A stretch of DNA of 64,000 nt, from positions 2,263 to 66,262 of the IMG/VR virus record IMGVR_UViG_3300012665_000475; one strand, written 5' to 3'. Each line of letters opens with the position of its first letter. Position 1 is the stretch's first letter. A program made the position numbers and the translations under genes. A model generated the notes under the pieces. That model did not search any database. It was not told where the DNA came from and saw nothing but the letters and a program-made list of their open reading frames with translations. Positions 1-64,000 of this stretch are shown one piece after another. Source of the stretch: a virus (Duplodnaviria > Caudoviricetes).

Positions 1-548
1 AGATAAAAGATATGAAGGGTATGGAAACCAGTGGGTATTCCGATATCACTAAGCAAATAGACCAAACAATTGATTTCTTTTCTAGAAATACAGACTTGGT
101 GTATAACAATACAGATGATAAATTTGACTTACCTGAAAACTTTTTCTTATTAAATGTACTATACTACAATGGTAAAGAGGTTACTCACGTGGACCAAGGT
201 AAATTATATTATTTGCTTAATTCCAATCTAACAGCACCTACAGAAACATATCCTACATACGTAATGCAGGGTAATCAGGTTGCTGTGTATCCTACTACTA
301 TTACAGATAATATTAACATCTATTATGTTCGTTATCCAGCGGATCCAAAGTGGACATATACAGTAGTAAACGGAAGTCCTTTGTTTAATCAATCAGCAAA
401 TGACTACCAAGATTTTGAGTTAGCTATATCTGATTTTCCTAAATTAGTAGTTAAGATTTGCGAATATGCAGGAGTTAGTATTAGAGAGATGGATGTTACA
501 TCAGCAGCTCGTGCAGAAGAAGCGTACACTGATCAAAAACAACAATAA
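1..548 (+). CDS. Tail ring/head-tail connector protein, probably 5'-truncated by the window edge
   Basis: Frame is open upstream of the ATG at 12. C-terminal motifs YxRYPxDPKWTY and DFEL...LVVKI..YAG resemble ring/tubular proteins that follow the MCP in crAss-like and flavobacterial podoviruses; first gene of the tail block. Confidence 0.6.
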   Translation, partial: IKDMKGMETSGYSDITKQIDQTIDFFSRNTDLVYNNTDDKFDLPENFFLLNVLYYNGKEVTHVDQGKLYYLLNSNLTAPTETYPTYVMQGNQVAVYPTTITDNINIYYVRYPADPKWTYTVVNGSPLFNQSANDYQDFELAISDFPKLVVKICEYAGVSIREMDVTSAARAEEAYTDQKQQ

Positions 549-1444
549 TGAATCAGGAGAAATATTATACCAATGATGGGGTCACCCCTACCGATGCCAA
601 TTGGGGCACGTATCAGAACGTAACATTAGGTGATGTTGTGAATAACTTCATCTTAATGTATACAGATGATGGGGATTTGTTGAATAATATCAACAGATAT
701 AAAGTTTTGTTCCACGCTAAAAGAGCGGTACAGGAATTAAACTATGACGGTAATCGTCAAACTAATGCATTACAGTTGGAAGTTGGGCACAATTTACAAT
801 TTGTATTGCCTCCCGATTATGTGAACTACGTTCGTGTTTCTTTATTCTGGGGAGGTAACTTATATCCAATGTCCGAGAATCCTCAGGCTAATTCATCTAT
901 TGAATTCTTGCAGGATGATGAATATCAAATTTTATTTGATGACCAGGGTAATGCGTTACAGGGAACATCTAAGTTAGACTTATCTCGTATTGATGGAGAG
1001 AACTATATGTTATGCCCATTCAATAATCAATGGGGTTGGTATGTAGATGGATTATGGTATTTTACTTGGGGATTTGGTGCTGCTTATGGATTAAACACAG
1101 AAGTAGCTAATGTTAACCCAACATTTAGAGTAGATAAAGCAGCAGGCGTAATTAACTTTAGCTCAGGAGTATTTAATCAATCTGTGGTATTAGAATACAT
1201 TTCAGATGGTTTGTATCCAGGTGATGACAATCAGATTGTTATTAATAAGTTAGCTGAAGAATATATCTACTCATATATTAAGTGGGCTATCTTGAATACT
1301 AAGGCAAATCAGCCTGAATATATTATTTCAAGAGCTCGCAAAGAGAAAGTTTCCAATTGGAGAAACGCAAAGATTAGATTGAGTAATTTACACCCAGGCC
1401 GCCTATTAATGAATATGAGAGGTCAATCTAAGTGGATTAAGTAA
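548..1444 (+). CDS. Virion structural (tail ring/tubular) protein
   Basis: 298 aa; motifs V.FHAKRAVQELNYD, LPPDYVNYVRVS, LEYISDG and EEYIYSYI typical of the structural gene upstream of the stabilization protein in this phage type; ATG overlaps the previous stop. Confidence 0.65.
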   Translation: MNQEKYYTNDGVTPTDANWGTYQNVTLGDVVNNFILMYTDDGDLLNNINRYKVLFHAKRAVQELNYDGNRQTNALQLEVGHNLQFVLPPDYVNYVRVSLFWGGNLYPMSENPQANSSIEFLQDDEYQILFDDQGNALQGTSKLDLSRIDGENYMLCPFNNQWGWYVDGLWYFTWGFGAAYGLNTEVANVNPTFRVDKAAGVINFSSGVFNQSVVLEYISDGLYPGDDNQIVINKLAEEYIYSYIKWAILNTKANQPEYIISRARKEKVSNWRNAKIRLSNLHPGRLLMNMRGQSKWIK

Positions 1445-4400
1445 ATGATAGAACTTCAAAGAAATTTTCTTTCGGGGGTAATGAACAAGGACCTTGACCC
1501 CCACTTTTTGCCTGATGGTACATATAGAGATGCACTCAATATTATTGTGGCTGATTCTGACGGAACATTTGTTTCAGAAGAGGGGAGTCACAATGGCGTA
1601 GCTCAAAACTACTTAGGCAATGTTTTAAAGGGAACTGATTACGAGTTAACTAATGCAACGTGTATTGGTTCACTTGCTTATGAGACCAACAATAGTATTT
1701 ATTGGTTAGTTGCATCTGATTATTTAGATGCTATCTACGAATACAATGAAACACTAGATTTAACAACGCCTATTCTTCAGGCCACCAAAACACCTACTAC
1801 GACTTCATTGCTTGGCTTTAACAAGGAGTTCTTTGTTACAGGCATCAATTATATCAACGGGCTACTTTTTTGGACTGACAATCTAAATCCTCCACGCAGG
1901 ATAAATATTGATCGTGCAAAGAATTATGCAGTAGATGGTTTTACTGAAGCTGATATTAATGTAATTTTAGCACCGCCATTAGCGGCACCAACAATTAATT
2001 TATATACACAAGGAGAAGCTAACAACTTAGAGAATAAGTTTCTTTACTTTTCTTATAGATATAAATACTTAGATAATGAGTACAGTGCATTATCTCCATT
2101 TACTCCTGTCGCTTTTTTCCCTAAGCAATACGCTTATGATTATGGTGTGTCAGAGAATGTGTCGATGGTTAACAATTTTAACACTGCCGATATAACATTT
2201 AATTCTGGCCCCGCTAACGTAAAAGAAGTTCAGTTAGTTTTCAGAGATACTCAAAGTACTAATACATATGTAATTGATAACTTAGTTAAATCACTAAACG
2301 ATTACAGTGACAATACAGAGTATTCATACCAATTCAAGAACAATAAAGTATTTACTTTGCTGCCTATTGAACAGGTAAATAGATTATTTGATAATGTACC
2401 AATTAGAGCCAAATCTCAAGAATTAATTGGAAGTAGATTAGTATACGGTAATTACACTCAATTCTTTGATTTAATAAAAGAGAATAAAGAGCCAATAAAT
2501 CCAGCTTTCTCTGTATCATTTATACCTAATTCAGTCGTAGCAGGAACACCTACTCCTACATTCAAGAGTAATAGAGATTACGAAATTGGTATTGTATACT
2601 TAGATGATTACGGCAGAACAACTACTGTAATTACACCTACAGAAAATACTAATACAGTATTTATACCAGCATCGAGTGCTATTAAGGCAAATAATATTCG
2701 AATTACTATTGATGGAACATACCAACCTCCTGCTTTTGCTACTCATTATCGTTTTGTAATTAAGCAAGATAAGCAAGAGTACTACAATTTATTTCCATTG
2801 ACTTATTTTGAAGATGGTCAGTTTAAATGGTTCTTAATTAACCAAGCAGATCAAGACAAAATATCTGTAGGTTCTTATTTGTTTTTAAAAGGTTTATCAA
2901 ATAATACGAATGTACAATACAAAGTATTAGATATTCAATCTAAAAATGCAAACTTTTTAAATACAGCTAATGTAAATCAACCGGCAGGTGTATATTTTAA
3001 AATAAAGATTGATGACGCTGTATTACCACCTATTACATCTTATTCAGATGCCCAAGTAAGTGATAGCTCATCTACAGACACACCTGTTTTTGATAGATTT
3101 AGTGTTGCTGAGAATGCAATATTTTATGGTATAGGTTTAAATGATATGACCACTGGTGCATCAAATGCATATAGTGGTGTAGATGATATTAGATTCTATG
3201 TTCAGATAGATGGTGCAAGCACATTCAAATATTACGCTACGTATAAAGGAACGTATAAAAATCTAGTTGCATCAAATGTAGCTATTACAGCTGGTGTAGA
3301 TCAAGTTTTAACATACTCGGGCCTTAGTTGTTCTATTAATTTTGCTTCAGCAACAGGTCATACAATAGATGATTATTGGGTTGTAAACTGTGTTAGTACA
3401 GGAGGTTATAGTATTTTCGGGGGTTCTACCAACGAAAGCACATTGCTTTACCCTACTGCATTTTTCACGTTTACGGATTGGTCAATAAGCCCATCAAATG
3501 ATGAGGACAGACCAATTAAAGCAGGTGCTATAGTTACCTTTAAATATAAGGAGACTGATAATGCCGACCAGTGGATTACTCAAACATTTATCTCAACAAA
3601 AGACTATGTTAACATAGAGGAGTGGTTTGTTGAAGATTATGTATATAAGAAGTGGATTCAATATGATGGCCAATCTAAAAATTTAGGTGCAAGAAATATT
3701 GTCTTTAGAAGAGGTGTAGCATCTGCTATAAATCCATCTAGAATATCTCAAGGTGGATCTATAAGTACTGCTTCATTAGCTTATCCTGTGTATATGTATT
3801 TCTATACATATCAATCTACAACAAGTGGAGCTAATGTAGACACTAATTTTAATTTGCAGCAATCTGATTATCCATCTTTGTTTGAGACCGTTCCAGTAGA
3901 CACCAACCAAGATATATATTATGAGCTTTCACAAACGTATCCTATTATCGATGGCAATCACTATGGAAATGTTGACAATCAGAATGTTGCATTGGGTGCT
4001 CCGGCGATAGTAGATTTAAATACGCTTGACTTCAACTCAGACTTTAATGCATTTACTTTTGGTAATGGTGTTGAAAGTTTTAGAATTAGAGATGCGTGGA
4101 ATGCTGCAACAATGCAGTTTAGTCCACGTGCTAACTCTACTATTGAGGGTTATGAGCAACAAACCCTAGTTCAAGCTCTTACATATAGTGGTATCTATAC
4201 TGAAACATCTGCAATTAATAGATTAAATGAGTTTAATTTATCGCTTGGTAACTTTAAATATTTAGATAGATTCTTTGGTTCTATTCAAAAATTATTTTCT
4301 CGTGATACAGATTTAATAGTATTACAAGAGAATAAGATATCTAAGGTTCTTTATGGCAAGAATTTATTAAGTGATTCTACAGGAGGAGGGGTTGTTGCAT

Positions 4401-5548
4401 CTATTCCTGAAGTTTTAGGAACTCAAATTTCTTACGAGGGGGAATACGGCATTAGTCTTAACCCAGAAAGTTTTGCTAAGTGGGGTAATGACTTGTATTT
4501 TACAGATGCAAGACGTGGTGCTGTAATGGCATTACAATCAAATGGGTTATTTGAGATTTCATCTCAAGGTATGAAGAACTGGTTCAAAGCTAATTTAGAT
4601 ACTAATGTTGTAAAACTTGGTATGATTGATCCATACTTTGAGCACTATGTATTATCTGTAGACAATGATAGAAAGGTTAAGACTTGTGCATTATCTGTTA
4701 CTCCTACTAGTTTGTCATTTAGTGGACTAGCTCAAACTAAAACATTCTATATTGAGTCCAACTCTGATTGGGAGATAACGGTTCCAACAAATACTTGGGT
4801 TACCTTGAGTGACAGATTTGGCTCTAATAATCAATTGGTTAGTGTAACTGTTACTTCAAATTCAGTAGAGGCAAGGGATTTAGATATAACTATTAGTAGT
4901 TGTGCTGATGATGTTATTTTAAATATAAGCCAATCGATTGCTTATGATTGGTATGAATTATTAGATTGTGATACATCTGACATTTCTTATTCTACTCAGT
5001 ATACAGTTGGAACATTTGAATTAAATGATCGTGTTACTTATGGTGATACTACATTTAACATTGTTGATGTATTAAACGAGGAGCCTATTGGGTCTCTAAT
5101 TGAAATTAATTCAACAGGATTACAAGGATGTCCTACTCCTGCTGCTTTCTGGTATCAGTTGTTTAATTGTTTTGACAGTTCTACTGCTAACTCACAAAGT
5201 TATGCTCCAGGAACATTTGCTATAGATGACAGAGTTACGTCAGGAGGAAATACATATGTTATTACAGGCGAGATAGAATACAACCCTGGTGGAACATTGT
5301 TAGCAATTACTCCTACAGGTGAAACAGGATGTGAGACATTGACTACTTATTATGAGTTGTCAGAATGCTCTCCTGGTACTGGATACGCATATACTACAAT
5401 TGTTCCTGGAGCAATTGGTAGAAGATATGTTTTACCATATCCAACTGAAACATTCTATACATACACAGGAGCTACGCTTACACAAAGCACGGTTCCTCCT
5501 GGGTATAACGGTTCGATTCAAATTACATCGTTCTATAGTTGTCCATAA
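1445..5548 (+). CDS. Tail stabilization/muzzle protein (P22 gp10-like), N-terminal part, with C-terminal BACON-like domain and three Cys-bracketed modules
   Basis: 1367 aa; N-terminal MNKDLDP...YRDALNI, LFWTDNLNPPRRINI, FSYRYKY.DNEYSALSPF, KSNRDYEIGIVYLDDYGR and GSIQKL...ENKISKVL, YGISLNPESFA motifs. Tail SVTPTSLSF...ESNSDWEI...W resembles BACON. Confidence 0.75.
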   Translation: MIELQRNFLSGVMNKDLDPHFLPDGTYRDALNIIVADSDGTFVSEEGSHNGVAQNYLGNVLKGTDYELTNATCIGSLAYETNNSIYWLVASDYLDAIYEYNETLDLTTPILQATKTPTTTSLLGFNKEFFVTGINYINGLLFWTDNLNPPRRINIDRAKNYAVDGFTEADINVILAPPLAAPTINLYTQGEANNLENKFLYFSYRYKYLDNEYSALSPFTPVAFFPKQYAYDYGVSENVSMVNNFNTADITFNSGPANVKEVQLVFRDTQSTNTYVIDNLVKSLNDYSDNTEYSYQFKNNKVFTLLPIEQVNRLFDNVPIRAKSQELIGSRLVYGNYTQFFDLIKENKEPINPAFSVSFIPNSVVAGTPTPTFKSNRDYEIGIVYLDDYGRTTTVITPTENTNTVFIPASSAIKANNIRITIDGTYQPPAFATHYRFVIKQDKQEYYNLFPLTYFEDGQFKWFLINQADQDKISVGSYLFLKGLSNNTNVQYKVLDIQSKNANFLNTANVNQPAGVYFKIKIDDAVLPPITSYSDAQVSDSSSTDTPVFDRFSVAENAIFYGIGLNDMTTGASNAYSGVDDIRFYVQIDGASTFKYYATYKGTYKNLVASNVAITAGVDQVLTYSGLSCSINFASATGHTIDDYWVVNCVSTGGYSIFGGSTNESTLLYPTAFFTFTDWSISPSNDEDRPIKAGAIVTFKYKETDNADQWITQTFISTKDYVNIEEWFVEDYVYKKWIQYDGQSKNLGARNIVFRRGVASAINPSRISQGGSISTASLAYPVYMYFYTYQSTTSGANVDTNFNLQQSDYPSLFETVPVDTNQDIYYELSQTYPIIDGNHYGNVDNQNVALGAPAIVDLNTLDFNSDFNAFTFGNGVESFRIRDAWNAATMQFSPRANSTIEGYEQQTLVQALTYSGIYTETSAINRLNEFNLSLGNFKYLDRFFGSIQKLFSRDTDLIVLQENKISKVLYGKNLLSDSTGGGVVASIPEVLGTQISYEGEYGISLNPESFAKWGNDLYFTDARRGAVMALQSNGLFEISSQGMKNWFKANLDTNVVKLGMIDPYFEHYVLSVDNDRKVKTCALSVTPTSLSFSGLAQTKTFYIESNSDWEITVPTNTWVTLSDRFGSNNQLVSVTVTSNSVEARDLDITISSCADDVILNISQSIAYDWYELLDCDTSDISYSTQYTVGTFELNDRVTYGDTTFNIVDVLNEEPIGSLIEINSTGLQGCPTPAAFWYQLFNCFDSSTANSQSYAPGTFAIDDRVTSGGNTYVITGEIEYNPGGTLLAITPTGETGCETLTTYYELSECSPGTGYAYTTIVPGAIGRRYVLPYPTETFYTYTGATLTQSTVPPGYNGSIQITSFYSCP

Positions 5549-5560
5549 TATTTAAATAAG

Positions 5561-5568
5561 TAAATTTG
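5561..5568 (+). promoter_or_regulatory. Bacteroidota sigma-A -7 box (TAAATTTG)
   Basis: Matches TAnnTTTG consensus, intergenic, 7 nt before the ATG at 5576. Confidence 0.55.
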
Positions 5569-5575
5569 CAAACAT

Positions 5576-6301
5576 ATGGCAAACTATACAATTACATATT
5601 CTCCTAAGTCAACAGGATGGACATCATACCACTCATATTTACCTGAGTGGATGGTGTCTATGAATAATTATTTGTACACATTTAAGAATGGGAATCTATA
5701 TAAACATAATTCTAACACTGTTAGAAATAATTATTATGGAGTCCAATATGATTCTAAAATAACAACCATATTTAATAACGAGCCATCTCAAACAAAGTCG
5801 TTCAAAACCATAGCTACAAATTCAACTACAGCTTGGGATACTGATATTATATCAGACCAAGGGGTAGGATATATTGACGCAAGTTATTACGACTTAAAAG
5901 AGGGGACTTGGTATGGTTATATTAGAAGACCATCCGATGACAATGATTTATCATATACTTCTGCTCAAGGTGTTGGGAATGTAACCACATATGTGGCTGG
6001 AGTTTTAACATTTGCGTTTAATATTGGAAGCATTGTTAGCACAGGAGATAAACTTTATTGGCTTGATGGATCTACATTACGTATTATTGGTACAATTACT
6101 GCACACACTGCAACTACAATAACCGTGAGTGTGACTGGCACCGCACCGACAAATGGTAGCTTTATTCTATATGAGAAGAGCCCTGTCGCTGAGTCTAGTC
6201 CAACAAGAGGAACTTATTTGAGTGTAGAGTTTGTAAATAGCGACACAACTTACACAGAAATGTATATGGTAACTTCTGATGTATTCAAGAGTTATCCTTG
6301 A
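5576..6301 (+). CDS. C-terminal part of the tail stabilization protein, encoded as a separate gene
   Basis: TITYS....GWTSYHSYLPEWM..MNNYLYTFKNGNLYKHN...YYG and FN.EPS..KSFKTI, KEG.WYGYI motifs are normally the end of the gp10-like stabilization protein. Confidence 0.65.
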   Translation: MANYTITYSPKSTGWTSYHSYLPEWMVSMNNYLYTFKNGNLYKHNSNTVRNNYYGVQYDSKITTIFNNEPSQTKSFKTIATNSTTAWDTDIISDQGVGYIDASYYDLKEGTWYGYIRRPSDDNDLSYTSAQGVGNVTTYVAGVLTFAFNIGSIVSTGDKLYWLDGSTLRIIGTITAHTATTITVSVTGTAPTNGSFILYEKSPVAESSPTRGTYLSVEFVNSDTTYTEMYMVTSDVFKSYP

Positions 6302-6310
6302 TAATTTAAT

Positions 6311-6318
6311 TATATTTG
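6311..6318 (+). promoter_or_regulatory. Bacteroidota -7 box (TATATTTG)
   Basis: TAnnTTTG match, 4 nt before the ATG at 6323 (near-leaderless if used). Confidence 0.5.
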
Positions 6319-6322
6319 TAGA

Positions 6323-6730
6323 ATGGAATTTAATATAAGGTTACTAAACGAAAGTGACTACGATAATGTATTAGTAAATTGGTGGAAAGATTGGAGATGG
6401 CAAGCACCTGCTAAAGAAATGCTACCTAATAATGGATTGGGTGGATTTATGGTTTCAAAGGGTGATGTTAATATATGTGCAGGCTTTGCTTATTTTACTA
6501 ATTCTGGTATTGCATTTTGTGAGTTCATTATATCTAATTTTGAATATAAGGAAAAAGACAGAAAGGATGCAATTGAATTTTTAATTGAATCCATATCTAT
6601 TGCTTGTAAAGAGTCCGGCCACAAAGCCGTATGGACTGTTTTACGAAACAAAAGTTTAATAGATAAATATGAAAATTGCGGATTTAATAAGACGCAAGAT
6701 GGGTGTACCGAAATGATAAAATTATTATAA
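6323..6730 (+). CDS. GNAT-fold acetyltransferase-like protein
   Basis: IRLLNESDYD start, central beta strands (GFMV..GDVNICAGF), C-terminal LIDKYENCGF motif typical of GNAT motif B. Confidence 0.55.
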   Translation: MEFNIRLLNESDYDNVLVNWWKDWRWQAPAKEMLPNNGLGGFMVSKGDVNICAGFAYFTNSGIAFCEFIISNFEYKEKDRKDAIEFLIESISIACKESGHKAVWTVLRNKSLIDKYENCGFNKTQDGCTEMIKLL

Positions 6731-6731
6731 T

Positions 6732-7448
6732 ATGGCAATAGGAACAGCTGCCGCTATAGGTTTAGGAATATCGGCTTTAGGGTCTGGGTATCAAATATAC
6801 CAAGGTTCAAAAGCAAGATCAGATGCAAATAGTGCAGCAGCAAAAGCTGCACAACAATATGCTTCTATTCAAGAAGGCAATAAGTTTAATGAGATACAAG
6901 TACCTACATTGGGCCTTGAATTAGCTCAACAAAATTTACAAGCAAGGCAGGCTAGTAATATTGAAGCTTTGCAACAAGGAGGAGCAGCAACAGTCCTTGG
7001 TGGATTAACTGCTGCAAATCAACAAGCACAAGCAGAAGACTTACAGTTAGCCGCACAAGCACAAGAAGCACAGTATGCTCGTAATTTAGCAAGAGCTCAA
7101 AATGCACAGCAACTAGAATCTAACCGAGTTAACAGAGAAGCAGGATTAGCTCAAAGTAGAATACAAGGTGCTCAGGTTGCCGCTGCTGAAGGGGCTAGTA
7201 ATATTGCTGCAGGTATTGGTGGATTAGCTCAAGGTGCTTCTGATATTGCTACATTAGCTGCATATAAAGATATCTATGGTAAGAAAGGTACATTAGGTAA
7301 TACTGCTTTTGGTCAAGCAGCAAGTGCTTATTCAAAAGAATTAAGTTCTAATCCTTTAGGATCTGATTTTTCTATACCAAGTGGTTTAATGGGTGGATAT
7401 TATCAAAATCCAACAATTAATAAATTACCAACATTCCCACCAAGATAA
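6732..7448 (+). CDS. Internal virion/ejection protein (Ala/Gln/Gly-rich)
   Basis: Gly/Ala-rich N-terminus AIGTAAAIGLGISALG and Gln/Ala coiled coil; position typical of the first ejection protein of podoviruses. Confidence 0.6.
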   Translation: MAIGTAAAIGLGISALGSGYQIYQGSKARSDANSAAAKAAQQYASIQEGNKFNEIQVPTLGLELAQQNLQARQASNIEALQQGGAATVLGGLTAANQQAQAEDLQLAAQAQEAQYARNLARAQNAQQLESNRVNREAGLAQSRIQGAQVAAAEGASNIAAGIGGLAQGASDIATLAAYKDIYGKKGTLGNTAFGQAASAYSKELSSNPLGSDFSIPSGLMGGYYQNPTINKLPTFPPR

Positions 7449-7450
7449 TT

Positions 7451-8896
7451 ATGGCAGAATACGCAGGATATGTAGCATCTCAACCAATTGATTTTGGTAA
7501 AATTGGCACTGGATTAATTTCCAATGTTATTGAATTGCAAGACAGAAAAAGACAAGAGGAAGAAAAAGCTTTATTGCAACAAGAAAAACTTCAAGAAAAA
7601 GAAGACTTAGCATTAGCTTCAGAAACAGAAAAGGCTATGGCCCCTCTTCGGTCTGGGTTTAAGTCTGTGGCTGCACCTACTATAAAAGAGATAAAGTTTA
7701 AGTCTGTAGAGGGTGTTGCAAATAGATTGCAAGAATTACAAAATATGCAGAAACTTGGCAAGATAACTAATATGGATGCCAAGATTGAAAGAGAGAATCT
7801 AGTACAAGATATAAATGACTTAAAGGCTTCTATTGATGGATATGCTAGTGCAGAACAAAAAATCATTGCAGATGCTGATAAGCAATCCCCATTAGGAAGA
7901 TATCTAAATGAGATGTTTTTGCAAACCGGAGATTTAGAAAATACATCACCAATCATAAAAGACAAGAGATTGATGTTTGCTAAGATCGATCCTAATACAA
8001 ATAAAGTTATTGAAGGGACTGAAGCAACACCTGGTATTGTAGCTAGATATGATAAATTCCAAGATGATATTGTTAATTACGATTTAGCTGCTGATAAATT
8101 TAAAGTAGCTACTTATGATGTATTATCTAACTTAGGTGCTAGAGGTTTACTCAAAACATCTTCTATGGAAAGCAATCCTGAATACAAGAATGCTAAGGAT
8201 AAATTTATTGCTAGTTATGTAGCTACGCCTTATGATGTAGCACGTGTGCTTGCTGAAAGAGAGGGGTATGATTTTTATAGAACAGAAGCAGAAAAAAAGG
8301 AGAAACTAAAAACTAATCCTGATGCAAAACTTATATTAATAACAAAAGATCCTAGTGGATTTCCAACACCTGTCATTGATGATAAAATGAAACAAGAGGC
8401 AGTAGGTAGTTTGGATCAATTAATTGCTGCTAAAACAGGACAAAAGAAATCATTGACAACTAATCCTAATGCTCCTAAAGCATCAGGTGGAGGTACTAAG
8501 CCTAATGTTACTGACACTAATAGAGCCACATTAAGACAAGTAGCTGTAAACAATCTAGCCGATATACAAACAAACGGTAAAGATAGCCAAGCCGCAAAAG
8601 ATATGGCAAATGATTTGAATGACAAGGGTTATACAATCGTAAATATCGTAAATATACCGGGTGGTGTTAAATATGTTGATGCTAATGGTAAGGCTGTATA
8701 TACAGTAACTGATTTAAAAAGTACATTTAAAGCTATTCATCCATCCAAAAAGAGCGGAATTATTGAGAAAGATTGGTTACTTTTGTCAGGTGGTAAACCT
8801 GCACCAACTTCAACTGCGAAGCCTAAGGTAGAATCTAAAGCTAAAACTAAGACAGTAGGTTTATTGGATAATGTAAACGCAACAAAAAAGAAATAA
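7451..8896 (+). CDS. Internal virion/ejection protein
   Basis: 481 aa helical, charged; N-terminal YVASQPIDFGKIG motif; lies between the small and giant internal proteins. Confidence 0.55.
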   Translation: MAEYAGYVASQPIDFGKIGTGLISNVIELQDRKRQEEEKALLQQEKLQEKEDLALASETEKAMAPLRSGFKSVAAPTIKEIKFKSVEGVANRLQELQNMQKLGKITNMDAKIERENLVQDINDLKASIDGYASAEQKIIADADKQSPLGRYLNEMFLQTGDLENTSPIIKDKRLMFAKIDPNTNKVIEGTEATPGIVARYDKFQDDIVNYDLAADKFKVATYDVLSNLGARGLLKTSSMESNPEYKNAKDKFIASYVATPYDVARVLAEREGYDFYRTEAEKKEKLKTNPDAKLILITKDPSGFPTPVIDDKMKQEAVGSLDQLIAAKTGQKKSLTTNPNAPKASGGGTKPNVTDTNRATLRQVAVNNLADIQTNGKDSQAAKDMANDLNDKGYTIVNIVNIPGGVKYVDANGKAVYTVTDLKSTFKAIHPSKKSGIIEKDWLLLSGGKPAPTSTAKPKVESKAKTKTVGLLDNVNATKKK

Positions 8897-8899
8897 TTA

Positions 8900-11800
8900 A
8901 TGGATAACGGTAAAACATTATATAATAAGTTAAGTGCTGAAAAATTATATACTAAATCATATAATGAATTTATTGATCAATTTGGTACGCCAGAGGGACA
9001 AAAGGAATTATATAATGCTTTAAGTTCTCAAAAGTTATACACAAAATCACAAGATGAATTTGTGAGTCAATTCTGGAGTGATAAAAAAAAAAATCCGTCA
9101 CAACCTACAGAAGAAGTTATTTCAGTTTCTGGAGAATCTGTTTCGCCTACGGTTCCTCAGCAAAAGGGTTCTATATTAAAATCTCCTACACAAGGAGAAA
9201 GCCAGGGTCTGTTGTTAATAGACCCATCAAAAAAGAAGAATAAATTCGATTACACCAATCCTGTTTTTTTTGCTCCTAAAGGAAGCGTTACTAAGGATGT
9301 TAATTATATTGGTAAAGCGTTAGGTAGTAAATCAAAAGATTTATCTATTAAGCAATCAGACTTAAAGAAAAGAGCTGATTTGTTGTCTAAGCAATATGAT
9401 GAATTAAATGCCTACATTGAATTAAACCCTAATGACCCATCGGTCAATGCTAAGGTTGCTGCATTAGAAAATCAAAAAGCATTATTAAACAAAGAGTCTG
9501 AAACTGTTAACAAAGATGTTACACAGTTAAATCAAGATGTAAAGGGATTAAATAAATTAGTCACTCAAAATTATGCGGAAAAAGCCAAGCAAGGTAATTG
9601 GGGTGGTGCTCTTTGGAATTCTGTTGTAACTGGATTCGAAAAGTATGGCCAAGGTATGCAAAGGGCAACCATTGATGCAGGTATTGAAATACTTGATTTA
9701 ATGGGAATACCTTATGCAAGTAAAGAAAAAGAAGCTGAGTTAAGAAACAAAGTAATTAAAGAATCAAAGGGCAAGCTTACCGAAGATCAAATACAAACAA
9801 AAGTTAAAGATCTTTCTAAGAAAGAAGTTATTAATGAGTTCAAGCCAATTTTAAAGAAAGGATATGAGGGAATAAAATCTGAGGGAACTACTGAGGAATT
9901 TATTCAAGAAAAAAAGAAATCAGGTGATATTCCTCAAGCTGTATTAGGTGTTGCTGAAAGTATACCTATGATGGCTTCAGGTGGATATGGTCGTTTCGCT
10001 ACAGGTGCAATGCAAATGTATGCTAATCTAAATGAAGAGATGGATAATAATCCTGCAACAGCTTCAATGGATGAAAACGAAAGAAAGAAGATAACACTTC
10101 CTATTGCGATTGTATCTGGGTTCTTAGAAGATTATGGATTTAGAAATGTATTAGGGAAAGGCACACCTTTGTTGGGTAGATTCACTAATATGGTATTGTC
10201 TCAGGTACCTAAAAATGCTACGTTAGGAGCTATAGAATTAGCTACTAAAAAGGTTGCAGAAAGTACCGTAGGCAAGATGATTCTACAAGGTGGAACTACA
10301 GCAGCAAAAGCCTACTTAAGTGAATTTGAAACAGGTGGTCTTCAGTCCGCTACAGAAATTGTTACTAAGGAAATTTATGATAAGGCAAATAATATTGACT
10401 TATTTGAAAATCCTAAATTACTTTCAGGTGAATTTTTAGATAAGGTTTTATACGATGCACATGTAGAGGGCTTAGGTGGTCTTATTATGGGTGGTACAAT
10501 TGCTGGTGCTCAAAGAGCTTTGTCTGGAAAACAAATGAGTGATGCTGACTTTGAAGAGTGGAGAGACTTAATGTTGGATGACAACCATATGACTGCCACT
10601 TTAGCTGACTTACACGTGCAAGTTATTGAGGGTAAGATTACTGAAGAACAGGCTAAAGCATCTGCAAAAGAACTAGCTAGTAGCAGAAAAATATTACAAG
10701 AAATACCTGAAAATCTTTCTGTTAAAGGACAAAGGGAAGCTTTTGCTTTAATTGCACAGAATCAAAAAGTGCAAAATGAGATTGATGATTTATCAGCTTA
10801 TATGGCAGATAAGAATCCTCAATTAGTTAAAAACATTGCTGCTGAAATTGAAAGCAAGCAAGGGATAATAAATAAAAATAACGAACAACTATCTAAAATT
10901 CCAGAAAATGCCATTCAAGAGCAAACAACAAGTGAAGTACCTGTACAGCCAGAAGCCGGAGTTAGCGGAGAAATGGCGAAAGGAGAACCCCAAGCAGAAC
11001 CTGAAGTCACTACCGAAGAAGTCAAAGCCGAAGAAGTAACACCTACTGAAGAAGAAGTTATAACTACAGCTGTAACAATAATTGATGCTGTAAATAAACC
11101 AAAAGTATTTACTTTAAATGGTAAAAGAGGTAGTCTATATACTGAAGATAATGGAACAGTTGTGTTTGAATCTGATGATAGAATTACTGAACTTGGTAAT
11201 ATCAAAGATATACAAGACCAATCTTTAGAAGAATTAGGTTTATCTGAAGAAGCTCCTTTAGAGATTACAGTAAATGATGACAACTCTGTAACTATAGAGG
11301 GTAATACTTTACTGAATAATTATAGCGATCCAATGGCCGCTATTAATTACGATGAGAATGGAAATGTTATATCAGTAAATTTAGATACTGACAATAATCA
11401 AAAGAGAACTATTCGTGGGCAACGTGCTCAAGAAATAGCTTACCAATACACACTTAAAAACTTTGAGCAAAATGCAACAGAACAAGACATCGATGAAGTC
11501 ATCGGAGCCATCGAGCAAACTCCAACAACTCAAGGAGTCACTGAGCAAGTTACCGGTGGCCCAACGGTTACAGTTACTGAAGAAGTTCAGCCTGAAGAAG
11601 TAGTTGAGCAAGTAACAGAAGAAGAACCTGTTCAACCCCAAAAGGGGAAGAAAGCTCCGTCAGCTAAAAAGATATTAGGTCAAGAGCCTGGTAAGAAAAT
11701 TCCTGTTAATGAGGTTACAGGATTAAAAGAAAAGTTAAGATTAGAATCTAAGGCTGCTAAAACAGGATTTGACTTTGCAGAAAAAGCAAGAAAGCTTATC

Positions 11801-14800
11801 AATGATTATGTAAAGAAAAATATTCAAGGTGCATTAAGCAAAAGAGAGCTTAATATTTTATTCAATGCATTAGGTAAAAAACTTGATACAGTAGATGCTA
11901 GAAAAAAATTCATAGAGAAAGTAAATAGTATTCTAAAGGGGTCTTTAGATAAGATTGCTATCAATGAATTGGATGCATTAAAAGCTACATTAAAGGCAGA
12001 AGCTAAAGGAGCAAAGGTTGCTACTAAAGCAGTTCAAACAAGTATTGCTAATGCTGTAGCTAAAATAAAGTCACTTCAAAAAGGAAATAAATTAACTCAA
12101 GCTCAGGCAAATGTTTTATTAAATGGATTAAAATCTAATTTAATGAACCCTACTGTACGTGAAAATTTCTTTAATAGAGTTGAACGTGTACTAGATAATG
12201 CTGAGTATGCAGCTAAGGTGGCTCAAGCTAATGATTTAAGAAGCAAAATTAAAACAGCTATTAAGTCAGATACTGTAGTTGATGATATTAAGATTGCAGC
12301 AAAAGCACTTGTATCTATTAGACCAGGATTAGTAGAAGATATTGATGAGTATATTGATTATGCTGAACAAGTATTTAATGCTGTACGTGGTATAAAAGTA
12401 GTTAATGGAGAAGTATTAGCAAGACGTGCAGCTGTATTGTCTGAGATAAACGACTATGTTAAAGAGCAGAAAGATATCCAAGATGAGATAAATAAAAATA
12501 TCTTATTAGATCAATACCAATATTTAGTAGATGCTAAACTAATTGACGATACAATGTCATTAGAAGCTATCCAAGATTACATATCATCTGTAGAAGAGAA
12601 TGTAGAAAATGCGGAATCTACTAAGTCTGAAATCGTAAAAGCGTATACTAAGAATGCCTTTGAGGGGTTCTCTGATGTTGTACGTGATATGATGGCCGAT
12701 GGAGAGATTGATGAATTGGATGCCGATTTTGATTTGATTAACAATTTCTTAAATATGGATATTGAAGCGTTGCCTCTTGATAAACAATTGGCCGCTGTAA
12801 ATGCATTAGAGAACTTAATCGTCAACGGTATTACAACTCAAATGGGAGCTGTTTATAAGTCATATGAAGGTGTTATGAATGCCGAAAAGGATTTAAACGC
12901 AGGCTTAGTTGCACAGCCTTTAATCTATGGGTTGGTAGGGCGTATTCCTCTTTTGGGTAAAGTATATAGTTCCTTATGGGGACGTTATGTATCAAAGGTT
13001 GATTCTTTGGTTGTTAATATGTTTAGAAGCACTGCTAAAGGTATTAAGTTTTTAAGAGATTCTGGATTCTCCGGAATTGTTAAAGGATTTGTTGATGGTA
13101 AAAATATCGCTAATAAATTTGCTGATAAATACTCAGAAAGATTCAAAGGCTCTAGACCAAATAACCAAGATTTCTATACCGCATACAACGCATACGAGCG
13201 TGGCATATTTGCTGACTTATCTAGAAATATTCTAAACGGAACTCCAGAACAAGTTAAAGAAGAGTTTGACAGAAAGATGGATCAATTACGTCTTACAATT
13301 GAAGAGTTAAGAAAGACAAAGAATAGTTTATTGGGTAAGAAAGCTGACTTATATGACCAGGTATATCAAAAAATAAAAGGTAAAAAAGATATTGATGGGG
13401 TTAAGAAAGAGATTGATCCTATCAATCAAACTGCTGTACAGGAATTCCAAAATGAATGGAAAAAATACTACCCTGAATTCAAAAGAATTGCTGCTGATTA
13501 TTATGGTATAGTTTTAGATGAGGATATAAACTATACACCTGAAATGTATGAAAAGTTATCAACAGATAAGGATAGTGATTTATTGACTAAAGGTTCATTT
13601 AAGATGAATTTTGATGCGATAAGAACTGAACGTGTAGGTACTTTACAAAAGAGTAAAAAAATAAAAGGATTGCCTAAATCTGGCAATGAGGTTTCCCGTG
13701 TTAGAGACTATGACTTTGATTCTAATAATATAAGAGCTCTAGAAAGAACTATTATAGATGTAAGAACAACGCCTTTTGTTCAGCAATATATGGGTTATGT
13801 AAATTCAAATGCATTTAAGGAAATGATTCCTGATTACGATCAAAGACAAATGATTAAGGATCGTTTGATGTTTAATATAAATGCGTTAAGAGAACGATCA
13901 GACACATCTAGTTTATATGAAACTAAGATTGCTTCTAAGATTTTATCTACTGTAAGCCGTGTGGGTACAAAAATTGGATTAGGATCTATGAATGCTGCTG
14001 TTAAGCAATCATTGCCTATGACATTCAATACATTAATCAATACTGTTGATGATCCACAAGCTTATCTTATGAGTTTTGCAGATTATATGAATGACGATGC
14101 TATTAAAGCATTGAATGAATCTGGATATGGTATTTCTTTGCGTGGTGCAGAGTCCCAAACATCCATAGACTTTGCAGAGAATTTAATAGAAAGAAATAAA
14201 AACAAGAATGTAAATCAATTAGTAGATGCTGCTTCCAATATAAGTGACTTTTATATTGAAACATTCTTAAAAAAGCCTGACGTTTTTGTGGCTAAAGTTT
14301 CTTGGTTTGCTTATTATAGAAAAAAACTAAAAGATTTAGGCTTAGATACAAACATTGATTGGAAAAATCACGAGATAAACGAGGAGGCTGCTGATTATGC
14401 TGAATATATGGTTCAAGATCAGCAAAATATGAACGTGTCCGAGTTAGGAGGAAAGTTGCTTGCATCTAAAAATCCAACTACAAAAATTATTCGTCAATTA
14501 GCATTTCCATTTGCGTCCTATCAATTTAACTTAAAGGATAAGAATGCAAGAAACATAACAATACTTACGTCTAAAAACTCTAACATTCAAGATAAAGCTG
14601 TTGCCTTACAATCGTTAGCATCCGGTATTGCTGAATCATATATATTCGAATGGGTTCAAAGAGGTATACAAGGATTATTACTTGCAGGAGCATACGCTTC
14701 TTTAGGTGGAGATGATAGAGATGAGGAAGATAAGTTATTGGATGAACAATTTAAGGACAAAATATTTTATGGTAAACTTTTTAATGAATTTGCCATTAAT

Positions 14801-15388
14801 TTACCTGAATTTACATCTGATTTGATATTATTAAGCCTTAATTCAGCTTTAGATATGATTGAGGGAGGTACTCCAGATGAGCAACTAAAAGCTAAAAAAG
14901 AAGCTGAGAAAGAAGCTAAGAAAAATAATACTGAATCATTCTTAGGAAAGAAGTTGAAAGGTAAACGTAAGCCTAAAAAGACTTTAGAAGAGAAAGAGTT
15001 AGCTAAGAAAAAAGAAAGGTTAGAGGCTCCATTTAGATTCTATGTAAAGGATCCTAAAGAAGGTGAGGGTTTGATGTCTTTAATTGGTGGCGTTCCGAAT
15101 GTTGCTTATGAAACATTGTATAAGATTTACCAAACGTATAAAGAAGCAGATAAAGGTTACTTCACTGATAAGTATGGAAACAAAACAGAATATACAGAGG
15201 AGCAGAAGAAACAACTAAAATTATCTTTGATACCTAGGGCTGTAACTGCTAGTACATTAGGACCAAGAGAGTTATTAAGCTATGGAACAAACATCGAGAA
15301 GATTATAAAGAAGCAAGCTTTAATGAGTAAAAAGAAAAATAAAGAAGAAAAATCTAAATCGAAATCAAACAAAAAGATGAAGTTCTAA
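8900..15388 (+). CDS. Giant internal virion/ejection protein (2162 aa)
   Basis: Long ORF closing the virion operon; mostly helical, with an N-terminal tandem repeat (LYNxLSxxKLYTKSxxEFxxQF twice) and two Glu/Pro/Thr-rich linkers. No DxDGD polymerase motif seen. Confidence 0.65.
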   Translation: MDNGKTLYNKLSAEKLYTKSYNEFIDQFGTPEGQKELYNALSSQKLYTKSQDEFVSQFWSDKKKNPSQPTEEVISVSGESVSPTVPQQKGSILKSPTQGESQGLLLIDPSKKKNKFDYTNPVFFAPKGSVTKDVNYIGKALGSKSKDLSIKQSDLKKRADLLSKQYDELNAYIELNPNDPSVNAKVAALENQKALLNKESETVNKDVTQLNQDVKGLNKLVTQNYAEKAKQGNWGGALWNSVVTGFEKYGQGMQRATIDAGIEILDLMGIPYASKEKEAELRNKVIKESKGKLTEDQIQTKVKDLSKKEVINEFKPILKKGYEGIKSEGTTEEFIQEKKKSGDIPQAVLGVAESIPMMASGGYGRFATGAMQMYANLNEEMDNNPATASMDENERKKITLPIAIVSGFLEDYGFRNVLGKGTPLLGRFTNMVLSQVPKNATLGAIELATKKVAESTVGKMILQGGTTAAKAYLSEFETGGLQSATEIVTKEIYDKANNIDLFENPKLLSGEFLDKVLYDAHVEGLGGLIMGGTIAGAQRALSGKQMSDADFEEWRDLMLDDNHMTATLADLHVQVIEGKITEEQAKASAKELASSRKILQEIPENLSVKGQREAFALIAQNQKVQNEIDDLSAYMADKNPQLVKNIAAEIESKQGIINKNNEQLSKIPENAIQEQTTSEVPVQPEAGVSGEMAKGEPQAEPEVTTEEVKAEEVTPTEEEVITTAVTIIDAVNKPKVFTLNGKRGSLYTEDNGTVVFESDDRITELGNIKDIQDQSLEELGLSEEAPLEITVNDDNSVTIEGNTLLNNYSDPMAAINYDENGNVISVNLDTDNNQKRTIRGQRAQEIAYQYTLKNFEQNATEQDIDEVIGAIEQTPTTQGVTEQVTGGPTVTVTEEVQPEEVVEQVTEEEPVQPQKGKKAPSAKKILGQEPGKKIPVNEVTGLKEKLRLESKAAKTGFDFAEKARKLINDYVKKNIQGALSKRELNILFNALGKKLDTVDARKKFIEKVNSILKGSLDKIAINELDALKATLKAEAKGAKVATKAVQTSIANAVAKIKSLQKGNKLTQAQANVLLNGLKSNLMNPTVRENFFNRVERVLDNAEYAAKVAQANDLRSKIKTAIKSDTVVDDIKIAAKALVSIRPGLVEDIDEYIDYAEQVFNAVRGIKVVNGEVLARRAAVLSEINDYVKEQKDIQDEINKNILLDQYQYLVDAKLIDDTMSLEAIQDYISSVEENVENAESTKSEIVKAYTKNAFEGFSDVVRDMMADGEIDELDADFDLINNFLNMDIEALPLDKQLAAVNALENLIVNGITTQMGAVYKSYEGVMNAEKDLNAGLVAQPLIYGLVGRIPLLGKVYSSLWGRYVSKVDSLVVNMFRSTAKGIKFLRDSGFSGIVKGFVDGKNIANKFADKYSERFKGSRPNNQDFYTAYNAYERGIFADLSRNILNGTPEQVKEEFDRKMDQLRLTIEELRKTKNSLLGKKADLYDQVYQKIKGKKDIDGVKKEIDPINQTAVQEFQNEWKKYYPEFKRIAADYYGIVLDEDINYTPEMYEKLSTDKDSDLLTKGSFKMNFDAIRTERVGTLQKSKKIKGLPKSGNEVSRVRDYDFDSNNIRALERTIIDVRTTPFVQQYMGYVNSNAFKEMIPDYDQRQMIKDRLMFNINALRERSDTSSLYETKIASKILSTVSRVGTKIGLGSMNAAVKQSLPMTFNTLINTVDDPQAYLMSFADYMNDDAIKALNESGYGISLRGAESQTSIDFAENLIERNKNKNVNQLVDAASNISDFYIETFLKKPDVFVAKVSWFAYYRKKLKDLGLDTNIDWKNHEINEEAADYAEYMVQDQQNMNVSELGGKLLASKNPTTKIIRQLAFPFASYQFNLKDKNARNITILTSKNSNIQDKAVALQSLASGIAESYIFEWVQRGIQGLLLAGAYASLGGDDRDEEDKLLDEQFKDKIFYGKLFNEFAINLPEFTSDLILLSLNSALDMIEGGTPDEQLKAKKEAEKEAKKNNTESFLGKKLKGKRKPKKTLEEKELAKKKERLEAPFRFYVKDPKEGEGLMSLIGGVPNVAYETLYKIYQTYKEADKGYFTDKYGNKTEYTEEQKKQLKLSLIPRAVTASTLGPRELLSYGTNIEKIIKKQALMSKKKNKEEKSKSKSNKKMKF
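10908..11039 (+). CDS. Overprinted 43-aa basic protein (MPFKSKQQVKYLYSQKPELAEKWRKENPKQNLKSLPKKSKPKK) in the +1 frame of the giant virion protein
   Basis: Read directly: ATG 10908 after AGAAA, TAA 11037-11039. The MPFKS.xQ.xYLY.xKPE.A.KW pattern resembles small stand-alone phage proteins I recall (not searched). Confidence 0.55.
   Translation: MPFKSKQQVKYLYSQKPELAEKWRKENPKQNLKSLPKKSKPKK
11472..11603 (+). CDS. Possible second overprinted 43-aa ORF (MQQNKTSMKSSEPSSKLQQLKESLSKLPVAQRLQLLKKFSLKK)
   Basis: Same +1 frame, same length, AAAATG start context, ends KK-stop; lies in the second acidic linker of the host gene. Confidence 0.3.
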   Translation: MQQNKTSMKSSEPSSKLQQLKESLSKLPVAQRLQLLKKFSLKK

Positions 15389-15391
15389 AAT

Positions 15392-15419
15392 AAAAATGGG
15401 GGCCAAGAGCCCCCTTTTT
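15392..15419. terminator. Bidirectional intrinsic terminator
   Basis: AAAAAT-GGGGGC-CAAGA-GCCCCC-TTTTT between convergent genes ending at 15388 and 15443. Confidence 0.9.
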
Positions 15420-15442
15420 AATTAATCACCTTATACGCAATT

Positions 15443-15796
15443 CTAACTTAAAAATCTTAACTTGTATAAAGTTGAACTCAACAATTCTTGTGTATTGTCA
15501 ACCATTTGTTGTAAGTAGCCATCAGTTAATGAACCACGGTATCCTTCAAATGCTGTCATCTTTTCTTTTAAATAAGATACCATATCAACACCTTCTTCTA
15601 ATTTGAAAGACTTATATCCTTTGATGATACCATACTTCCCTTGGTATGCTTCAACGTAAGCGTCGAACTGGTCAACGATGCCGTCATATAATTCATTCAA
15701 AGCTTTGTGTTCTGCAAATGATGATGTCTGTAAGTGTGCGATGTGAGATACATTCTCAATCTCCATTAATGCACTAACGTATTCTTGAACTGTCAT
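15443..15796 (-). CDS. Ferritin/Dps-like four-helix protein (DUF5856-like)
   Basis: HIAHLQT.SFAEHKALNELYD....D.YVEAYQGKYG and final YKLRFL motif; His/Glu pattern of ferritin-like metal sites. Confidence 0.7.
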   Translation of the reverse strand: MTVQEYVSALMEIENVSHIAHLQTSSFAEHKALNELYDGIVDQFDAYVEAYQGKYGIIKGYKSFKLEEGVDMVSYLKEKMTAFEGYRGSLTDGYLQQMVDNTQELLSSTLYKLRFLS

Positions 15797-15811
15797 AATC
15801 TTATATTTTCA

Positions 15812-15819
15812 CAAAAATA
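15812..15819 (-). promoter_or_regulatory. Bacteroidota -7 box (TATTTTTG on minus strand)
   Basis: CAAAAATA on plus strand, 15 nt upstream of the ATG at 15796. Confidence 0.55.
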
Positions 15820-16953
15820 CTAAAATATATTTACTAGCCTTGCAACTTGTCCATTCTCTTTGTGGTGAATGAAGCCCTCAACAGCTTTGGGAGAATGCTG
15901 ATATCCGGAACGATGGTGCCAACTATCGGTACCACTGGGAGATCGGAGAGACTCGACGCAAACGCCCATATAATCCTTAGAAGACTTGTGGTGCACGTGA
16001 TGAGTATAAATGTAGCGGTGTTTTGATTCTGCCCACTCTTTACTTGCTTCATGAGCCATTAATAGGGGTAAGTCTGATACCTTAGCCCCGTCTCCGTGTG
16101 TTGTGCCAATTAGGTTTGAGCCATACTGAGTGTACTTACGGTGGGCAATAGAGCAATCAAATGTTATGTTTGGATTATTATGGAACCAAGACTCGATTGC
16201 ATCGGCTAAAAAGAAGCCATTAGTGTAGTCATGGTTTGATGGATTAAATACAAAGTGAACGTCAGCTATACCAATCAACATCTCGATGACCTCGATATAT
16301 AGCTTCTTAGCGACTCTAAAGTTGTCGTACCACATTCCATCCGTGTCCTGTGGAGTTCCGCTCGTAGTCGTACGTTTTGGGGTGTCTATGTGAAGAATGT
16401 CGTTGCCGCCTACAAAAAGAATCTTGTCGATGTTAAAACCAGATGCTTTCTGTACAATTCCACGTACACCATCAAGTACACGCTGAACAGCAATCTGATT
16501 ATTGTAGTCATCACCAGTCTCAAAAGAGGATGCTAACTTGCCGATGTGAATATCAGCTGGGTCAACTACTAATAGGTGACCATCCTGAATATTACTGCGA
16601 TCTAACTTAGGGTATACAGGTGCGTGCTTTTGCATCTCAGCCACGATATCAGCTCGCATGTCATGATACGTTTGCACCGGGTCTTTCTTATCAACCTTGA
16701 CAAAAATAGACTGCTTATCAGTCTTCAGCCAGTAGTGCGATACTTCACCGATTGGTGCACCTTCTTTATCACACTCATCGTTTAGGCTGCGATGTTCTGT
16801 CTTTAAAATATATTCTGAAATTCTTTTGCGAAGAGTATCTACATTGCGATCGTGCATACTGTAGTGTTCTTGTACTCTTCTAGCAATGTCGGCTTTGTTA
16901 AGGTCGCCCTGTTGGTGTAGTTCTAGTGCGTATTCTAGGTAAGGTTTCATCAC
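15820..16953 (-). CDS. Calcineurin-like metallophosphoesterase with N-terminal extension
   Basis: ADIHIG, GGNDILH, PSNHD, THGD and HVHH metal-binding motifs. Confidence 0.8.
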   Translation of the reverse strand: MMKPYLEYALELHQQGDLNKADIARRVQEHYSMHDRNVDTLRKRISEYILKTEHRSLNDECDKEGAPIGEVSHYWLKTDKQSIFVKVDKKDPVQTYHDMRADIVAEMQKHAPVYPKLDRSNIQDGHLLVVDPADIHIGKLASSFETGDDYNNQIAVQRVLDGVRGIVQKASGFNIDKILFVGGNDILHIDTPKRTTTSGTPQDTDGMWYDNFRVAKKLYIEVIEMLIGIADVHFVFNPSNHDYTNGFFLADAIESWFHNNPNITFDCSIAHRKYTQYGSNLIGTTHGDGAKVSDLPLLMAHEASKEWAESKHRYIYTHHVHHKSSKDYMGVCVESLRSPSGTDSWHHRSGYQHSPKAVEGFIHHKENGQVARLVNIF

Positions 16954-17104
16954 GTAATTGATTTAATTTTTCGATTAGAATTGAAATAGAGTCTTGAAGG
17001 TCTTCGTACTCTTTGTCCATAAGAGCCTCATATATCTCGTCTGTCATCTTATTGATGAAGCGAATTGTTGTGTTAGTATAGTCAATATGCTCTTTCATAA
17101 ACAA
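16898..17104 (-). CDS. Hypothetical protein
   Basis: 68-aa acidic helical ORF in operon orientation; function unknown. Confidence 0.55.
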   Translation of the reverse strand: MFMKEHIDYTNTTIRFINKMTDEIYEALMDKEYEDLQDSISILIEKLNQLRDETLPRIRTRTTPTGRP

Positions 17105-17149
17105 ATAAAGGGGAAGTGTAAAACGATAAACACCTCCCCTTCAAAAAAA
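17101..17149 (-). terminator. Intrinsic terminator downstream of nrdA
   Basis: Minus strand AAGGGGAGGUGU-loop-ACACUUCCCCUU followed by UAUUUGU; 12-bp stem with a G-U pair that only works on the minus strand. Confidence 0.7.
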
Positions 17150-17281
17150 TTATCACTTTAACCTTTGTAAATTTAGTTAAATATCTAATTACTTGTACAT
17201 TTTTAATAAAAAATTTATAAGAACCCATTTTCAAGGACACCACCGACCAAAGCCTGAGTGGTTTTAAATGGGTAAACCTTA

Positions 17282-19045
17282 TTAACCATCACAAGATAAG
17301 CAGTCCGGATCCGTTGCACGTGTAGCAATATCAGCACGCAATACAGACTCAGTACGCATGTAATACAATGTCTTGATGCGTTGTCTCCAAGCCTCCATGT
17401 GAACCTGGTTAATCCACTTAGGTGTAGCTTGAGATGGGAATGCCAAGTTCAATGAAACAGATTGGTCAATGTACTGCTGACGGATACCTGCTTGTTTAAT
17501 TAATTCTAATTGGTTAATCTCCTTGAATGTTTTGAATACATCCTTAACTGGGATGTGGTCATCGCCTTCAGGATTCTCAGTCAACTTCCCGTTCACATAG
17601 AACCAATTATCTAGTTCAGCAATGTCTTGTATTGATCCACCATCGGCAAGAATCTTATCCCATATCTCCTTAGTATTAATACCAATCTTCTTCAACACTT
17701 TTTCAAGCTCTCTGTTCTTGCGGATGAATGTACCCTTAGCTGATTGGTCTGTGAATACGTTAGCGGCCCAAGGTTCAACCCCAGCTGATACGTTACCGCT
17801 TAGTTTAGAGTTAGATACCGTAGGAGCAATAGCACGTAAGTGTGTGTTACGCATTCCTGTTTCTACACACCACAATGGCTCGCCATATTCTATAGCCATA
17901 TCACGTGATGCACGCTCAGACTCAATCTTAATTTGAGAGAATATCTTACGTGTCTCAAACTGAGCAAGCAATCCTTCGAATGGAATACCTTTCTGTTGTA
18001 AGTATGTATGCCATCCTAGAACACCTAATCCAATAGCACGACCTTTCTCAGCAAAGCGAACTACATTCTCAAAGCCTTTCATATTCTTAGCTTTCTGAAT
18101 AAACTCTTCAAGCACACCATCTAGGAACCATGTAGCTACATAGATTAAGTCTGTGTCTTTCCACTCGTCATACTTAGCTAAGTTGACTGATGATAGACAG
18201 CACACGAAGCTGTGGCTCTCATCTGTATGCAACACGATCTCTGAGCATATGTTAGTCATGTAAACCTTCAAGCTATTCTTCTTGTAAGCCTCAGGGTTTT
18301 GTTTGTTCACGTTGCCTTTGAACATGATGTATGGCTCACCAGTAGCCTTACGCTTCTGTAATAACTTACCCCATTTGCGACGTGCATCTGGGTCACCATC
18401 TTCTAGCTTACGCATAAACTTGTCGCCCACCACAGCACACTGGTGTAGGTTCAAGCACTGGCGATTTACATCACCCTTAGGCTCACGGATTTCTAACCAA
18501 TCCTCAAAGTCTTTGTGCTCAATGTTAAGGTTACTAGATGCTGCACCACGACGAACATTACCTTGTGATGTTGCAAGAATAGTAGAGTCAAAGATTTTAG
18601 TGAATGGGATAACACCATCAGATGTTCCGTTCTTAGATATCTTTGATCCTGCAGGACGGATGCGATTAAAGCCTACGCCTACTCCACCCCCGTGCTTTGC
18701 AAGTAGCATCATCTCTAAGTTCTTAGTACCAATGTCATAAACTGAGTCAGCTATGTCAATACCATAACAAGAGATAGGTAAGCCACGATCAGTGCCTGTG
18801 TTAGATAGTACAGGTGTTGCTAGGTTTAACCATCCATTCCAGATGTATTGAAAGAACTTGTCAGCCATCTCAGGCTTACCAAGTCTATCAGCTACAGCAC
18901 GAGACACACGTGCATATGCATTTATTGGTTTCTCTCCTGTAAGCAGGTATCCACCTGAGATTGTCTTTACGTATTCGGGTGAGTTACCCCAAGCTGGGAA
19001 GTCTACATCTAGTTCCCATCCTAGGTTCTCTGCGTGATTAATCAT
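17282..19045 (-). CDS. nrdA: Class I ribonucleotide reductase large subunit (short, no ATP-cone)
   Basis: LATPVLSN, PISC, KHGGGVG, TNICSEI (NxCxE), CCLSS, IAPTVS, KTLYYMR and C-terminal CLSC redox pair. Confidence 0.95.
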   Translation of the reverse strand: MINHAENLGWELDVDFPAWGNSPEYVKTISGGYLLTGEKPINAYARVSRAVADRLGKPEMADKFFQYIWNGWLNLATPVLSNTGTDRGLPISCYGIDIADSVYDIGTKNLEMMLLAKHGGGVGVGFNRIRPAGSKISKNGTSDGVIPFTKIFDSTILATSQGNVRRGAASSNLNIEHKDFEDWLEIREPKGDVNRQCLNLHQCAVVGDKFMRKLEDGDPDARRKWGKLLQKRKATGEPYIMFKGNVNKQNPEAYKKNSLKVYMTNICSEIVLHTDESHSFVCCLSSVNLAKYDEWKDTDLIYVATWFLDGVLEEFIQKAKNMKGFENVVRFAEKGRAIGLGVLGWHTYLQQKGIPFEGLLAQFETRKIFSQIKIESERASRDMAIEYGEPLWCVETGMRNTHLRAIAPTVSNSKLSGNVSAGVEPWAANVFTDQSAKGTFIRKNRELEKVLKKIGINTKEIWDKILADGGSIQDIAELDNWFYVNGKLTENPEGDDHIPVKDVFKTFKEINQLELIKQAGIRQQYIDQSVSLNLAFPSQATPKWINQVHMEAWRQRIKTLYYMRTESVLRADIATRATDPDCLSCDG

Positions 19046-19131
19046 TTTCTAAAGATTTAATTAGTTCAAGTAAAAATTCTATCATTTGCACAGCACTCTC
19101 TGAGCTACTTGCATCTATCGAAGCGGTTGAC

Positions 19132-19431
19132 TTATCGGGCAACACTATCTCCATTTTTATTGGGGAATTTGGCATAGCTAAATGATGTTAAAAAATTTGT
19201 TAGCGGCTCTATCTCATCAAAGTACATATACTCATCATCAAATATATAAGCCTTCCATGTACTAAGTTTCGCCTCATCGTCTGCATTTGTTATTAATGAT
19301 GTATGCCTAGATACTACATATAAGTAATAATAAAAGTCTTCCGGGTATCCTGACTCATGTTGAGAGACAAGGACTTTCTCAAAACCTAAATCTATTAGGT
19401 CTTGCTCATGGATAGGATGGTGCTTTATCAT
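19132..19431 (-). CDS. Hypothetical protein
   Basis: 99-aa ORF in operon; EQDLIDLGFEK motif; no assignment. Confidence 0.6.
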   Translation of the reverse strand: MIKHHPIHEQDLIDLGFEKVLVSQHESGYPEDFYYYLYVVSRHTSLITNADDEAKLSTWKAYIFDDEYMYFDEIEPLTNFLTSFSYAKFPNKNGDSVAR

Positions 19432-19736
19432 TCCTTTATAAAGACTCCGTTAGTTGTTTTTCCTTTGCGATGCTTAATCTCATTCCATGCGGAGTTCAAT
19501 GCTTCTTGTGGGGTTAATCCACATTGCATTGTCAAGATGATAAGAGTAACGAACGTGTCACCTAAGCCGTCGATCAATTCATCAGGCTTGTTCTTGCTGA
19601 TAGCGGAGGCCGCTTCGCCCAGCTCCTCAATTACTTTTACAAATTGAGACTTTACAAATGATGGGTCAATCAAACCTTTGTCATTAGCCCAGTCATGTAC
19701 ATTAATAATTAGTTGGTCAAAAGATAATTCTTCCAT
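19428..19736 (-). CDS. mazG: MazG-like nucleotide pyrophosphohydrolase
   Basis: KVIEELGEA...LIDGLGD and WNEIKHRKG motifs (EExGE / ExGD of all-alpha NTP-PPases). Confidence 0.8.
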   Translation of the reverse strand: MEELSFDQLIINVHDWANDKGLIDPSFVKSQFVKVIEELGEAASAISKNKPDELIDGLGDTFVTLIILTMQCGLTPQEALNSAWNEIKHRKGKTTNGVFIKE

Positions 19737-19757
19737 TGTTATTATATTTAGTTTAAG

Positions 19758-20750
19758 TTAAAACATGTCACTCCAGTCCTCGCCTTCATTGGCTTTGCTG
19801 TAAGCTGTTGGTCTGGTTGCAAAAAAATCTGAGTGCTCAACGCCTGCTGTCAATTGGTAGAACCAATCTAATTGTTCAGCGGCCGCAGGATCGTAAGCAA
19901 AGATAGGGTCATAGCCTAACTCTACTAACTTATCGTTGATGCGTTTGTGCATAAAATGTTTAAGGTCGTAAGCCTTTAAGTTTTCTAAGTCACCTCTTTC
20001 AAATATCTTGTCGATGAATTTCATCTCCATATCTAAGGTTAACTTAGCCGCTTCAATGATAGCATCCTTTGCATCTGTCTTCAGGTCAGGGAACTCCTCA
20101 CACATATGACGGAACAATTGACACCCCATCTTAGAATGAAGAGCCTCATCTCTTACGGACCATTTCATCTGTTGTCCAACACCTTTTAGTTTGTTGTTCA
20201 ATTGGAATGAATATAACACAGCGAATGAACTATACAATGCAACACCCTCAGTGAATGCTGAGAAGATAGCTAGTGACCTAGCCACATCTCTACGAGCTGG
20301 TGCACTCGTGCAAAGAATCTTATAGTTGTAATGATTAGGGATAGCGGTTAAAGCCTCTATGCGGCCCGATATTGCAGGCTCATGCATAAACCCTTCATAG
20401 TCTGTTAATCCTAGCGTGTCGTTAAGATATGAGTACGCTGTGGCGTGAACAGTCTCCTGAGCTCCGAACATCATAGCCATCTGAATGATTTCATACTTAG
20501 GAAACCAATCAGTTACCATACCTGTCCAATAGTCAGACACAGCACATTCTGTTTGAGCAAAGCCTAGTAGGATATTACCTACCACGTGCTTCTCATTCTC
20601 TGTTAGATTCTCATTCCAATCTTTTACATCGGATGACATAGGAATCTCTGTGTGTAACCAGAATGCTTGGGCTTGCTTCAGCCATCCTTCTGTGTAATAC
20701 TCTGGGTACTCGAAGGGTTTGTATGCAATACGTTTTTCAAATAAACTCAT
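19758..20750 (-). CDS. nrdB: Class I ribonucleotide reductase small subunit
   Basis: FWLHTEI, FAQTE, QETVHATAY, FTEGVALYSSF and RDEALH dimetal ligands. Confidence 0.95.
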   Translation of the reverse strand: MSLFEKRIAYKPFEYPEYYTEGWLKQAQAFWLHTEIPMSSDVKDWNENLTENEKHVVGNILLGFAQTECAVSDYWTGMVTDWFPKYEIIQMAMMFGAQETVHATAYSYLNDTLGLTDYEGFMHEPAISGRIEALTAIPNHYNYKILCTSAPARRDVARSLAIFSAFTEGVALYSSFAVLYSFQLNNKLKGVGQQMKWSVRDEALHSKMGCQLFRHMCEEFPDLKTDAKDAIIEAAKLTLDMEMKFIDKIFERGDLENLKAYDLKHFMHKRINDKLVELGYDPIFAYDPAAAEQLDWFYQLTAGVEHSDFFATRPTAYSKANEGEDWSDMF

Positions 20751-21132
20751 AAGATGCTATAAATCGTTTTATTGTTTTGTCTTTAACTATTAAGTTCCCA
20801 TCTGATATCTCATCCAAGAACTGGTCAATGTCTATTTGCTCAAGCAATTCGACTGTAACCACCTTATCTGGTTCTTCTTTATGGTCAAGATATATCTCAC
20901 CTTCAGAAGCGTAAAACCTAAAATACTTAGGCTCTTCTTCGACAACACTGAACGCAATTACACGTTCAATATCTCTGTCTAATTCATTAGAGAAGTGAAC
21001 CATTGCATCAGCTATCTGATCAAAAGTATCCTCCCGCATCGAGCTCATCCATTTGAAAAGACTCTGTGGTACTGCTACCATTTGTCTCTCCTCGAAATAC
21101 CTCGACACTAAATCCGTGTTTTCTGAGTTCAT
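20737..21132 (-). CDS. Hypothetical protein (true start may be a downstream Met)
   Basis: Acidic ORF coupled to nrdB; 5' part overlaps the VRR-NUC gene. Confidence 0.55.
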   Translation of the reverse strand: MNSENTDLVSRYFEERQMVAVPQSLFKWMSSMREDTFDQIADAMVHFSNELDRDIERVIAFSVVEEEPKYFRFYASEGEIYLDHKEEPDKVVTVELLEQIDIDQFLDEISDGNLIVKDKTIKRFIASYEFI

Positions 21133-21325
21133 TTAGTCTAAATTTTTGTAAGTCTGATACTTTTCCTGTTGGTGTCTTCACCTCGCTAAACAAAACTCCC
21201 TTGGTCGGATGCAAAGCTAATAAGTCAGGGATGCCGTTCTTGTTAGTCTTAATTAACTTAAGAACATAGTACCCTTCTTTCTCTAGTTGCTTAATTCGTT
21301 TGGATTGTATTTGTTGTTCTGACAT
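21020..21325 (-). CDS. VRR-NUC family nuclease (Holliday junction resolvase-like)
   Basis: E..IQ....K.L...G...K......GIPDLL......F.EVK...GK.S.LQ......L...G motif set. Confidence 0.85.
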   Translation of the reverse strand: MSEQQIQSKRIKQLEKEGYYVLKLIKTNKNGIPDLLALHPTKGVLFSEVKTPTGKVSDLQKFRLNELRKHGFSVEVFRGETNGSSTTESFQMDELDAGGYF

Positions 21326-21329
21326 GGGG

Positions 21330-22565
21330 CTACGAATTTAAGAAATCTTTCTTGAAAAAATTTAGAGTGTAATCCTTTTTTTGTTGGACCACTTCGTAAA
21401 TCTTTTCTTCAATTCCTCCAATCGTAAATACCCAATACACCTTGTTAAACTTGCGGTCGATGGTGGTCATCCTATCCTTGCTTTGCCAATAAGATGTTGC
21501 ACTAAAGTCTATATTATAGTACACCAAGAAGTCAGCGTTACGGAGGCTGATGCCCTCACGTCCTGATACAATCTGAAGAGCAATGTTCTTACTAGTTGTA
21601 TTGAACTCCTCAAGGTCATCAGTCAGTTCATCACCGAACACAAACTTCAACGCATCCCACTCAGCCTTGAACTTATAAAAGATTCCTATCTTCTTGTTCT
21701 TAAACTGATCTTTGATGTAGGTAGCCTTGGTGTAATCAAACACTAGTCTTCTGCCTGACTCAAGGATGATGGTTCCCGAGTACATCTGATGCAACTTGTT
21801 CATCATCTTGGCTCCAGTGTCAGCAAGTATAGTGTCATCATCACCCTGAACAACCGACTCTTTCTTTAACTTGTTAGCTAACTTATAAGTCATAGGACTC
21901 ATAGCAATTCTAAGTACGGCCTCCTCTACTGATGTAGTGAAGCCTGCTTTCTCTTGGGTAAATGATATCATTAGATGCTTGATGGCATCCATAATTTTAT
22001 CTTTCAACGCACCTGAGTAGTCATTAACTTTCATTGCACCTATGTACTTTATTTTTACTTTAACATAGTCATTAGCCCACCGGTAAAAGTTAGCATAAGA
22101 TTTGAATGGGTTGTTAGGATGCACATAAAGCTGGTGGTATATCTGAGAGTAACTCTCAGGTGTCGGTGTACCCGATAAAAATATAACCTTTGAGTTAACT
22201 TTTTTTACCAAATCTTTAACTTGCTTCGCTCTTTTGCTAGGCTTAGGGAATGCACCCATAGTGTGTGCTTCATCGCAAATTATGAGGTTCCAATTTGTCA
22301 CCTCAAGTTTATGTAATGACTCATAGTTTACACACGTAAGGTTAAAGTTACAACCTAAATCTTTATGATCTTTCTTAATACCCGGCACCACCTTTAATTT
22401 GGTGATGAACAATACTTCTTTAGCACCTAATGCATCGCATATAGCTAGTGATGTCATGGTCTTACCTGTCCTTACCTCCATAGAAAGATACAACAGACCG
22501 TGCTCTTTAATAATGCCAACCCCGTCGCTTACTATCTTCTTCTGGTAATCCCTTAGTTGTATCAT
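21330..22565 (-). CDS. SF2 (SNF2-like) helicase
   Basis: LRDYQ, VRTGKT (Walker A), DEAH, LSGTP, SGREGISL motifs. Confidence 0.9.
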   Translation of the reverse strand: MIQLRDYQKKIVSDGVGIIKEHGLLYLSMEVRTGKTMTSLAICDALGAKEVLFITKLKVVPGIKKDHKDLGCNFNLTCVNYESLHKLEVTNWNLIICDEAHTMGAFPKPSKRAKQVKDLVKKVNSKVIFLSGTPTPESYSQIYHQLYVHPNNPFKSYANFYRWANDYVKVKIKYIGAMKVNDYSGALKDKIMDAIKHLMISFTQEKAGFTTSVEEAVLRIAMSPMTYKLANKLKKESVVQGDDDTILADTGAKMMNKLHQMYSGTIILESGRRLVFDYTKATYIKDQFKNKKIGIFYKFKAEWDALKFVFGDELTDDLEEFNTTSKNIALQIVSGREGISLRNADFLVYYNIDFSATSYWQSKDRMTTIDRKFNKVYWVFTIGGIEEKIYEVVQQKKDYTLNFFKKDFLNS

Positions 22566-22782
22566 TTGCGTATGTTTCGTTGTAATAATCGTTGGCGTAT
22601 GACTCTCTCATCATAGAATTAAATGTATGGTGCTCATCACCATCTATACGAGCATTTATTATCTGCTCTTTCTCTGCCTCAATATAAGCAGGACCAGATA
22701 TGTTTAAAAATCCTTTTATGTTGGATTCAGGCATCCTTAATATCTTATCTATTAAGTGAGTCATTGCTGTTTTATTTTCCAT
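22507..22782 (-). CDS. Hypothetical protein
   Basis: EKEQIINA...YYNETY motif common in small Bacteroidota phage proteins. Confidence 0.55.
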   Translation of the reverse strand: MENKTAMTHLIDKILRMPESNIKGFLNISGPAYIEAEKEQIINARIDGDEHHTFNSMMRESYANDYYNETYANDTTKGLPEEDSKRRGWHY

Positions 22783-22975
22783 CTTCTTTTAATTTAATGT
22801 GAAATGCCCCTTCAGGTGGGTAGTCTATATTGTCCCAATAATACTCACACGTACCATCGTCCTTGATAGGAGGTGTCATGAAATATGATTGGTAGTCACT
22901 CGCTTTTGCTGTGTGCCTATAGCACATCTGCTTCTTTTGGCATTGTTCACCCGTACACATTGCTATATCAGGCAT
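22772..22975 (-). CDS. Small Cys-rich hypothetical protein
   Basis: MPDIAMC.G..C..K..CYR....QSYF...P...C motif; possible metal binder. Confidence 0.6.
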   Translation of the reverse strand: MPDIAMCTGEQCQKKQMCYRHTAKASDYQSYFMTPPIKDDGTCEYYWDNIDYPPEGAFHIKLKEDGK

Positions 22976-23603
22976 TGTCTTGTGGTTTAAACTCCGTTAG
23001 GTAACTATAATCCGTCTCGTAGCCTGCCTTATTCTCAATAGAGTAAACCGACATATCAATCTGATAGCCAGGGTTCTTATCTATTCTGTTATAAGTCCAA
23101 GCGTTATCCATCCAAATGATTCTATTGTTTGGGTAGATAAAGTAATTGCCATTGTCCATCTTGAATACGTGACCACACTTGTGCTCAGGTGTCTCAGAGA
23201 AATTAGTATCTAACATACTTCTGTTCTCAAATGCCCAGTCCAATGTAAATAAGTACGTGCCTTGTCTCTTGATCCCTGAGATGGACAGTAAATCTGCTCT
23301 CAGTCCCGACATCCTTGCTCTAACCTGAACATCTACGTATGAACTAAAGCAGTCCCAATACATGTACTCGGTTAGTGGCAACTCCTCAGCATCTTTTCTC
23401 CAGCAGAATGCGTGAATAGGTCTGCGTGTCCAGTTAACTCCGTTCTCCAAGAATGCCTCAAACAAAGGAATTCTCTTCTCTATTGATGCGACCGAGTGAA
23501 CGTCACACAATGTGTGCTCTCCATGCCCCTTGGTATGGTTAAACAAGAACTCATTTCTTATAAAGCAAGTTAGTGTTGGGATATTATGATTTAAGTATGG
23601 CAT
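22968..23603 (-). CDS. Conserved phage protein of unknown function
   Basis: 211 aa with PIHAF, WDCFS, YLFTLDW, EHKCGH, PNNRIIW motifs; stop/start overlaps on both sides. Confidence 0.65.
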   Translation of the reverse strand: MPYLNHNIPTLTCFIRNEFLFNHTKGHGEHTLCDVHSVASIEKRIPLFEAFLENGVNWTRRPIHAFCWRKDAEELPLTEYMYWDCFSSYVDVQVRARMSGLRADLLSISGIKRQGTYLFTLDWAFENRSMLDTNFSETPEHKCGHVFKMDNGNYFIYPNNRIIWMDNAWTYNRIDKNPGYQIDMSVYSIENKAGYETDYSYLTEFKPQDNA

Positions 23604-23604
23604 G

Positions 23605-25983
23605 TTAAAGTAATTCTAGTTGTTTATCTTCTTTTAATGGGAACACCATCCACTTCCCTGCACCATCACGACCCTCTACTGGGTTGCTACCTGTCATATG
23701 CAAGCAGTAGGTACGTAGCCACGAATTGAATCGTTGCTTAGATAGCATACGGAACATGCCGTTGTTATCCGCTATGAATTTATCGAACACATCATCAGGT
23801 CTGAATCGCTGATTCATTGGTATGAATGATGGCCCAAACTCGTGAGCCCACTCAGCAAACTCAGCGTTAGTCTCTGCTCTGAACTTACGTTCTTTAAGAT
23901 TCACAAAGTTACACTTGACCAATCCCGTATTGAGGTAGCCCTGCAATACTTTGATCATGTAGTTATCGAACGCACACCAGTCATCTTGGCTCCAATCGTT
24001 GAACAATAACCGACCAAACTCATCCTGAGGTGTGAAGTCTTTAGAATAGAATTGCTTGAACTCCATCTCCCACTTACGCCTCTCAAATGAGTTACCCTTA
24101 CCTTGGATAGCATAGTTAGTCGTGATGACCACCTTGGGTGACTTATGGAATGGAATCTTTATCGCATCCTTGTTCTTACGCTCGACTGTGATACCCTCAG
24201 TGACTACCGAGAATAAACGCTCAAAGTCAAAGTTCTTCTTCACATCATCGAACACCAATACCTGCGTGTCTGTGCTCACTAACTGATAAGCAAAAGACTT
24301 ATCGAACGAGAATGACTTACCATCAATGGTGACAGCTTTCTTCATCCGACTGATGCCGTTCATGAACAGACCCTTACCAGTACCTCCCTCAGGATTCTCT
24401 GATATCACCTCATCGTTAATGATTACCGCAGGGCAGTAGCCACCATTCTTAAATGCGTGAAGGATGAACCCTATGGTAGACTCGATGGATGCCACACGTT
24501 GGTCATCATTGCCACCGATGTTGCGAATGAATGTTTTGTAATCACACTCATCTGCGGGGCAGAAGATAAAGTCACGTTGGATGACTTGGTCTGACCATAC
24601 GTAACCACCTAAATCCTCGTAGTTCAAAAGGACAGTTTGATTCTTAGTTACCTTGACCACACCATTCTTGAAGTATAAGTAAGCCTCATCCTTTGTGTCC
24701 TCCACAAAGTAGATGTTGACCGAGTCAAGCATAGACAAGAAGTCCTCCCTGAAGAAGCGAGTCTTGTCAGCAAAGTAATTGTACACACTTAAATCCTGGA
24801 AGTTATTAAGGATATGGTTTAATACAAAGTCCTTGATGTCATCCTCAGTACACATCTCAATTAAGTTCTGATTGATGCGTACAAAGATGAATCCCTTGTT
24901 GCCCTCAGGCACATACTTGCGATACCCATTGTTTTCTAAGAATGTCTTAAGTTCGTAGTGTATCAATGTCACCACACCCTTGTCACTCTTAGTCCAAAAT
25001 GTATTCTTGCTTTGCTCCTCCTCGATTCTAGTTAGTACTGAATCAATAGTTCCGTCCTCTACACCGGAGGCTTTAAGTTGAGAACGGATGTCCTTTTTTG
25101 GCACACCACGGCTTAGTTGATTCTTTGCAAAGTCAACACGTGAGGTGTCCTCAAAATACTTGGTGGCATACTTATCTGTATGTCGATAGGCTGAGTCAAT
25201 GATTCCTTGAATCTCCTTGGTTGTAAAGTCCTCGGATGCAAATGCCATCATGCGATACATAGCCTCAGACTTAGATACACCATATTCGTTGAACGCCATA
25301 GCTAACACGAACAAGTTATTGTTGCGTGCACCTGACACGAAGCCAAACTTATTGTCCCACCATTTAGCTAGTCTATTAATGATTTCGTTCTCATCATCGA
25401 TAGGAATGGTTGGTCGCATGTCCTTAGTCATGTGGTCAATCTCTGCATCATCCACCTTGTTCCACTCGATAGAGTTTACATTAACAAAGATGGTAGGATC
25501 GTATGACTCGTAGCACACACGTGACACATTCTTGGATGTCTTATCAAACTGCTCGCAGTTATAGTAAGCCTCCAGTGCATTGAAGAATGACTTGTGCTTG
25601 CTTGCATCCTTTGGTATCTTAACCAATACCTTTAGGCCATTACCTGATGGTGATATAAAAACTGAAAACGTATAAGGGTCATTAGCCAATTCATCTTTCT
25701 TGGCTAGTATCTCATCACTTGATGGGAAGTTGTCGAAGTCTAAACATATCAGACCGCTATGCTCCATAAGAGCCGAGTCTTCACGCTTAGAGAACGTACC
25801 TGAGAAACATATCGCAGGCAACTCTTGCTTGAGCTTGTTACGTAGCTCCTTATCTTTCTCCAATCTAATCTTGCGGACAATGTCTTTGGACTTACCCTCC
25901 TTGACTCTCGAGAGTATAGCCAAGACATCCCGATAGAATGGGACAGATGTCTCTTTTATGTTAGAAAAAATAGTTACTTGCAC
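23605..25983 (-). CDS. Primase-helicase (VirE N-terminal/BT4734-like + PriCT + SF3/D5-like helicase)
   Basis: GTG start; KQELPAICFSG.F, GLICLDFD, FISPSGNGLK, DPT; GARNNNLF (PriCT); GGTGKGLF Walker A and FDDV Walker B. Confidence 0.9.
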   Translation of the reverse strand: MQVTIFSNIKETSVPFYRDVLAILSRVKEGKSKDIVRKIRLEKDKELRNKLKQELPAICFSGTFSKREDSALMEHSGLICLDFDNFPSSDEILAKKDELANDPYTFSVFISPSGNGLKVLVKIPKDASKHKSFFNALEAYYNCEQFDKTSKNVSRVCYESYDPTIFVNVNSIEWNKVDDAEIDHMTKDMRPTIPIDDENEIINRLAKWWDNKFGFVSGARNNNLFVLAMAFNEYGVSKSEAMYRMMAFASEDFTTKEIQGIIDSAYRHTDKYATKYFEDTSRVDFAKNQLSRGVPKKDIRSQLKASGVEDGTIDSVLTRIEEEQSKNTFWTKSDKGVVTLIHYELKTFLENNGYRKYVPEGNKGFIFVRINQNLIEMCTEDDIKDFVLNHILNNFQDLSVYNYFADKTRFFREDFLSMLDSVNIYFVEDTKDEAYLYFKNGVVKVTKNQTVLLNYEDLGGYVWSDQVIQRDFIFCPADECDYKTFIRNIGGNDDQRVASIESTIGFILHAFKNGGYCPAVIINDEVISENPEGGTGKGLFMNGISRMKKAVTIDGKSFSFDKSFAYQLVSTDTQVLVFDDVKKNFDFERLFSVVTEGITVERKNKDAIKIPFHKSPKVVITTNYAIQGKGNSFERRKWEMEFKQFYSKDFTPQDEFGRLLFNDWSQDDWCAFDNYMIKVLQGYLNTGLVKCNFVNLKERKFRAETNAEFAEWAHEFGPSFIPMNQRFRPDDVFDKFIADNNGMFRMLSKQRFNSWLRTYCLHMTGSNPVEGRDGAGKWMVFPLKEDKQLELL

Positions 25984-25998
25984 GTCGTTTTAATTAAA

Positions 25999-26195
25999 GT
26001 GAGCACTTTGTACACTGTTTTGTGTACAAAATTTTTAATTTGTACACTAGTTAACTAATTGATTATTAGTATATTATATTCTTTTATGTACAAAGTGAAC
26101 AAAATATATAAGAAAAGAGAAAAAAATAATTTATCTAAAAAGAAAAAATATATATTCATCTAAGTCCCACATATTTTGTTCATTTGTACACAAGA
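25999..26195. repeat. AT-rich element with TGTACA/TGAACA iterons (copy A), candidate replication origin
   Basis: TGTACA at 26009, 26023, 26041, 26087, 26185; TGAACA 26096; TGTTCA 26177; immediately upstream of the primase-helicase start. Confidence 0.7.
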
Positions 26196-26495
26196 TTAGA
26201 AAGGAAGGTCAGTCTCTTCCACCGTTGGAGTTGGTGCAGGAGCTGGTGCTTTCTTTGCTGGTGTACCACCATCAGATGACCAAGCAATCTTGCCATTACC
26301 TAGGTAGTTCTTCTTCTCCTTAGCCTCACGCTCTTCCTTAGATTGAGACTCGTAGATACCTGCTTGGTTTCCATACTGGTCTACCTCATCATTGATAGAG
26401 ATAGTAATGTTAAGGTACGTGCCTTTGTCTCCTTTGATTAACTTGTCTTTAGAGATTTTTGATACATCAATAGATGCTGAAATTAATTGTGCCAT
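26196..26495 (-). CDS. ssb: Putative single-stranded DNA-binding protein
   Basis: SIDVSKI.K......G.YLNI......DQYGN......QSKEER....YLGNGK core and acidic C-terminal DLPF tail. Confidence 0.7.
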   Translation of the reverse strand: MAQLISASIDVSKISKDKLIKGDKGTYLNITISINDEVDQYGNQAGIYESQSKEEREAKEKKNYLGNGKIAWSSDGGTPAKKAPAPAPTPTVEETDLPF

Positions 26496-26509
26496 AATTT
26501 ATTGTTTGT

Positions 26510-26728
26510 TTAATTGTTTACTTTTTCTAAATTATATGATACTTTATACTTACCTATAAGTTTAACTTCGTACAGATAAATCTCTTTTATGTTTGGTTCA
26601 TTTTCCCTAACATAATCAATAGCATTATCTGCCGTTAACTCTGGAAATACCTCAATCTCAGGCTCCAGTATATCTGGTGATGCAACATAATATACTTGAT
26701 GTTCATTTGTTTTTTTAGACTTTGCCAT
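26510..26728 (-). CDS. Hypothetical protein
   Basis: 72-aa ORF in the recombination operon. Confidence 0.55.
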   Translation of the reverse strand: MAKSKKTNEHQVYYVASPDILEPEIEVFPELTADNAIDYVRENEPNIKEIYLYEVKLIGKYKVSYNLEKVNN

Positions 26729-26730
26729 AA

Positions 26731-27459
26731 TTATAAAGTTTCTAATTTAAAATACTGAGTAATGTCATCGGTCGCATTCGGACCAAAGAACTTTTGGTAT
26801 ACCTCGATAGCCTTGTAGACCTTCTCTCTGCCACGATCCAAGAACTCATCCGAGCATTCAAATAAGCCCGTGCGACAGCTATCTTTCTCGACTGCGATAA
26901 ACACCATAGGCTTGCCGAATAATTGGTTGTAGATGTAAGCCTGGGAGTCGTAGTTATACTTACGTGCAGAGAATTTAAAGTCATCAAGGTTAGCAGTGGT
27001 CTTTAGGTCAATAAGAATCTCATCGCCTACGATATCCGACTTACCTTTCCATTGTACGCCACCAATCTCGCCGATAGCAGGTACTTCATAAGAATTAGCT
27101 GAGTCACGAATCATATCGTAGAATGTTAGGTTACCCATCAACGCCTTAGCCATACGCTCGCAGTCATCAACTTCTTTCTGAAGCAATAACATGTCAGCAC
27201 CCGAGGAGGTCAATGCATCTTTGTACAAGTTAGTCGTACGTGTAGATGCATCCACTGCCACAAAGTTTTTTAACTTCTCTGGCTCAAGAATAAACGTGTG
27301 AAAGTAAGATCCTGCAAGCATAGCAGGAGTCTTTTCTTTAGGCACACCATACTGCGTAGGGTTGTACAATAATGCTCCGATATCAGAGTTTGATAAGTAC
27401 TGCTTGCCGACACCTGAGTAATACTCTTTATCGTCCTTTAATGTTTCTAAAATTCCCAT
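26731..27459 (-). CDS. PD-(D/E)XK exonuclease, RecE/ExoVIII-like (DUF3799)
   Basis: LSNSDI, G.YFH..ILEP, KGKSD, IDLKT, YNYD.QAY.Y motifs; adjacent to an annealase. Confidence 0.85.
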   Translation of the reverse strand: MGILETLKDDKEYYSGVGKQYLSNSDIGALLYNPTQYGVPKEKTPAMLAGSYFHTFILEPEKLKNFVAVDASTRTTNLYKDALTSSGADMLLLQKEVDDCERMAKALMGNLTFYDMIRDSANSYEVPAIGEIGGVQWKGKSDIVGDEILIDLKTTANLDDFKFSARKYNYDSQAYIYNQLFGKPMVFIAVEKDSCRTGLFECSDEFLDRGREKVYKAIEVYQKFFGPNATDDITQYFKLETL

Positions 27460-28052
27460 TATTTCTTAAGTTTATTAATTGCGTTTTTAACTTCATTAGA
27501 TAATTCGTACTTCTTGGATAAGTTCTTGAACACATCCTCAGACTTTAATCCTATGTTATCGACAACATAGTTGACTACTTTCTCCCAGTTCGCATCTCCT
27601 ACTGCAAGAGCAATCTTGCCCGCAGGTTTAGCCACCACCTTAGCAGGTGTGCCATCGGTTGCCTCAGGGAAATCTTCTTTGGCATAGATGTTAAGAGCCA
27701 AGCCATGTAATGCCAACGCCTTCACCGTAGAACGCTGAATAGTTTTGTTCACATCGAACGATGTAAGACTAGCTAATGGGATTGACTTGTTCATGTGATT
27801 CATTACTGGCAAGTAGTCAATGTACTCCAAGCCATTGATGGTAACACCCACCTTTACCCAAGCCGTAGCCCCATCTGAAAAGTAATTCATCCCAGTCTCT
27901 GACTCATACACAACACGAGTCATATCAGGAAATAATTTCTTGCATTCTGCCCAAGCAGTAGCCCAAGAAAGGTAAGATAATTGACCTCTCTTCTCGACTT
28001 TGGATGAGAGGTTGAGAGCAGATAACTGCTCGAACACTGATTTGTTAGACAT
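27459..28052 (-). CDS. sak: Sak (Rad52-like, DUF1071) single-strand annealing protein
   Basis: VEKRGQLSYLSWATAW, VKVGVTI, LPVM, VNKTIQRSTVKALALHGLALNIYAKED. Confidence 0.85.
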   Translation of the reverse strand: MSNKSVFEQLSALNLSSKVEKRGQLSYLSWATAWAECKKLFPDMTRVVYESETGMNYFSDGATAWVKVGVTINGLEYIDYLPVMNHMNKSIPLASLTSFDVNKTIQRSTVKALALHGLALNIYAKEDFPEATDGTPAKVVAKPAGKIALAVGDANWEKVVNYVVDNIGLKSEDVFKNLSKKYELSNEVKNAINKLKK

Positions 28053-28076
28053 AATAAATTAGATTAAAGTGAACGA

Positions 28077-28084
28077 CAAATTTA
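28077..28084 (-). promoter_or_regulatory. Bacteroidota -7 box (TAAATTTG on minus strand)
   Basis: CAAATTTA on plus strand, 24 nt upstream of the sak start. Confidence 0.5.
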
Positions 28085-28390
28085 ATTTTTTTCTTGGAAT
28101 AAACAATAGCCAAGCAATAAATAGTTATACAAATCTGCAAATCTTGATGACAAAGGTTCAGCAGGTTTTAGATCAGGATTCTTGATGTGTGCCTGAATAG
28201 AGCTCAATTGCTTATCAAAAAAGATTGACCACACTTGTAATGGAGTGACACCTGCACGCTTAGCAGACTCCTTAAAATTGTTAAGAATATCTATATTCTC
28301 TAGTGTATACTCAGGTTGCTTTGCCTCTCTGATGGACATCGCATGGTTGTATAGCGTATCGTACGCCTCGTTGAATTGTTCTTGTGTCAT
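28082..28390 (-). CDS. Small all-alpha protein, DUF1599/nucleotide-modification-associated-like
   Basis: K..EY.......NF and E.L.SRF.DL.NY..L motifs. Confidence 0.5.
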   Translation of the reverse strand: MTQEQFNEAYDTLYNHAMSIREAKQPEYTLENIDILNNFKESAKRAGVTPLQVWSIFFDKQLSSIQAHIKNPDLKPAEPLSSRFADLYNYLLLGYCLFQEKN

Positions 28391-28396
28391 TATATT

Positions 28397-28528
28397 TTAA
28401 TTTAAAAAATCTTCACCTTTATAATCAGGATGGTTTTTATTCATATCATCTATGCCGTTCACCCATAAGTAAACAAGTGGTGCGAGCACCAAGATATGTA
28501 TGATAAATAAAGCGATGAATGTTGTCAT
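28397..28528 (-). CDS. Small single-TM membrane protein (43 aa)
   Basis: Translated by hand: MTTFIALFIIHILVLAPLVYLWVNGIDDMNKNHPDYKGEDFLN; fills the gap between annotated ORFs. Confidence 0.55.
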   Translation of the reverse strand: MTTFIALFIIHILVLAPLVYLWVNGIDDMNKNHPDYKGEDFLN

Positions 28529-28785
28529 ACTAAATATCTGTCTATTGCATTAGTTAATTGCTCGTAATTTAAAGCACTAGCTATCTTAATGTTAAAGTAG
28601 CGTTGTTGTTCCAACCAATGCTCAGGTAGAGCATCGAATTGGATGAGTAGGTAATGGTAATCTCCTGATGCTTTAAGCACCAATAGATTCTTACCACCTA
28701 CCACACTTGCATACCGCAACCCTCTCTCCCGAAGGTGTCTACGTGTCTTGGACAATAGTCCATCAGGCGTAATCTTGCGTCCCAT
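28525..28785 (-). CDS. Hypothetical protein
   Basis: 86-aa ORF coupled to neighbours. Confidence 0.5.
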   Translation of the reverse strand: MGRKITPDGLLSKTRRHLRERGLRYASVVGGKNLLVLKASGDYHYLLIQFDALPEHWLEQQRYFNIKIASALNYEQLTNAIDRYLV

Positions 28786-29050
28786 TTCTTAGAACTGGCA
28801 CATGGCCAGATTTAATTAAGCGTCTTTTTTTATAGTCAATGTATTTGTAAAAAGTAAAATGACCTAACTTGTGGCGTTGCAATCGCACACGCTTATCACA
28901 ATCATCGCAGGTAGTGTGCATCGTGCACACATTGTTTGAGCGTTCGAATATCTTACGTAAGACATTCACATCGTGCTTGTGCCCACACCATGGGCAAGCC
29001 GTATTGGATTCCTCAAATCCTTCTCTCGATCTAGCTATTCTTTGCATCAC
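28763..29050 (-). CDS. Zn-ribbon hypothetical protein
   Basis: CPWCGH and CDDC Cys pairs. Confidence 0.6.
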   Translation of the reverse strand: MMQRIARSREGFEESNTACPWCGHKHDVNVLRKIFERSNNVCTMHTTCDDCDKRVRLQRHKLGHFTFYKYIDYKKRRLIKSGHVPVLRNGTQDYA

Positions 29051-29178
29051 GATAGTTTAATTAAAATGTACGTGCAGGCTAATGCACTAAGCGTGCCCGC
29101 TATTCCTATTAACACACCAATAACAAATTGTCTGAAGGCAATCTCTGAGACTTCCTTGCAATTAAATTTTTCTTCCAT
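29047..29178 (-). CDS. Small single-TM membrane protein (43 aa)
   Basis: MEEKFNCKEVSEIAFRQFVIGVLIGIAGTLSALACTYILIKLS; stop overlaps the next start. Confidence 0.5.
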   Translation of the reverse strand: MEEKFNCKEVSEIAFRQFVIGVLIGIAGTLSALACTYILIKLS

Positions 29179-29527
29179 CTCTTTCTCTAGCTAGTTCTTG
29201 TTTAGATTTAGCGGTTACCAGGTTAGTAGTGCCCGTTTGATTTTTCTCAAATTCTTTAATCTTTTTAATGCCATATAATATGGACGAGTGATCAATTGGA
29301 TATCCATACCTCTCGCAGTATCTCTGTATCTCCCATAACTTTATACCCTCGCTTTCACATAAGGCATAGAAGTGATGGCGAGCTGATACAATAGGGGATA
29401 GCTTTGTATTAAGAAACATATCCTTCTTTCTAATTCGGTGGCGATAGCAGATTCTCCTTGAGATTCTATCTATCTTTTCTACATCTGATATCATATGATA
29501 ATTAGTAACACAATTGTAATTAACCAA
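29162..29527 (-). CDS. DnaA C-terminal (domain IV)-like helix-turn-helix protein (start may be ~29494)
   Basis: I...IC.......KDM.........VSARH...AL.......L.EI........DHSSILYGIKKI mirrors the DnaA-C signature (R...ARQ...DHTTV.HA..KI). Confidence 0.6.
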   Translation of the reverse strand: MVNYNCVTNYHMISDVEKIDRISRRICYRHRIRKKDMFLNTKLSPIVSARHHFYALCESEGIKLWEIQRYCERYGYPIDHSSILYGIKKIKEFEKNQTGTTNLVTAKSKQELARERDGRKI

Positions 29528-29820
29528 AGAGCAATCATAAAAATTGCAAAACGCTTTCTCTTATTCATACCTTTAAAATATAATGAGCGTACAAGAATAG
29601 GCTCACTGCCCATACTAACCACACTGAGATTGCAGTGTACACAATTGTTTTTTCTTTCTTATCCATTGCTATTCTTTTTTAAATCTTCAACATACACTGC
29701 CATTGATAATACTAAAACACCCGCAGTAAATAATAAAAATGTGGCCGTTAAATACGTTAACAATCCGCTGATAAATGCTAGGGCAAATAAGCCGTAGGAA
29801 ATTTTAAATAGTGAATTCAT
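29491..29820 (-). CDS. Three coupled tiny hydrophobic ORFs (29659-29820, 53 aa; 29565-29666, 33 aa; 29491-29568, 25 aa)
   Basis: Hand translation: MNSLFKISYGLFALAFISGLLTYLTATFLLFTAGVLVLSMAVYVEDLKKNSNG; MDKKEKTIVYTAISVWLVWAVSLFLYAHYILKV; MNKRKRFAIFMIALWLITIVLLIII; stops overlap the next starts. Confidence 0.5.
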
Positions 29821-30059
29821 ATTTCTGTATATTGTGAGATTATCTCATCGAAATCTCTGATTAAATTTTTACTTATATTGTCGTAGCTAGTCCATAACCA
29901 ATCGCTACCATCGTAGCACTGGAGAATATATTTCTTGGTGATCGGGTCTCGAGTAAACTTCATTTGCACCGTACGTTTGGTTGCGGTCGGTAGGTAGAAT
30001 GTCCCCCCTTTCGTGCCAGAAATTATCAGTTCTCTGAATCTGTCTATTTGCTCTATCAT
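29817..30059 (-). CDS. Hypothetical protein
   Basis: 80-aa ORF coupled to neighbours. Confidence 0.5.
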   Translation of the reverse strand: MIEQIDRFRELIISGTKGGTFYLPTATKRTVQMKFTRDPITKKYILQCYDGSDWLWTSYDNISKNLIRDFDEIISQYTEI

Positions 30060-30182
30060 TTTCTAGTTGGTTTATAAACTGCTGATGCTTTGCATTATTG
30101 TATTGCTCCACAAAAATTATTATATCTCTATTGTACTCGCAAGCCTGCCCAAACTGAGCGTACTCGCACCATTCGTTGTATG

Positions 30183-30857
30183 TCATTTGCTCCATTGTTT
30201 AGCGATGGCCTTGGCCATTCCTTGAAAAGTTTTACTGCGTAATGTTCTGCGTTGCTCGGGTGTCTTGGCTTCGCTCAATGCTTTGTAGTACCACATAGGT
30301 TGCTTTTTTGTTTTACCCGTTTTACTATCAGTCCATTCAAAGAATTCCCCTTTCTCTACTATATCTGTAGGTACAAGTTTAGGCAACCCTTTCAACCAAA
30401 AGCATGTAGACTTACTTGCTTTATCACCAAACATCCATGGCTGTACAATTTGATCAGGCTTACGCCATTGACTAGAAAGTGAGCCTATTGGATTCTCAAT
30501 TGCGATGCACGGAATATCACACTCATATAATCTCTTGGCAAATGCTACCGCATGATCTCTATCCTTGATACGATTAGGATATCTAGGATGAGGTCTTCTC
30601 TCCTGGGTTGGCAGATGTTTATCATCGGGATGATATAACCACCCTGCACCACTAGCAGAAAGAAACGTACATGGTGGGTGGGCAATCATTATATCCCACC
30701 CATCATTAATAATCTCAAATACATCCCCTTGTATATGCCACTCAGGATGACCACCACTGCATGGCAATAGGTCGCAACTGAATGCCTCATGACCTAAGGC
30801 TCTTAACTCTTTTGTTATTGCTTGGCTTTCCTCACAAGCTACTAATATTCGTTTCAT
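30183..30857 (-). CDS. C5-cytosine DNA methyltransferase (short type)
   Basis: ILVACEES (motif I variant), SCD, IAHPPCT (catalytic PC), IENP (motif VI), K.TCFWL, RSKTF.G.A.A.A.QW (motif X). Confidence 0.8.
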   Translation of the reverse strand: MKRILVACEESQAITKELRALGHEAFSCDLLPCSGGHPEWHIQGDVFEIINDGWDIMIAHPPCTFLSASGAGWLYHPDDKHLPTQERRPHPRYPNRIKDRDHAVAFAKRLYECDIPCIAIENPIGSLSSQWRKPDQIVQPWMFGDKASKSTCFWLKGLPKLVPTDIVEKGEFFEWTDSKTGKTKKQPMWYYKALSEAKTPEQRRTLRSKTFQGMAKAIAKQWSK

Positions 30858-31116
30858 ATTTTAATTCATTTATATGTTTACCAATTGATATAATTCTTAA
30901 TGCTTTGAAATCGCTTATCTCGTAGTAATCAGCGAATGCTTGCAAGGTGATAAAGTTATTGAGCCAATCTAAATACATCATCTCAATTCTAATTCTCTTT
31001 CCATTGAATGCATTACATCTTTCACAGATGTCACCATCAAACCATAGGTCATGCCGACCTTGCAATTCGCCACATTCGTAGCAAGACCAAATGTCTTCGT
31101 GCTTTGTAAGTCCCAT
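30832..31116 (-). CDS. Hypothetical early protein
   Basis: CYEC/CERC pair plus MYLDWLNNF.T...FADYY motif. Confidence 0.55.
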   Translation of the reverse strand: MGLTKHEDIWSCYECGELQGRHDLWFDGDICERCNAFNGKRIRIEMMYLDWLNNFITLQAFADYYEISDFKALRIISIGKHINELKYETNISSL

Positions 31117-31123
31117 CTTATTA

Positions 31124-31366
31124 TTAATTAAAATCTAGTATGTTATTTTCAGCTACTATAATTGCTCCATTAATTTCGTTAACATCAGATTCATTAACCT
31201 CTAGGTATGCATCCCATCCTATTACATGCTCTAGTAATTCAGTCACATCATCTTTGTTGGGATCGAATCCTACTAATTCCCATCTATCCTGGAAATCTAC
31301 CAAGAATCTATAGTCTTGTTTTTTGAATGATGTGATTGCATCCACACCTAATAAAAAGTATCTCAT
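31124..31366 (-). CDS. Hypothetical early protein
   Basis: 80-aa acidic ORF, tightly packed. Confidence 0.55.
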   Translation of the reverse strand: MRYFLLGVDAITSFKKQDYRFLVDFQDRWELVGFDPNKDDVTELLEHVIGWDAYLEVNESDVNEINGAIIVAENNILDFN

Positions 31367-31367
31367 G

Positions 31368-31589
31368 TTAGTCTTCGTTTGGATTATTTAAAAACATAAT
31401 TGATGTCAAGTCTGAATTTGTTTCTCCATCATACAAATCCTCCTCCACATGGTGAATAATTTCTACATCTGAATCTCTGTCCTCACGATAGTAAAGACTT
31501 ACACCTGATAGGTCATAGACCTTGTCTAATTCCAATAGATAATTTAAAAGTTCTTTAGCATTCATCTTAGTCTTCGTTTGCGTATTCAA
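31368..31589 (-). CDS. Hypothetical early protein
   Basis: 73-aa acidic ORF, tightly packed. Confidence 0.55.
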   Translation of the reverse strand: MNTQTKTKMNAKELLNYLLELDKVYDLSGVSLYYREDRDSDVEIIHHVEEDLYDGETNSDLTSIMFLNNPNED

Positions 31590-32040
31590 AAAATAATTCT
31601 TCTAATTCTTTAATCTCTTCTTCTGTACAGAAGTCAAACTGCTTGATGAAGTCATCGAATGGCTCAGCATCATCTAACCTATGCATCACCTCCATTTCAA
31701 TGAACTCAAACCAATCCATAAAATGATATCGACCCTCTAGATAATCGAACTGCAAGTCCATAATTTTGACACCATCTTTGTAGCTTAACTTTCCTGCAAA
31801 ACCTGCACCTGCCTCGCTGTATTCGCACTCGATAAGTACACCAAATTCTTTGCTTGTATTTTGTATCCACTCCTCGGGTGGTGACCACTTAGTTTCTGAA
31901 CTGAATGTAAGTTCAGTCCCATCATTTAATATTGTTTCTAATGAATACATGTCATCACTCATTCTCATGTCTTCATCTAGTTTTTGGATTGCCTCCGCAT
32001 CCCCGAAAGCTTGCATCCAATTGTAACAAATATTTGCCAT
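31567..32040 (-). CDS. YubB/DUF1281-like ferredoxin-fold protein
   Basis: MAN.C.N, F.SETKWSPP, Y.EAG.GFAG motifs. Confidence 0.6.
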   Translation of the reverse strand: MANICYNWMQAFGDAEAIQKLDEDMRMSDDMYSLETILNDGTELTFSSETKWSPPEEWIQNTSKEFGVLIECEYSEAGAGFAGKLSYKDGVKIMDLQFDYLEGRYHFMDWFEFIEMEVMHRLDDAEPFDDFIKQFDFCTEEEIKELEELFFEYANED

Positions 32041-32072
32041 CTTAAATTGTATTTAAAGTTTAGAATTGATTA

Positions 32073-32357
32073 TTAACGTGTCATCGCAAGCTTGCGATTT
32101 GGGTTGTCTTCAAATGCTTTGGTGCATTCCGCTTTTATGTCGGCATCTACAATCTCCCATATACCTTCATATTGTCCAAACCTGCTAGAATATGTGCATA
32201 CATTAAGTATGCCTTTATTTTTTTTAACATAGTCTCTTATTTCATGCATATCCTTGCCGAAAACTTCATACATACTTAATGTACCCTTTTGACCCCACTT
32301 ATCTACATCGCAAGTGGCATGAAATTCTACTAGTTTTTGTTTAATTAAATCCTGCAT
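32073..32357 (-). CDS. Hypothetical early protein
   Basis: 94-aa ORF in the early cluster. Confidence 0.55.
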   Translation of the reverse strand: MQDLIKQKLVEFHATCDVDKWGQKGTLSMYEVFGKDMHEIRDYVKKNKGILNVCTYSSRFGQYEGIWEIVDADIKAECTKAFEDNPNRKLAMTR

Positions 32358-32358
32358 C

Positions 32359-32568
32359 TTATAAGGTGTTTAAAAAGTTTAAAATTGATTGCGTTTTTGT
32401 AGTGTATTGACCTATGTATTCGGTCAATGCATCATCGATCTCGGTAAAAATTGAACATTCCAGTATGTCCTGGGTTTCCCGATTGAACACCTTTACAATG
32501 ATTACACCTGCATCAGATGCTACCACATGTAGGCTATATTCGCCTTGATTAATTATCTTTCTTGCCAT
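32359..32568 (-). CDS. Hypothetical early protein
   Basis: 69-aa ORF in the early cluster. Confidence 0.5.
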   Translation of the reverse strand: MARKIINQGEYSLHVVASDAGVIIVKVFNRETQDILECSIFTEIDDALTEYIGQYTTKTQSILNFLNTL

Positions 32569-32570
32569 CT

Positions 32571-32846
32571 CTATGCTTCTAAATATGTTTGAATATTATC
32601 TTTTAATTTATTGTATACAAACCTTTGAACTTCAGCAGATGCTAATGTATCATTTAGGATTTGCATTAATACCTCATGGGATAATTCATTATCCATCTGT
32701 AGGGTATTACGATTTAAATCTGATATCGCATCGATGGCATCATCAATTGTAAACCCGCCTTGCGTTGCAATCTCTTTTGGGTCTATAACCTCAAGCCCTC
32801 TTGAGTATATCTCCTTTGTCAATTCAATTGTGCTGTAATTTTTCAT
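32571..32846 (-). CDS. Hypothetical early protein
   Basis: 91-aa ORF in the early cluster. Confidence 0.5.
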   Translation of the reverse strand: MKNYSTIELTKEIYSRGLEVIDPKEIATQGGFTIDDAIDAISDLNRNTLQMDNELSHEVLMQILNDTLASAEVQRFVYNKLKDNIQTYLEA

Positions 32847-32857
32847 ATTATTTTAGG

Positions 32858-33367
32858 TTAAATAAATTTTAAGTTAGTATTGAGTATTTTGTTGCCTTCG
32901 GAAATTAATTTGTCGCAGGTTTTGCGGAGCATATCCCTGCCACTTGTGTTCATAATCATTTGAGATATGGTCACTTTGCTCGTGCCTCTATTAAACGTCA
33001 TGATGGCAAACGTACCTTTGCTTTCATCTTTGGTATAACAAATTCCCTTCTCGAAATTCTTTTCCATTCGTGCCCTATCTTTCTTTTCATAGTGCTCTTT
33101 TAACCAATCCTCAAATATTATATCCACAAGGGTAAACGTGTCATAATATTCCCCCTCGTTTGCATCCGCAAAAGCTTTGCAATAGTCTCTAATCTCTTTG
33201 TAGTCCTGCATGTTAGTGGTCTGAATATCCGTAGGCCCTCCATGCCCTTGATTATAGGCTATACCTACTTTCTTACCTTTGAAATAAATCGTAGCTTGAA
33301 AACAATTTGTTTCCTCTGAATTCCATTCAGAAAATTTTACGTTTTTTAATTGAATTGCATTTTTCAT
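32858..33367 (-). CDS. Hypothetical early protein
   Basis: LKNVK....SEETNCF.A.IY..GKK.G..N.G.GG motif recurrent in Bacteroidota phage early genes. Confidence 0.6.
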   Translation of the reverse strand: MKNAIQLKNVKFSEWNSEETNCFQATIYFKGKKVGIAYNQGHGGPTDIQTTNMQDYKEIRDYCKAFADANEGEYYDTFTLVDIIFEDWLKEHYEKKDRARMEKNFEKGICYTKDESKGTFAIMTFNRGTSKVTISQMIMNTSGRDMLRKTCDKLISEGNKILNTNLKFI

Positions 33368-33375
33368 TTTTGTAT

Positions 33376-33564
33376 TTATTTGATGTGATTAATTAGATTA
33401 TTTAATTCGAATACAAAGCCCAAATGTCTTGGGTATTTTTTATACATGTATTCAATACACGTATTTAGGTTTACACGTTTAAGCTTTACAATTTTTTTAG
33501 TCGCTACAATGTAGTCGAATTCGTTTGTGTATGTGTACACGTTAAAAATAAAGGTAGTTTGCAT
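33376..33564 (-). CDS. Hypothetical early protein
   Basis: 62-aa ORF in operon orientation. Confidence 0.45.
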   Translation of the reverse strand: MQTTFIFNVYTYTNEFDYIVATKKIVKLKRVNLNTCIEYMYKKYPRHLGFVFELNNLINHIK

Positions 33565-33596
33565 CTTGTTTGAGGATTAAATTATTAGATAGGGGA

Positions 33597-34295
33597 TTAT
33601 GCAACCACAAACCCCGTTTTGTCTTTCTTTGCTTTGCCTTTAGCTTTTAGCCCTAGGATAACAGCACCCGAATCAAGCATTAAATCGTCCGCTTTATCGC
33701 CATCTATTACGATTGTTCCTAGGTAGGTTTGTGGGAGCTCGTTTTTGTGGTGAAATACTACGGACACGGGCACGCCATAGCTAAGGGCTTGCAATGCTTC
33801 GGCCTCGTTATTTTCAGCCCTTGAAAAGGTCAATTTGTAACGAGATCCCGCATACTTTTTTACTTTGCCTAAAATCTTTGTATAGTCGTAAAATTCTAAA
33901 TTTTGGAATGCCTCCAAAACATCTAAACCGATTTGATTTTTGATAATTGCAATAAAATCAAGGTCACTAGTGCCGTTTAATCTAACAGCAATTTTAGCCC
34001 CTTTCTTTTGTGCTTTCTTGTTTAACAATTCTAATTCCTTTGCAATTTGTTCACAAAATTGTTTTTTAGAATTGATATAAAATTCAGTACGATTTTGGCG
34101 GGCTTGCTGTATGCTATTGAATGCACCACGTCCCGCAGTAAATAAACAGCCAAAAATACAACCTATTGAAGCATTAGGACAAACATTTACCCCTTTGCTG
34201 TTTTGTGTATACGGGGATAAATAAAGGATATGCGTTTCTAAAATGTTTTTTGCTGTTTTTGCGTTTGTTGTTCCTTTGCTTAATAACGTTTTCAT
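33597..34295 (-). CDS. GP88-like phage protein (likely start MKTLLSKG at 34295)
   Basis: N.K..K, YL.P, CP.AS.GC..GCL..AGRG, RLNGTSD, FYDYTK, Y.LTFS, DGD..D, I.GLKAKG motifs. Confidence 0.7.
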   Translation of the reverse strand: MKTLLSKGTTNAKTAKNILETHILYLSPYTQNSKGVNVCPNASIGCIFGCLFTAGRGAFNSIQQARQNRTEFYINSKKQFCEQIAKELELLNKKAQKKGAKIAVRLNGTSDLDFIAIIKNQIGLDVLEAFQNLEFYDYTKILGKVKKYAGSRYKLTFSRAENNEAEALQALSYGVPVSVVFHHKNELPQTYLGTIVIDGDKADDLMLDSGAVILGLKAKGKAKKDKTGFVVA

Positions 34296-34346
34296 AATAG
34301 TATTGATATAAGGTGAAAAATGTTTTTGTGTTGCTGTTTGTTGATG

Positions 34347-34378
34347 CAATACTAGGAGGCTTTTTTTTATTGTGCAAA
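34347..34378 (-). promoter_or_regulatory. Candidate early promoter (-33 TTTG, 20-nt spacer, -7 TAGTATTG)
   Basis: Minus strand reads ATATTTG-CACAATAAAAAAAAGCCTCC-TAGTATTG, ~50 nt upstream of the first leftward gene; one mismatch to TAnnTTTG. Confidence 0.45.
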
Positions 34379-34944
34379 TATTTTGATGAAAATTTGTTAA
34401 AAATATGTTGAAAAAAAATAGGTCAATATACTGGAAATTCATAGAAATTTAATAAAAATATTGCGTTTCTGCATTGCCAGGGCTGTTGATCATTGGAAAA
34501 GTACAATAAAAATATTTTTTTTGTTGGTAATTGTTTGAGGGGAAAAATAGGTAGTATTTTAGAAAAATTTAAAGAGATGGGGTAAATGCAACGGGGGCAA
34601 AGAGGCGTTTGAGTGCCTGCGATTAAATCGCAATTTTGTTGCGTTTTGTGTTTGCGAAAAAATGCTTATCGCTCGATTGTTCGATAATTAAATAAATGTC
34701 TAAACGTTTCCGAAATGCATTTAGATAAATAGTTAAATAACTAATGAAATGGCGGGGCACAATAAATCGCAATGATTAAAACCTAGCATAGCACAGCATA
34801 GCACAGCTAGAAAAAAGCTAAAAATTCCTAGGCAAAAGTTCAAAATCCGACCCCCCCTATCGATCGATCAGCCGTTTCCCCCGAGGGCCCCGCCGGGAAA
34901 TTTCTAGTGGGTACCCAACACCACTATATATGACATATTCTTTT

Positions 34945-34952
34945 TATCTTTG
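34945..34952 (+). promoter_or_regulatory. Bacteroidota -7 box (TATCTTTG)
   Basis: 21 nt before the ATG at 34974. Confidence 0.6.
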
Positions 34953-34973
34953 CTAAACATAACCCCCAAGACA

Positions 34974-35114
34974 ATGGCAAAAATGATCAAAGAATACGGT
35001 GGAAAAGAGAAGTATGCTTCTAAAGCTGCTATGATGAAACACGAGAAAAAGGAAGGCAAGAAGGTAGAGAAGATGGAGAAGAAAGGTGTCTTTCCAAAGA
35101 TGAAAAAGAAATAG
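34974..35114 (+). CDS. Small Lys/Glu/Met-rich protein (46 aa)
   Basis: MAKMIKEYGGKEKYASKAAMMKHEKKEGKKVEKMEKKGVFPKMKKK; has its own -7 box and terminator. Confidence 0.65.
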   Translation: MAKMIKEYGGKEKYASKAAMMKHEKKEGKKVEKMEKKGVFPKMKKK

Positions 35115-35129
35115 CCAATCACATGGTTA

Positions 35130-35160
35130 GCCCAGGTTCACAAGACTTGGGTCTTTTTTT
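35130..35160 (+). terminator. Intrinsic terminator
   Basis: CCCAGGTT-CACAA-GACTTGGG stem (with G-U pairs) followed by TCTTTTTTT. Confidence 0.65.
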
Positions 35161-35164
35161 GCCC

Positions 35165-35440
35165 TTATATTTTGTACAGATTCTACATTTGTACACAATT
35201 ATGACTTCTTTGTGTACAAAATATGTACAAAAGTATTTTTCTACAATTCTATAACTTATTGATTATTAGTTATTTATATTAAGTATTTATTCTTTTATGA
35301 ACAAAATGAACAAAATAAATAAGAAAAGTAAAAAAAATTTCACACGCTCAAAATAAAAAAATATATTTACGTAATATGGCAAAAAAGTTTGCAAGTTTAC
35401 ATATTGTACATTTCATTTGTTTTTAGTATATTTGTACAAA
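35165..35440. repeat. AT-rich element with TGTACA/TGAACA iterons (copy B)
   Basis: TGTACA at 35173, 35190, 35213, 35224, 35405, 35433; TGAACA at 35298, 35307; shares TTGATTATTAGT and a 36/39-identical block with copy A. Confidence 0.75.
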
Positions 35441-35454
35441 CAATAAAATATAAT

Positions 35455-35748
35455 ATGAAACTCTACAATTCCAAACCCCAAAAACTCATCAGGGTAAACA
35501 TCAAACAGGCTGGTCAGCCAGTTATACATTTGGCATTTGACGAATGCGAATTATTAGATTGTGCTGAGTCACTATTGTCTTATATCAATTCAGACTTGCC
35601 ACAAAAGAGTAGTAGTGAAAAATACAAAATTACTATTCAATGTCGTGAATGGGAGAACTCTAAGAATGGTCTGTCGACTAGTTTTAGTTTTGTTGGACCA
35701 GATAGTTCGTTTGTAAGGGATTGCATTGTCAGTCATTTTGACAATTAA
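35455..35748 (+). CDS. Hypothetical protein (start MKLYNSK)
   Basis: TATATTTG -7 box at 35427-35434 lies 20 nt before this ATG, supporting it over the track start at 35389. Confidence 0.55.
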   Translation: MKLYNSKPQKLIRVNIKQAGQPVIHLAFDECELLDCAESLLSYINSDLPQKSSSEKYKITIQCREWENSKNGLSTSFSFVGPDSSFVRDCIVSHFDN

Positions 35749-35773
35749 TCTTGTTTGGCGTAACAATTGTATA

Positions 35774-35781
35774 TAGATTTG
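35774..35781 (+). promoter_or_regulatory. Bacteroidota -7 box (TAGATTTG) for groEL
   Basis: 18 nt before the groEL ATG. Confidence 0.55.
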
Positions 35782-35799
35782 TAACAAATTAAATTTAAC

Positions 35800-37356
35800 A
35801 TGATAGTAAAAGACATCGTCTTCGGAAGTGAAGGCAGACAGAAATTAATTAATGGTGTTAATACAATTGCGAATGCAGTTGGGTCTACACTAGGAGCTCG
35901 TGGTCGCACGGTGCTCATTGAGTCGGAGCAACACGTTGGTGGTATTACAGTAACCAAGGATGGTGTGACGGTCGCTAAGTCAATTAACTTAATGGACCCA
36001 GCTGAGAACTTGGCGGTCATGATCATGCGAGAGGCTTCTGAGAAGACTGCTAACTCGGCAGGTGATGGCACGACGACAAGTATGGTGCTGGCACAAGCCA
36101 TCATCCATGCGGCGATGGGACTTCTGAAGTCTGATGATAACGTGACGCAGGTGCTAAGGGATATTCAAGAAGCTGGCTTAATAGTAGATGAGTCCTTGAG
36201 TTTTATGTCAACTGAGATTACACCAGATAAGTTGGTGGACGTGGCAACTATCTCGGCCAATGGCGATGCAGAAATTGGCAAGATCATCGCTGATGCGTAC
36301 AATCAAGTTGGCTTATCAGGAGTGGTGACTGTTGGAGCATCGGAGACATCGGACACATACGCTGAGGTGGTGAGTGGCATGAAGATAGACAGAGGCTTTG
36401 CGAGTAAGTACTTTGTGACAGACCACAAGAAGCAAGAGGCGGTGCTAGATAAACCATATATTTTAGTAACTGACCAGCCCATTACAAATCTTAACGACAT
36501 CTTGCCTATTTTGGAGTTTATCCATCAAGGCAGACATTCATTGCTCATTATTGGCGAGCTCGATGAGAACTCACTAAACTCACTAAACGTGAACAAGATT
36601 AAGTTGGGTCTAAAAGTGAGCACTATTATCCCTCCATCATTTGGCTACAAGCGTCATCAGATCATGCAGGACATTGCTATTGCGACAGGGGCTAAGTATT
36701 TCTCTGAGCAGACGGGTGACAACTTAATGATGGTCACTATTGACGACTGCGGACAAGCAGGCAAGGTGGTGAGCTCACGGTTCAATACCATTATCTTCGA
36801 TGCAATTGGAGCAGGGGAGGAGAGAGTTCAAGAGTTGCAAGAGCAGATGGCTGTGGAGACGCAGGCTGTCGAGAAAGAGTTCTTAAAAGAACGCATCGCT
36901 AATCTTGGTGGTGGGGTGGCTATCATTAAGGTGGGTGCTAACTCAGACATTGAGCAGAAGGAGAAGAAGGACCGGGTGGACGATGCGGTGTGTGCAGTAC
37001 GTGCAGCACTAGAAGAGGGCATCCTACCAGGTGGAGGCGTGGCGTTAAAAGATATCGCTGCTACCATGGACGTGGAGAACAAAGGCACCGAGATATTACA
37101 AATGGCGATGCTGGCTCCAATGATCAAGATACTATCCAATGCAGGCATAGATGTGGATGGTGCAGACTTTGATGAAGGTAAGCAGTTGTCTAAGGGAGGC
37201 ATAGGGGTGAACGTAGCTACAGGGGCATACTGCCACATGATGAGCGTTGGGATCATTGACCCGACTAAGGTGACTAAAGAAGCACTTAAGAATGCGGTAT
37301 CTGTTGCTACTACATTGCTATCAACAGAGACGGTCATTACCAACATTAGAGCATAA
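35800..37356 (+). CDS. groEL: Phage-encoded group I chaperonin
   Basis: TLGARGRTV, ITVTKDGVTVAK, AGDGTTTS, ATISANGD, EKKDRVDDA, EEGILPGGGVAL, IIDPTKVT..AL.NA.S.A; no GGM tail. Confidence 0.97.
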   Translation: MIVKDIVFGSEGRQKLINGVNTIANAVGSTLGARGRTVLIESEQHVGGITVTKDGVTVAKSINLMDPAENLAVMIMREASEKTANSAGDGTTTSMVLAQAIIHAAMGLLKSDDNVTQVLRDIQEAGLIVDESLSFMSTEITPDKLVDVATISANGDAEIGKIIADAYNQVGLSGVVTVGASETSDTYAEVVSGMKIDRGFASKYFVTDHKKQEAVLDKPYILVTDQPITNLNDILPILEFIHQGRHSLLIIGELDENSLNSLNVNKIKLGLKVSTIIPPSFGYKRHQIMQDIAIATGAKYFSEQTGDNLMMVTIDDCGQAGKVVSSRFNTIIFDAIGAGEERVQELQEQMAVETQAVEKEFLKERIANLGGGVAIIKVGANSDIEQKEKKDRVDDAVCAVRAALEEGILPGGGVALKDIAATMDVENKGTEILQMAMLAPMIKILSNAGIDVDGADFDEGKQLSKGGIGVNVATGAYCHMMSVGIIDPTKVTKEALKNAVSVATTLLSTETVITNIRA

Positions 37357-37481
37357 TATTGCACTTAATGGTGGAGAAAGCCGACAAATGTATAATATAT
37401 TGCACTTTTATATGCTATTTGGTATAAAAAGTAAACTATAATTTACAAATTAAGAAGTAATACTACGGATATTTAAAAAAA

Positions 37482-37501
37482 TGTTAACTTATAAGTTAAC
37501 A
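37482..37501. promoter_or_regulatory. Perfect 20-bp palindrome TGTTAACTTATAAGTTAACA
   Basis: Read directly in the groEL-groES intergenic region. Confidence 0.5.
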
Positions 37502-37605
37502 AATGTTAAAAATCCAAACCAATATGGCGATGAAAATGATAATTATCCAAACCTATTGACGAAACTTGTAAAAAGTTGCAAGTTCTGATAATAAGGTTAA
37601 ATAAA

Positions 37606-37623
37606 ATTTACAAATTTGTAAAT
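37606..37623. promoter_or_regulatory. Perfect 18-bp palindrome ATTTACAAATTTGTAAAT
   Basis: Read directly, 23 nt upstream of the groES ATG. Confidence 0.45.
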
Positions 37624-37646
37624 AAATGTAAAATATAATTAATGTT

Positions 37647-37904
37647 ATGAAAGTAATCGGAAAGAATATTCTAATCGTGCCTCAAGAAGAGGAGACAAAG
37701 TCAAAAGGTGGGTTGATTATGACCGCATCGGACGTAAATGAGCTACGCTACAAGAAAGCTACCGTGGTATCACAAGGACATTTAGTAGATGGTATCAAGC
37801 CAGGCTCATTTATCTACTTTGATCGTGCAGCTGGCCACACCATCCGCATCAATGAGGACCTATATACGGTCATCACAGAGAAGGATGTGGTGGTGGTGCT
37901 TTAA
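37647..37904 (+). CDS. groES: Co-chaperonin
   Basis: K.IG..ILI......T.SKGGLI mobile loop, VVS.G, IKPG...Y, ITEKDVVVVL. Confidence 0.9.
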   Translation: MKVIGKNILIVPQEEETKSKGGLIMTASDVNELRYKKATVVSQGHLVDGIKPGSFIYFDRAAGHTIRINEDLYTVITEKDVVVVL

Positions 37905-37960
37905 AATATTAGTCAGGTGGTTATGGGTCGTATCAGGGGTTTTCCCGGCCGGCCACTTGG

Positions 37961-38467
37961 CTAAAACTTATTATTAAGTCTACCAATGACCCTGTCATAT
38001 TGCCTTGTGGCAAAGTGATGGGGTTTATTGTTTTTAGGCTTGATGTCAGATAGCTTTGGAATGGGTTTTTGACCCTGCAACATCTCATAAACCTGTCGCA
38101 TGATGGCTTTGGCTTGGTAAGATAACTCATAAATCGCACGTTTGCCCGGTTCAGGTTTGCGAAAATGGACAATTAAGCCCTTCTCCATCAAATCTAGGCG
38201 TCTATTTTTAGTAAATTCAAAGATTTGGCAGTATTGGTCGAATTGATTGGCATCAAATACGTGCTCGGAGTACAAATAGCATAGCATCTCAAAGTCTTGG
38301 ATGCTTAATCCGTGCTTATGACGGGCCCAAGCACGCACAACTTTAATGTATTTTAGGAAGTCTTTGTCAACAGCCTCTCGTCTAACTACTATGGGCTTGA
38401 CTTTATACTCACGCACTTTGATAGCTCTAGGCTTAATCTTCCTAGGCTTCATGTATGTTTTTATCAT
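37961..38467 (-). CDS. Hypothetical basic protein, possible winged-HTH
   Basis: Isolated minus-strand gene; FEMLCYLYS...L.EKGLI......YELS pattern is wHTH-like; own -7 box TAATTTTG at 38516-38523 (minus). Confidence 0.55.
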   Translation of the reverse strand: MIKTYMKPRKIKPRAIKVREYKVKPIVVRREAVDKDFLKYIKVVRAWARHKHGLSIQDFEMLCYLYSEHVFDANQFDQYCQIFEFTKNRRLDLMEKGLIVHFRKPEPGKRAIYELSYQAKAIMRQVYEMLQGQKPIPKLSDIKPKNNKPHHFATRQYDRVIGRLNNKF

Positions 38468-38515
38468 TAGATTTCAATTGTTCATCAATCAAAGATTGAC
38501 GAAAGATTATTTTCA

Positions 38516-38533
38516 CAAAATTACTTATCTTTG
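38516..38533. promoter_or_regulatory. Back-to-back divergent -7 boxes (minus TAATTTTG 38516-38523; plus TATCTTTG 38526-38533)
   Basis: Both match TAnnTTTG and precede divergent genes. Confidence 0.55.
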
Positions 38534-38552
38534 TTGAATAATAAGAAAAATT

Positions 38553-38843
38553 ATGGCTAAGAAAAATTCAATGATTAAGATTGGCGACTTGAAGGGGGTC
38601 GTTAGCGGAATGAGAAAGGCAATGACTGAGCGTGAAGACGAGCGTACAATGCTTCAAAAAAACCGCAACTTGGGATTAGCTCCAGATCAAGATAAGGCTG
38701 CTGCAGAGCGTATTGCTCGCATCCGCAAAGAGAATGCATATTATGCACCAATCGCAGAGCGTTACCAAGGATTAATCGACTCAAAAGTAAAGGGTCGTGA
38801 TGTACCTCTTCCTTCTTCTTCACAATTATTCAATAAGAAATAA
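38553..38843 (+). CDS. Small basic protein
   Basis: 96 aa; C-terminal GRDVPLP motif. Confidence 0.6.
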   Translation: MAKKNSMIKIGDLKGVVSGMRKAMTEREDERTMLQKNRNLGLAPDQDKAAAERIARIRKENAYYAPIAERYQGLIDSKVKGRDVPLPSSSQLFNKK

Positions 38844-39088
38844 TGGCAAAGGTAAACGCAAAAAAACTTTGGGGCTATGCCAATAATTTAGAGAAAGAAT
38901 CTCAAGCTAATAGCTTTATGAGTGATATGCTTTATAAATCTGGTCTGAAGAAATCTTCAGAAGGATATTATAAATTATCAGAAGAACAAGGCAAAAACTC
39001 TACTAAATACAGAGATAAAGCAATTAAAGCAATAAATAAAGCAACAGGCAGAGATATACCTTTGCCTCCAACAGAATGGAATAGTTAA
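38843..39088 (+). CDS. Small basic protein
   Basis: 81 aa; C-terminal GRDIPLP motif. Confidence 0.6.
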   Translation: MAKVNAKKLWGYANNLEKESQANSFMSDMLYKSGLKKSSEGYYKLSEEQGKNSTKYRDKAIKAINKATGRDIPLPPTEWNS

Positions 39089-39089
39089 T

Positions 39090-39233
39090 ATGGCAAAGCA
39101 AGAAAAAACACCAATGACACGTCCAATGCCCAAAACAACAACAGGCATTGCGAAATTAGCTGCAGCTAAGAAAGAAATGAAAATAGCTAAAGCAGTAAAA
39201 ACTGTTAAGGCAATTAAAAAAATGTCTAAATAA
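39090..39233 (+). CDS. Small Lys/Ala-rich protein (47 aa)
   Basis: MAKQEKTPMTRPMPKTTTGIAKLAAAKKEMKIAKAVKTVKAIKKMSK; fills the gap exactly. Confidence 0.6.
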   Translation: MAKQEKTPMTRPMPKTTTGIAKLAAAKKEMKIAKAVKTVKAIKKMSK

Positions 39234-39241
39234 AAAACAAA

Positions 39242-39721
39242 ATGGCAAAGCAAAAACCAAAAGCAAAAGTAGCTGCGACTACTAAACCTAAATACTCACA
39301 AGCTGAACTTCAAAAAATTGGCACGGGTTATGACAAACTCGGATTTAAGAATTCAGCTATTGATATGTTGAAAGACAAAATGAGTCAACACGTCACTGAG
39401 TGGAATGATATCGTTCCTGAATCAACGATGCCTAAAAGACCACAAATGGATACTAGAGAATTCCCTCTACGTCGTGAAGGGTATCCAGGTAATTTAATGA
39501 TTGATTTCAGTAAGCGTACTGGGTACATCAAAAAAGCATATGAGGGATATGGAGAAGTAACTGGTAAAAAGGGTGTTAGTAAGAAAGCTTATGGTCAATA
39601 TAAGAATTTGATGGAAGCTTATCGTAAAGATCCGAATTTAGATACTAATATTTCTGATGATGTTTTCTATAGACAACGTAATGAAAAAGAATGGCAAAAA
39701 GCAATAAGTAGCAAAAAATAA
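39242..39721 (+). CDS. Hypothetical basic protein
   Basis: 159-aa ORF in operon. Confidence 0.6.
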   Translation: MAKQKPKAKVAATTKPKYSQAELQKIGTGYDKLGFKNSAIDMLKDKMSQHVTEWNDIVPESTMPKRPQMDTREFPLRREGYPGNLMIDFSKRTGYIKKAYEGYGEVTGKKGVSKKAYGQYKNLMEAYRKDPNLDTNISDDVFYRQRNEKEWQKAISSKK

Positions 39722-39904
39722 ATGAAAGGCTTAGGAGACGTAGTCGCTAAGGTTACTGAGGTAACCGGCATTGCAGCCGCTGTTAAATCTGTAGTAGGAG
39801 ATGACTGCGGCTGTGCTGCTAGAAGAGATGCACTAAACAGGGTATTCCCATTTAATAAACCACAAGATGGCAAAGACAGCAGCTTGGACAAGAAAAGAAG
39901 GTAA
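39722..39904 (+). CDS. Small conserved phage protein with CGC motif
   Basis: KGLGD.V..VT..TGI.......DCGC..R...LN..FP. Confidence 0.6.
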   Translation: MKGLGDVVAKVTEVTGIAAAVKSVVGDDCGCAARRDALNRVFPFNKPQDGKDSSLDKKRR

Positions 39905-40139
39905 GGATCCAAAAGGTGGGCTGAACGCTAAAGGCGTTGCGTCATATAGACGTGAGAATCCGGGTAGTAAACTGCAGACAGCAGTGACTACTCCACCATC
40001 TAAATTAAAGGCGGGCAGCAAAGATGCGGCTAGACGCAAGTCATTCTGTGCACGTATGTCAGGTATGCCTGGCCCAATGAAGAAGCCAAATGGCGAGCCA
40101 ACAAGAAAAGCATTATCTTTAAGAAAATGGAACTGTTAA
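39867..40139 (+). CDS. Conserved basic phage protein (DUF6321-like)
   Basis: AW.RKEGK.PKGGLNAKG..SY, RRKSFCARM, LRKWNC. Confidence 0.7.
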   Translation: MAKTAAWTRKEGKDPKGGLNAKGVASYRRENPGSKLQTAVTTPPSKLKAGSKDAARRKSFCARMSGMPGPMKKPNGEPTRKALSLRKWNC

Positions 40140-40270
40140 AAAGAAAAGACGGATCAAAGTCTAAGCGTGGTTTATGGGATAATATCCGTGCCAACAAAGG
40201 AAGTGGAAAGAAGCCAACTCCGGAAATGCTAAAGCAAGAGAAAAAGATTCTCGCAAAGAAAAAGAAATAA
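40127..40270 (+). CDS. Small basic protein (47 aa)
   Basis: MELLKRKDGSKSKRGLWDNIRANKGSGKKPTPEMLKQEKKILAKKKK; stop overlaps the next start. Confidence 0.6.
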   Translation: MELLKRKDGSKSKRGLWDNIRANKGSGKKPTPEMLKQEKKILAKKKK

Positions 40271-40545
40271 TGGCAGGACGTACATCTGAATATTACAAGA
40301 CCCACCCGGAGGCCAGAGCTAAACGCTTGGCTTATCAGGCTGACTATAATAAGAAGCCTGATCAATTAAAAAAGCGTATTGAGCTCAATAAAATCAATCG
40401 TGACCGTGGTCAGTATGGTGATGGCGATGGCAAAGATATGAGCCATAAAATAAATGGCCGTATCGTTGAGGAATCAGCTAGTAAGAACCGTGGATCTCGT
40501 TCAAATATGCCTGGTGATCGTCGGGCAAGAGGCAAAAAAAAATAA
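40270..40545 (+). CDS. Basic protein, degenerate HNH-like
   Basis: GDGKDMSH...SKNRG resembles Cys-less HNH cores. Confidence 0.45.
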   Translation: MAGRTSEYYKTHPEARAKRLAYQADYNKKPDQLKKRIELNKINRDRGQYGDGDGKDMSHKINGRIVEESASKNRGSRSNMPGDRRARGKKK

Positions 40546-40546
40546 T

Positions 40547-40554
40547 TAACTTTG
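40547..40554 (+). promoter_or_regulatory. Bacteroidota -7 box (TAACTTTG)
   Basis: 20 nt before the ATG at 40575. Confidence 0.55.
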
Positions 40555-40574
40555 TACTTTAAAATATCAAGATT

Positions 40575-40703
40575 ATGAAAAAGGTATCTAAGAAAACAGC
40601 GTTCAATATCAAAGAAGCAAGTAACCAAAAATTGACAGCAACTGCACGTAAGCACTACGCAGAAAATGCACAAGCTGCAATGAAAAACAAAAAGAAGAAA
40701 TAA
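40575..40703 (+). CDS. Small basic protein (42 aa)
   Basis: MKKVSKKTAFNIKEASNQKLTATARKHYAENAQAAMKNKKKK. Confidence 0.6.
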   Translation: MKKVSKKTAFNIKEASNQKLTATARKHYAENAQAAMKNKKKK

Positions 40704-40704
40704 G

Positions 40705-40968
40705 ATGGGTGTTTTAAATTATATGCAGTCGGGGCGTGCTGCAGCAGTTACGCCTTCTAACACTACAAACATTCCAAGTGTTTCTGGTGGCACAAATGAG
40801 GAAGGATGTATCCTTTACATTGGTGGAGCAGGTAACTTAAAAGTCTTAACTATTGGTGGAGACGAGGTTACTTTCTACGCAGTACCAGCAGGCACAACTC
40901 TTCAAGTTCGTGTTCTAAGAGTTTTCTCTACAGGAACAGCAGCTACTAACATTGTTGCTCTCTGGTAA
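40705..40968 (+). CDS. Capsid spike-base-like protein (RcGTA Rcc01079-like)
   Basis: AAAVTPS......LYIGGAGNLKV.T.GG..VTF..VPAG..L.V.V.RV..TGT.AT.IVALW matches that family pattern as I recall it. Confidence 0.65.
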   Translation: MGVLNYMQSGRAAAVTPSNTTNIPSVSGGTNEEGCILYIGGAGNLKVLTIGGDEVTFYAVPAGTTLQVRVLRVFSTGTAATNIVALW

Positions 40969-41132
40969 TGACAGAAGACGATTTGAAAATAGGAATACTA
41001 AATTCGATAACTCTTATGTTATCGTTCACCACTATAGAGGCTACTCTTCGTGTGGCGTTATTGGCTGTGTCCATAGCGTACACGGGGTTTAAGCTATATA
41101 AACTTATAAAAGAAAGAAAGAAATGGCTTTAA
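40968..41132 (+). CDS. Putative holin (54 aa)
   Basis: MTEDDLKIGILNSITLMLSFTTIEATLRVALLAVSIAYTGFKLYKLIKERKKWL: two short hydrophobic segments and a basic C-terminus; first gene of the lysis block. Confidence 0.55.
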   Translation: MTEDDLKIGILNSITLMLSFTTIEATLRVALLAVSIAYTGFKLYKLIKERKKWL

Positions 41133-41410
41133 TTGACATTTTTAAAGACGATAATGAGATCAACGAAAAGTCGGTTTTAGGTTTCGCATCATTCGTAGTA
41201 TTGGTGGCCTATGGTACAGTTGATATCGTTACAGGTGCAATGCAACAGCAATTTGTTATTGAGCCCATTATTTTAGAGATTTTCGCAGGATTAACTGCAG
41301 CTTGTTTCGGTATCTCAGCATTTGAGAAGGTGAAGAACCGTGAGAACGAGACAGAAAGACAAAAAGCCCTAGGTGGCCAAATCGAGCCATATGAAGAGTC
41401 TGAAGGTTAG
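41123..41410 (+). CDS. Two-TM membrane protein, holin/antiholin-like
   Basis: IFKDDNEINEKSVLGF plus two TM helices and GISAFEK. Confidence 0.6.
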   Translation: MALIDIFKDDNEINEKSVLGFASFVVLVAYGTVDIVTGAMQQQFVIEPIILEIFAGLTAACFGISAFEKVKNRENETERQKALGGQIEPYEESEG

Positions 41411-42005
41411 TATTATTATGTTTGTTGTCAGTATGGTGCTTCTAGTTCTCTTAATGAGAGAAAGAGGCAAGAATGCTGAGGCAAGACCTAACGATACGAT
41501 TACTGTTCACGACACGGCTTGGCAAATTCACGATTCGATTCGTATCAAGAAAGTACCCGTATACAAAGAGGTTATTGTAGAGGTGGCATCCAAACCAGAG
41601 ATGCTACCTGATACAAACTATGCACGCTTGAAAGAGCAGTATATGGCACTTTTAGCGTTGTATCTAAACAAGAAAGCCTATTCTGACACGATTCGTGTAG
41701 GATCATACGGTTATATTGCACTTTTGGATACAATTAAAGAGAATAAAATAGCACATAGACGCACACGTGATAATTTTAATATACCAGTCGTTAAGGAAAC
41801 TAAAACTATTACTAAGTATGCACCACCAGTCCGTCAATTATACGTTGGAGGTGGCGTTATGGTTAACAACACCCTTGGGATAAGAGGTGCAGAAGCTGGC
41901 TTACTCTACAAGACAAAGAAGGATGAGATATATAATATCACAGCCGGAGCAAATCTTGATGGGACAGTAATCTATGGTGTGCATTACTATTATAAACTAA
42001 AGTAA
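41373..42005 (+). CDS. Spanin-like/Rz-like membrane protein (start may be 41391)
   Basis: N-terminal TM, DT(I)-rich periplasmic segment and C-terminal beta strands; directly before the endolysin. Confidence 0.5.
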   Translation: MAKSSHMKSLKVSIIMFVVSMVLLVLLMRERGKNAEARPNDTITVHDTAWQIHDSIRIKKVPVYKEVIVEVASKPEMLPDTNYARLKEQYMALLALYLNKKAYSDTIRVGSYGYIALLDTIKENKIAHRRTRDNFNIPVVKETKTITKYAPPVRQLYVGGGVMVNNTLGIRGAEAGLLYKTKKDEIYNITAGANLDGTVIYGVHYYYKLK

Positions 42006-42006
42006 A

Positions 42007-42846
42007 ATGCTATTAAGAGTTGGATCGACAGGTGATGATGTAAAGAAGCTCCAAGAATTACTTGGCGTAGATGTCATTGGTAAGTTTGGGCCAAAGACTG
42101 AGGCAGCTGTCAAAGGATGGCAAGCGGCTCACGGGCTGACCCCTGACGGGGTGGTTGGTGATGCTACTTGGGCGAAGATGTTCGCACAACCTATTGTTCA
42201 GGCTCCTGCTCCAGCTTTACAACCTGCTGTTCAGAACACTACTTTTAAATTAGATAAGTTAAAAGGTCACGTGCCACAATTTATCTTAGATCAAATCCCT
42301 GATACTGCAACACGTTTTGGTATTACTACACCATTGCGTTTAGCTCACTTTCTTGCTCAATGTGGTCACGAATCAGGAGGCTTTAGAGCATTCTCTGAGA
42401 ACTTAAATTATGGAGCAAAAGGATTGCTATCAATATTCCCAAAATACTTTAAGACTATTGAGAAAGCGAAGGCGTATGAGCGTAAGCCTGAGAAGATTGC
42501 TAACCTAGTCTATGCGAATAGAATGGGTAATGGCGATGAGGCTAGTGGTGATGGATGGAAACATCGAGGAAGAGGTGCTTTACAAACAACAGGTAAATCA
42601 AACTACCAAGATTTTGCTAAGTTTATGAATATGCCTGAGATTTTAACAAATCCAGACTTAGTTGCTACTAAGTACCCATTAGCTTCTGCAGCGTTTTTCT
42701 TTAAGAAGAACAACTTGTGGCCTATTTGCGATAAAGGTAGTTCTCCAGAAGTTGTAACTTTGGTAACTAAAAAGGTGAATGGAGGAATAATCGGTTTGCC
42801 AGATAGACAAAAACATTTTAAAGAATACTATAACCTACTAAGCTAA
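42007..42846 (+). CDS. Endolysin: peptidoglycan-binding domain + GH19 lysozyme
   Basis: G..G.DVK.LQ..L....G.FG..TE.AVK.WQ..HGL..DG.VG..TW (PG_binding_1); LAHFLAQCGHESGG, ENLNY, GDGWKHRGRG.LQ.TG..NY, T..VNGG..GL.DR. Confidence 0.93.
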   Translation: MLLRVGSTGDDVKKLQELLGVDVIGKFGPKTEAAVKGWQAAHGLTPDGVVGDATWAKMFAQPIVQAPAPALQPAVQNTTFKLDKLKGHVPQFILDQIPDTATRFGITTPLRLAHFLAQCGHESGGFRAFSENLNYGAKGLLSIFPKYFKTIEKAKAYERKPEKIANLVYANRMGNGDEASGDGWKHRGRGALQTTGKSNYQDFAKFMNMPEILTNPDLVATKYPLASAAFFFKKNNLWPICDKGSSPEVVTLVTKKVNGGIIGLPDRQKHFKEYYNLLS

Positions 42847-42971
42847 TGGCAAAAGCAAAATCATCAACCGAAGCAAAGAAAATTACATTCGGAGTTAGAA
42901 GAAAAGGAAAACACGCTAAGACGTCTGGACCAAAAGATAAAAGAACTAAACGTAGTAGAGGACAAGGCTAA
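42846..42971 (+). CDS. Small Lys/Arg-rich protein (41 aa)
   Basis: MAKAKSSTEAKKITFGVRRKGKHAKTSGPKDKRTKRSRGQG. Confidence 0.6.
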   Translation: MAKAKSSTEAKKITFGVRRKGKHAKTSGPKDKRTKRSRGQG

Positions 42972-42973
42972 AC

Positions 42974-43441
42974 TTGTCCTTTTTTAATATGAAATTATTA
43001 ATTGCTTTTTTTGTATTAATTCAATACTTACCTATCACGGTTGCTCCTGTAGAAAATAAAGTTCAAATAGGAACTGTAGCCGGCAATAGAAATATTGAGT
43101 TTGGTGTTAAAAATATTCTTGAAGAATACTTACAAGAACAAGGACACGATGTGTCTGATGATGCAGTTAATCAGATTAAAGTTGAAATACTTTATTTTGA
43201 TGTTATTAAGACTCAATCTAATTTATCTGTGTTCCATCGCAATAGTGATGCGGTTGTAATCCGTATGCGTGGTAAATTAATCAACAACGGTAAGGTTGTG
43301 AAGACAGTTATTGTAGAAGAGTCAGCAGAAGAAGTATCGATGGCTACTCTTTTAATTGACGAAGGAGGTAAATTTAATCAAACTAATTTAAGTTCAGCTT
43401 TAAAGAAAACTTGTAACACTTTGATTAACAAACTTCTATAA
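42974..43441 (+). CDS. Exported protein, CsgG/TolB-N-like alpha/beta fold (short paralog of 45854-46561)
   Basis: Hydrophobic N-terminus; GVKNILEEYL and ATLL.D.G.KFNQ...SALKK align with the CsgG-like gene. Confidence 0.5.
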   Translation: MSFFNMKLLIAFFVLIQYLPITVAPVENKVQIGTVAGNRNIEFGVKNILEEYLQEQGHDVSDDAVNQIKVEILYFDVIKTQSNLSVFHRNSDAVVIRMRGKLINNGKVVKTVIVEESAEEVSMATLLIDEGGKFNQTNLSSALKKTCNTLINKLL

Positions 43442-45189
43442 TGAAACACCTAATTCTTGTTACCTTTTTATGTGTATTTGTAACAAACACTTATGCTCAA
43501 ACGGTAAAACTTTATTTCCCTAATGACACCAACAATGTCAATACGAGGGGAACTGTAATTAACAAAGGGGATACGCTGAATGTAGAAGTGCACGCAGACG
43601 GTAATGGTAATCTAACCACTCGTGCTTTGTACTTTGACTTTGAGTACCCTAATAATGCCTTGCAATTAATTAATGTAACCAACTCTAATACCATCTTGCC
43701 TGCTAACTCTCAGGCAACAATGAGCTATTATACTTACCCTGGTTATTCTTGGCAATCTACGTCGGCCAATAGTGTTACTGATGGTAATGCTCGTTATTAC
43801 AATTCATCCTATACGTACACGCAAGGTGGCACAAAGACTATTCTTAGAGTTTACCTAAACTGGTCAGTTAACCAAGGTGGCTTAGGTGTGGGTAAGTTAT
43901 TGAACTTAAAGTATAAGTTGAAGACGGATGCACAGGGGTATTCTTGGGATCCTATTAGAATGAACTTTGCTGCAGCATATAATCAGAATGGAACAGATGG
44001 CTCAACATTAATGACTACTCCGTTAACGAGTGTTATTATGCTTGACCCTACGGCCAGTAAATACGTTACAGCAAGTATTGGTAACAATGCTAACGTAGAT
44101 GAATTTAGTTTACACAGAGTAGCATTTACTGATTCAGTTACAAACCAAACTTATCTAGTGGATGCTTTGTCAGATGGAAGTATCCCAGTTGACCAAACTA
44201 GATTCCAACCCAATACAGTATACCACGTCCGTGTTATGTTTAATATGGACAGCATCAAGGACTTAGCAACAGCGGCAGTTACTGTATCTGACTACACCAC
44301 AGCACAAGCTGAGTTTGTGACACAGAACCTAGATGCTACATTTAAGAATCAATCTATTATCACAGGGATGGGGTATTTTGCCGCAGACGTGAATAGAAAT
44401 AAGTTGTTTGATGGAGGTGACTTGGTGAGGTTATTCTCGCACGTATCAGGAGTAGATAACTTGGTTACATTACCGACAGGCTACTCAGCTGGCACAGATA
44501 TGTATATGAGTGCTCCAACATTTACAGAGGCTGAGTTTAATGCAGCCTCCGCATCTTCTTGGAAGGACATTACTAAAAACTATGTTCGATTTAAGACAGG
44601 AGTGATTGGAGAGAACTTGCCATTAAAATTACGTTTTGTGATTCCTGGTGATATTAACCGTAGCCATAGCTCTCAGGTTATTATTAATAATGCGATTGCG
44701 ACTAATGCAATTCCTAGTTTAAAGAAAAACTTTAATGCATCTAAAACAGCAAAGTTACTGATCAACACGCCTGATGGGATTAGTGTAAGTTTAAAGAATG
44801 CAACGATTACTTCTAGTACGATCGATATTCCTGTTAAAATTAACACTAATACGAAACAAGTGTCTGCGTTGCAGTTTGAGTTTACTTATGACCCGACTAA
44901 GGTTAAGTTTGAGCAACTTATTAATGAGGTGCCCAATACTTGGTATACTTTTGTGGATAACAAAGAGGGCAAGGTTAGATTTGGCTCATTAGACAAAGAG
45001 TTAAAGACTCCTATCTCAGGAGAATCTACTCCATTCAAATTACGCTTTAGCTCAATAGGTAATCCTTTGGATATCAATACTTATATCAAAGTAACTCCTA
45101 ATATGGATGCGAGCTCTAAGACTGGCTACCAATTAGGCATTAATTTATCAACCGACTCGATCAAGTTGACGGGTTATAATAACTTCTAA
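43441..45189 (+). CDS. Secreted cohesin/dockerin-like domain protein
   Basis: Signal peptide MKHLILVTFLCVFVTNTYA|Q; N- and C-terminal cohesin-like domains (GDTLNVEV...LYFDFEYPNNALQL; IDIPVKI...VSALQFEFTYDPTKVKF); dockerin/EF-hand loop ADVNRNKLFDGGD. Confidence 0.7.
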   Translation: MKHLILVTFLCVFVTNTYAQTVKLYFPNDTNNVNTRGTVINKGDTLNVEVHADGNGNLTTRALYFDFEYPNNALQLINVTNSNTILPANSQATMSYYTYPGYSWQSTSANSVTDGNARYYNSSYTYTQGGTKTILRVYLNWSVNQGGLGVGKLLNLKYKLKTDAQGYSWDPIRMNFAAAYNQNGTDGSTLMTTPLTSVIMLDPTASKYVTASIGNNANVDEFSLHRVAFTDSVTNQTYLVDALSDGSIPVDQTRFQPNTVYHVRVMFNMDSIKDLATAAVTVSDYTTAQAEFVTQNLDATFKNQSIITGMGYFAADVNRNKLFDGGDLVRLFSHVSGVDNLVTLPTGYSAGTDMYMSAPTFTEAEFNAASASSWKDITKNYVRFKTGVIGENLPLKLRFVIPGDINRSHSSQVIINNAIATNAIPSLKKNFNASKTAKLLINTPDGISVSLKNATITSSTIDIPVKINTNTKQVSALQFEFTYDPTKVKFEQLINEVPNTWYTFVDNKEGKVRFGSLDKELKTPISGESTPFKLRFSSIGNPLDINTYIKVTPNMDASSKTGYQLGINLSTDSIKLTGYNNF

Positions 45190-45190
45190 G

Positions 45191-45553
45191 ATGAATAGAC
45201 TTATTATAGTATTATTTTTGTTATTCGTAATTTCGTGTGAAGAAATTAGCGTAGTTGAGCAGCCAATTAATCTAGGCGTTGAGTCTAAGGTAATGGTTGT
45301 TAACTCAGCAGTTGTTAAAGACAACGTGTTACACGTTAGCATTGCTACTACACCAGGTGCTAAGTATTTACTAGAAGTATATACTTTTGGAGGCAAGGAG
45401 CCTGTGAAGAAGTTAGGATTTACTGCAGATGCAAATGTTAGCAATAAAAGTATCCAAATGGATACACTTAAGAAGGGAATGTATGATTTAAAGATAATTA
45501 ACATCTCAGGAGAAGAAGTTAAAAGACCAATTAACCACAATAATTATTTATAA
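45191..45553 (+). CDS. Lipoprotein consisting of a T9SS C-terminal sorting-domain-like fold
   Basis: Lipobox FVIS|C; LEVYTFGG.......SIQMDTLKKGMYDLKI matches the IYD..G.....id...L..G.Y.l.i CTD signature. Confidence 0.55.
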   Translation: MNRLIIVLFLLFVISCEEISVVEQPINLGVESKVMVVNSAVVKDNVLHVSIATTPGAKYLLEVYTFGGKEPVKKLGFTADANVSNKSIQMDTLKKGMYDLKIINISGEEVKRPINHNNYL

Positions 45554-45554
45554 A

Positions 45555-45860
45555 ATGTCAGAAGAAAAAGAAGGAGGCTCAATCAAAGGGGCTATTATCG
45601 GAGGAGTAACATTGCTTATTACAACCGTCACAGGTGTGGTGGCTACTAAGTTTGAGTCAATCTTTGGAGACAAAGAAGAACCAAAGACTGAGGTGGTGCA
45701 ACCTGCTGCACAGCCGCAGCAGATTGTTATCAACAATTCACAGCCTCAGCAAGCATCAAGCAGAGGCACTAAGACTGTCATTGTTAAGGAGAAGGCTGCA
45801 GCAGAAAAGCCAAAGCCTAAGACTGCTAAAGAAGAAATGGAAGAAGCACCAAAATGGTAA
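45555..45860 (+). CDS. Single-TM membrane protein with low-complexity tail
   Basis: TM IIGGVTLLITTVTGVVA followed by a Gln/Pro/Lys/Glu-rich segment ending APKW. Confidence 0.6.
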   Translation: MSEEKEGGSIKGAIIGGVTLLITTVTGVVATKFESIFGDKEEPKTEVVQPAAQPQQIVINNSQPQQASSRGTKTVIVKEKAAAEKPKPKTAKEEMEEAPKW

Positions 45861-46561
45861 GATGGAGTATTTGCTTATTGCTATTGTCGTTGTCATCTTA
45901 TGGGCAGATTGCCACGACCAAAACGGAGGCTTATCAAGCTAGTTTTGAGAAGAAGATTAATATCGATTCATTGATGGACTATGATGGTCCTAAGATTCCT
46001 ATTCAATTACTATCGATTGGAATCAATGAGGATATATACGCTTCCTATCCAGAACTAAAAGATAAGCGTGTAGGATTAGGTGTGACTAATATTGTGGTTG
46101 AGTTCTTAGAAGAGACTAACCGCTTCACATTTACGGAGGATAAGGCTGAGATTAAGAACCGTATGGTTAAGCAGTTTCAGGCTAGTCAGGCAGGTATATC
46201 AGAGAACAAGCTAGACGGACGTGGCAAGATTAAACTTGCTCAGTACTTTGTTTACATCGAGTGCTATGACTTTTCTGTTAGTGAAGACGAGTCCATTAGT
46301 TTAAAAGATGGTGCCAAGCAAACAGTAGTAACAAGACTTGGCTTGCAGGTTAAGTTCGTAAATGCTGAGACAGGAGAATACTTTACAGGTTCAGGATTAG
46401 GTGAGGCTAAAACTACACGTGAGGCTACGTTAATGAATGATGGTAACTTTGCGGAAATTAAATTTAATCAATCCACTATAGGCACAACGACTAAGAAAGC
46501 GTTGGAGAATGCTGCTAGTAAAATTATTGTGCGGATGATTAAAAAGAAAATCTTTAAATGA
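45854..46561 (+). CDS. CsgG/HfaB-family (curli-assembly channel-like) protein
   Basis: Signal peptide; GVTNIVVEFL.ETNRF..., AQYFVY....DF, LGLQVKFVNAETGE...GSG.G motifs typical of CsgG-like proteins. Confidence 0.7.
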   Translation: MVRWSICLLLLSLSSYGQIATTKTEAYQASFEKKINIDSLMDYDGPKIPIQLLSIGINEDIYASYPELKDKRVGLGVTNIVVEFLEETNRFTFTEDKAEIKNRMVKQFQASQAGISENKLDGRGKIKLAQYFVYIECYDFSVSEDESISLKDGAKQTVVTRLGLQVKFVNAETGEYFTGSGLGEAKTTREATLMNDGNFAEIKFNQSTIGTTTKKALENAASKIIVRMIKKKIFK

Positions 46562-47709
46562 AATGGATAGTATTTATAGCCATACTTATCTTACCCACGA
46601 TTATGTACGCACAAACACTTACACAGGTGTTCGTGGATCCGTGCAGTGGCAAGGTAACAACTGTAGTGGTACCGCTCGCTGGTGGCAAGACTACCGTGGT
46701 TTACCGAGGGCAGTACAAGGTAGTGACGGCAAACGATATTACAAGTGGAGCTCTGCAAGCGTGGATAAATGAGTTAACAGTTAACTTCCCTTGTCCTCAG
46801 GCTACGATTGCGGTAACACAAACAGTAGCAAGTGCTGTATCTCAAGCAGTAGCAGCAGCAACAACAGCGGCAACAGCAACAGCAACAAGTGCAGCTACAT
46901 CAGCAGCAACCTCTGCGGCCACAGCGGCAGCAGCACCTGCACCGGTAGCAGAAACAAAGACTGAGGCACCTGCAGTAGAAAGTAAATCAGAAACTAAAAC
47001 AGAATCTAAAAGTGAAGAAAAAAGCGAGTCCAAGTCCGAAAAGAAAAGCGAGAGTAAAGCCAAGTCGTCTTCGTCAAATCCAATTATTTATTCTTCGGAT
47101 TTTACGGTCGCTCCGACTAGTGAAGTAACATCTATTATTGCTAGTGTTGGGATGAGTCAAGCCTCCTTGATGGGCAACTCATCGTGGGGCATTAACTCTA
47201 TGATATGGTCAACCTTCAACCAATTCGCACTAGGAGCCAGATATACTTTGATGAATTTTAATCAAGGTAAGTTAGAGTCCATCTCAAACTTTGGCGTTAC
47301 AGGCGTTTATTTAAGTGGAAATGTGTTAGGCTTCGCAACGGCTGCTTACATCGTCCCTATGGGCAAGTATGGTACCACAGGAGCCAACTATACTTTATCG
47401 GTTGCAGGAGCAAACGATGAGGCTAACATATCCAACAATATATTACTATTCTACACCGTACCTATCAAGATAAATAAGTACGTATCAATTAGTCCTGACT
47501 TATACGTGTCAGGATCATCAACAGGCTATCTAACCAGGCAGAAAGTATTTGTGACTAGTAACGATATAGGCATTCTAACGGGTGCCTCATTTGATATTGC
47601 ACTAACCAAACGCTTCAAGTTTAACTTTGCATTAAAGACAGGTGTTAATACTAATCCTGCTGTTCCTCAGTCCTATCTTGGGATGATAGGCACCAAAATT
47701 AATTTATAA
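46558..47709 (+). CDS. Putative outer-membrane beta-barrel protein with N-terminal disulfide domain and low-complexity stalk
   Basis: Signal peptide; DPC...FPC pair; Ala/Thr then Glu/Lys/Ser linker; C-terminal ~200 aa of alternating amphipathic strands ending YLGMIGTKINL. Confidence 0.55.
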   Translation: MKWIVFIAILILPTIMYAQTLTQVFVDPCSGKVTTVVVPLAGGKTTVVYRGQYKVVTANDITSGALQAWINELTVNFPCPQATIAVTQTVASAVSQAVAAATTAATATATSAATSAATSAATAAAAPAPVAETKTEAPAVESKSETKTESKSEEKSESKSEKKSESKAKSSSSNPIIYSSDFTVAPTSEVTSIIASVGMSQASLMGNSSWGINSMIWSTFNQFALGARYTLMNFNQGKLESISNFGVTGVYLSGNVLGFATAAYIVPMGKYGTTGANYTLSVAGANDEANISNNILLFYTVPIKINKYVSISPDLYVSGSSTGYLTRQKVFVTSNDIGILTGASFDIALTKRFKFNFALKTGVNTNPAVPQSYLGMIGTKINL

Positions 47710-47720
47710 GTTCTTTTTCG

Positions 47721-47728
47721 TATTTTTG
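47721..47728 (+). promoter_or_regulatory. Bacteroidota -7 box (TATTTTTG)
   Basis: 26 nt before the tail fibre ATG. Confidence 0.55.
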
Positions 47729-47754
47729 CTAGATAATAAGCAAAGACTTTCTCA

Positions 47755-50700
47755 ATGGCAAGAATACAAACATACCCGAATGACGTATACGTAACGGGGA
47801 ATGATAAATGGATTGGATCCGACGCTAACAACGACTTCATAACCAAAAACTTTACAGCAAACGCTGTTGCCGATTATTTCAATCGTGTAGGTATTATCGA
47901 TACAGGTAGTTTCAACTGGTCATACAGAATGTATGCCCCGACAGAATCTCAGCCTGCTAAGACGTTTGAGTTAATTGACCATCCATTTGATACAGTAGAT
48001 GTTATTGGACTTGCAGGAACCATCAAGGTTTCATTCTTGACAATGGCTAATACCGAGCCAGGTATCTTCATTGAGCAGGCTTGGTTAGATAAAATCATTC
48101 TTGTTAATCGTCCAGGATTCCCTAGTGAGTACGGATTATATAAAGTAACTGCTGTTGTTGAAGATGGTGATTACTATTTCTTAGACTTAGATTTCATTGG
48201 TGGCCATTCAGGTATTGTTAACGAAGATGAGCCAGTTACATTTGGATTATTCTCAGGGGTAAGTGGCACATCGGGTACAACAGGTACCTCAGGAACTTCT
48301 GGAACCACAGGAACATCTGGCACTAGTGGAACAGATGGCACATCAGGTTCTTCAGGAACTACAGGCACATCAGGTTCATCGGGAACGGATGGTACAAGTG
48401 GATCTTCAGGTACAACAGGAACATCAGGTTCTTCAGGTACAGGTGGTACATCAGGAACTTCAGGAACAAACGGTTCAGACGGTACGTCAGGTACACGTGG
48501 TACGTCAGGTACTTCAGGTATTGACGGCATCGACGGAACAGATGGTACGTCAGGGACTAGTGGAACAGACGGAACAGGAGGTACTTCAGGTACTAATGGT
48601 TCAGCTGGTACATCTGGTACAGATGGTACAGGTGGTACTTCGGGAATAGATGGAACAAGTGGTTCTAGCGGTACAGGAGGAACTAGTGGTTCAAGTGGAA
48701 TTAACGGTACCTCAGGTACAGGAGGAACCAGTGGTACAGATGGTACAGGAGGAACCTCAGGTACTGATGGCACAGGGGGAACTTCAGGTACATCGGGCTC
48801 AAGTGGCTCATCAGGCATTGATGGTACTTCAGGTACAGGAGGAACAAGTGGAACATCAGGTACAGACGGTACTGGTGGAACATCAGGGACTAATGGTACT
48901 GGAGGAACGTCGGGCACTAGTGGAGAGTCAGGAACTTCAGGCACAACAGGTACTAGTGGTACAGGTGGTGTTGATGGAACGTCAGGTACATCAGGTGAAA
49001 ATGGTGTATCTAATAACTTATTCTTATATCAAGCACACACAACAAGTCAATCAGGATATCCTGGAAACGGTCATATTCTTTGGAATAATGCTACACAGAT
49101 AAGTTCAACTCAAATTAATATCAGTCATCTTACTGACAATGGCATTGATATTGATATCTTTTTAGCGTTGCTTCAAGATTTGCAACAAATTACTATTCAA
49201 GATAGAAATAGTTCTGCCAACTATCAAATCTGGGATGTTAACGGAACACCAACACAAGTAACAGGTGCTAATAATTATTGGATAGTACCTGTTGTTTTAA
49301 TATCATCAGCTGGTACAGGCACAACAAATTTTGCTAATAACCATCCATTATTCTTAGCGATTGTATCTCAATCAGGTACATCAGGAGTTAACGGAACATC
49401 AGGAACTAGTGGTACTACAGGCACATCAGGTACAGGTGGAACATCAGGTGTGTCAGGAAGCTCAGGCACTTCAGGAGCTGACGGTACTAGCGGAGTTAGT
49501 GGTACATCAGGTGTGAGTGGTACATCAGGAGTAGATGGTACAAGTGGGGTTAATGGAACTAGTGGATCATCAGGATTAAGTGGTACTAGTGGTAGTTCAG
49601 GAGCAAGTGGAACCTCAGGTGTATCAGGTACATCAGGTATTAACGGAACCTCAGGTGTTGATGGTACTTCAGGATTAAGCGGTACCTCAGGAACATCAGG
49701 TATTAACGGAACATCTGGAACAACTCCAGTTGGTCAAATTACGGGTACGTTGACAGCAAATTATGTTCCTCTTGCAACAGGTACAAATACAATTGGAAAT
49801 AGTAAAATAAGCCAACCTGATTCAAATAATATAAAAGTAAATTTTGCTGATACATATTCCCAGGGGACAATGTTTACTTATGTTTCTACATATGTAAGCA
49901 AATTATTAATAGGCAGAACAAATGATGCGGTAGGTGCAGCAGGTAGTAATGTTGATTTAATATATGATATAGAAGGTGCTGAGATATTTGAAATTAGAAG
50001 AAATTATTCTTCAAATACATTTAAGGTTACGCTTAATAATGGAACATCTGTTGTAACTCATTTAAGTATTGCAAATACGGGTGCTGCTACATTTAATAGT
50101 ACATTACAAACAGGTGGTAATATAAATTTAGTTGCAAGTTCTGGTGCTTTAGTTCTTACAAACACGGCATCATCGAATAAGAGATGGGATATTTCAAGTA
50201 ATGGTAATGATTTTACAATAAATGAAACAGGCGTTGCTGAAACAATGCGTATTGCAGCAGGAGGTGCTTCTACTTTTAGTAATAATATAACAATTACTAA
50301 TGTTGGAAGACCATATTTTATTGCTAAGACAACAAATTCAGGAGAAGAAGCAGGTATAAAAATACAACAATCAACTGTTTCAGATTGGTATATTGGTACT
50401 GCTCAAGGTACTCCATCTGCTAATGACTTAGCAATTAGAGATGTAAAGAATGGTAGAATACCATTATATTTTGCTGCTTCTTCAGGAGCCGCTACTTTCT
50501 CAAGTAGTGTTACTACAGGAGGTAATATAACCACAACTCCATCTTCTGCAGGATTCTATGTTTATGGCTCCATACCTGTTGCTAGGTATTCATACTTTGG
50601 TTATTCATCAGGTTACAATGGTGTTTTAGTAGGAAGTACTGCAGGTCAAACATTGTTCTTTAATGTTGATGTAACAGGGAATCCAAGTGGAGCATTTAGT

Positions 50701-52623
50701 GGTGCTGGTCAAGAATATGTGTGGCGAAATGCAGGTTCATTTATTACTCCAAATTCAGTAAATAATGGTTACAACACTTTATTCAGTTGGAATTCTGCTG
50801 GTGCATTAACTATTCCAGGTTCAACATCAATTGGAAGTTTAGTTACAAGCTCCTTACAAATTGGTGATTACACAGGTAACCCATCATTAACCCTTGCTGC
50901 TGCTAATAATGGTTTTAGTAAAATAAATTTCTATGACCAAAATACAACAGAAGGTTTGTACCTAAGAACAGATGGTGAAACCTATGGTGGAACTATGACC
51001 TTTGGTGCAAGATGGGATGATGATGAGGCGAAGATTGTATTTAAGATGTATCAAACATCTGCAGGAGCTGGATATAATGCAAGAGTAGGAATTGGTACAA
51101 CTGATCCTGCAGGCGAGTTAACTGTTAAAAGAGGTTATAGTAGTTCGTTTACCCCTGCATATATTGGTAATACTTCTTATACTGCTTGGAATAGACAAGT
51201 ATATGATACATTTGTTTTACAACAAGATGATGTAACATCATTCAGAATGGTTGAAAAGAATGGAGAAGCAAATACATCTGACCAAGTATTATCATTTAGT
51301 GTTGGTGATGGGTTTGCAAGAATTTCATCATCTGCACAACCAATGCAATTTTATGTAAATGGTAGCCCATCAGGATTAGCATATCAAGGATTAAGTGGAA
51401 CATTAGCACTATCTATTGCTACATCAGGAGCTTCTACATTTTCAAATAGTACTGAATCTACTAGATGGTATATTACACCAAGTGGAACGAGTCAACTTTA
51501 TAATATAGTTAATTCTGATAATTCATATGCAGGATCTTATACAATGCAAGCTGGTGGGGGATCATCGGGATATGGAGGTTCTATAACAGTTTGGGGTCAT
51601 TCTCACGCTTCTAGAGCAGGTTATGTTTCAGCAGGGATAAGTGCAAGTAGTGGTGGTAGATTTACTGTAATGAGTCAAGCAATTGGGAATGGTACAGATC
51701 TGTTTTCTGTTTGCTCTAGTGCTAATGTTTTAATAGGCACTACAACAGATGCAGGGTATAGATTATATGTAAGTGGCCAAACAATAGCAGTAAACAATGG
51801 AGCAACAGCTGAATTAAGATTACAAGGTGGAGGATACGGTGGAAGTTATAACACATCATTAAGGTCACAAACAGGGGCAAGTGGTATATTACAATTTGGC
51901 AATAATGGCGTTAATTACGTTTTAATTGGAACTACAAATACGGGAGGTTACTTAGACTTCAGAACAAATTGCAATTCTGAAAGTACATCTTCGGGTACTT
52001 TTGTTATGCGAATGAGTGCTGGAGGTAATGTTGGAATAAATGTCGACCCTGGATATAAGCTAGATGTAGATGGTGGCAATATAACTGGAGCAGCGTTTCG
52101 TGCTACTAAACAAGCATCTTCTGGTGACGGACTAGTTGCATACTTTACAAATAGCTCTAATAACGGGTATTCTTCATACATTTACATAGGTTCTAATCCA
52201 GGTACTGACTGGAAAATTGGTAAAAATATCTCAAATCCAACAGGAGCAACTTACCATTTTGAGATTGTTGATAGTAGCAACAATATTAGAATGCAGATTA
52301 ATAACGGTACAGGTAATGTTACTTTTACAGGTTCTGTATATGCTCCGTCATTTTTCGAAAGCTCTGATGCTACGATTAAGACTTTAATTGAAGATAACTA
52401 TCAGACTAAGGGAATTGAATCTGTAGTAGCTAAGTTGTATATTAAGAATGGGAAAGAAGAACTTGGTTACTATGCACAAGATGTACAAGGTATATTGCCA
52501 AGTGCGGTAAGTAGAGCAGAGAATGGATTATTAAATCTTTCTTATCGTGAAGTTCATACAGCTAAGATTGCAAGACTTGAGAAACGTGTGGCAGAATTAG
52601 AGCAACAATTAAATTTAAACTAA
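47755..52623 (+). CDS. Tail fibre with collagen-like Gly-Thr-Ser repeats and C-terminal intramolecular chaperone (peptidase S74-like)
   Basis: MARI.TY..D...D.WIGSD anchor; two G-X-Y tracts; GIGTT-type fibre repeats; ESSD..IK...LGY.AQDVQ.ILP.AV...L.Y......IA.LE..V.ELE. Confidence 0.85.
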   Translation: MARIQTYPNDVYVTGNDKWIGSDANNDFITKNFTANAVADYFNRVGIIDTGSFNWSYRMYAPTESQPAKTFELIDHPFDTVDVIGLAGTIKVSFLTMANTEPGIFIEQAWLDKIILVNRPGFPSEYGLYKVTAVVEDGDYYFLDLDFIGGHSGIVNEDEPVTFGLFSGVSGTSGTTGTSGTSGTTGTSGTSGTDGTSGSSGTTGTSGSSGTDGTSGSSGTTGTSGSSGTGGTSGTSGTNGSDGTSGTRGTSGTSGIDGIDGTDGTSGTSGTDGTGGTSGTNGSAGTSGTDGTGGTSGIDGTSGSSGTGGTSGSSGINGTSGTGGTSGTDGTGGTSGTDGTGGTSGTSGSSGSSGIDGTSGTGGTSGTSGTDGTGGTSGTNGTGGTSGTSGESGTSGTTGTSGTGGVDGTSGTSGENGVSNNLFLYQAHTTSQSGYPGNGHILWNNATQISSTQINISHLTDNGIDIDIFLALLQDLQQITIQDRNSSANYQIWDVNGTPTQVTGANNYWIVPVVLISSAGTGTTNFANNHPLFLAIVSQSGTSGVNGTSGTSGTTGTSGTGGTSGVSGSSGTSGADGTSGVSGTSGVSGTSGVDGTSGVNGTSGSSGLSGTSGSSGASGTSGVSGTSGINGTSGVDGTSGLSGTSGTSGINGTSGTTPVGQITGTLTANYVPLATGTNTIGNSKISQPDSNNIKVNFADTYSQGTMFTYVSTYVSKLLIGRTNDAVGAAGSNVDLIYDIEGAEIFEIRRNYSSNTFKVTLNNGTSVVTHLSIANTGAATFNSTLQTGGNINLVASSGALVLTNTASSNKRWDISSNGNDFTINETGVAETMRIAAGGASTFSNNITITNVGRPYFIAKTTNSGEEAGIKIQQSTVSDWYIGTAQGTPSANDLAIRDVKNGRIPLYFAASSGAATFSSSVTTGGNITTTPSSAGFYVYGSIPVARYSYFGYSSGYNGVLVGSTAGQTLFFNVDVTGNPSGAFSGAGQEYVWRNAGSFITPNSVNNGYNTLFSWNSAGALTIPGSTSIGSLVTSSLQIGDYTGNPSLTLAAANNGFSKINFYDQNTTEGLYLRTDGETYGGTMTFGARWDDDEAKIVFKMYQTSAGAGYNARVGIGTTDPAGELTVKRGYSSSFTPAYIGNTSYTAWNRQVYDTFVLQQDDVTSFRMVEKNGEANTSDQVLSFSVGDGFARISSSAQPMQFYVNGSPSGLAYQGLSGTLALSIATSGASTFSNSTESTRWYITPSGTSQLYNIVNSDNSYAGSYTMQAGGGSSGYGGSITVWGHSHASRAGYVSAGISASSGGRFTVMSQAIGNGTDLFSVCSSANVLIGTTTDAGYRLYVSGQTIAVNNGATAELRLQGGGYGGSYNTSLRSQTGASGILQFGNNGVNYVLIGTTNTGGYLDFRTNCNSESTSSGTFVMRMSAGGNVGINVDPGYKLDVDGGNITGAAFRATKQASSGDGLVAYFTNSSNNGYSSYIYIGSNPGTDWKIGKNISNPTGATYHFEIVDSSNNIRMQINNGTGNVTFTGSVYAPSFFESSDATIKTLIEDNYQTKGIESVVAKLYIKNGKEELGYYAQDVQGILPSAVSRAENGLLNLSYREVHTAKIARLEKRVAELEQQLNLN
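48256..49010 (+). repeat. Collagen-like (G-T-S / G-T-D / G-T-G)n tract 1
   Basis: Uninterrupted Gly every third codon. Confidence 0.9.
49372..49724 (+). repeat. Collagen-like (G-T-S / G-V-S)n tract 2
   Basis: Second G-X-Y tract after a ~120-aa globular insert. Confidence 0.9.
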
Positions 52624-52624
52624 T

Positions 52625-53059
52625 ATGTCTTGGGCAGGTATAGCAAGTAATCAATGTGTGAGTTGGGCTAATCTTCAGGATGCAGTAAATAACAATGTAT
52701 TTATACAGATTGGATTGATACCACCACCAGGAATTCCCAGTAATAGGGAAATAACTAAACTAGGAGCATTAACAACTGTTGATATTCAGACAGCTCCTTT
52801 ATCAGGTACAGCTGATAACCAATTAGTTGTTAAAAGTGAGTTAGTAGCATCTGCTTATACTTACTATCAACTTAATCATTGCTCAGGTGGCCCTGCTGCG
52901 TGGACAAAGATTACTCCTGCGTTAGGTTTTGGTCAGCGTTATGTACTACCTAGTGGTAGTCCTGTGTTCTATTATTACAATGGAATTAATCAGACTACTC
53001 TGCCTGCAGGTTACAATGGATCAATACAAATTGTGTCAGGACAAACGTATTGTCCGTAA
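52625..53059 (+). CDS. Small virion/fibre-associated protein with a Cys-bracketed module
   Basis: C-terminal YYQL..C...G.RYVLP.....Y.Y.G.....P.GYNGSIQI....CP is homologous to the end of 1445-5548. Confidence 0.65.
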   Translation: MSWAGIASNQCVSWANLQDAVNNNVFIQIGLIPPPGIPSNREITKLGALTTVDIQTAPLSGTADNQLVVKSELVASAYTYYQLNHCSGGPAAWTKITPALGFGQRYVLPSGSPVFYYYNGINQTTLPAGYNGSIQIVSGQTYCP

Positions 53060-53092
53060 TATTTATTAACTTTAAACTTTAAAATATAAAAA

Positions 53093-53419
53093 ATGAAAAC
53101 AATCGAAGCAGTTTCAATTTGGGATAATGGCACAGTTCAACAAGCAACTGTACTTAACTCATACGCAGTTAATGTTACTTTAAACACATCGGCTAATTTT
53201 TGGTACGGATTATTTGCTACAACTGAAGAAGGCGGTGTAGGAACACAGCTTGCACAAGGTAATTTATTGATGACAGGAGAGGCGTATGCTGAATGGTCAC
53301 AAGATACTTATGCTTGGGACTGGATTGCGTCTCAATTAAATTTAACTATAACTGGAGATTACGTAAAACCGGTACCTGTAGTAGAAGAAACTGTTGTACC
53401 TGAAGAACCTATTGTGTAA
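53093..53419 (+). CDS. Tail fibre assembly-like protein
   Basis: MKTI..VSIW.NG....A, GNL.M.GEAY..W, Y.WDWIA.QLNLT. Confidence 0.5.
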   Translation: MKTIEAVSIWDNGTVQQATVLNSYAVNVTLNTSANFWYGLFATTEEGGVGTQLAQGNLLMTGEAYAEWSQDTYAWDWIASQLNLTITGDYVKPVPVVEETVVPEEPIV

Positions 53420-53439
53420 CTTTACAAAAAAAATATATT

Positions 53440-53709
53440 ATGAAACTTAATTTTAATTTTAATCTAACCGATTTAGACGGTAAAGAAATCGAAAATGGTA
53501 ATGTAGGCAAAATATTAGCCAATACATTAATTAATCAAACTAAGGGTGATGCTGTTAAGTATTGGGAATGGGCTCTTGCTTTAAACAAAGGAGAGGTTAT
53601 TGATCTAGATACATCTGACCAAGAAACACTTAAAAATTTTGTAAAAGACACTGAAGTACTTCCTGTGTTAACTAAGGCTCAGTTATTGAAAGTTCTTAAG
53701 AAGGACTAG
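53440..53709 (+). CDS. Hypothetical protein
   Basis: 89-aa ORF; L.DLDG.EI...KYWEWAL.L..G..I.LD.SD motif. Confidence 0.6.
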   Translation: MKLNFNFNLTDLDGKEIENGNVGKILANTLINQTKGDAVKYWEWALALNKGEVIDLDTSDQETLKNFVKDTEVLPVLTKAQLLKVLKKD

Positions 53710-55707
53710 TCTATTAATTACATCATCAGCAGTTATACTCCTCTGACATTCAAATTGTCGAGGAGTATTTCTATATATGGGGCACCAGTCCCACGACTTG
53801 TCAAATTTAAAGTTTTGATTGTTCCAACATCCATTGCAAACATTCTTATTTGTGATGCGAATGCATTCAAACTCGTGGTCCTCTTCAGCGAAGTTATTAA
53901 TCATAACTACCTCTTTTCCTAAAGCCCAAGCGAGCCAACTCACGCCACTTCCTAATCCAATAAAGAATTCACTGTGGTCAATTAACGCCATTGTGTCGTA
54001 GATATTGTGATTAATAATCTGCTCACAGTTATCGAACGGATTCTCTTCAAGCGATACGTTAATTACTTTGTAGCCTTTCTCGTGCAAATAGTTAATTACT
54101 CCTTGCCATCCCTCCTTTGTCCAGAACTTACAGCCTGATGTGGAGTTAGTAGCAATGGTGACATACTTACTATCAGGTAATGCTTTCTTAGATGCATACA
54201 TTAATCTTGGGCTCATCTCTTTGAAGTCAAGACCAAGAATATTAGTTGCAGCCTCTTGTAGCTTAATAGTATTTGGCAATACTGGTTCTTTGTTTGAATC
54301 ATAGAACCAACCAATATTATATTGAGCATATATATTAGGCACCACCGTTCCCGGCTCTACTAACTCTATCTCAGGAATGTCAAGTATTTTGTTCAAAAAA
54401 GTTGACATAATCACCTCGCATCTGTGTTTCTTTTGAAACTCTACAGCGTATGGAGCCCAAGCAATTGTGTCGCCTAACGATTTACTTGATAAAGCGATGT
54501 ACACACGCTTGCCTTCTAGGTCAAGTACGTTATCGTGAATTAGTTTGCCATCCATATAGACTTTACTATGCCACTTAGTATAGTATTGTCTGTTTAGTTT
54601 GACCCAACAGTTTGATCCGATAGTATTCTCGTAGACTAATTTGTCGCCATCAAAGTATTGCACCTTAAAGTCTGCTTTCAATCCTGACTTAATCTCTAGG
54701 TATGGTTGACCAACAAAGTGTTGGATGATTTTAACATCTTGTTCTTGTTTGTCAAGTGTCATTACTTTGTTGTAGAATGCCTTTTGCTTGTCCCAGAATT
54801 TAACTGATGTATTATCTGTAGGTACATTGTAATTACATTTAATAGTATTTAGATCGGTGTCGATAGGCTGAATATACTTATCAAACATTGAGCCGTATTG
54901 TGGCAGGTTGTGAGCTATAATTGGCTTGCCAAAAGATATTGCCTCACGTAATACCAATGGGTTACATTCCCAAGTAGAGTTGAACATAAAGATGTCGGCC
55001 CATCTCATATACATTTCTACGTTACCTTTCTCCCCCCATATTATCACGTTTGAAGGAATGTCTTTCATTAAAGGTTCCCAGTAATGCTTGAAGTTTATAG
55101 CTTGGTTGCCAATAAAATGAAATTGCATATGAGGATACTTTCTAGCTATCTCAAGACCCTCGGCTTGGTTCTTACCTGGAGTCCATAATCCTACATTGAC
55201 TACGTTTATTTTACTTGTGTCAAAAGGATTTAGATACAGGTCATTTCTTTTATCATCAATAGGAAACTCAATCACCTCTTTGTAAGATGGCGATGAAGCG
55301 AATGTTTCTAAGTGATGTGGCGTGCAGAAGTAATACGCATCAGGATGAAATATCTTTTCTTTGTCGTGGTTAAACGATACGTCGTGGCACGTCTCCACGA
55401 TTCGATAGTTTCGGTCTTCCCGATATAACTCAGAAATCATATCACGATTAAAGCGTTCAGCTGGCTCGTGAATGTGAACAATGTCAGGGTTGAACTTAGC
55501 TATGATATTAAATAACTTCATCTTGTCCTCGTGCAAAGTATGAAAAGGAACAAGACTTTTAATGGCATTACGTTGCACGACATAGTCTAGGCTATGGCAT
55601 TGATACTCTACTACCTCTATCTCTGAATTACTGCAGATAATACTTTGTAAAACAAAACCTGGCATCCCTCCAGTTGAGCAATGTGGAATTAAGTATAGTA
55701 GCTTCAT
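53683..55707 (-). CDS. Fused glycosyltransferase: GT4-like N-half + autotransporter O-heptosyltransferase (Aah/TibC-like) C-half
   Basis: N: PHCSTGG, VG..TPGKNQ, FNSTWECNPLVLREA (GT4 ExxxxxxEA); C: SKSLGDTIAW, FIGLGSGVSWLAWALGK, and the four-Cys CNGCWN...WCP...FECQRSIT motif. Confidence 0.8.
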   Translation of the reverse strand: MKLLYLIPHCSTGGMPGFVLQSIICSNSEIEVVEYQCHSLDYVVQRNAIKSLVPFHTLHEDKMKLFNIIAKFNPDIVHIHEPAERFNRDMISELYREDRNYRIVETCHDVSFNHDKEKIFHPDAYYFCTPHHLETFASSPSYKEVIEFPIDDKRNDLYLNPFDTSKINVVNVGLWTPGKNQAEGLEIARKYPHMQFHFIGNQAINFKHYWEPLMKDIPSNVIIWGEKGNVEMYMRWADIFMFNSTWECNPLVLREAISFGKPIIAHNLPQYGSMFDKYIQPIDTDLNTIKCNYNVPTDNTSVKFWDKQKAFYNKVMTLDKQEQDVKIIQHFVGQPYLEIKSGLKADFKVQYFDGDKLVYENTIGSNCWVKLNRQYYTKWHSKVYMDGKLIHDNVLDLEGKRVYIALSSKSLGDTIAWAPYAVEFQKKHRCEVIMSTFLNKILDIPEIELVEPGTVVPNIYAQYNIGWFYDSNKEPVLPNTIKLQEAATNILGLDFKEMSPRLMYASKKALPDSKYVTIATNSTSGCKFWTKEGWQGVINYLHEKGYKVINVSLEENPFDNCEQIINHNIYDTMALIDHSEFFIGLGSGVSWLAWALGKEVVMINNFAEEDHEFECIRITNKNVCNGCWNNQNFKFDKSWDWCPIYRNTPRQFECQRSITADDVINRLVLLKNFQ

Positions 55708-55756
55708 ATGCTAAAATTAAAATATAATTAGTACTTTTACAAAAAAATATAATACA

Positions 55757-56011
55757 ATGGATAAATTAACACAAGACGAGTTGGATCGTTTCAGAGCAGC
55801 TCATACAGAAATCAGAAATCTTCGCAACGCTTTAGCAGATGCTGAGATTCAAATTCACAATTCCAAAGTAGAGAAACAATCTATTTTAGCTCAATTAGAT
55901 ACAGCTGGTACAACACACGTTGCTATCCAACAAGAACTACACGCTAAGTACGGAGATATTACGATTGACTTTGCGACAGGAGAAATCAAGAACAAAGATG
56001 GTAATTCGTAA
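55757..56011 (+). CDS. Small coiled-coil protein
   Basis: Heptad pattern, ends KYGDITIDFATGEI. Confidence 0.65.
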   Translation: MDKLTQDELDRFRAAHTEIRNLRNALADAEIQIHNSKVEKQSILAQLDTAGTTHVAIQQELHAKYGDITIDFATGEIKNKDGNS

Positions 56012-56216
56012 AATATCAGTTGGTGCAGATTATAAGAATGCAATGAATTATATGCATAATCAATCTGTACTCCAAGGAAACTACAAGATACATTTGATTC
56101 GTCAGACCGAATCTGGAGATATTGAAATCTTCATTGAGGCTAATGATGAGGTGGTCTTATGGAAAAAGATTAATGGCAATATGCCATTCTTAATTGAATA
56201 TAATATAGATTTCTAA
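55998..56216 (+). CDS. Conserved small phage protein (start MVIRKISVG)
   Basis: IRKIS.G.DYKNAM.Y...Q.V, WKK.N.NMP..IEYNIDF; ATG at 55998 overlaps the previous gene end. Confidence 0.65.
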   Translation: MVIRKISVGADYKNAMNYMHNQSVLQGNYKIHLIRQTESGDIEIFIEANDEVVLWKKINGNMPFLIEYNIDF

Positions 56217-56217
56217 T

Positions 56218-56781
56218 ATGAAGTCCCCATTTTACTTTATAGTGCAACCCCGTGATGGCAAGAGATATGACAACACGAGGGGAGAGCTCATTATTTCTAC
56301 ATCGAAAGAAGACCACCTTGCCACTATGCGTGAGGCTGTTGTTATCTCTACGCCTATTGGATACGAGGGTCCTGTTGAACCAGGTGATAAGGTCATTGTG
56401 CATCATAATACTTTTAGGTTGTATTACGATATGCGTGGTAGAGAGAAGTCTGCTTGGAATTACTTCCGAGAGGACTTGTATTTTATTGACGATCCGTATG
56501 CATACAAGAAGCCTGGTGCTGATTGGATTGGTATTGGTCGATACGTGTTCATTTCTCCGGTAGAGAATAATAGCACAGGCATACTTACTGCGGATGCAGA
56601 GAAGCCTCTTGTAGGCACGATAAAGTATCCAAACGAAGAAGTATTAGCATTAGGATTAAAAGAGGGTGACACGGTCACGTTTGAGCCTGAGAGCGAGTAT
56701 CCATTCTACATTGATGGTGAGAAAGTATATCGTATGTATACTAAGAATCTAACAATTAAATTAGATGAACAAAATAACTGA
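56218..56781 (+). CDS. GroES-like protein with two tandem GroES-like halves
   Basis: FIVQP......T.GELII...V..TP.....V.PGD.VIV and VFISP......GIL......GTIKY.....L..GD.V.F. Confidence 0.6.
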   Translation: MKSPFYFIVQPRDGKRYDNTRGELIISTSKEDHLATMREAVVISTPIGYEGPVEPGDKVIVHHNTFRLYYDMRGREKSAWNYFREDLYFIDDPYAYKKPGADWIGIGRYVFISPVENNSTGILTADAEKPLVGTIKYPNEEVLALGLKEGDTVTFEPESEYPFYIDGEKVYRMYTKNLTIKLDEQNN

Positions 56782-57046
56782 GTTAAAGAAACGCATCATT
56801 GACTCTGGATATAAAGCTGTCGAGGAGTTAATCAAGGTTGCTGAGGAGAAGATTGTCACACATATGGATGATGACTTGTCTGCAGACAAACTAAAGAATG
56901 CAGCAGCGGCTAAGAAGTTAGCAATTATGGATGCATTTGAGATTCTTAAAAGAGTCGAGGAGGAGAATAATATTATTGAGGGAGTAGTTGGAAACTCTGC
57001 ACCTACTAACCGTGGGTTTGCAGAACAAAGAGCAAAAGGTAAATAA
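56765..57046 (+). CDS. Conserved helical protein, candidate terminase small subunit
   Basis: Position two genes before terL; L.ADKLKNAAAAKKLAI.DAFEIL. Confidence 0.4.
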   Translation: MNKITELKKRIIDSGYKAVEELIKVAEEKIVTHMDDDLSADKLKNAAAAKKLAIMDAFEILKRVEEENNIIEGVVGNSAPTNRGFAEQRAKGK

Positions 57047-57507
57047 TGGTAGTAGATAATTTTTTACCGAACCCTGATCATCACTTAAAGAATATTTTAA
57101 GTGGCCAGTTCTATGATGTACCCGATGGAGATAAAGTCTTCAAAGGTATACAGCCTAGAGATGGAGATGAGGTAGCTCAGTTACTACTTAATATGTATCC
57201 TGATTATGAGATAGCTCATAACTTTGTTCGTCTATCTCCTGAGGGTCAAGAAGAACCTAACTTCATTCACACAGACGAGATGATGGGAGATTTGACTGCA
57301 ATATTATATTTAACAAAAAATCCACCACAAGAAGATGGTACTACTTTGTATGACGAGTGTTACAATAAAATATTAATTACTAACGCTAAGTTTAATAGAC
57401 TGTTTGTATTTGATTCTATAATTCCTCATTCTAGGAATATCTATAATAATTACGGACAAGGAGAGGATTCTAGAATTGTTCAAGTTGCATTCTTAAAAAA
57501 GATATGA
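57046..57507 (+). CDS. 2OG-Fe(II) oxygenase (DUF6445-like)
   Basis: VVDNF..NP, HTD (HxD), ILYL, GT.LY, KFNRL.VFD....HS (distal His), R.VQV.F. Confidence 0.75.
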   Translation: MVVDNFLPNPDHHLKNILSGQFYDVPDGDKVFKGIQPRDGDEVAQLLLNMYPDYEIAHNFVRLSPEGQEEPNFIHTDEMMGDLTAILYLTKNPPQEDGTTLYDECYNKILITNAKFNRLFVFDSIIPHSRNIYNNYGQGEDSRIVQVAFLKKI

Positions 57508-59717
57508 GTTTATTCTACATTGAAGATTCTAATGTTCCTGAGAAAATTCTTGCAAAGAGAAACGCAAAGAAGGATTGGGAATATGGCTGGGATCCTGAGT
57601 ACGACTTTGTGGTTGTGTCAAAAGATGGCACTATTGGAGAAGTGTACAATATCAGTGGACTAAGAGTTGCTCTGCCATTAGCTCCTGAGAAAGTTGATTA
57701 CGATGGGAATAAGTGGCAAGCTACAGAACTTCCAAAAGAATTATCTCGCATCAAGACCATCTTTGATTGGAACCGTCGTGACAATTCATTTAAGTCTCAA
57801 TGGGTAGACTACATCGAGAAAGAGTTTGATAGACGTGAGCTTGGCTATTGGTTTACAAACAAAGAAGAAAAGACCTACATCACAGGTGCACACTATATGT
57901 ATCTGCAATGGTCAAAGACCGACGTAGGTCATCCTGACTTCCGTGAGTCAAATAGAATATTCTTTATATTTTGGGAAGCGTGTAAGGCTGACAGCAGATG
58001 CTTTGGTATGTGCTACCTTAAGAACCGTCGTTCAGGTTTCTCTTTTATGGCCTCCTCAGAAGCTGTGAACATTGCAACCTTAGCTAAGGATGCTCGTATA
58101 GGTTTAACATCTAAGACGGGTCCCGATGCCAAGAAGATGTTTACCGACAAGGTAGTTCCGATTGCAAATAACTATCCATTCTTTTTTCAACCGGTGCGTG
58201 ATGGTATGACAACTCCTAAGACGGAGCTTGCCTTCCGTGTACCAGCTTCTAAGATTACTCGTAAGAATATGCACGAGGAGAACGAAGAAGAGATTGATGG
58301 ATTGGATACAACTATTGACTGGCGTAACACAGCAGACAACTCCTATGATGGAGAAAAATTATTATATTTGGTTGAGGATGAGGCTGCTAAGTTAGAGCGT
58401 CCTATGAACATAGAGAACGGTTGGCGTGTCAGAAAAACTTGTCTTCGTTTAGGTGCTAGGATCATCGGTAAGTGTATGATGGGATCAACATCTAATGCAC
58501 TAGATAAAGGTGGAGAAAACTATAAACGTATTTACTATGACTCGAACGTTAGGAAGAGAAATCAAAATGGTCAGACTATATCGGGCCTATATTCGCTCTT
58601 TATTCCAATGGAGTATAACTTTGAGGGATATATTGATGAGTACGGTCACGCAGTCTTAGAACGACCTGAGAAACCTGTACGTTCGGCAGAAGGGACTTGG
58701 ATAACACAAGGCGTAATTGAGTATTGGAATAACGAGGTTGCATCGCTAAAGGCTAACCCTGATGCACTAAACGAATTCTATCGTCAGTTCCCTAGAACTG
58801 AATCACACGCTTTCCGTGATGAAACTAAGTCGTCTCTATTTAACTTAACTAAAATCTATCAGCAGATAGACTACAATGACAGTTTAGTACAAGACCACGT
58901 AGTAACACGTGGATACTTTCACTGGGCTAACGGAGAGAAAGATACTAAAGTTATTTGGACTCCCGATAAGAATGGTAGATTCTTAGTATCTTGGATACCT
59001 GGACCAAACATCAACAATAATTATATTACTAAGAATGGGAATAGATATCCGGGTAATGAGCATATTGGTGCGTTTGGTTGTGACCCCTACGACATCTCAG
59101 GTGCGACCTTTGGTGGATCAAACGGTTCGCTCCACGGGTTGACCAAGTTTAATATGACAGGTGCTCCGTCAAATACATTCTTTCTAGAATACATTGCTCG
59201 TCCACAAACAGCAGAGATATTTTTCGAAGAAGTATTGATGGCCTGTGTTTTTTATGGTATGCCTATTCTTTGCGAGAACAACAAAGCACGTCTTTTGTAT
59301 CACTTTAAGAATAGAGGCTACCGTGGATTCTCGATGAACCGTCCTGATAAGCACGCACACAAATTGTCATTCACAGAAAGAGAGATTGGTGGTATACCAT
59401 CATCAAGTGAAGATATCAAGCAGGCACACGCCACAGCAATCGAGACATACATCGAGCGTTTTGTGGGATTGGATATGGAGGGAAACTATCGTCAGCCTGA
59501 TGAAATAGGCGATATGCCATTTAATAAGACACTTCAGGACTGGGCTAGATTCGATGTAAACGACAGAACAAAGTATGATGCATCAATTAGTTCAGGATAT
59601 GCTATTATGGCAAATCAAAAGCACGTATATTTGCCTGAGAAAAAAGAGTCAAAAATAAGCATTAAATTTGCAACTTACGATAACACTGGTTCTTTCAGTA
59701 GAATTAACAAGATATGA
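57504..59717 (+). CDS. terL: Terminase large subunit
   Basis: YLKNRRSGFS (Walker A variant), DEAAK (Walker B), MGSTSN, FYRQFP, FGCDPYD nuclease motif. Confidence 0.92.
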   Translation: MSLFYIEDSNVPEKILAKRNAKKDWEYGWDPEYDFVVVSKDGTIGEVYNISGLRVALPLAPEKVDYDGNKWQATELPKELSRIKTIFDWNRRDNSFKSQWVDYIEKEFDRRELGYWFTNKEEKTYITGAHYMYLQWSKTDVGHPDFRESNRIFFIFWEACKADSRCFGMCYLKNRRSGFSFMASSEAVNIATLAKDARIGLTSKTGPDAKKMFTDKVVPIANNYPFFFQPVRDGMTTPKTELAFRVPASKITRKNMHEENEEEIDGLDTTIDWRNTADNSYDGEKLLYLVEDEAAKLERPMNIENGWRVRKTCLRLGARIIGKCMMGSTSNALDKGGENYKRIYYDSNVRKRNQNGQTISGLYSLFIPMEYNFEGYIDEYGHAVLERPEKPVRSAEGTWITQGVIEYWNNEVASLKANPDALNEFYRQFPRTESHAFRDETKSSLFNLTKIYQQIDYNDSLVQDHVVTRGYFHWANGEKDTKVIWTPDKNGRFLVSWIPGPNINNNYITKNGNRYPGNEHIGAFGCDPYDISGATFGGSNGSLHGLTKFNMTGAPSNTFFLEYIARPQTAEIFFEEVLMACVFYGMPILCENNKARLLYHFKNRGYRGFSMNRPDKHAHKLSFTEREIGGIPSSSEDIKQAHATAIETYIERFVGLDMEGNYRQPDEIGDMPFNKTLQDWARFDVNDRTKYDASISSGYAIMANQKHVYLPEKKESKISIKFATYDNTGSFSRINKI

Positions 59718-62146
59718 ACAAACCTCTTGGAATATTAATGCCAGATACCCAATTTCCATCTCAGTTAGCAACTGACGAAGAAAAGGCATCTTGGGAGTAC
59801 GGCTTAAGAATTGGGCAAAGCATCTCATATGAATGGTTTGCGAAGACAGGCAATAGTTGCCGATATTATTCACAATGGATTGATTTCCACCGCATTAGAT
59901 TATACGCTAGAGGAGAACAACCAATAGCTAAATATAAAAGCCAATTAGAAGTAGATGGCGATATGTCGCACATCAACCTTGATTGGACTCCTGTTCCAAT
60001 TATCCCTAAGTTTGTTGACATCGTTGTTAACGGTATGCACGACCGCTTATTTGAGGTTAAGGCGTATGCACAAGATGCAATGTCAATGGACAATCGTTTT
60101 GGATTTCAACAAATGGTTGAAAGGGATATGATTGCCAAAGATGTTTTAAAGATAGGTAAAGAACAGTTAGGTGTTGATGCTTATAACATTCCTGAGGAAG
60201 ATATTCCAGAGAACGAACAAGAGTTATCGTTATATATGCAGCTTAAGTATAAGCCTGCTATTGAGATTGCAGAAGAGGAGGCAATCAATACTATCTTAGA
60301 TTTAAACCATTATCAAGACGTTCGTAAAAGGGTCGACTACGATATCACAACAATTGGCATAGGAGTAGTAAAGCACTCATTTGTTCCAGGAACTGGTGTT
60401 CGTGTTGAGTATGTTGACCCCGCTAACATTGTATATAGTTACACAGAATCCCCAACATTTGACGATTGTTTCTATTGGGGTGAAGTAAAGCAAGTACCAA
60501 TCACTGAACTAATTAAGATTAAGCCAGACATTACAAAAGAGGAGTTGGCAGAGATTCAGCAATTAGGAACAGCGTGGTACAATTATTATGGAATTATGCG
60601 TCCTTACCGTAGCGATATCTTTAATAGAGATGTAGTTACGTTATTATATTTTAACTATAAAACAGACAAAACTTTTGTTTACAAGAAGAAATATCTTGAA
60701 AACAATGGTGTTCGTGTAATCCAAAAAAATGAAAATTTTAACCCTCCTGAGGGAACTGAAGAAAGATTCGAAAGAATTGAAAAGAGAATTGATGTTTGGT
60801 ACGAAGGTATTATGGTACCTGGATCTCCTTATTTACTTAAGTGGGAGCTTGCTCGCAATATGGTTCGCCCTAAGTCTGCTTCTCAATATGCGTTACCAAA
60901 CTACATCGCTGTAGCACCAAGAATGTACAAAGGAATTGTTGAGTCGTTGACTCGTCGTATGATTCCTTTTGCTGACTTAATTCAAATGACCCATCTTAAA
61001 TTACAACAAGTTCTACAACGTGTTGTGCCAGATGGTGTGTTCATTGATGCTGATGGTATTAATGAGGTTGATTTGGGTACAGGTGGTTCTTACAATCCAG
61101 AAGACGCTTTACGTTTGTATTTCCAAACGGGTAGTGTTATTGGACGTAGTATGACAACCGATGGTGATTTAAACCACGGTCGTATTCCAATCCAAGAACT
61201 TAATACTAATAGCGGTCAAGGTAAGATTACTGCATTAATCAATGCATACAATCAATACTTAAGTATGATCCGTGATGTAACAGGATTGAATGAAGCACGT
61301 GATGCCTCTACTCCAAACCCTGATGCATTAGTTGGTGTACAGAAACTTGCAGCACTTAATTCAAATACTGCAACTCGCCATATCTTAGAGGGAAGTTTAT
61401 TTATTACTCGCAGATTGTCTGAAGCGTTATCACTTCGTATTGCTGACATCTTGGAATACTCTGATTTCAAAGAGGAGTTTACAATGCAGATTGGTAAGTA
61501 TGCTGTTGGTATCTTAGAAGAAATCAAAGACTTGTACTTACACGACTTTGGTATTTTCATCGAGGTTGCTCCTGACGAAGAAGAAAAAGGACAACTAGAA
61601 GCGAATATTCAGATGGCCCTACAGCGTGATCAAATATCACTTGAGGATGCTATTGATATTCGTCAGATGAAGAATATTAAAATTGCTAATGAATTATTGA
61701 AGCTTAAGCGTAAGAATAAGCAGAAGCAAGATATGGAGAATGAGCAAGCTAAGATTCAAATGCAAACTCAAGGCAATATCCAATCTTCTCAAGCGGCAGC
61801 TCAATTTAAACTACAAGCTATTCAAGCTGAGGCACAAGCTAAAGCAATGATTGCTCAAAACCAAATGCAATTGGATGTGCAGCGTATGCAGGCAGAAGCT
61901 CAGATTAAAGAGCAGTTAATGTCTGTTGAGTTCCAATACAATATGCAGTTAAAAGGTATGGAGGTCGAGAAGATTAAGCAATTAGATATGGACAAAGAGA
62001 AAGCTAAGGATGATCGCACAAAACTCCAAGCTACTCAGCAATCAAAGTTAATTGAGCAACGTCAAAAAGACCTACCTGCAATGAACTTTGAGTCTGAAGA
62101 AGACTCGTTAGACGGCTTCAGTTTGGAGCAATTTAACCCAAGATAA
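59714..62146 (+). CDS. Portal protein
   Basis: 810 aa after terL; RLYARGEQ...YK, LDWTPVPIIPKFVDIVVNG, Gln-rich C-terminal coiled coil. Confidence 0.9.
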   Translation: MNKPLGILMPDTQFPSQLATDEEKASWEYGLRIGQSISYEWFAKTGNSCRYYSQWIDFHRIRLYARGEQPIAKYKSQLEVDGDMSHINLDWTPVPIIPKFVDIVVNGMHDRLFEVKAYAQDAMSMDNRFGFQQMVERDMIAKDVLKIGKEQLGVDAYNIPEEDIPENEQELSLYMQLKYKPAIEIAEEEAINTILDLNHYQDVRKRVDYDITTIGIGVVKHSFVPGTGVRVEYVDPANIVYSYTESPTFDDCFYWGEVKQVPITELIKIKPDITKEELAEIQQLGTAWYNYYGIMRPYRSDIFNRDVVTLLYFNYKTDKTFVYKKKYLENNGVRVIQKNENFNPPEGTEERFERIEKRIDVWYEGIMVPGSPYLLKWELARNMVRPKSASQYALPNYIAVAPRMYKGIVESLTRRMIPFADLIQMTHLKLQQVLQRVVPDGVFIDADGINEVDLGTGGSYNPEDALRLYFQTGSVIGRSMTTDGDLNHGRIPIQELNTNSGQGKITALINAYNQYLSMIRDVTGLNEARDASTPNPDALVGVQKLAALNSNTATRHILEGSLFITRRLSEALSLRIADILEYSDFKEEFTMQIGKYAVGILEEIKDLYLHDFGIFIEVAPDEEEKGQLEANIQMALQRDQISLEDAIDIRQMKNIKIANELLKLKRKNKQKQDMENEQAKIQMQTQGNIQSSQAAAQFKLQAIQAEAQAKAMIAQNQMQLDVQRMQAEAQIKEQLMSVEFQYNMQLKGMEVEKIKQLDMDKEKAKDDRTKLQATQQSKLIEQRQKDLPAMNFESEEDSLDGFSLEQFNPR

Positions 62147-62156
62147 TTTTTATTAT

Positions 62157-62164
62157 TACTTTTG
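62157..62164 (+). promoter_or_regulatory. Bacteroidota -7 box (TACTTTTG)
   Basis: 19 nt before the ATG at 62184. Confidence 0.55.
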
Positions 62165-62183
62165 TGCAACTAAATTAAATTAA

Positions 62184-63272
62184 ATGGATAATATTCAAGT
62201 AAAACTTGTAGACTTTGAGGAAAAGTCTGTGCAAGAAATCGAGCAAAAGTTGCTTGAGGAGCACGAACAAAAGATGGCAGAACCTGTAGAGCCAGTTATA
62301 GAAACACCTACAGATGAGCCAGTTATTGATTCACCACAGTTTGGTGATAACGACGTTCTTTCATATTTAAAAACAAAGTTCAACAAGGAGGTTAACTCTT
62401 TGGATGAATTGTTTACAGAAAAACCACAACAACAGGAATTACTTCCTGAGGATGTAAATGCTTTCTTAAAATTCAAGAAAGAGACAGGTCGTGGTTTAGA
62501 AGATTTCTATCGTGTTAATCAAGATTTTTCTAAGATTACACCAGAAAGACTTCTAGCTGATTATATGCGTGAGACTAATCCTGATTTTGACGATGAGGAT
62601 ATCGCATTCGAGTACGAATCAAGATTTGGTTATGATGAAGACGAGGATGATGAAAAAGAAATCAAACGCAAAAAGTTAGCACTTAAAAAAGAACTTGGCA
62701 AGGCGTCAAAGTACTTTGAAGAACAAAAGGAAAAATATAAAGCTCCCCTTGAGTCGAGGATGGAGTCTGCTATTCCTGCTGAAGACAAAGAAGCTTTGGA
62801 ATCTTACAAGCAATATATCAGCCAATCTTCTGCGATGCAGCAAGAGCAAGCTAAAAAGTCGGAGTACTTTATTAATAAGACAAACGATTTATTCTCTGAT
62901 GAATTCAAAGGTTTTGATTTCAAAATTGGAGATAAAGAGATTTCTTACAAACCGGGAACTCCAGAGCAGCTGAAAGCTCAACAAACAGACATTTCTAAAT
63001 TCTTTAACAATTTTGTTAATGAAGATGGATACATTAAGGATGCTAAACAGTATCACAAAACAATTGCTGCGGCAATGAATCCTGATGCGATGGCCAAATT
63101 CTTTTATGATATGGGCAAAGCAGATGCAATTGATGACTCAGCTCGTCAAAGCAAGAACATCGATATGAGCGTTAGAAATGCTCCACAAAATATCGACAAA
63201 GGTGGATTCAAAGTAACAGCATTGGATAGTGATCACGGTAACAGACTTAAGATTAAATCTTTAAAAAACTAA
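62184..63272 (+). CDS. Scaffolding-like protein between portal and capsid
   Basis: Acidic N-terminus, KETGRGLEDF, AMNPD..AKFFY..GKAD; position. Confidence 0.7.
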   Translation: MDNIQVKLVDFEEKSVQEIEQKLLEEHEQKMAEPVEPVIETPTDEPVIDSPQFGDNDVLSYLKTKFNKEVNSLDELFTEKPQQQELLPEDVNAFLKFKKETGRGLEDFYRVNQDFSKITPERLLADYMRETNPDFDDEDIAFEYESRFGYDEDEDDEKEIKRKKLALKKELGKASKYFEEQKEKYKAPLESRMESAIPAEDKEALESYKQYISQSSAMQQEQAKKSEYFINKTNDLFSDEFKGFDFKIGDKEISYKPGTPEQLKAQQTDISKFFNNFVNEDGYIKDAKQYHKTIAAAMNPDAMAKFFYDMGKADAIDDSARQSKNIDMSVRNAPQNIDKGGFKVTALDSDHGNRLKIKSLKN

Positions 63273-63290
63273 AACCAAAAAAACAAAACA

Positions 63291-64000
63291 ATGGCTGGAT
63301 CAGTTCAAGCTACCCCGGGCTTTCAATTAGAGCCCTCAGCGGTAAAGGCAACATTGCCTACAAACTACATTACTAACTTCGATTTCTTAAACCAGTATCT
63401 TCCTGATACTTACGAGGCAGAATTCGAGCGTTATGGTAATCGCTCTATTGCATCTTTCTTACGTATGGTAGGTGCAGAATTACCTTCTAACTCTGACTTA
63501 ATCAAATGGGCAGAGCAAGGTCGTTTACACACTAAGTATGTAAACTGTACTTCAGCTGCTGCTGCAGGACAAGATACAGCTGTGTGGACTGTTGAAGATG
63601 CAGATGTAACTGTTAACTTCCGTGTTAACCAAACTGTATTCTTATCTGCAAACGCTGGTTCTGCTTCTGATAAAGCGGTTATCACTGCAGTAGATACAAC
63701 TGCTAACACTTTCACAGTAGCTTACTATGCTGCTTCAGGACAATCAATCGCTGTAGATACTGCTTCTACTGCATTCGTTTACGGTTCTGAATTCACTAAA
63801 GGTTCATTAGGAATGGACGGTTCTTTAGAGTCTCAAGATATCTTCTTTGAAAACAAACCAATCATCATCAAAGACAAGTACACTGTTTCTGGTTCTGATA
63901 TGGCTCAAATCGGATGGGTTGAAGTAACTTCTGAGAATGGTGCTACTGGTTACTTATGGTACATCAAATCTGAGCACGAGACTCGTTTACGTTTCGAAGA
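63291..64000 (+). CDS. Major capsid protein, 3'-truncated by the window edge
   Basis: ATG 63291 with open frame to the end: MAGSVQATPGF...FLNQYLPDTYE.EFERYGNRSIASFLRMVGAE.P..SD.IKW.EQGRLH. Confidence 0.85.
   Translation, partial: MAGSVQATPGFQLEPSAVKATLPTNYITNFDFLNQYLPDTYEAEFERYGNRSIASFLRMVGAELPSNSDLIKWAEQGRLHTKYVNCTSAAAAGQDTAVWTVEDADVTVNFRVNQTVFLSANAGSASDKAVITAVDTTANTFTVAYYAASGQSIAVDTASTAFVYGSEFTKGSLGMDGSLESQDIFFENKPIIIKDKYTVSGSDMAQIGWVEVTSENGATGYLWYIKSEHETRLRFE

What the first reader, a model, noticed from the sequence alone, without database searches (positions are those of the whole stretch)
10908..11039. A small basic phage protein overprinted inside the giant virion protein gene
Seen: in the +1 frame of an acidic linker of 8900-15388 is a 43-codon ORF, MPFKSKQQVKYLYSQKPELAEKWRKENPKQNLKSLPKKSKPKK, with an A-rich start context like other genes here. 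Lys-richness alone is expected from shifting GAA/GAG codons, but the ordered aromatic motif MPFKS.xQ.xYLY.xKPE.A.KW is not, and it resembles stand-alone small phage proteins I recall. Inference: a nested gene, with the host protein's odd Glu/Pro linker as its by-product; it may be a DNA-binding peptide co-expressed with the ejection protein.
Basis: partly seen in the sequence, partly recalled or inferred. Interest (0 to 1): 0.8.

Follow-up and report, generated by a model that had tools for sequence, protein, structure and literature searches.

The report
Hidden small gene inside giant phage gene
A 43-codon gene for a very basic small protein is written one base out of step inside a 2162-codon phage gene; hundreds of related phages keep it under strong protein-level selection, yet standard annotation misses it.

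Summary
Window 10908-11039 is an ATG-started 43-codon ORF in the +1 frame of the giant ORF 8900-15388.

- **Length is not the evidence.** Alternative-frame ORFs of this size are common in the giant gene. Conservation is the evidence.
- **Recurrence.** The same ORF sits in the +1 frame of giant genes in 118 distinct nested sequences, including cultured Flavobacterium elemoviruses. It is not annotated in the two GenBank records inspected.
- **Selection.** dN/dS is 0.08-0.14 in the nested frame and 1.5-2.8 in the host frame. Nucleotide variation peaks at the nested frame's third codon position, and the conserved island starts sharply at the ATG.
- **Sample chosen by the host protein alone.** 46 of 80 giant genes carry it. 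The other 34 have an unrelated acidic linker.
- **Free-standing copies.** Two phages without the nested copy have a homologue starting 2 nt after the giant gene's stop.
- **Family.** The peptide belongs to a large uncharacterised small-protein family (1575 clusters; nearest model phrog_1375).
- **Structure.** The AlphaFold model is a two-helix hairpin with a polylysine tail.
- **Function.** Untested. DNA binding or virion association is only an inference.

This scan has reported the same layout in other phage genomes. I could not show that those cases involve the same protein family.

The parts
10908..11039 (+). Nested gene: 43 codons plus stop, ATG start. It encodes a very basic small protein of the MPFKSK family. 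The model shows two helices and a polylysine tail.
   Evidence: -: sequence and translation.
- conserved in the +1 frame of giant genes, with dN/dS of 0.08-0.14.
- homologous to stand-alone proteins.
- AF2 pLDDT 86.6, helices at residues 6-15 and 17-26.
- the only copy of the family in the complete 66,262-bp genome.
8900..15388 (+). Host gene: a 2162-codon ORF for a giant putative virion or ejection ('polyvalent'-type) protein. It is read through the overlap in frame 0.
   Evidence: -: one open frame.
- upstream neighbours match PHROG virion structural families.
- homologous giant genes are annotated as 'structural protein'.
- no Pfam domain passes threshold in the window's own protein.
- the host frame has no stop across the overlap in 118 of 118 distinct nested copies.
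10907..11041 (+). Host-frame segment overlapped by the nested gene (about residues 670-714). It is an acidic Glu/Pro/Val-rich linker whose sequence is dictated by the nested frame.
   Evidence: -: an island of nucleotide conservation that begins at the ATG. Host codon position 3 is the least variable (entropy 0.22, against about 1.7 in the flanks).
- host-frame dN/dS is 2.8 and 1.5.
- the segment is absent from 34 of 80 homologous giant genes.
10883..10907 (+). A-rich leader of the nested ORF, the presumed Bacteroidota-type translation initiation region. It has no Shine-Dalgarno sequence.
   Evidence: -: mean A fraction at -20..-1 is 0.58 in 95 distinct contexts, against 0.36 for the gene background and 0.35 for other ATGs in the same giant ORFs.
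- A frequency is 0.78 at -3, 0.84 at -11, 0.73 at -12 and 0.78 at -13.
- These positions match the positive determinants measured in Flavobacterium johnsoniae (PMC6847099).
9917..10579 (+). Gly-rich conserved domain of the host protein, upstream of the nested gene. It served as the anchor for a sample of relatives chosen without reference to the nested frame.
   Evidence: -: most relatives are only 23-36% identical to the window here.
- in relatives retrieved with a profile of this domain, the nested ORF lies about 820-1380 nt downstream of the domain start.

Best explanation
**What it is.** 10908-11039 is a real protein-coding gene wholly nested in the +1 frame of the giant virion-protein gene 8900-15388. 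It is a member of an old and widespread family of small phage proteins. The family shares an N-terminal MPFKSK motif, a two-helix hairpin built on conserved aromatic and Pro residues, a K-x-L-P motif and a polybasic tail.

**Which frame came first.** The nested frame is the ancestral and dominant coding frame in this stretch. The giant protein's acidic Glu/Pro linker is the passive read-out of the same DNA one base earlier. It is kept only free of stops.

**How it is expressed (inferred).** Both products come from the late structural mRNA. The small protein starts by internal initiation at its invariant ATG, behind an A-rich, Shine-Dalgarno-less leader of the kind Bacteroidota ribosomes use.

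**What it does (inferred, about 0.3).** The hairpin docks on a virion, packaging or ejection component, and the Lys tail binds nucleic acid. On this reading the peptide works alongside the giant protein in the capsid or during genome delivery.
For: **Shown**
- Identical architecture (ATG start, +1 offset, 41-66 codons) in all 80 best loci of 347 found in viral contigs. The same holds in elemoviruses and MW202828, whose giant genes share no detectable DNA similarity with the window's.
- Nested-frame dN/dS is 0.076 and host-frame dN/dS is 2.78. In the sample chosen without reference to the nested frame the values are 0.14 and 1.54.
- Nucleotide entropy by nested codon position 1/2/3 is 0.42/0.22/0.86. 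The flanks show the normal host pattern, 1.5/1.3/1.7, with a sharp edge at the ATG.
- In loci chosen only by the host-frame domain, 46 of 80 carry the nested ORF. Across pairs, the peptide is more conserved (0.53/0.63/0.81) than that domain (0.42/0.50/0.68), the linker (0.30/0.36/0.44) and the host-frame reading of the overlap (0.39/0.44/0.59).
- Peptide subtypes follow the clades of the host-domain tree. Presence or absence needs 6 changes, against 21.9 for shuffled labels.
- 1575 homologous protein clusters, mostly free-standing.
- In two phages whose giant gene lacks the nested ORF, a free-standing copy starts 2 nt after the giant gene's stop.
- The nested copy is the only copy in 6 of 6 nested-positive genomes checked.
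- The AF2 model is confident.
- The A-rich leader matches known Flavobacterium initiation determinants.

**Inferred**
- The functional link to virion or ejection proteins. It rests on three observations: nesting in or adjacency to giant genes; about a fifth of the top hits being N-terminal fusions to variable C-terminal parts, several of them Gly/Ala-rich membrane-like segments; and free-standing copies in late, packaging or morphogenesis regions.
Against: - There is no direct evidence of translation.
- The function is unknown. There is no Pfam family, no solved-structure relative, and phrog_1375 is unannotated.
- Contexts of free-standing homologues are heterogeneous: before a holin, between portal and head genes, and near terminase genes.
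- 8 of 10 related genomes that lack the nested ORF have no copy at all. Four of those eight records are under 95% complete. The protein appears dispensable for this kind of phage.
- Standard dN/dS estimators are biased in overlapping genes, so the values are comparative and not absolute.
Confidence: 0.85

Rival explanations
1. The conserved element is a host-frame protein motif, such as a processing site or docking motif in the giant protein's linker. On this view the open +1 frame is a by-product of Glu/Gln-rich codons.
For: - The host frame is also more conserved over the overlap (column identity 0.67) than in its flanks (0.26-0.40).
- A second partial copy of the host-frame motif occurs in the elemovirus gene, with only a 10-codon +1 ORF (L002 at 3187).
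Against: - Variation is concentrated at host codon position 1 and is lowest at host position 3, the reverse of a host-frame-selected gene.
- Host-frame dN/dS is above 1, while the nested frame gives 0.08-0.14.
- The motif is missing from 34 of 80 homologous giant genes.
- The +1 peptide has 1575 homologous clusters, mostly free-standing and not overlapped by any giant gene.
Confidence: 0.02
2. The +1 sequence is not translated from its own ATG. Instead it is reached by programmed +1 frameshifting of ribosomes translating the giant gene, which gives a truncated giant protein with a basic C-terminal tail (compare T7 10A/10B and lambda G/GT).
For: - One metagenomic protein (P0018, 1075 aa) is an N-terminal giant-protein part fused in frame to the small peptide at its C-terminus.
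- The A-rich run lies just upstream of the junction.
Against: - The ATG is present in every copy examined.
- In several loci a +1-frame stop lies immediately before the ATG (L147, L149, L162).
- Free-standing homologues begin with the same Met-Pro-Phe.
It may be an indel or an assembly error.
Confidence: 0.05
3. The conservation reflects a nucleic-acid element (an RNA structure, a packaging or regulatory site) or an antisense gene (the minus-strand ORF 10915-11283), and not a sense +1 protein.
For: - The 130-nt island is far more conserved at the nucleotide level than anything around it.
- A 122-codon antisense ORF overlaps it in the window, and shorter antisense ORFs overlap it in L001 and L002.
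Against: - The variation has a three-base periodicity locked to the +1 sense frame, with conservative replacements such as K/R, Y/F and L/V/I.
- The antisense ORF's wobble position coincides with the most conserved position, nested codon position 2 (coordinates, entropies).
- The island has protein-level homology to free-standing genes whose DNA has diverged.
Confidence: 0.02
4. The nested ORF is a fossil. On this view a small gene was captured in the giant gene's linker and is no longer expressed or functional in this phage lineage.
For: - Many relatives do without the gene.
- L133 and L134 carry a copy truncated to 29 codons.
Against: - Purifying selection was measured among the nested copies themselves, across lineages whose flanking sequence is saturated with change.
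- The ATG and the A-rich leader are maintained.
- The nested copy is the sole copy in every nested-positive genome checked.
Confidence: 0.03

Closest known systems
Rz/Rz1 spanin genes of phage lambda (and T7 18.5/18.7): Rz1 is wholly embedded in the +1 frame of Rz. This comparison is from my own knowledge.
   Same: - A complete small gene with its own start and stop lies inside a larger phage late gene, on the same strand, in the +1 frame.
- Both frames encode proteins.
- Gene callers usually miss the inner gene.
   Different: - Rz1 is an outer-membrane lipoprotein with a signal peptide and a lipobox Cys, and it binds Rz. The window's peptide has no Cys and no hydrophobic signal, and it is extremely basic.
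- The host gene here is a giant multi-kilobase virion-type gene, and the overlap falls in a linker of it.
- No physical partnership between the two products has been shown.
phrog_1375 and unannotated small phage proteins such as Streptomyces phage FlowerPower gp48 (YP_009838084.1) and phage 023Pt_psg01 URG13095.1
   Same: - They share the N-terminal Met-Pro-Phe/Tyr-Lys-Ser motif, the conserved Q, aromatic, Pro, Ala and Trp positions, and a basic tail.
- They are of similar size, 39-72 aa.
- They are encoded in late or structural regions.
   Different: - Those copies are free-standing genes, whereas the window's copy is overprinted by a giant gene.
- The window peptide's match to the PHROG model is weak (E=0.008). 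Relatives reach 2e-5.
- The family has no assigned function.
Overprinted genes of Microviridae (phiX174 B in A, K in A/C, E in D) and overlapping viral genes in general (review PMC8227390)
   Same: One DNA stretch is read in two frames. One frame is under strong selection and the other is compositionally odd or disordered.
   Different: - In those cases the nested gene is usually the young, de novo one. Here the nested gene belongs to a large older family, and the host gene's linker looks like the derived reading.
- The genome here is a 66-kb dsDNA podophage-type genome, so it is not size-constrained.
DUF3008 (Pfam PF11450)
   Same: - I recalled a resemblance at the N-terminus (MP-x-KSK-x-Q) and in a C-terminal LPEK-like motif.
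- The protein-atlas search named it as the nearest cluster with any Pfam family (score 0.84, on 15% of that cluster's members).
   Different: None of the 110 family members, and not the window peptide, matches the Pfam model at E<=1. It is therefore not filed as a member.
Polyvalent proteins of phages and conjugative elements (Iyer et al. 2017, PMC5512222), as a description of the host gene
   Same: - It is a giant multi-module protein encoded at the end of a virion module, with long linkers.
- Relatives carry zincin-like HExxH motifs and a DUF3293 annotation.
   Different: - The window's own protein has no Pfam domain above threshold.
- That paper does not mention out-of-frame genes nested in such proteins.

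Membership tests
Out-of-frame embedded phage gene (Rz1-in-Rz type architecture) | A complete ORF with its own start and stop, wholly inside a larger same-strand ORF, in another frame | tested here: met
   The ORF runs 10908-11039 with an ATG start and a TAA stop. It sits at offset +1 inside 8900-15388.
Out-of-frame embedded phage gene (Rz1-in-Rz type architecture) | Protein-level purifying selection on the embedded frame | tested here: met
   dN/dS is 0.076, and 0.14 in the sample chosen without reference to the nested frame. Variation peaks at the embedded frame's third codon position.
Out-of-frame embedded phage gene (Rz1-in-Rz type architecture) | The host frame stays open across the overlap and continues as one gene | tested here: met
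   There are no host-frame stops in 118 of 118 distinct nested copies. Free-standing homologues average 2.1 stops in the equivalent frame. Host ORFs continue for hundreds to thousands of codons on both sides.
Out-of-frame embedded phage gene (Rz1-in-Rz type architecture) | Independent translation of the embedded gene shown experimentally | not testable with these tools
   The only support is the invariant ATG and the A-rich leader.
Rz1-type spanin subunit | N-terminal lipoprotein signal peptide with a lipobox Cys | tested here: not met
   The peptide has no Cys and no hydrophobic N-terminal segment. It has 14 Lys in 43 residues.
MPFKSK small phage protein family (nearest library model phrog_1375) | Significant profile similarity to free-standing family members over the whole core | tested here: met
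   A profile of the nested peptides finds 1575 clusters at E<=1e-3 and 29 at E<=1e-10, mostly aligned from residue 1. The joint alignment A6 has M1 and Q8 invariant, and P2, F3, S5, P17, A20, L35 and P36 at 90% or more.
MPFKSK small phage protein family (nearest library model phrog_1375) | Match to the phrog_1375 HMM | tested here: inconclusive
   The window peptide scores E=0.008. Free-standing relatives score between 2e-5 and 1e-2.
DUF3008 (PF11450) | Match to the Pfam model at or near its gathering score | tested here: not met
   The window peptide has no match at E<=1, and neither does any of the 110 family members. The only link is an atlas lead at score 0.84.
Polyvalent virion protein (host gene; Iyer et al. 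2017) | Several recognisable effector or enzyme domains in one giant polypeptide delivered with the virion | tested here: inconclusive
   - No Pfam or PHROG family passes for the window's protein.
- Relatives show HExxH motifs and a DUF3293 note.
- Neighbouring genes match virion structural PHROGs.

The most novel reading that the evidence does not exclude
The small basic protein may be an obligate partner of the giant protein it is written inside. Its two-helix hairpin would be a docking or capsid-targeting module, and its Lys tail would pair with DNA or with the acidic linker encoded by the very same nucleotides. One DNA stretch would then yield two products that work on, or bind, each other. 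On this view, the same module placed at the N-terminus of variable cargo proteins in other phages would act as a general virion-incorporation tag.
Probability: 0.15. Interest if true: 0.8.

Novelty: new member of a known kind. Interest (0 to 1): 0.62.

Why it matters
- **A missed gene.** A conserved protein-coding gene is absent from annotation in hundreds of uncultured Bacteroidota-type podophage genomes. The two GenBank records inspected, one of them a cultured Flavobacterium elemovirus, annotate only the giant CDS.
- **A caution about 'linkers'.** An odd acidic linker in a giant phage protein can be the shadow of another gene. This matters for domain parsing and for evolutionary-rate analysis of such proteins.
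- **A first clue for a large family.** This uncharacterised small-protein family has at least 1575 clusters at 50% identity. Its repeated link to giant virion or ejection protein genes, whether nested, immediately downstream or fused, gives a first handle on its function.
- **A testable system.** Flavobacterium sp. BAL314 and its elemoviruses are in culture, so the question can be taken to the bench.
- **An unusual direction of overprinting.** The nested frame appears to be the older one.

Tried and rejected
The contigs behind P0003-P0018 could not be inspected, including the fused P0018.
Binding of the peptide to the giant protein's Gly-rich domain was not tested.

**Searches that returned nothing useful**
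- blastn of the whole giant gene against phage records: no match.
- Pfam for the peptide and for 110 family members: nothing consistent, and DUF3008 was not hit.
- PDB by sequence: only designer repeat proteins, judged artefacts.
- Foldseek against PDB: no match.
- VIA-align wide: best Z 2.2, uninformative for a 43-residue hairpin.
- BFVD: only uncharacterised family members.
- Pfam and PHROG on longer N-terminal-fusion relatives: no informative domain.
- Literature searches for the motif, DUF3008, phrog_1375 and elemoviruses: nothing on this gene.

**Approaches that failed and were replaced**
- Two alignments were too divergent to seed contig scans. Subsets were used instead.
- A fixed-offset alignment of the upstream host domain was misaligned and discarded (A3).

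**Ideas considered and dropped**
- Many hits lie on 4.5-7 kb contigs, which suggested Microviridae and a J-like protein. I rejected this because those contigs encode T7- or Sf6-type terminases and a portal, so they are fragments of tailed phages.
- The antisense ORF 10915-11283 was rejected as the selected frame, because its wobble position falls on the most conserved position.
- The second +1 ORF at 11472-11603 is kept only in relatives about 96% identical and is not found in the 63%-identical relatives. There is no support for coding.
Full report
**Observation.** It lies at offset +1 inside the single 2162-codon ORF 8900-15388. The host protein there reads as an acidic Glu/Pro/Val-rich stretch. 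ORF length is not evidence: the giant gene contains nine + strand alternative-frame ORFs of 30 codons or more, and four of 43 or more. The window is nearly the whole of a complete 66,262-bp virus record with direct terminal repeats. The genes upstream of the giant ORF match PHROG virion structural families. The giant protein itself matches no Pfam or PHROG family.

**Recurrence.** tblastn of the 43-mer against cultured-phage records hit 68 Flavobacterium elemovirus records and the uncultured podovirus MW202828. In the two records inspected, the match is an ATG-started ORF of 42 or 43 codons at offset +1 inside a giant gene annotated as a single CDS, with no small CDS annotated. The window's giant gene has no detectable nucleotide similarity to any phage record.
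- A scan of viral contigs found 347 confirmed loci.
- In all 80 loci kept, the ORF starts with ATG, has 41-66 codons and is nested at +1 in an open frame of about 760 to more than 2600 codons.
- Its position in the host gene ranges from codon 382 to codon 1294, behind very different N-terminal repeat architectures.
- The neighbouring host-frame domain is only 24-36% identical to the window's in most of these loci, while the peptide is 63-95% identical.

**Which frame is selected.**
- *72 distinct 114-nt blocks.* Nucleotide entropy by nested codon position 1/2/3 is 0.42/0.22/0.86, so variation peaks at the nested wobble position, which is host position 1. Amino-acid column identity is 0.89 in the nested frame and 0.66 in the host frame.
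- *dN/dS (Nei-Gojobori).* It is 0.076 in the nested frame (dS 1.48) and 2.78 in the host frame (dS 0.10).
- *Flank control.* In a codon alignment of the host frame, the flanks show the normal pattern (entropy about 1.5/1.3/1.7, identity 0.26-0.40). The overlap shows 0.86/0.41/0.22, and the change is abrupt at the ATG.

These loci were found through the nested frame, so I drew a second sample using only a profile of the host-frame Gly-rich domain.
- 46 of 80 giant genes carry a nested homologue about 820-1380 nt downstream of the domain start, including much more divergent subtypes.
- In this sample dN/dS is 0.14 in the nested frame and 1.54 in the host frame.
- In pairwise comparisons the peptide is more conserved than the domain, the upstream linker and the host reading of the overlap at every divergence level.
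- The remaining 34 genes have an unrelated acidic linker at that place, so the giant protein does not need this sequence.
- On a tree of the host domain, presence is clustered (6 changes, against 21.9 for shuffled labels, 0 of 500 shuffles as low). Peptide subtypes follow host clades, which indicates long vertical co-inheritance with several losses or gains.

**Homology to free-standing genes.**
- A profile of the nested peptides against 1.84 billion representative proteins found 1575 clusters at E<=1e-3. Most are proteins of 43-75 residues aligned from residue 1. About a fifth of the top 150 are N-termini of longer, variable proteins, several of them with Gly/Ala-rich membrane-like segments.
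- Annotated examples are FlowerPower gp48, just before the holin, and a 39-residue protein between portal and head genes in phage 023Pt_psg01.
- Other free-standing copies lie on fragments of tailed phages near terminase and portal genes.
- In two of ten related genomes whose giant gene lacks the nested ORF, a free-standing copy starts 2 nt after the stop of the giant gene. The giant gene is 2702 codons in the genome where it was read in full. The other eight have none.
- In six of six nested-positive genomes, the nested copy is the only copy.
- The host frame has no stop across any of 118 distinct nested copies. Free-standing copies average 2.1 stops in the equivalent frame. Both frames are therefore constrained in the nested state.

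**Anatomy and likely mechanism.**
- *Structure.* AlphaFold2 with a 110-sequence alignment gives a confident model (pLDDT 86.6). It has helices at residues 6-15 and 17-26 and an extended basic tail.
- *No relatives of known function.* No solved or annotated structure resembles it. No Pfam family matches any member, and DUF3008, which I recalled and the atlas hinted at, is not hit.
- *Initiation context.* The 20 nt before the ATG are A-rich: 0.58 in 95 distinct contexts, against 0.36 for the background and 0.35 for other ATGs in the same genes. A frequency is high at -3 and at -11 to -13. These are the positions shown to promote initiation in Flavobacterium johnsoniae, which lacks Shine-Dalgarno use (PMC6847099).
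- *Expression (inferred).* I infer internal initiation on the late mRNA.
- *Function (inferred, about 0.3).* The repeated association with giant virion or ejection genes (nested, adjacent or fused) and the polybasic tail make a virion- or DNA-associated accessory role the best guess. It is an inference only.

**Rivals.**
- A host-frame motif, a nucleic-acid element and the antisense ORF are each contradicted by the frame-locked variation and by the free-standing protein homologues.
- Programmed frameshifting is suggested only by one fused metagenomic protein (P0018) whose DNA I could not inspect. It is opposed by the invariant ATG, by stops directly before the ATG in some loci, and by homologues that start at the same Met.
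- A fossil gene is opposed by selection measured among the nested copies themselves.

**Comparison and novelty.**
- The architecture is that of Rz1 inside Rz (own knowledge). The product is not a spanin, because it has no signal peptide and no Cys.
- The protein belongs with phrog_1375-type uncharacterised small proteins.
- The polyvalent-protein paper does not mention nested out-of-frame genes, and text searches found nothing on this family.
- This scan's own notes report the same layout, a small gene nested at +1 in a giant phage virion gene, in several other genomes. Look-ups with this peptide found only one other window, where the nested ORF had not been noted. Those notes are unchecked and do not count as support.

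I class the finding as a new member of a known kind. It is well supported as a gene, and its function is unknown.

Noticed in passing
It is intact only in relatives about 96% identical. It is not found in the 63%-identical relatives L085-L087. Weak similarity to L036 and L043 is no better than the host-frame similarity there.
   Followed up: partly
P0018 (metagenomic protein, 1075 aa; no locus available): The N-terminal part of a giant protein is fused in frame to the small peptide at its very C-terminus. It could be a natural indel variant, an assembly error or a hint of trans-frame expression. The contig could not be fetched.
   Followed up: no
L133 and L134, nested ORF at 4917: The nested ORF is truncated to 29 codons by a stop after the second helix, so the K-x-L-P motif and the basic tail are lost while the hairpin is kept.
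   Followed up: no
L002 3187-3219 (MT497078, elemovirus giant gene): A second copy of the host-frame motif lies about 400 nt upstream of the real nested gene. Its +1 ORF begins with the family's MPFKSK motif but stops after 10 codons. It may be a decayed duplicate.
   Followed up: no
L001 6001-6132; L002 3583-3711; L113, L114 and L126 near 4941: A subfamily of the nested peptide carries two conserved Cys (A-C-Y ... D-C-K-K-W) and a two-residue insertion in the second helix. This could be a disulfide or a metal site that the window's peptide lacks.
   Followed up: no
L254 90-266 (-) and 269-8377 (-); L253 1468-1656 (-): In the L143/L152 clade the small gene is free-standing and starts 2 nt after the stop of the giant gene (2702 codons in L254; only the last 498 codons are in L253). 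The spacing suggests translational coupling.
   Followed up: partly
P0065 (209 aa): In this protein the family's core is followed by a C-terminal region with a ParB/sulfiredoxin-like D-G-x-H-R motif. Such domains are typical of polyvalent proteins. I saw this by eye only, and Pfam gave no hit.
   Followed up: no
window 8900-9100 and the starts of giant ORFs in L003-L087: The N-termini of the giant proteins are tandem repeats of about 30 residues, of several unrelated types. They are usually closed by a K-K-K-[ED] punctuation. The nested gene persists behind all of these types.
   Followed up: no
window 10915-11283 (-): A 122-codon antisense ORF spans the nested gene. Its wobble positions fall on the most conserved nucleotides, so it is most likely an artefact of the stop-poor composition.
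   Followed up: yes

Follow-up and report, generated by a model that had tools for sequence, protein, structure and literature searches.

What does a phage gain from a run of genes, placed between its lysis genes and a tail fibre, whose products all appear bound for the cell envelope? The window analysed here, 64,000 nucleotides in length, comes from a virus record of 66,262 bp that is complete and has direct repeats at its termini, and the hosts of the phage are Flavobacterium-type bacteria (Bacteroidota). At 42974-47709 (4.7 kb) six co-directional open reading frames of the + strand, here called g1 to g6, overlap or sit at most one base apart, and each of the six products carries an export or membrane signal; no published account or test of the role of this cassette was found in the literature.

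The locus and its distribution

Export signals were judged by eye and from hydropathy. On this basis g1, g2, g5 and g6 begin with hydrophobic N-terminal signal sequences, those of g2, g5 and g6 terminating in YAQ or YGQ, which we take to fit the Bacteroidota pattern of glutamine after the cleavage site; g3 has a lipobox and g4 a transmembrane helix. Six tightly coupled genes with five export signals and one transmembrane helix, an endolysin block upstream and a tail fibre downstream are what the original prediction had described, and these statements hold.

Upstream, a 95-aa protein (gm2; 41123..41410, +) contains two hydrophobic stretches, carries charged residues at its C-terminus and is holin-like by topology only (hydropathy), with no match in Pfam, NCBIfam or PHROG; its homologues lie directly 5′ of g5 in other loci. 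There follow gm1 (41373..42005, +), an envelope protein of 210 aa that carries its transmembrane segment at the N-terminus and is rich in strands towards the C-terminus (no family match in Pfam and PHROG searches; some homologues have a lipobox), and the endolysin (42007..42846, +), composed of a peptidoglycan-binding and a GH19-like catalytic domain (Pfam PG_binding_1, 3e-13; phrog_181, 1.3e-64). The stop codon of the latter overlaps (TAATG) the start of a very basic 41-aa reading frame (42846..42971, +), which has no PHROG match and is kept in more than 45 loci, among them that of the cassette-less phage L087. A terminator-like hairpin with a U-run (42957..42988, +; −15.6 kcal/mol, z −4.2) separates these lysis genes from g1, and hairpins of this kind, differing in stem sequence, are also found in L004, L005, L008, L009, L018 and L039. 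At the other end a TATTTTTG box (47721..47728, +), a pattern match 27 nt 5′ of the start of the collagen-like tail fibre, may be a promoter element closing the transcription unit of the cassette, the consensus being one that we take to be of the Bacteroidota type.

The cassette is widespread in uncultured phages. Over 100 phage contigs of IMG/VR (17–148 kb) have it with the gene order conserved, as does the cultured 160-kb Flavobacterium phage immuto, where it spans gp015–gp019 and whose host is Flavobacterium sp. LMO8; among 80 IMG/VR loci, the majority have all six genes in identical order, which bears out the co-occurrence in related phages for which the original prediction had proposed a synteny search. 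g5 is under very strong purifying selection, with 69–96% amino acid identity while its four-fold degenerate sites, only 24–49% identical, are saturated; at comparable synonymous saturation, protein identity is 31–88% for g2 and 33–77% for g3. The conserved gene order, together with the identity of g5 despite saturated sites, indicates that the cassette genes are real and not chance reading frames. Nevertheless, the cassette is an accessory module, as it is absent from the near-identical sister phage L087 and from many phages with a 60–65% identical endolysin. An endolysin or holin-like gene is near it in most loci, in varying arrangements: the holin-like gene may lie between g4 and g5, and the endolysin between g5 and g6 or divergently adjacent. 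In immuto the cassette is placed among nucleotide-metabolism genes, and in L010 replication genes follow it. Since no tyrosine integrase was found in the complete genome, the cassette is not obviously a lysogenic-conversion locus.

The six gene products

The best conserved cassette gene, g5 (45854..46561, +), encodes an exported protein of 235 aa which belongs, as a divergent member, to the CsgG/HfaB family of ring-forming outer membrane proteins. The g5 family profile matches E. coli CsgG at 8e-7; 17 of 36 relatives match Pfam CsgG and eight match LpoB. The AF2 model (pLDDT 85) is nearest to CsgG (Z 13–13.8), followed by PelC, FlgT, LptE and TraT. However, the profile match ends before the second transmembrane hairpin of CsgG, at the position of which g5 has a loop of about 14 residues (pLDDT 62–68); its first hairpin is charged and of small size. 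g5 probably lacks the second hairpin, and because this region is so short, a function as a secretion pore is doubtful; a lipobox is also missing. Two CsgG-like proteins had been predicted, of which g5 is one. For g1 (42974..43441, +), an exported protein of about 130 aa in mature form, the resemblance to CsgG is weak, as is its YajG/LptE-like similarity (PF03923 at 2.5e-4, below the cut-off, with eight of 22 relatives matching), and hhalign against the g5 family gave 22% with one common C-terminal motif. The true start of g1 is probably ATG 42989 and not TTG 42974, as the latter lies inside the hairpin and U-run and the ESM Atlas protein begins at residue 6.

g2 (43441..45189, +) is an exported protein of 582 aa in which a central region separates two modules, a cohesin-like one at the N-terminus and a cohesin at the C-terminus; Pfam Cohesin matches the full-length protein at 5e-11 and its two parts at 8e-5 and 8e-8. 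It had been described as a cohesin-dockerin protein; the cohesin part of that description stands, but no dockerin was detected, the central region having a single invariant EF-hand-like loop in the family alignment. In L047, L079 and immuto (gp015), a C-terminal sorting domain (CTD) of the type IX secretion system (T9SS) is fused to the g2 homologue and scores above the Pfam cut-off. The g2 of the present phage has lost this CTD.

The adjacent g3 (45191..45553, +) is a 120-aa lipoprotein (lipobox VISC followed by EE; Cys16 invariant in the alignment), the sole domain of which is a T9SS CTD-like β-sandwich. Its match to Por_Secre_tail (2e-3) is below threshold in Pfam. Yet g3 is homologous to the genuine CTDs fused to g2 (hhalign 89%, E 2.3e-6), and the two forms are mutually exclusive, the CTD being fused to the cohesin protein in 12 loci, separate as a lipoprotein in 63 and present as both in none; the predicted CTD-like lipoprotein is thereby substantiated, and g3 is, to judge from these alignments, a T9SS sorting domain that has separated from the cohesin protein to form a lipoprotein of its own. 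We know of no other example of a CTD split off in this way, nor of a mode of action for a lipidated CTD standing alone.

The expected membrane anchor and β-barrel were both recovered. g4 (45555..45860, +) is a single-pass membrane protein of 101 aa with an acidic N-terminus, one transmembrane helix (residues 9–32, hydropathy) and a Pro/Gln-rich tail ending in an invariant P-[KQ]-W. g6 (46558..47709, +), an exported outer membrane barrel protein of 383 aa, was analyzed by family alignment, AF2 model, Foldseek, VIA-align and Atlas. A two-cysteine head (20–76) is followed by an Ala/Thr-rich helix (80–124), a disordered Ser/Glu/Lys stalk (125–175) and, at the C-terminus, a predicted 12-stranded barrel (176–383; pLDDT 70–82) of the autotransporter/KdgM/FapF class (NalP, Z 24.1; KdgM, Z 20.2, rmsd 1.8; FapF, Z 19.4). 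The helix has a pLDDT below 50, so its placement in the lumen is unreliable.

Proposed role and rival explanations

The original prediction had put forward receptor masking, aggregation or a pore for release as possible functions. The three strongest clues to function were absent from it, namely the accessory nature of the block, the spanin-like slot of the sister phage and the cohesin protein as T9SS cargo elsewhere. Our best reading, to which we give a probability of about one half, is that the cassette makes an envelope complex by which binding proteins linked to the T9SS are placed on the cell as it dies. An accessory module beside the lysis genes would, late in infection, set up an assembly of several proteins in the infected cell's envelope. 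Its conserved frame would consist of g4 in the inner membrane, g6 in the outer membrane and, on the periplasmic side of the latter, g5 and perhaps g1; the fast-evolving pair g2/g3 would be the payload, placed on or into the outer surface through the Sec, lipoprotein and T9SS pathways of the host. C-type lectin and GEVED-domain proteins, encoded by additional genes of loci in other phages, may belong to the payload there. Most probably this would serve to give the cell a new surface coat of binding modules when it lyses; masked receptors could keep out superinfecting phages or spare the progeny from sticking to debris, or else infected cells might be made to stick to neighbouring cells or particles. 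The contrast in identity between g5 and the g2/g3 pair speaks for a conserved frame with a variable payload. Against this reading, the final location of a g2 without CTD is uncertain, as is the lipidated CTD in its mode of action; the hairpin directly before g1 makes timing and level of expression uncertain; and the closeness of endolysin and holin-like genes, with the spanin-like slot of the sister phage, points equally to a role in lysis.

The main rival, perhaps half as probable, takes the cassette as a bulky functional replacement for spanins in the last step of lysis, the breach of the outer membrane. g4 with its extended tail and g6 with its long tether and two-cysteine head would bridge the periplasm through the wall, with a g5 ring in the link, and once the endolysin has removed the wall, the complex would rupture or fuse the membranes. 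The position of the cassette directly after the holin-like gene, gm1, the endolysin and the 41-aa reading frame suits this, as do the lysis genes inserted within it, or divergently beside it, elsewhere. In L087, moreover, its slot is filled by two genes of spanin-like topology: the product of one (94 aa) combines a transmembrane segment with a coiled-coil-like region, and that of the other (138 aa) has a signal peptide and, at the C-terminus, a transmembrane segment; homologues of the pair occur in five loci, none with g5, and in none of 113 g5 loci. This exclusivity rests on five loci, however, and the pair is called spanin-like by topology, with no PHROG match. Cassette and spanin-like genes are not strict alternatives, as in 11 cassette loci the block also includes a gene for a 112-aa product that resembles an inner membrane spanin in having a transmembrane segment and a coiled coil. 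gm1 and the cationic 41-aa reading frame are other candidates for the outer membrane step, present with and without the cassette; in immuto the cassette is 8 kb from the endolysin; and a T9SS-tagged payload of cohesin, lectin and GEVED proteins has no obvious part in membrane rupture.

It is less probable, and on the whole unlikely, that g5 and/or g6 form an open outer membrane pore, as in the curli (type VIII) or Fap systems, through which a phage protein (g2 or the g4 tail) is exported or small molecules pass. CsgG is the nearest relative of g5, the g6 barrel resembles protein-translocating 12-stranded barrels (autotransporters and FapF), a g2 without CTD would need another way out, and a role as pores has been proposed for published CsgG/CsgF clusters of phages (PMC9004378, PMC9599517). 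The hairpin region of g5 described above argues against such a channel, however, and Pfam and family searches revealed no gene for CsgF, CsgE or a curlin-repeat protein; g5 and g6 are retained in phages whose g2 takes the T9SS, and 12-stranded barrels are a common fold, which is no proof of function. Least of all do we expect virion or tail-accessory parts that merely happen to lie beside the fibre gene. Cohesin modules are Ig-like domains, of a kind that also decorates virions, and the cassette does adjoin the collagen-like fibre here, but that adjacency varies, as L010 and immuto demonstrate. A lipobox, a T9SS CTD and an outer membrane barrel make no sense for cytoplasmic assembly, all six products carry a Sec, lipoprotein or membrane signal, and none has a significant structural match in PHROG.

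Comparison with known systems

Spanins, two-component (lambda Rz/Rz1) or unimolecular (T1 gp11), and the disruptin of phage phiKT (gp28), a cationic peptide, share with the cassette the post-endolysin position. Like spanins, the cassette pairs an inner membrane protein with outer membrane proteins, and the slot is spanin-like by topology in the sister phage; unlike them, which consist of one or two small genes, it takes up 4.7 kb with six; g4 is without a periplasmic coiled-coil domain, the outer membrane partner is a barrel and not a small lipoprotein, and surface-binding modules are included. No homology to spanin families was detected. T5 Llp, the Cor lipoproteins of T1/phi80 and plasmid TraT are also phage- or plasmid-encoded envelope proteins that change the surface against rivals, as is proposed for the cassette; TraT in addition resembles g5 in fold at a low level (Z 8.4, within the range of a common fold). 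These are, however, single small lipoproteins with known targets, in contrast to a multigene cassette.

In the T9SS itself, cargo is held by outer membrane barrels, as in PorU-PorV and PorZ-PorQ of the attachment complex and in pairs of the SprB-SprF type, and CTD-like β-sandwich domains can anchor non-covalently to barrels. A type A CTD protein encoded beside an outer membrane barrel is likewise found here (g2 homologues of 12 loci and immuto gp015), but g6 is of the 12-stranded autotransporter/KdgM/FapF class, whereas PorV and PorQ are FadL-like and 14-stranded; the best T9SS entry, 8gl6_F, reaches Z 12.6 against 24 for NalP. Type Va autotransporters (NalP, EspP, EstA) and FapF, the amyloid exporter of the Fap system, have in common with g6 a C-terminal 12-stranded barrel (Z 19–24), which in g6 comes after an N-terminal extension and a helix; FapF also shares the succession of N-terminal domain, flexible linker and barrel. 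The g6 protein differs from them in that there is no sequence similarity (5–10% identity), that a disordered stalk of 50–200 residues separates helix and barrel, and that its “passenger” would measure only about 60 residues.

The closest published systems are the curli gene clusters of pelagiphages, which temper the original statement that a characterised phage precedent is wanting: multigene type VIII secretion (T8SS) clusters with CsgG, CsgF and CsgA/B plus FecR, a kinase and an adenylate cyclase are known from pelagiphages (PMC9599517, PMC7029224), and CsgG/CsgF are encoded by the OM43 phage Melnitz (PMC9004378). Proposed roles of the pelagiphage clusters are defence against superinfection, aggregation, uptake and control of lysis. 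Both are multigene phage blocks of exported envelope proteins around a CsgG-family protein, kept as a unit, common to unrelated phage lineages and abundant in aquatic viromes. The cassette differs in its hosts, which are Bacteroidota instead of SAR11 or OM43, and has none of CsgF, CsgA/B, FecR, kinase and cyclase; its g5, without lipobox and probably without the second transmembrane hairpin, is partnered instead by a T9SS-linked cohesin protein, a CTD lipoprotein, a single-pass protein and a 12-stranded barrel, and the whole is tied to lysis genes.

Setting of the block and its neighbours

The record from which the window is taken is a complete virus of 66,262 bp with direct terminal repeats, and the gene content of the window includes terminase, portal, large virion proteins, GroEL, ribonucleotide reductase and a primase-helicase. 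Lysogenic conversion was considered, but the block is not obviously a locus of that kind: a search for tyrosine integrases found none in the complete genome. The six ORFs on which the original prediction was built are all present on the plus strand, g1 at 42974–43441, g2 at 43441–45189, g3 at 45191–45553, g4 at 45555–45860, g5 at 45854–46561 and g6 at 46558–47709, each overlapping its neighbour or lying at most one base from it; together they take up 7% of the 66-kb genome. Export signals in five of the products and a transmembrane helix in the remaining one had been claimed, and this holds: the N-termini of g1, g2, g5 and g6 are hydrophobic, g3 carries a lipobox whose Cys is followed by acidic residues, and g4 has one helix. 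The signal sequences of g1, g2, g5 and g6 were judged by hydropathy and inspection; those of g2, g5 and g6 terminate in YAQ or YGQ, which fits the habit of Bacteroidota of having Gln after the signal cleavage site. That the cassette proteins are parts of the virion is very unlikely.

Upstream of the block, on the same strand, lie gm2 (41123–41410), encoding a two-segment, holin-like protein of 95 aa, gm1 (41373–42005), encoding an envelope protein of 210 aa, and the endolysin gene (42007–42846), the product of which has PG_binding_1 and a GH19-like domain and matches phrog_181 at 1.3e-64. There is a 38-nt overlap between gm1 and the holin-like gene, and gm1 stops 1 nt before the endolysin gene; its product has an N-terminal transmembrane segment here and a lipobox in some homologues (L018, L027 and L054), and its C-terminus is strand-like and rich in Gly and aromatic residues. 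Possibly this product is an outer-membrane-interacting lysis protein. No significant match in PHROGs, NCBIfam or Pfam was obtained for g1, g4, g5, g6, gm1 or gm2. Downstream of the block, a collagen-like tail fibre of 1,622 aa is encoded (47755–52623, plus strand), the Gly-Thr-Ser repeats of which leave long stretches open in its other frames and on the complementary strand; a 256-aa "PVP" ORF (48174–48944, minus strand) is such a by-product of the repeats and not a gene.

Between the endolysin gene and g1 lies a very basic ORF of 41 aa (42846–42971, plus strand; MAKAKSS..KKI.FG.RRKGKH...RGQG), its start codon overlapping the stop codon of the endolysin gene (TAATG). Over 45 related loci share it, with substitutions in the amino-acid sequence, among them that of the cassette-less sister phage L087, and it has no match in PHROGs, NCBIfam or Pfam; its product could be a cationic, disruptin-like lysis peptide, albeit one that is not obviously amphipathic. 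The last codons of this ORF form the 5′ arm of a terminator-like hairpin with a U-run (42957–42988, plus strand), which separates the ORF, and with it the lysis genes, from g1. The structure is kept with differing stem sequences in seven phages (this one, L004, L005, L008, L009, L018 and L039; z −2.2 to −4.2) and is lacking in L087, L010 and L037; its probable role is to terminate or attenuate transcription between lysis genes and cassette. As a promoter would not fit between the hairpin and g1, expression of the cassette must come by read-through from upstream. Translation of g1 probably starts at the ATG at 42989 rather than at the TTG at 42974, because the TTG falls within the hairpin and U-run and the Atlas protein begins at residue 6.

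Domain assignments of the products

The original prediction counted two CsgG-like proteins; g5 stands, and the likeness of g1 to CsgG is weak. By itself, g5 has no Pfam match; the profile of its family (242 members at E ≤ 0.001 among 1.84 billion cluster representatives) matches E. coli CsgG at 8.1e-7 over positions 1–184, the Pfam family CsgG (PF03783) is matched by 17 of 36 g5 relatives (best 1.9e-17) and LpoB by 8 of the 36, and one distant cluster member is annotated by NCBI as a CsgG/HfaB family protein. The AlphaFold2 (AF2) model of g5 (pLDDT 85) has CsgG chains as its best fold (Z 13.0–13.8, rmsd 2.6–3.3 over 167–190 residues; Foldseek E 6e-7), followed by Cj1090c, PelC, FlgT, LptE and TraT. 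Distant relatives are lipoproteins (LxGC), some of them named CsgG/HfaB on contigs of 357–423 kb, whereas g5 and its close phage relatives, found on contigs of up to about 134 kb, have signals ending in YGQ or AQ and no lipobox, and thus lack the lipid anchor of the CsgG type. From profile and model together, g5 is filed in the CsgG/HfaB family. In CsgG, two transmembrane hairpins per subunit give rise to a 36-stranded pore in the nonamer; the first hairpin of g5 (131–170) is long, but shorter than that of CsgG and charged, and the site of the second is occupied by a loop of approximately 14 residues with a pLDDT of 62–68, for which reasons it is doubtful that g5 forms a pore. As to g1, which is conserved among relatives, comparison of its family with that of g5 by hhalign gave a probability of 22% over 34 columns with a common FNQ[ST]...KK motif, and PF03923 is matched below threshold by 8 of 22 family members. 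Searched against PDB sequences, the family profiles of g1 and of g3 returned nothing significant. A piece of the CsgG-like fold is also found in a different context: in the metagenomic protein P0214 (4,047 aa), residues 173–222 of g5 are matched in 18 separate stretches, making it a giant repeat protein.

For g2, described beforehand as a cohesin-dockerin protein, the first half of the name is correct. Cohesin (PF00963) is matched in two stretches with 43.3 bits against a cut-off of 24.1, one module lying at either end of the protein; taken singly, the C-terminal module scores 33 bits and the N-terminal one 23.3, slightly below the cut-off. Type I dockerins consist of a duplicated 22-residue calcium-binding repeat. 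In the central 240 residues of g2 no match to Dockerin (PF00404) appeared at E up to 1, and a canonical cohesin-dockerin pair within the protein was rejected on this ground; what is present is one invariant EF-hand-like loop (D316-x-N318...D324-G-G-D327) and, 88 residues from it and therefore not at dockerin spacing, a second motif, GD(I/V)N..HSS.

The assignment of g3 as a lipoprotein resembling a C-terminal sorting domain (CTD) of the type IX secretion system (T9SS) was borne out by its relatives. Alone, g3 stays below the curated cut-offs (18.7 bits against 27 for PF18962, 17.7 against 23 for TIGR04183), and 4 of 19 relatives reach about 2e-3. In other loci, the CTD is fused to the cohesin protein: the g2 homologues of L047, L079 and the cultured Flavobacterium phage vB_FspM_immuto (gp015) have a C-terminal CTD above the Pfam cut-off (34.6–38.3 bits), and the g3 family matches these fused domains by hhalign at 89% (E 2.3e-6, 69 columns). 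Of the 76 loci in which g2 has a homologue, 12 carry the CTD in fused form only, 63 carry g3 only, one lacks both, and the two never occur together; the models used for this count were built partly from the same sequences, which does not affect the mutual exclusion. Because g3 is homologous to the fused domains and the two forms exclude each other, these comparisons identify g3 as the cohesin protein's own sorting domain, detached and preceded by a lipobox. Unlike the CTD at the C-terminus of a cargo protein, the domain stands alone behind its lipobox in this phage and the cohesin protein has none, so that nature has provided an experiment on how the signal works.

The remaining two products are a membrane anchor and a barrel, as had been proposed. 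An acidic N-terminus, the single transmembrane helix and a Pro/Ala/Gln-rich tail with an invariant terminal P-[KQ]-W make up g4. The g6 family has an invariant cysteine pair in a head of approximately 60 residues, followed by an Ala/Thr/Gln-rich segment, a Ser/Glu/Lys stalk of about 50 to 200 residues across the family, and a 205-residue C-terminal domain that is conserved; AF2 predicts this domain to be a barrel (pLDDT 70–82). In VIA-align comparisons, the model resembles the 12-stranded barrel of NalP (Z 24.1, rmsd 2.4, 224 residues) as well as EspP, EstA, AIDA-I and BrkA (Z 19.5–21.5), KdgM (Z 20.2, rmsd 1.8, 166 residues) and FapF (Z 19.4); Foldseek and the Atlas likewise point to an outer-membrane barrel. 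Residues 72–383 of the model align to NalP with the helix included; the helix is placed inside the barrel but with a pLDDT below 50, and 50 disordered residues lie between helix and barrel.

Distribution and constraint of the cassette

A g5 scan of IMG/VR yielded 118 relatives that were confirmed; of these, the best 80 were fetched (contigs of 5–148 kb). As predicted, the genes co-occur: the order g1-g2-g3-(g4)-g5-g6 is found in most of these best 80 loci (tblastn, all neighbours), and g4 was also recovered in related loci by blastp on called ORFs. The immuto phage (160 kb) keeps the core order, cohesin-g4-g5-g6, followed by a g1-like gene, and has a C-type lectin gene two genes upstream of the cohesin gene. 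Among the cultured phages searched, g5 together with a cohesin gene occurs only in immuto phages; searched at the DNA level, 50,697 records of cultured phages gave no match to the cassette, nor did a protein search with g6 among cultured phages find any. With a distant g5 homologue as the query, a scan of genome contigs yielded just one locus, in Chitinispirillum; it lies at the end of its contig and was left out of the analysis.

The cassette lies near lysis genes in varying arrangements; in the window, the holin-like gene, gm1 and the endolysin gene precede it, in the L047 type a holin-like gene sits between g4 and g5, in L067–L077 the endolysin gene sits between g5 and g6, and in the L079, L105 and L124 types it is divergent beside g1. 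In many phages whose endolysin is 60–65% identical, the cassette is missing from the surrounding 10 kb. Moreover, L087 is a close sister (gm2 98%, gm1 83%, endolysin 77% and fibre 86% identical) from which g1–g6 are absent; the cassette is accessory. Other loci add payload genes for exported C-type lectin and GEVED-domain proteins. A protein of approximately 190 aa (L018:6405–6983 and homologues), with tandem DxDxDG calcium-loop-like motifs, a Cys-rich end and hydrophobic, probably membrane, segments, is encoded upstream of g5 in many loci and is a frequent extra cassette member absent from the window. In 11 cassette loci, a 112-aa gene for a protein with a transmembrane segment and a coiled coil is situated between g5 and g6. 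Neither this gene nor a 192-aa one, both optional in the cassette, has a significant match in PHROGs, NCBIfam or Pfam.

Between loci, g5 is 69–96% identical as a protein, while four-fold degenerate sites are only 24–49% identical, as in neighbouring genes. Such saturation rules out recent horizontal transfer as the cause of the high protein identity and argues for strong purifying selection. At equal distances, protein identity is 31–88% for g2 and 33–77% for g3; the block thus has two parts, a conserved frame and one that changes fast. The core protein g5 is among the most constrained of these phages and has relatives by the thousands in metagenomes (5,770 clusters at E ≤ 0.001); given also the share of the genome which it occupies, the block must pay its way. 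Established, then, is a phage-borne, selected and mobile block of envelope proteins comprising a CsgG/HfaB-family protein, a predicted 12-stranded barrel and a T9SS-linked cohesin payload. The observation of the original prediction is confirmed and its interpretation supported in part.

Possible function and relation to known systems

The reading we prefer is that the cassette re-dresses the outside of the cell as infection ends: the frame (g4, g5, g6 and perhaps g1), together with the payload (g2 and g3, and lectins in other loci), would change the cell's exterior late. It is preferred because the T9SS signal, the lipoprotein with acidic residues after its Cys and the cohesin and lectin modules indicate the cell surface, and because the payload changes fast and the frame does not. 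A curli-like open pore is less likely, given the reduced hairpin region of g5.

A replacement of spanins by the cassette is suggested by its link to lysis genes and by what fills its slot in the sister phage (L087:2033–3004 in IMGVR_UViG_3300028025_001202). Two genes are found there: the product of one (94 aa) combines a transmembrane segment with a coiled-coil-like region, that of the other (138 aa) a signal peptide with a C-terminal transmembrane segment. The pair is spanin-like by topology only and has no significant match in PHROGs, NCBIfam or Pfam. Homologues of the pair are found in 5 loci, all beside an endolysin gene and none with g5, and in none of 113 g5 loci. Spanins consist of an inner-membrane coiled-coil subunit and a small outer-membrane lipoprotein, or of one protein with both anchors. 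The cassette differs from this: g4 has a Pro/Gln-rich tail that does not resemble a coiled coil, the lipoprotein g3 is of CTD fold, no protein has both anchors, and comparison of the cassette proteins with PHROG gave no spanin matches. We regard spanin replacement as the main rival reading, less likely than the preferred one but with a real share of the probability. Upstream of the slot in L087 is an ORF of 47 aa that is similar to the N-terminal part of g1 ORFs in other phages, and downstream of it an HNH endonuclease gene also present in phage L004.

A bolder proposal, to which we assign a low probability, is that Bacteroidota phages have, in addition to spanins and disruptin-type peptides, a third and hitherto unrecognised way of coping with the outer membrane when they are released. 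This would be a trans-envelope machine of six to eight proteins, with a CsgG-like ring and an autotransporter-class barrel, in which the T9SS signal would be supplied in trans as a lipoprotein that places cohesin and lectin proteins on the surface.

Bacteroidota have a major part in the breakdown of organic matter in lakes, seas and guts, and, to our knowledge, little is understood of how their phages pass through, or change, the outer membrane. If the cassette masks receptors or glues cells together, models of superinfection, of phage loss to debris and of the formation of bloom particles would have to be altered; if it replaces spanins, it would be a new lysis mechanism. Fortunately, a cultured phage-host pair, immuto and Flavobacterium sp. 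LMO8, is at hand.

Literature searches on Flavobacterium phage cohesin, CsgG with endolysin, phage-encoded type IX secretion and phage Por_Secre_tail yielded no description of the block. Clusters of CsgG and CsgF have been reported from pelagimyophages (PMC7029224), full type VIII secretion (T8SS) modules, common to several phage families, from pelagiphages (PMC9599517), and CsgG and CsgF from the OM43 phage Melnitz, where a link to lysis was proposed (PMC9004378). The present cassette belongs with these phage-borne multigene envelope modules, although what it has in common with them is limited to the CsgG-family protein and the overall logic.
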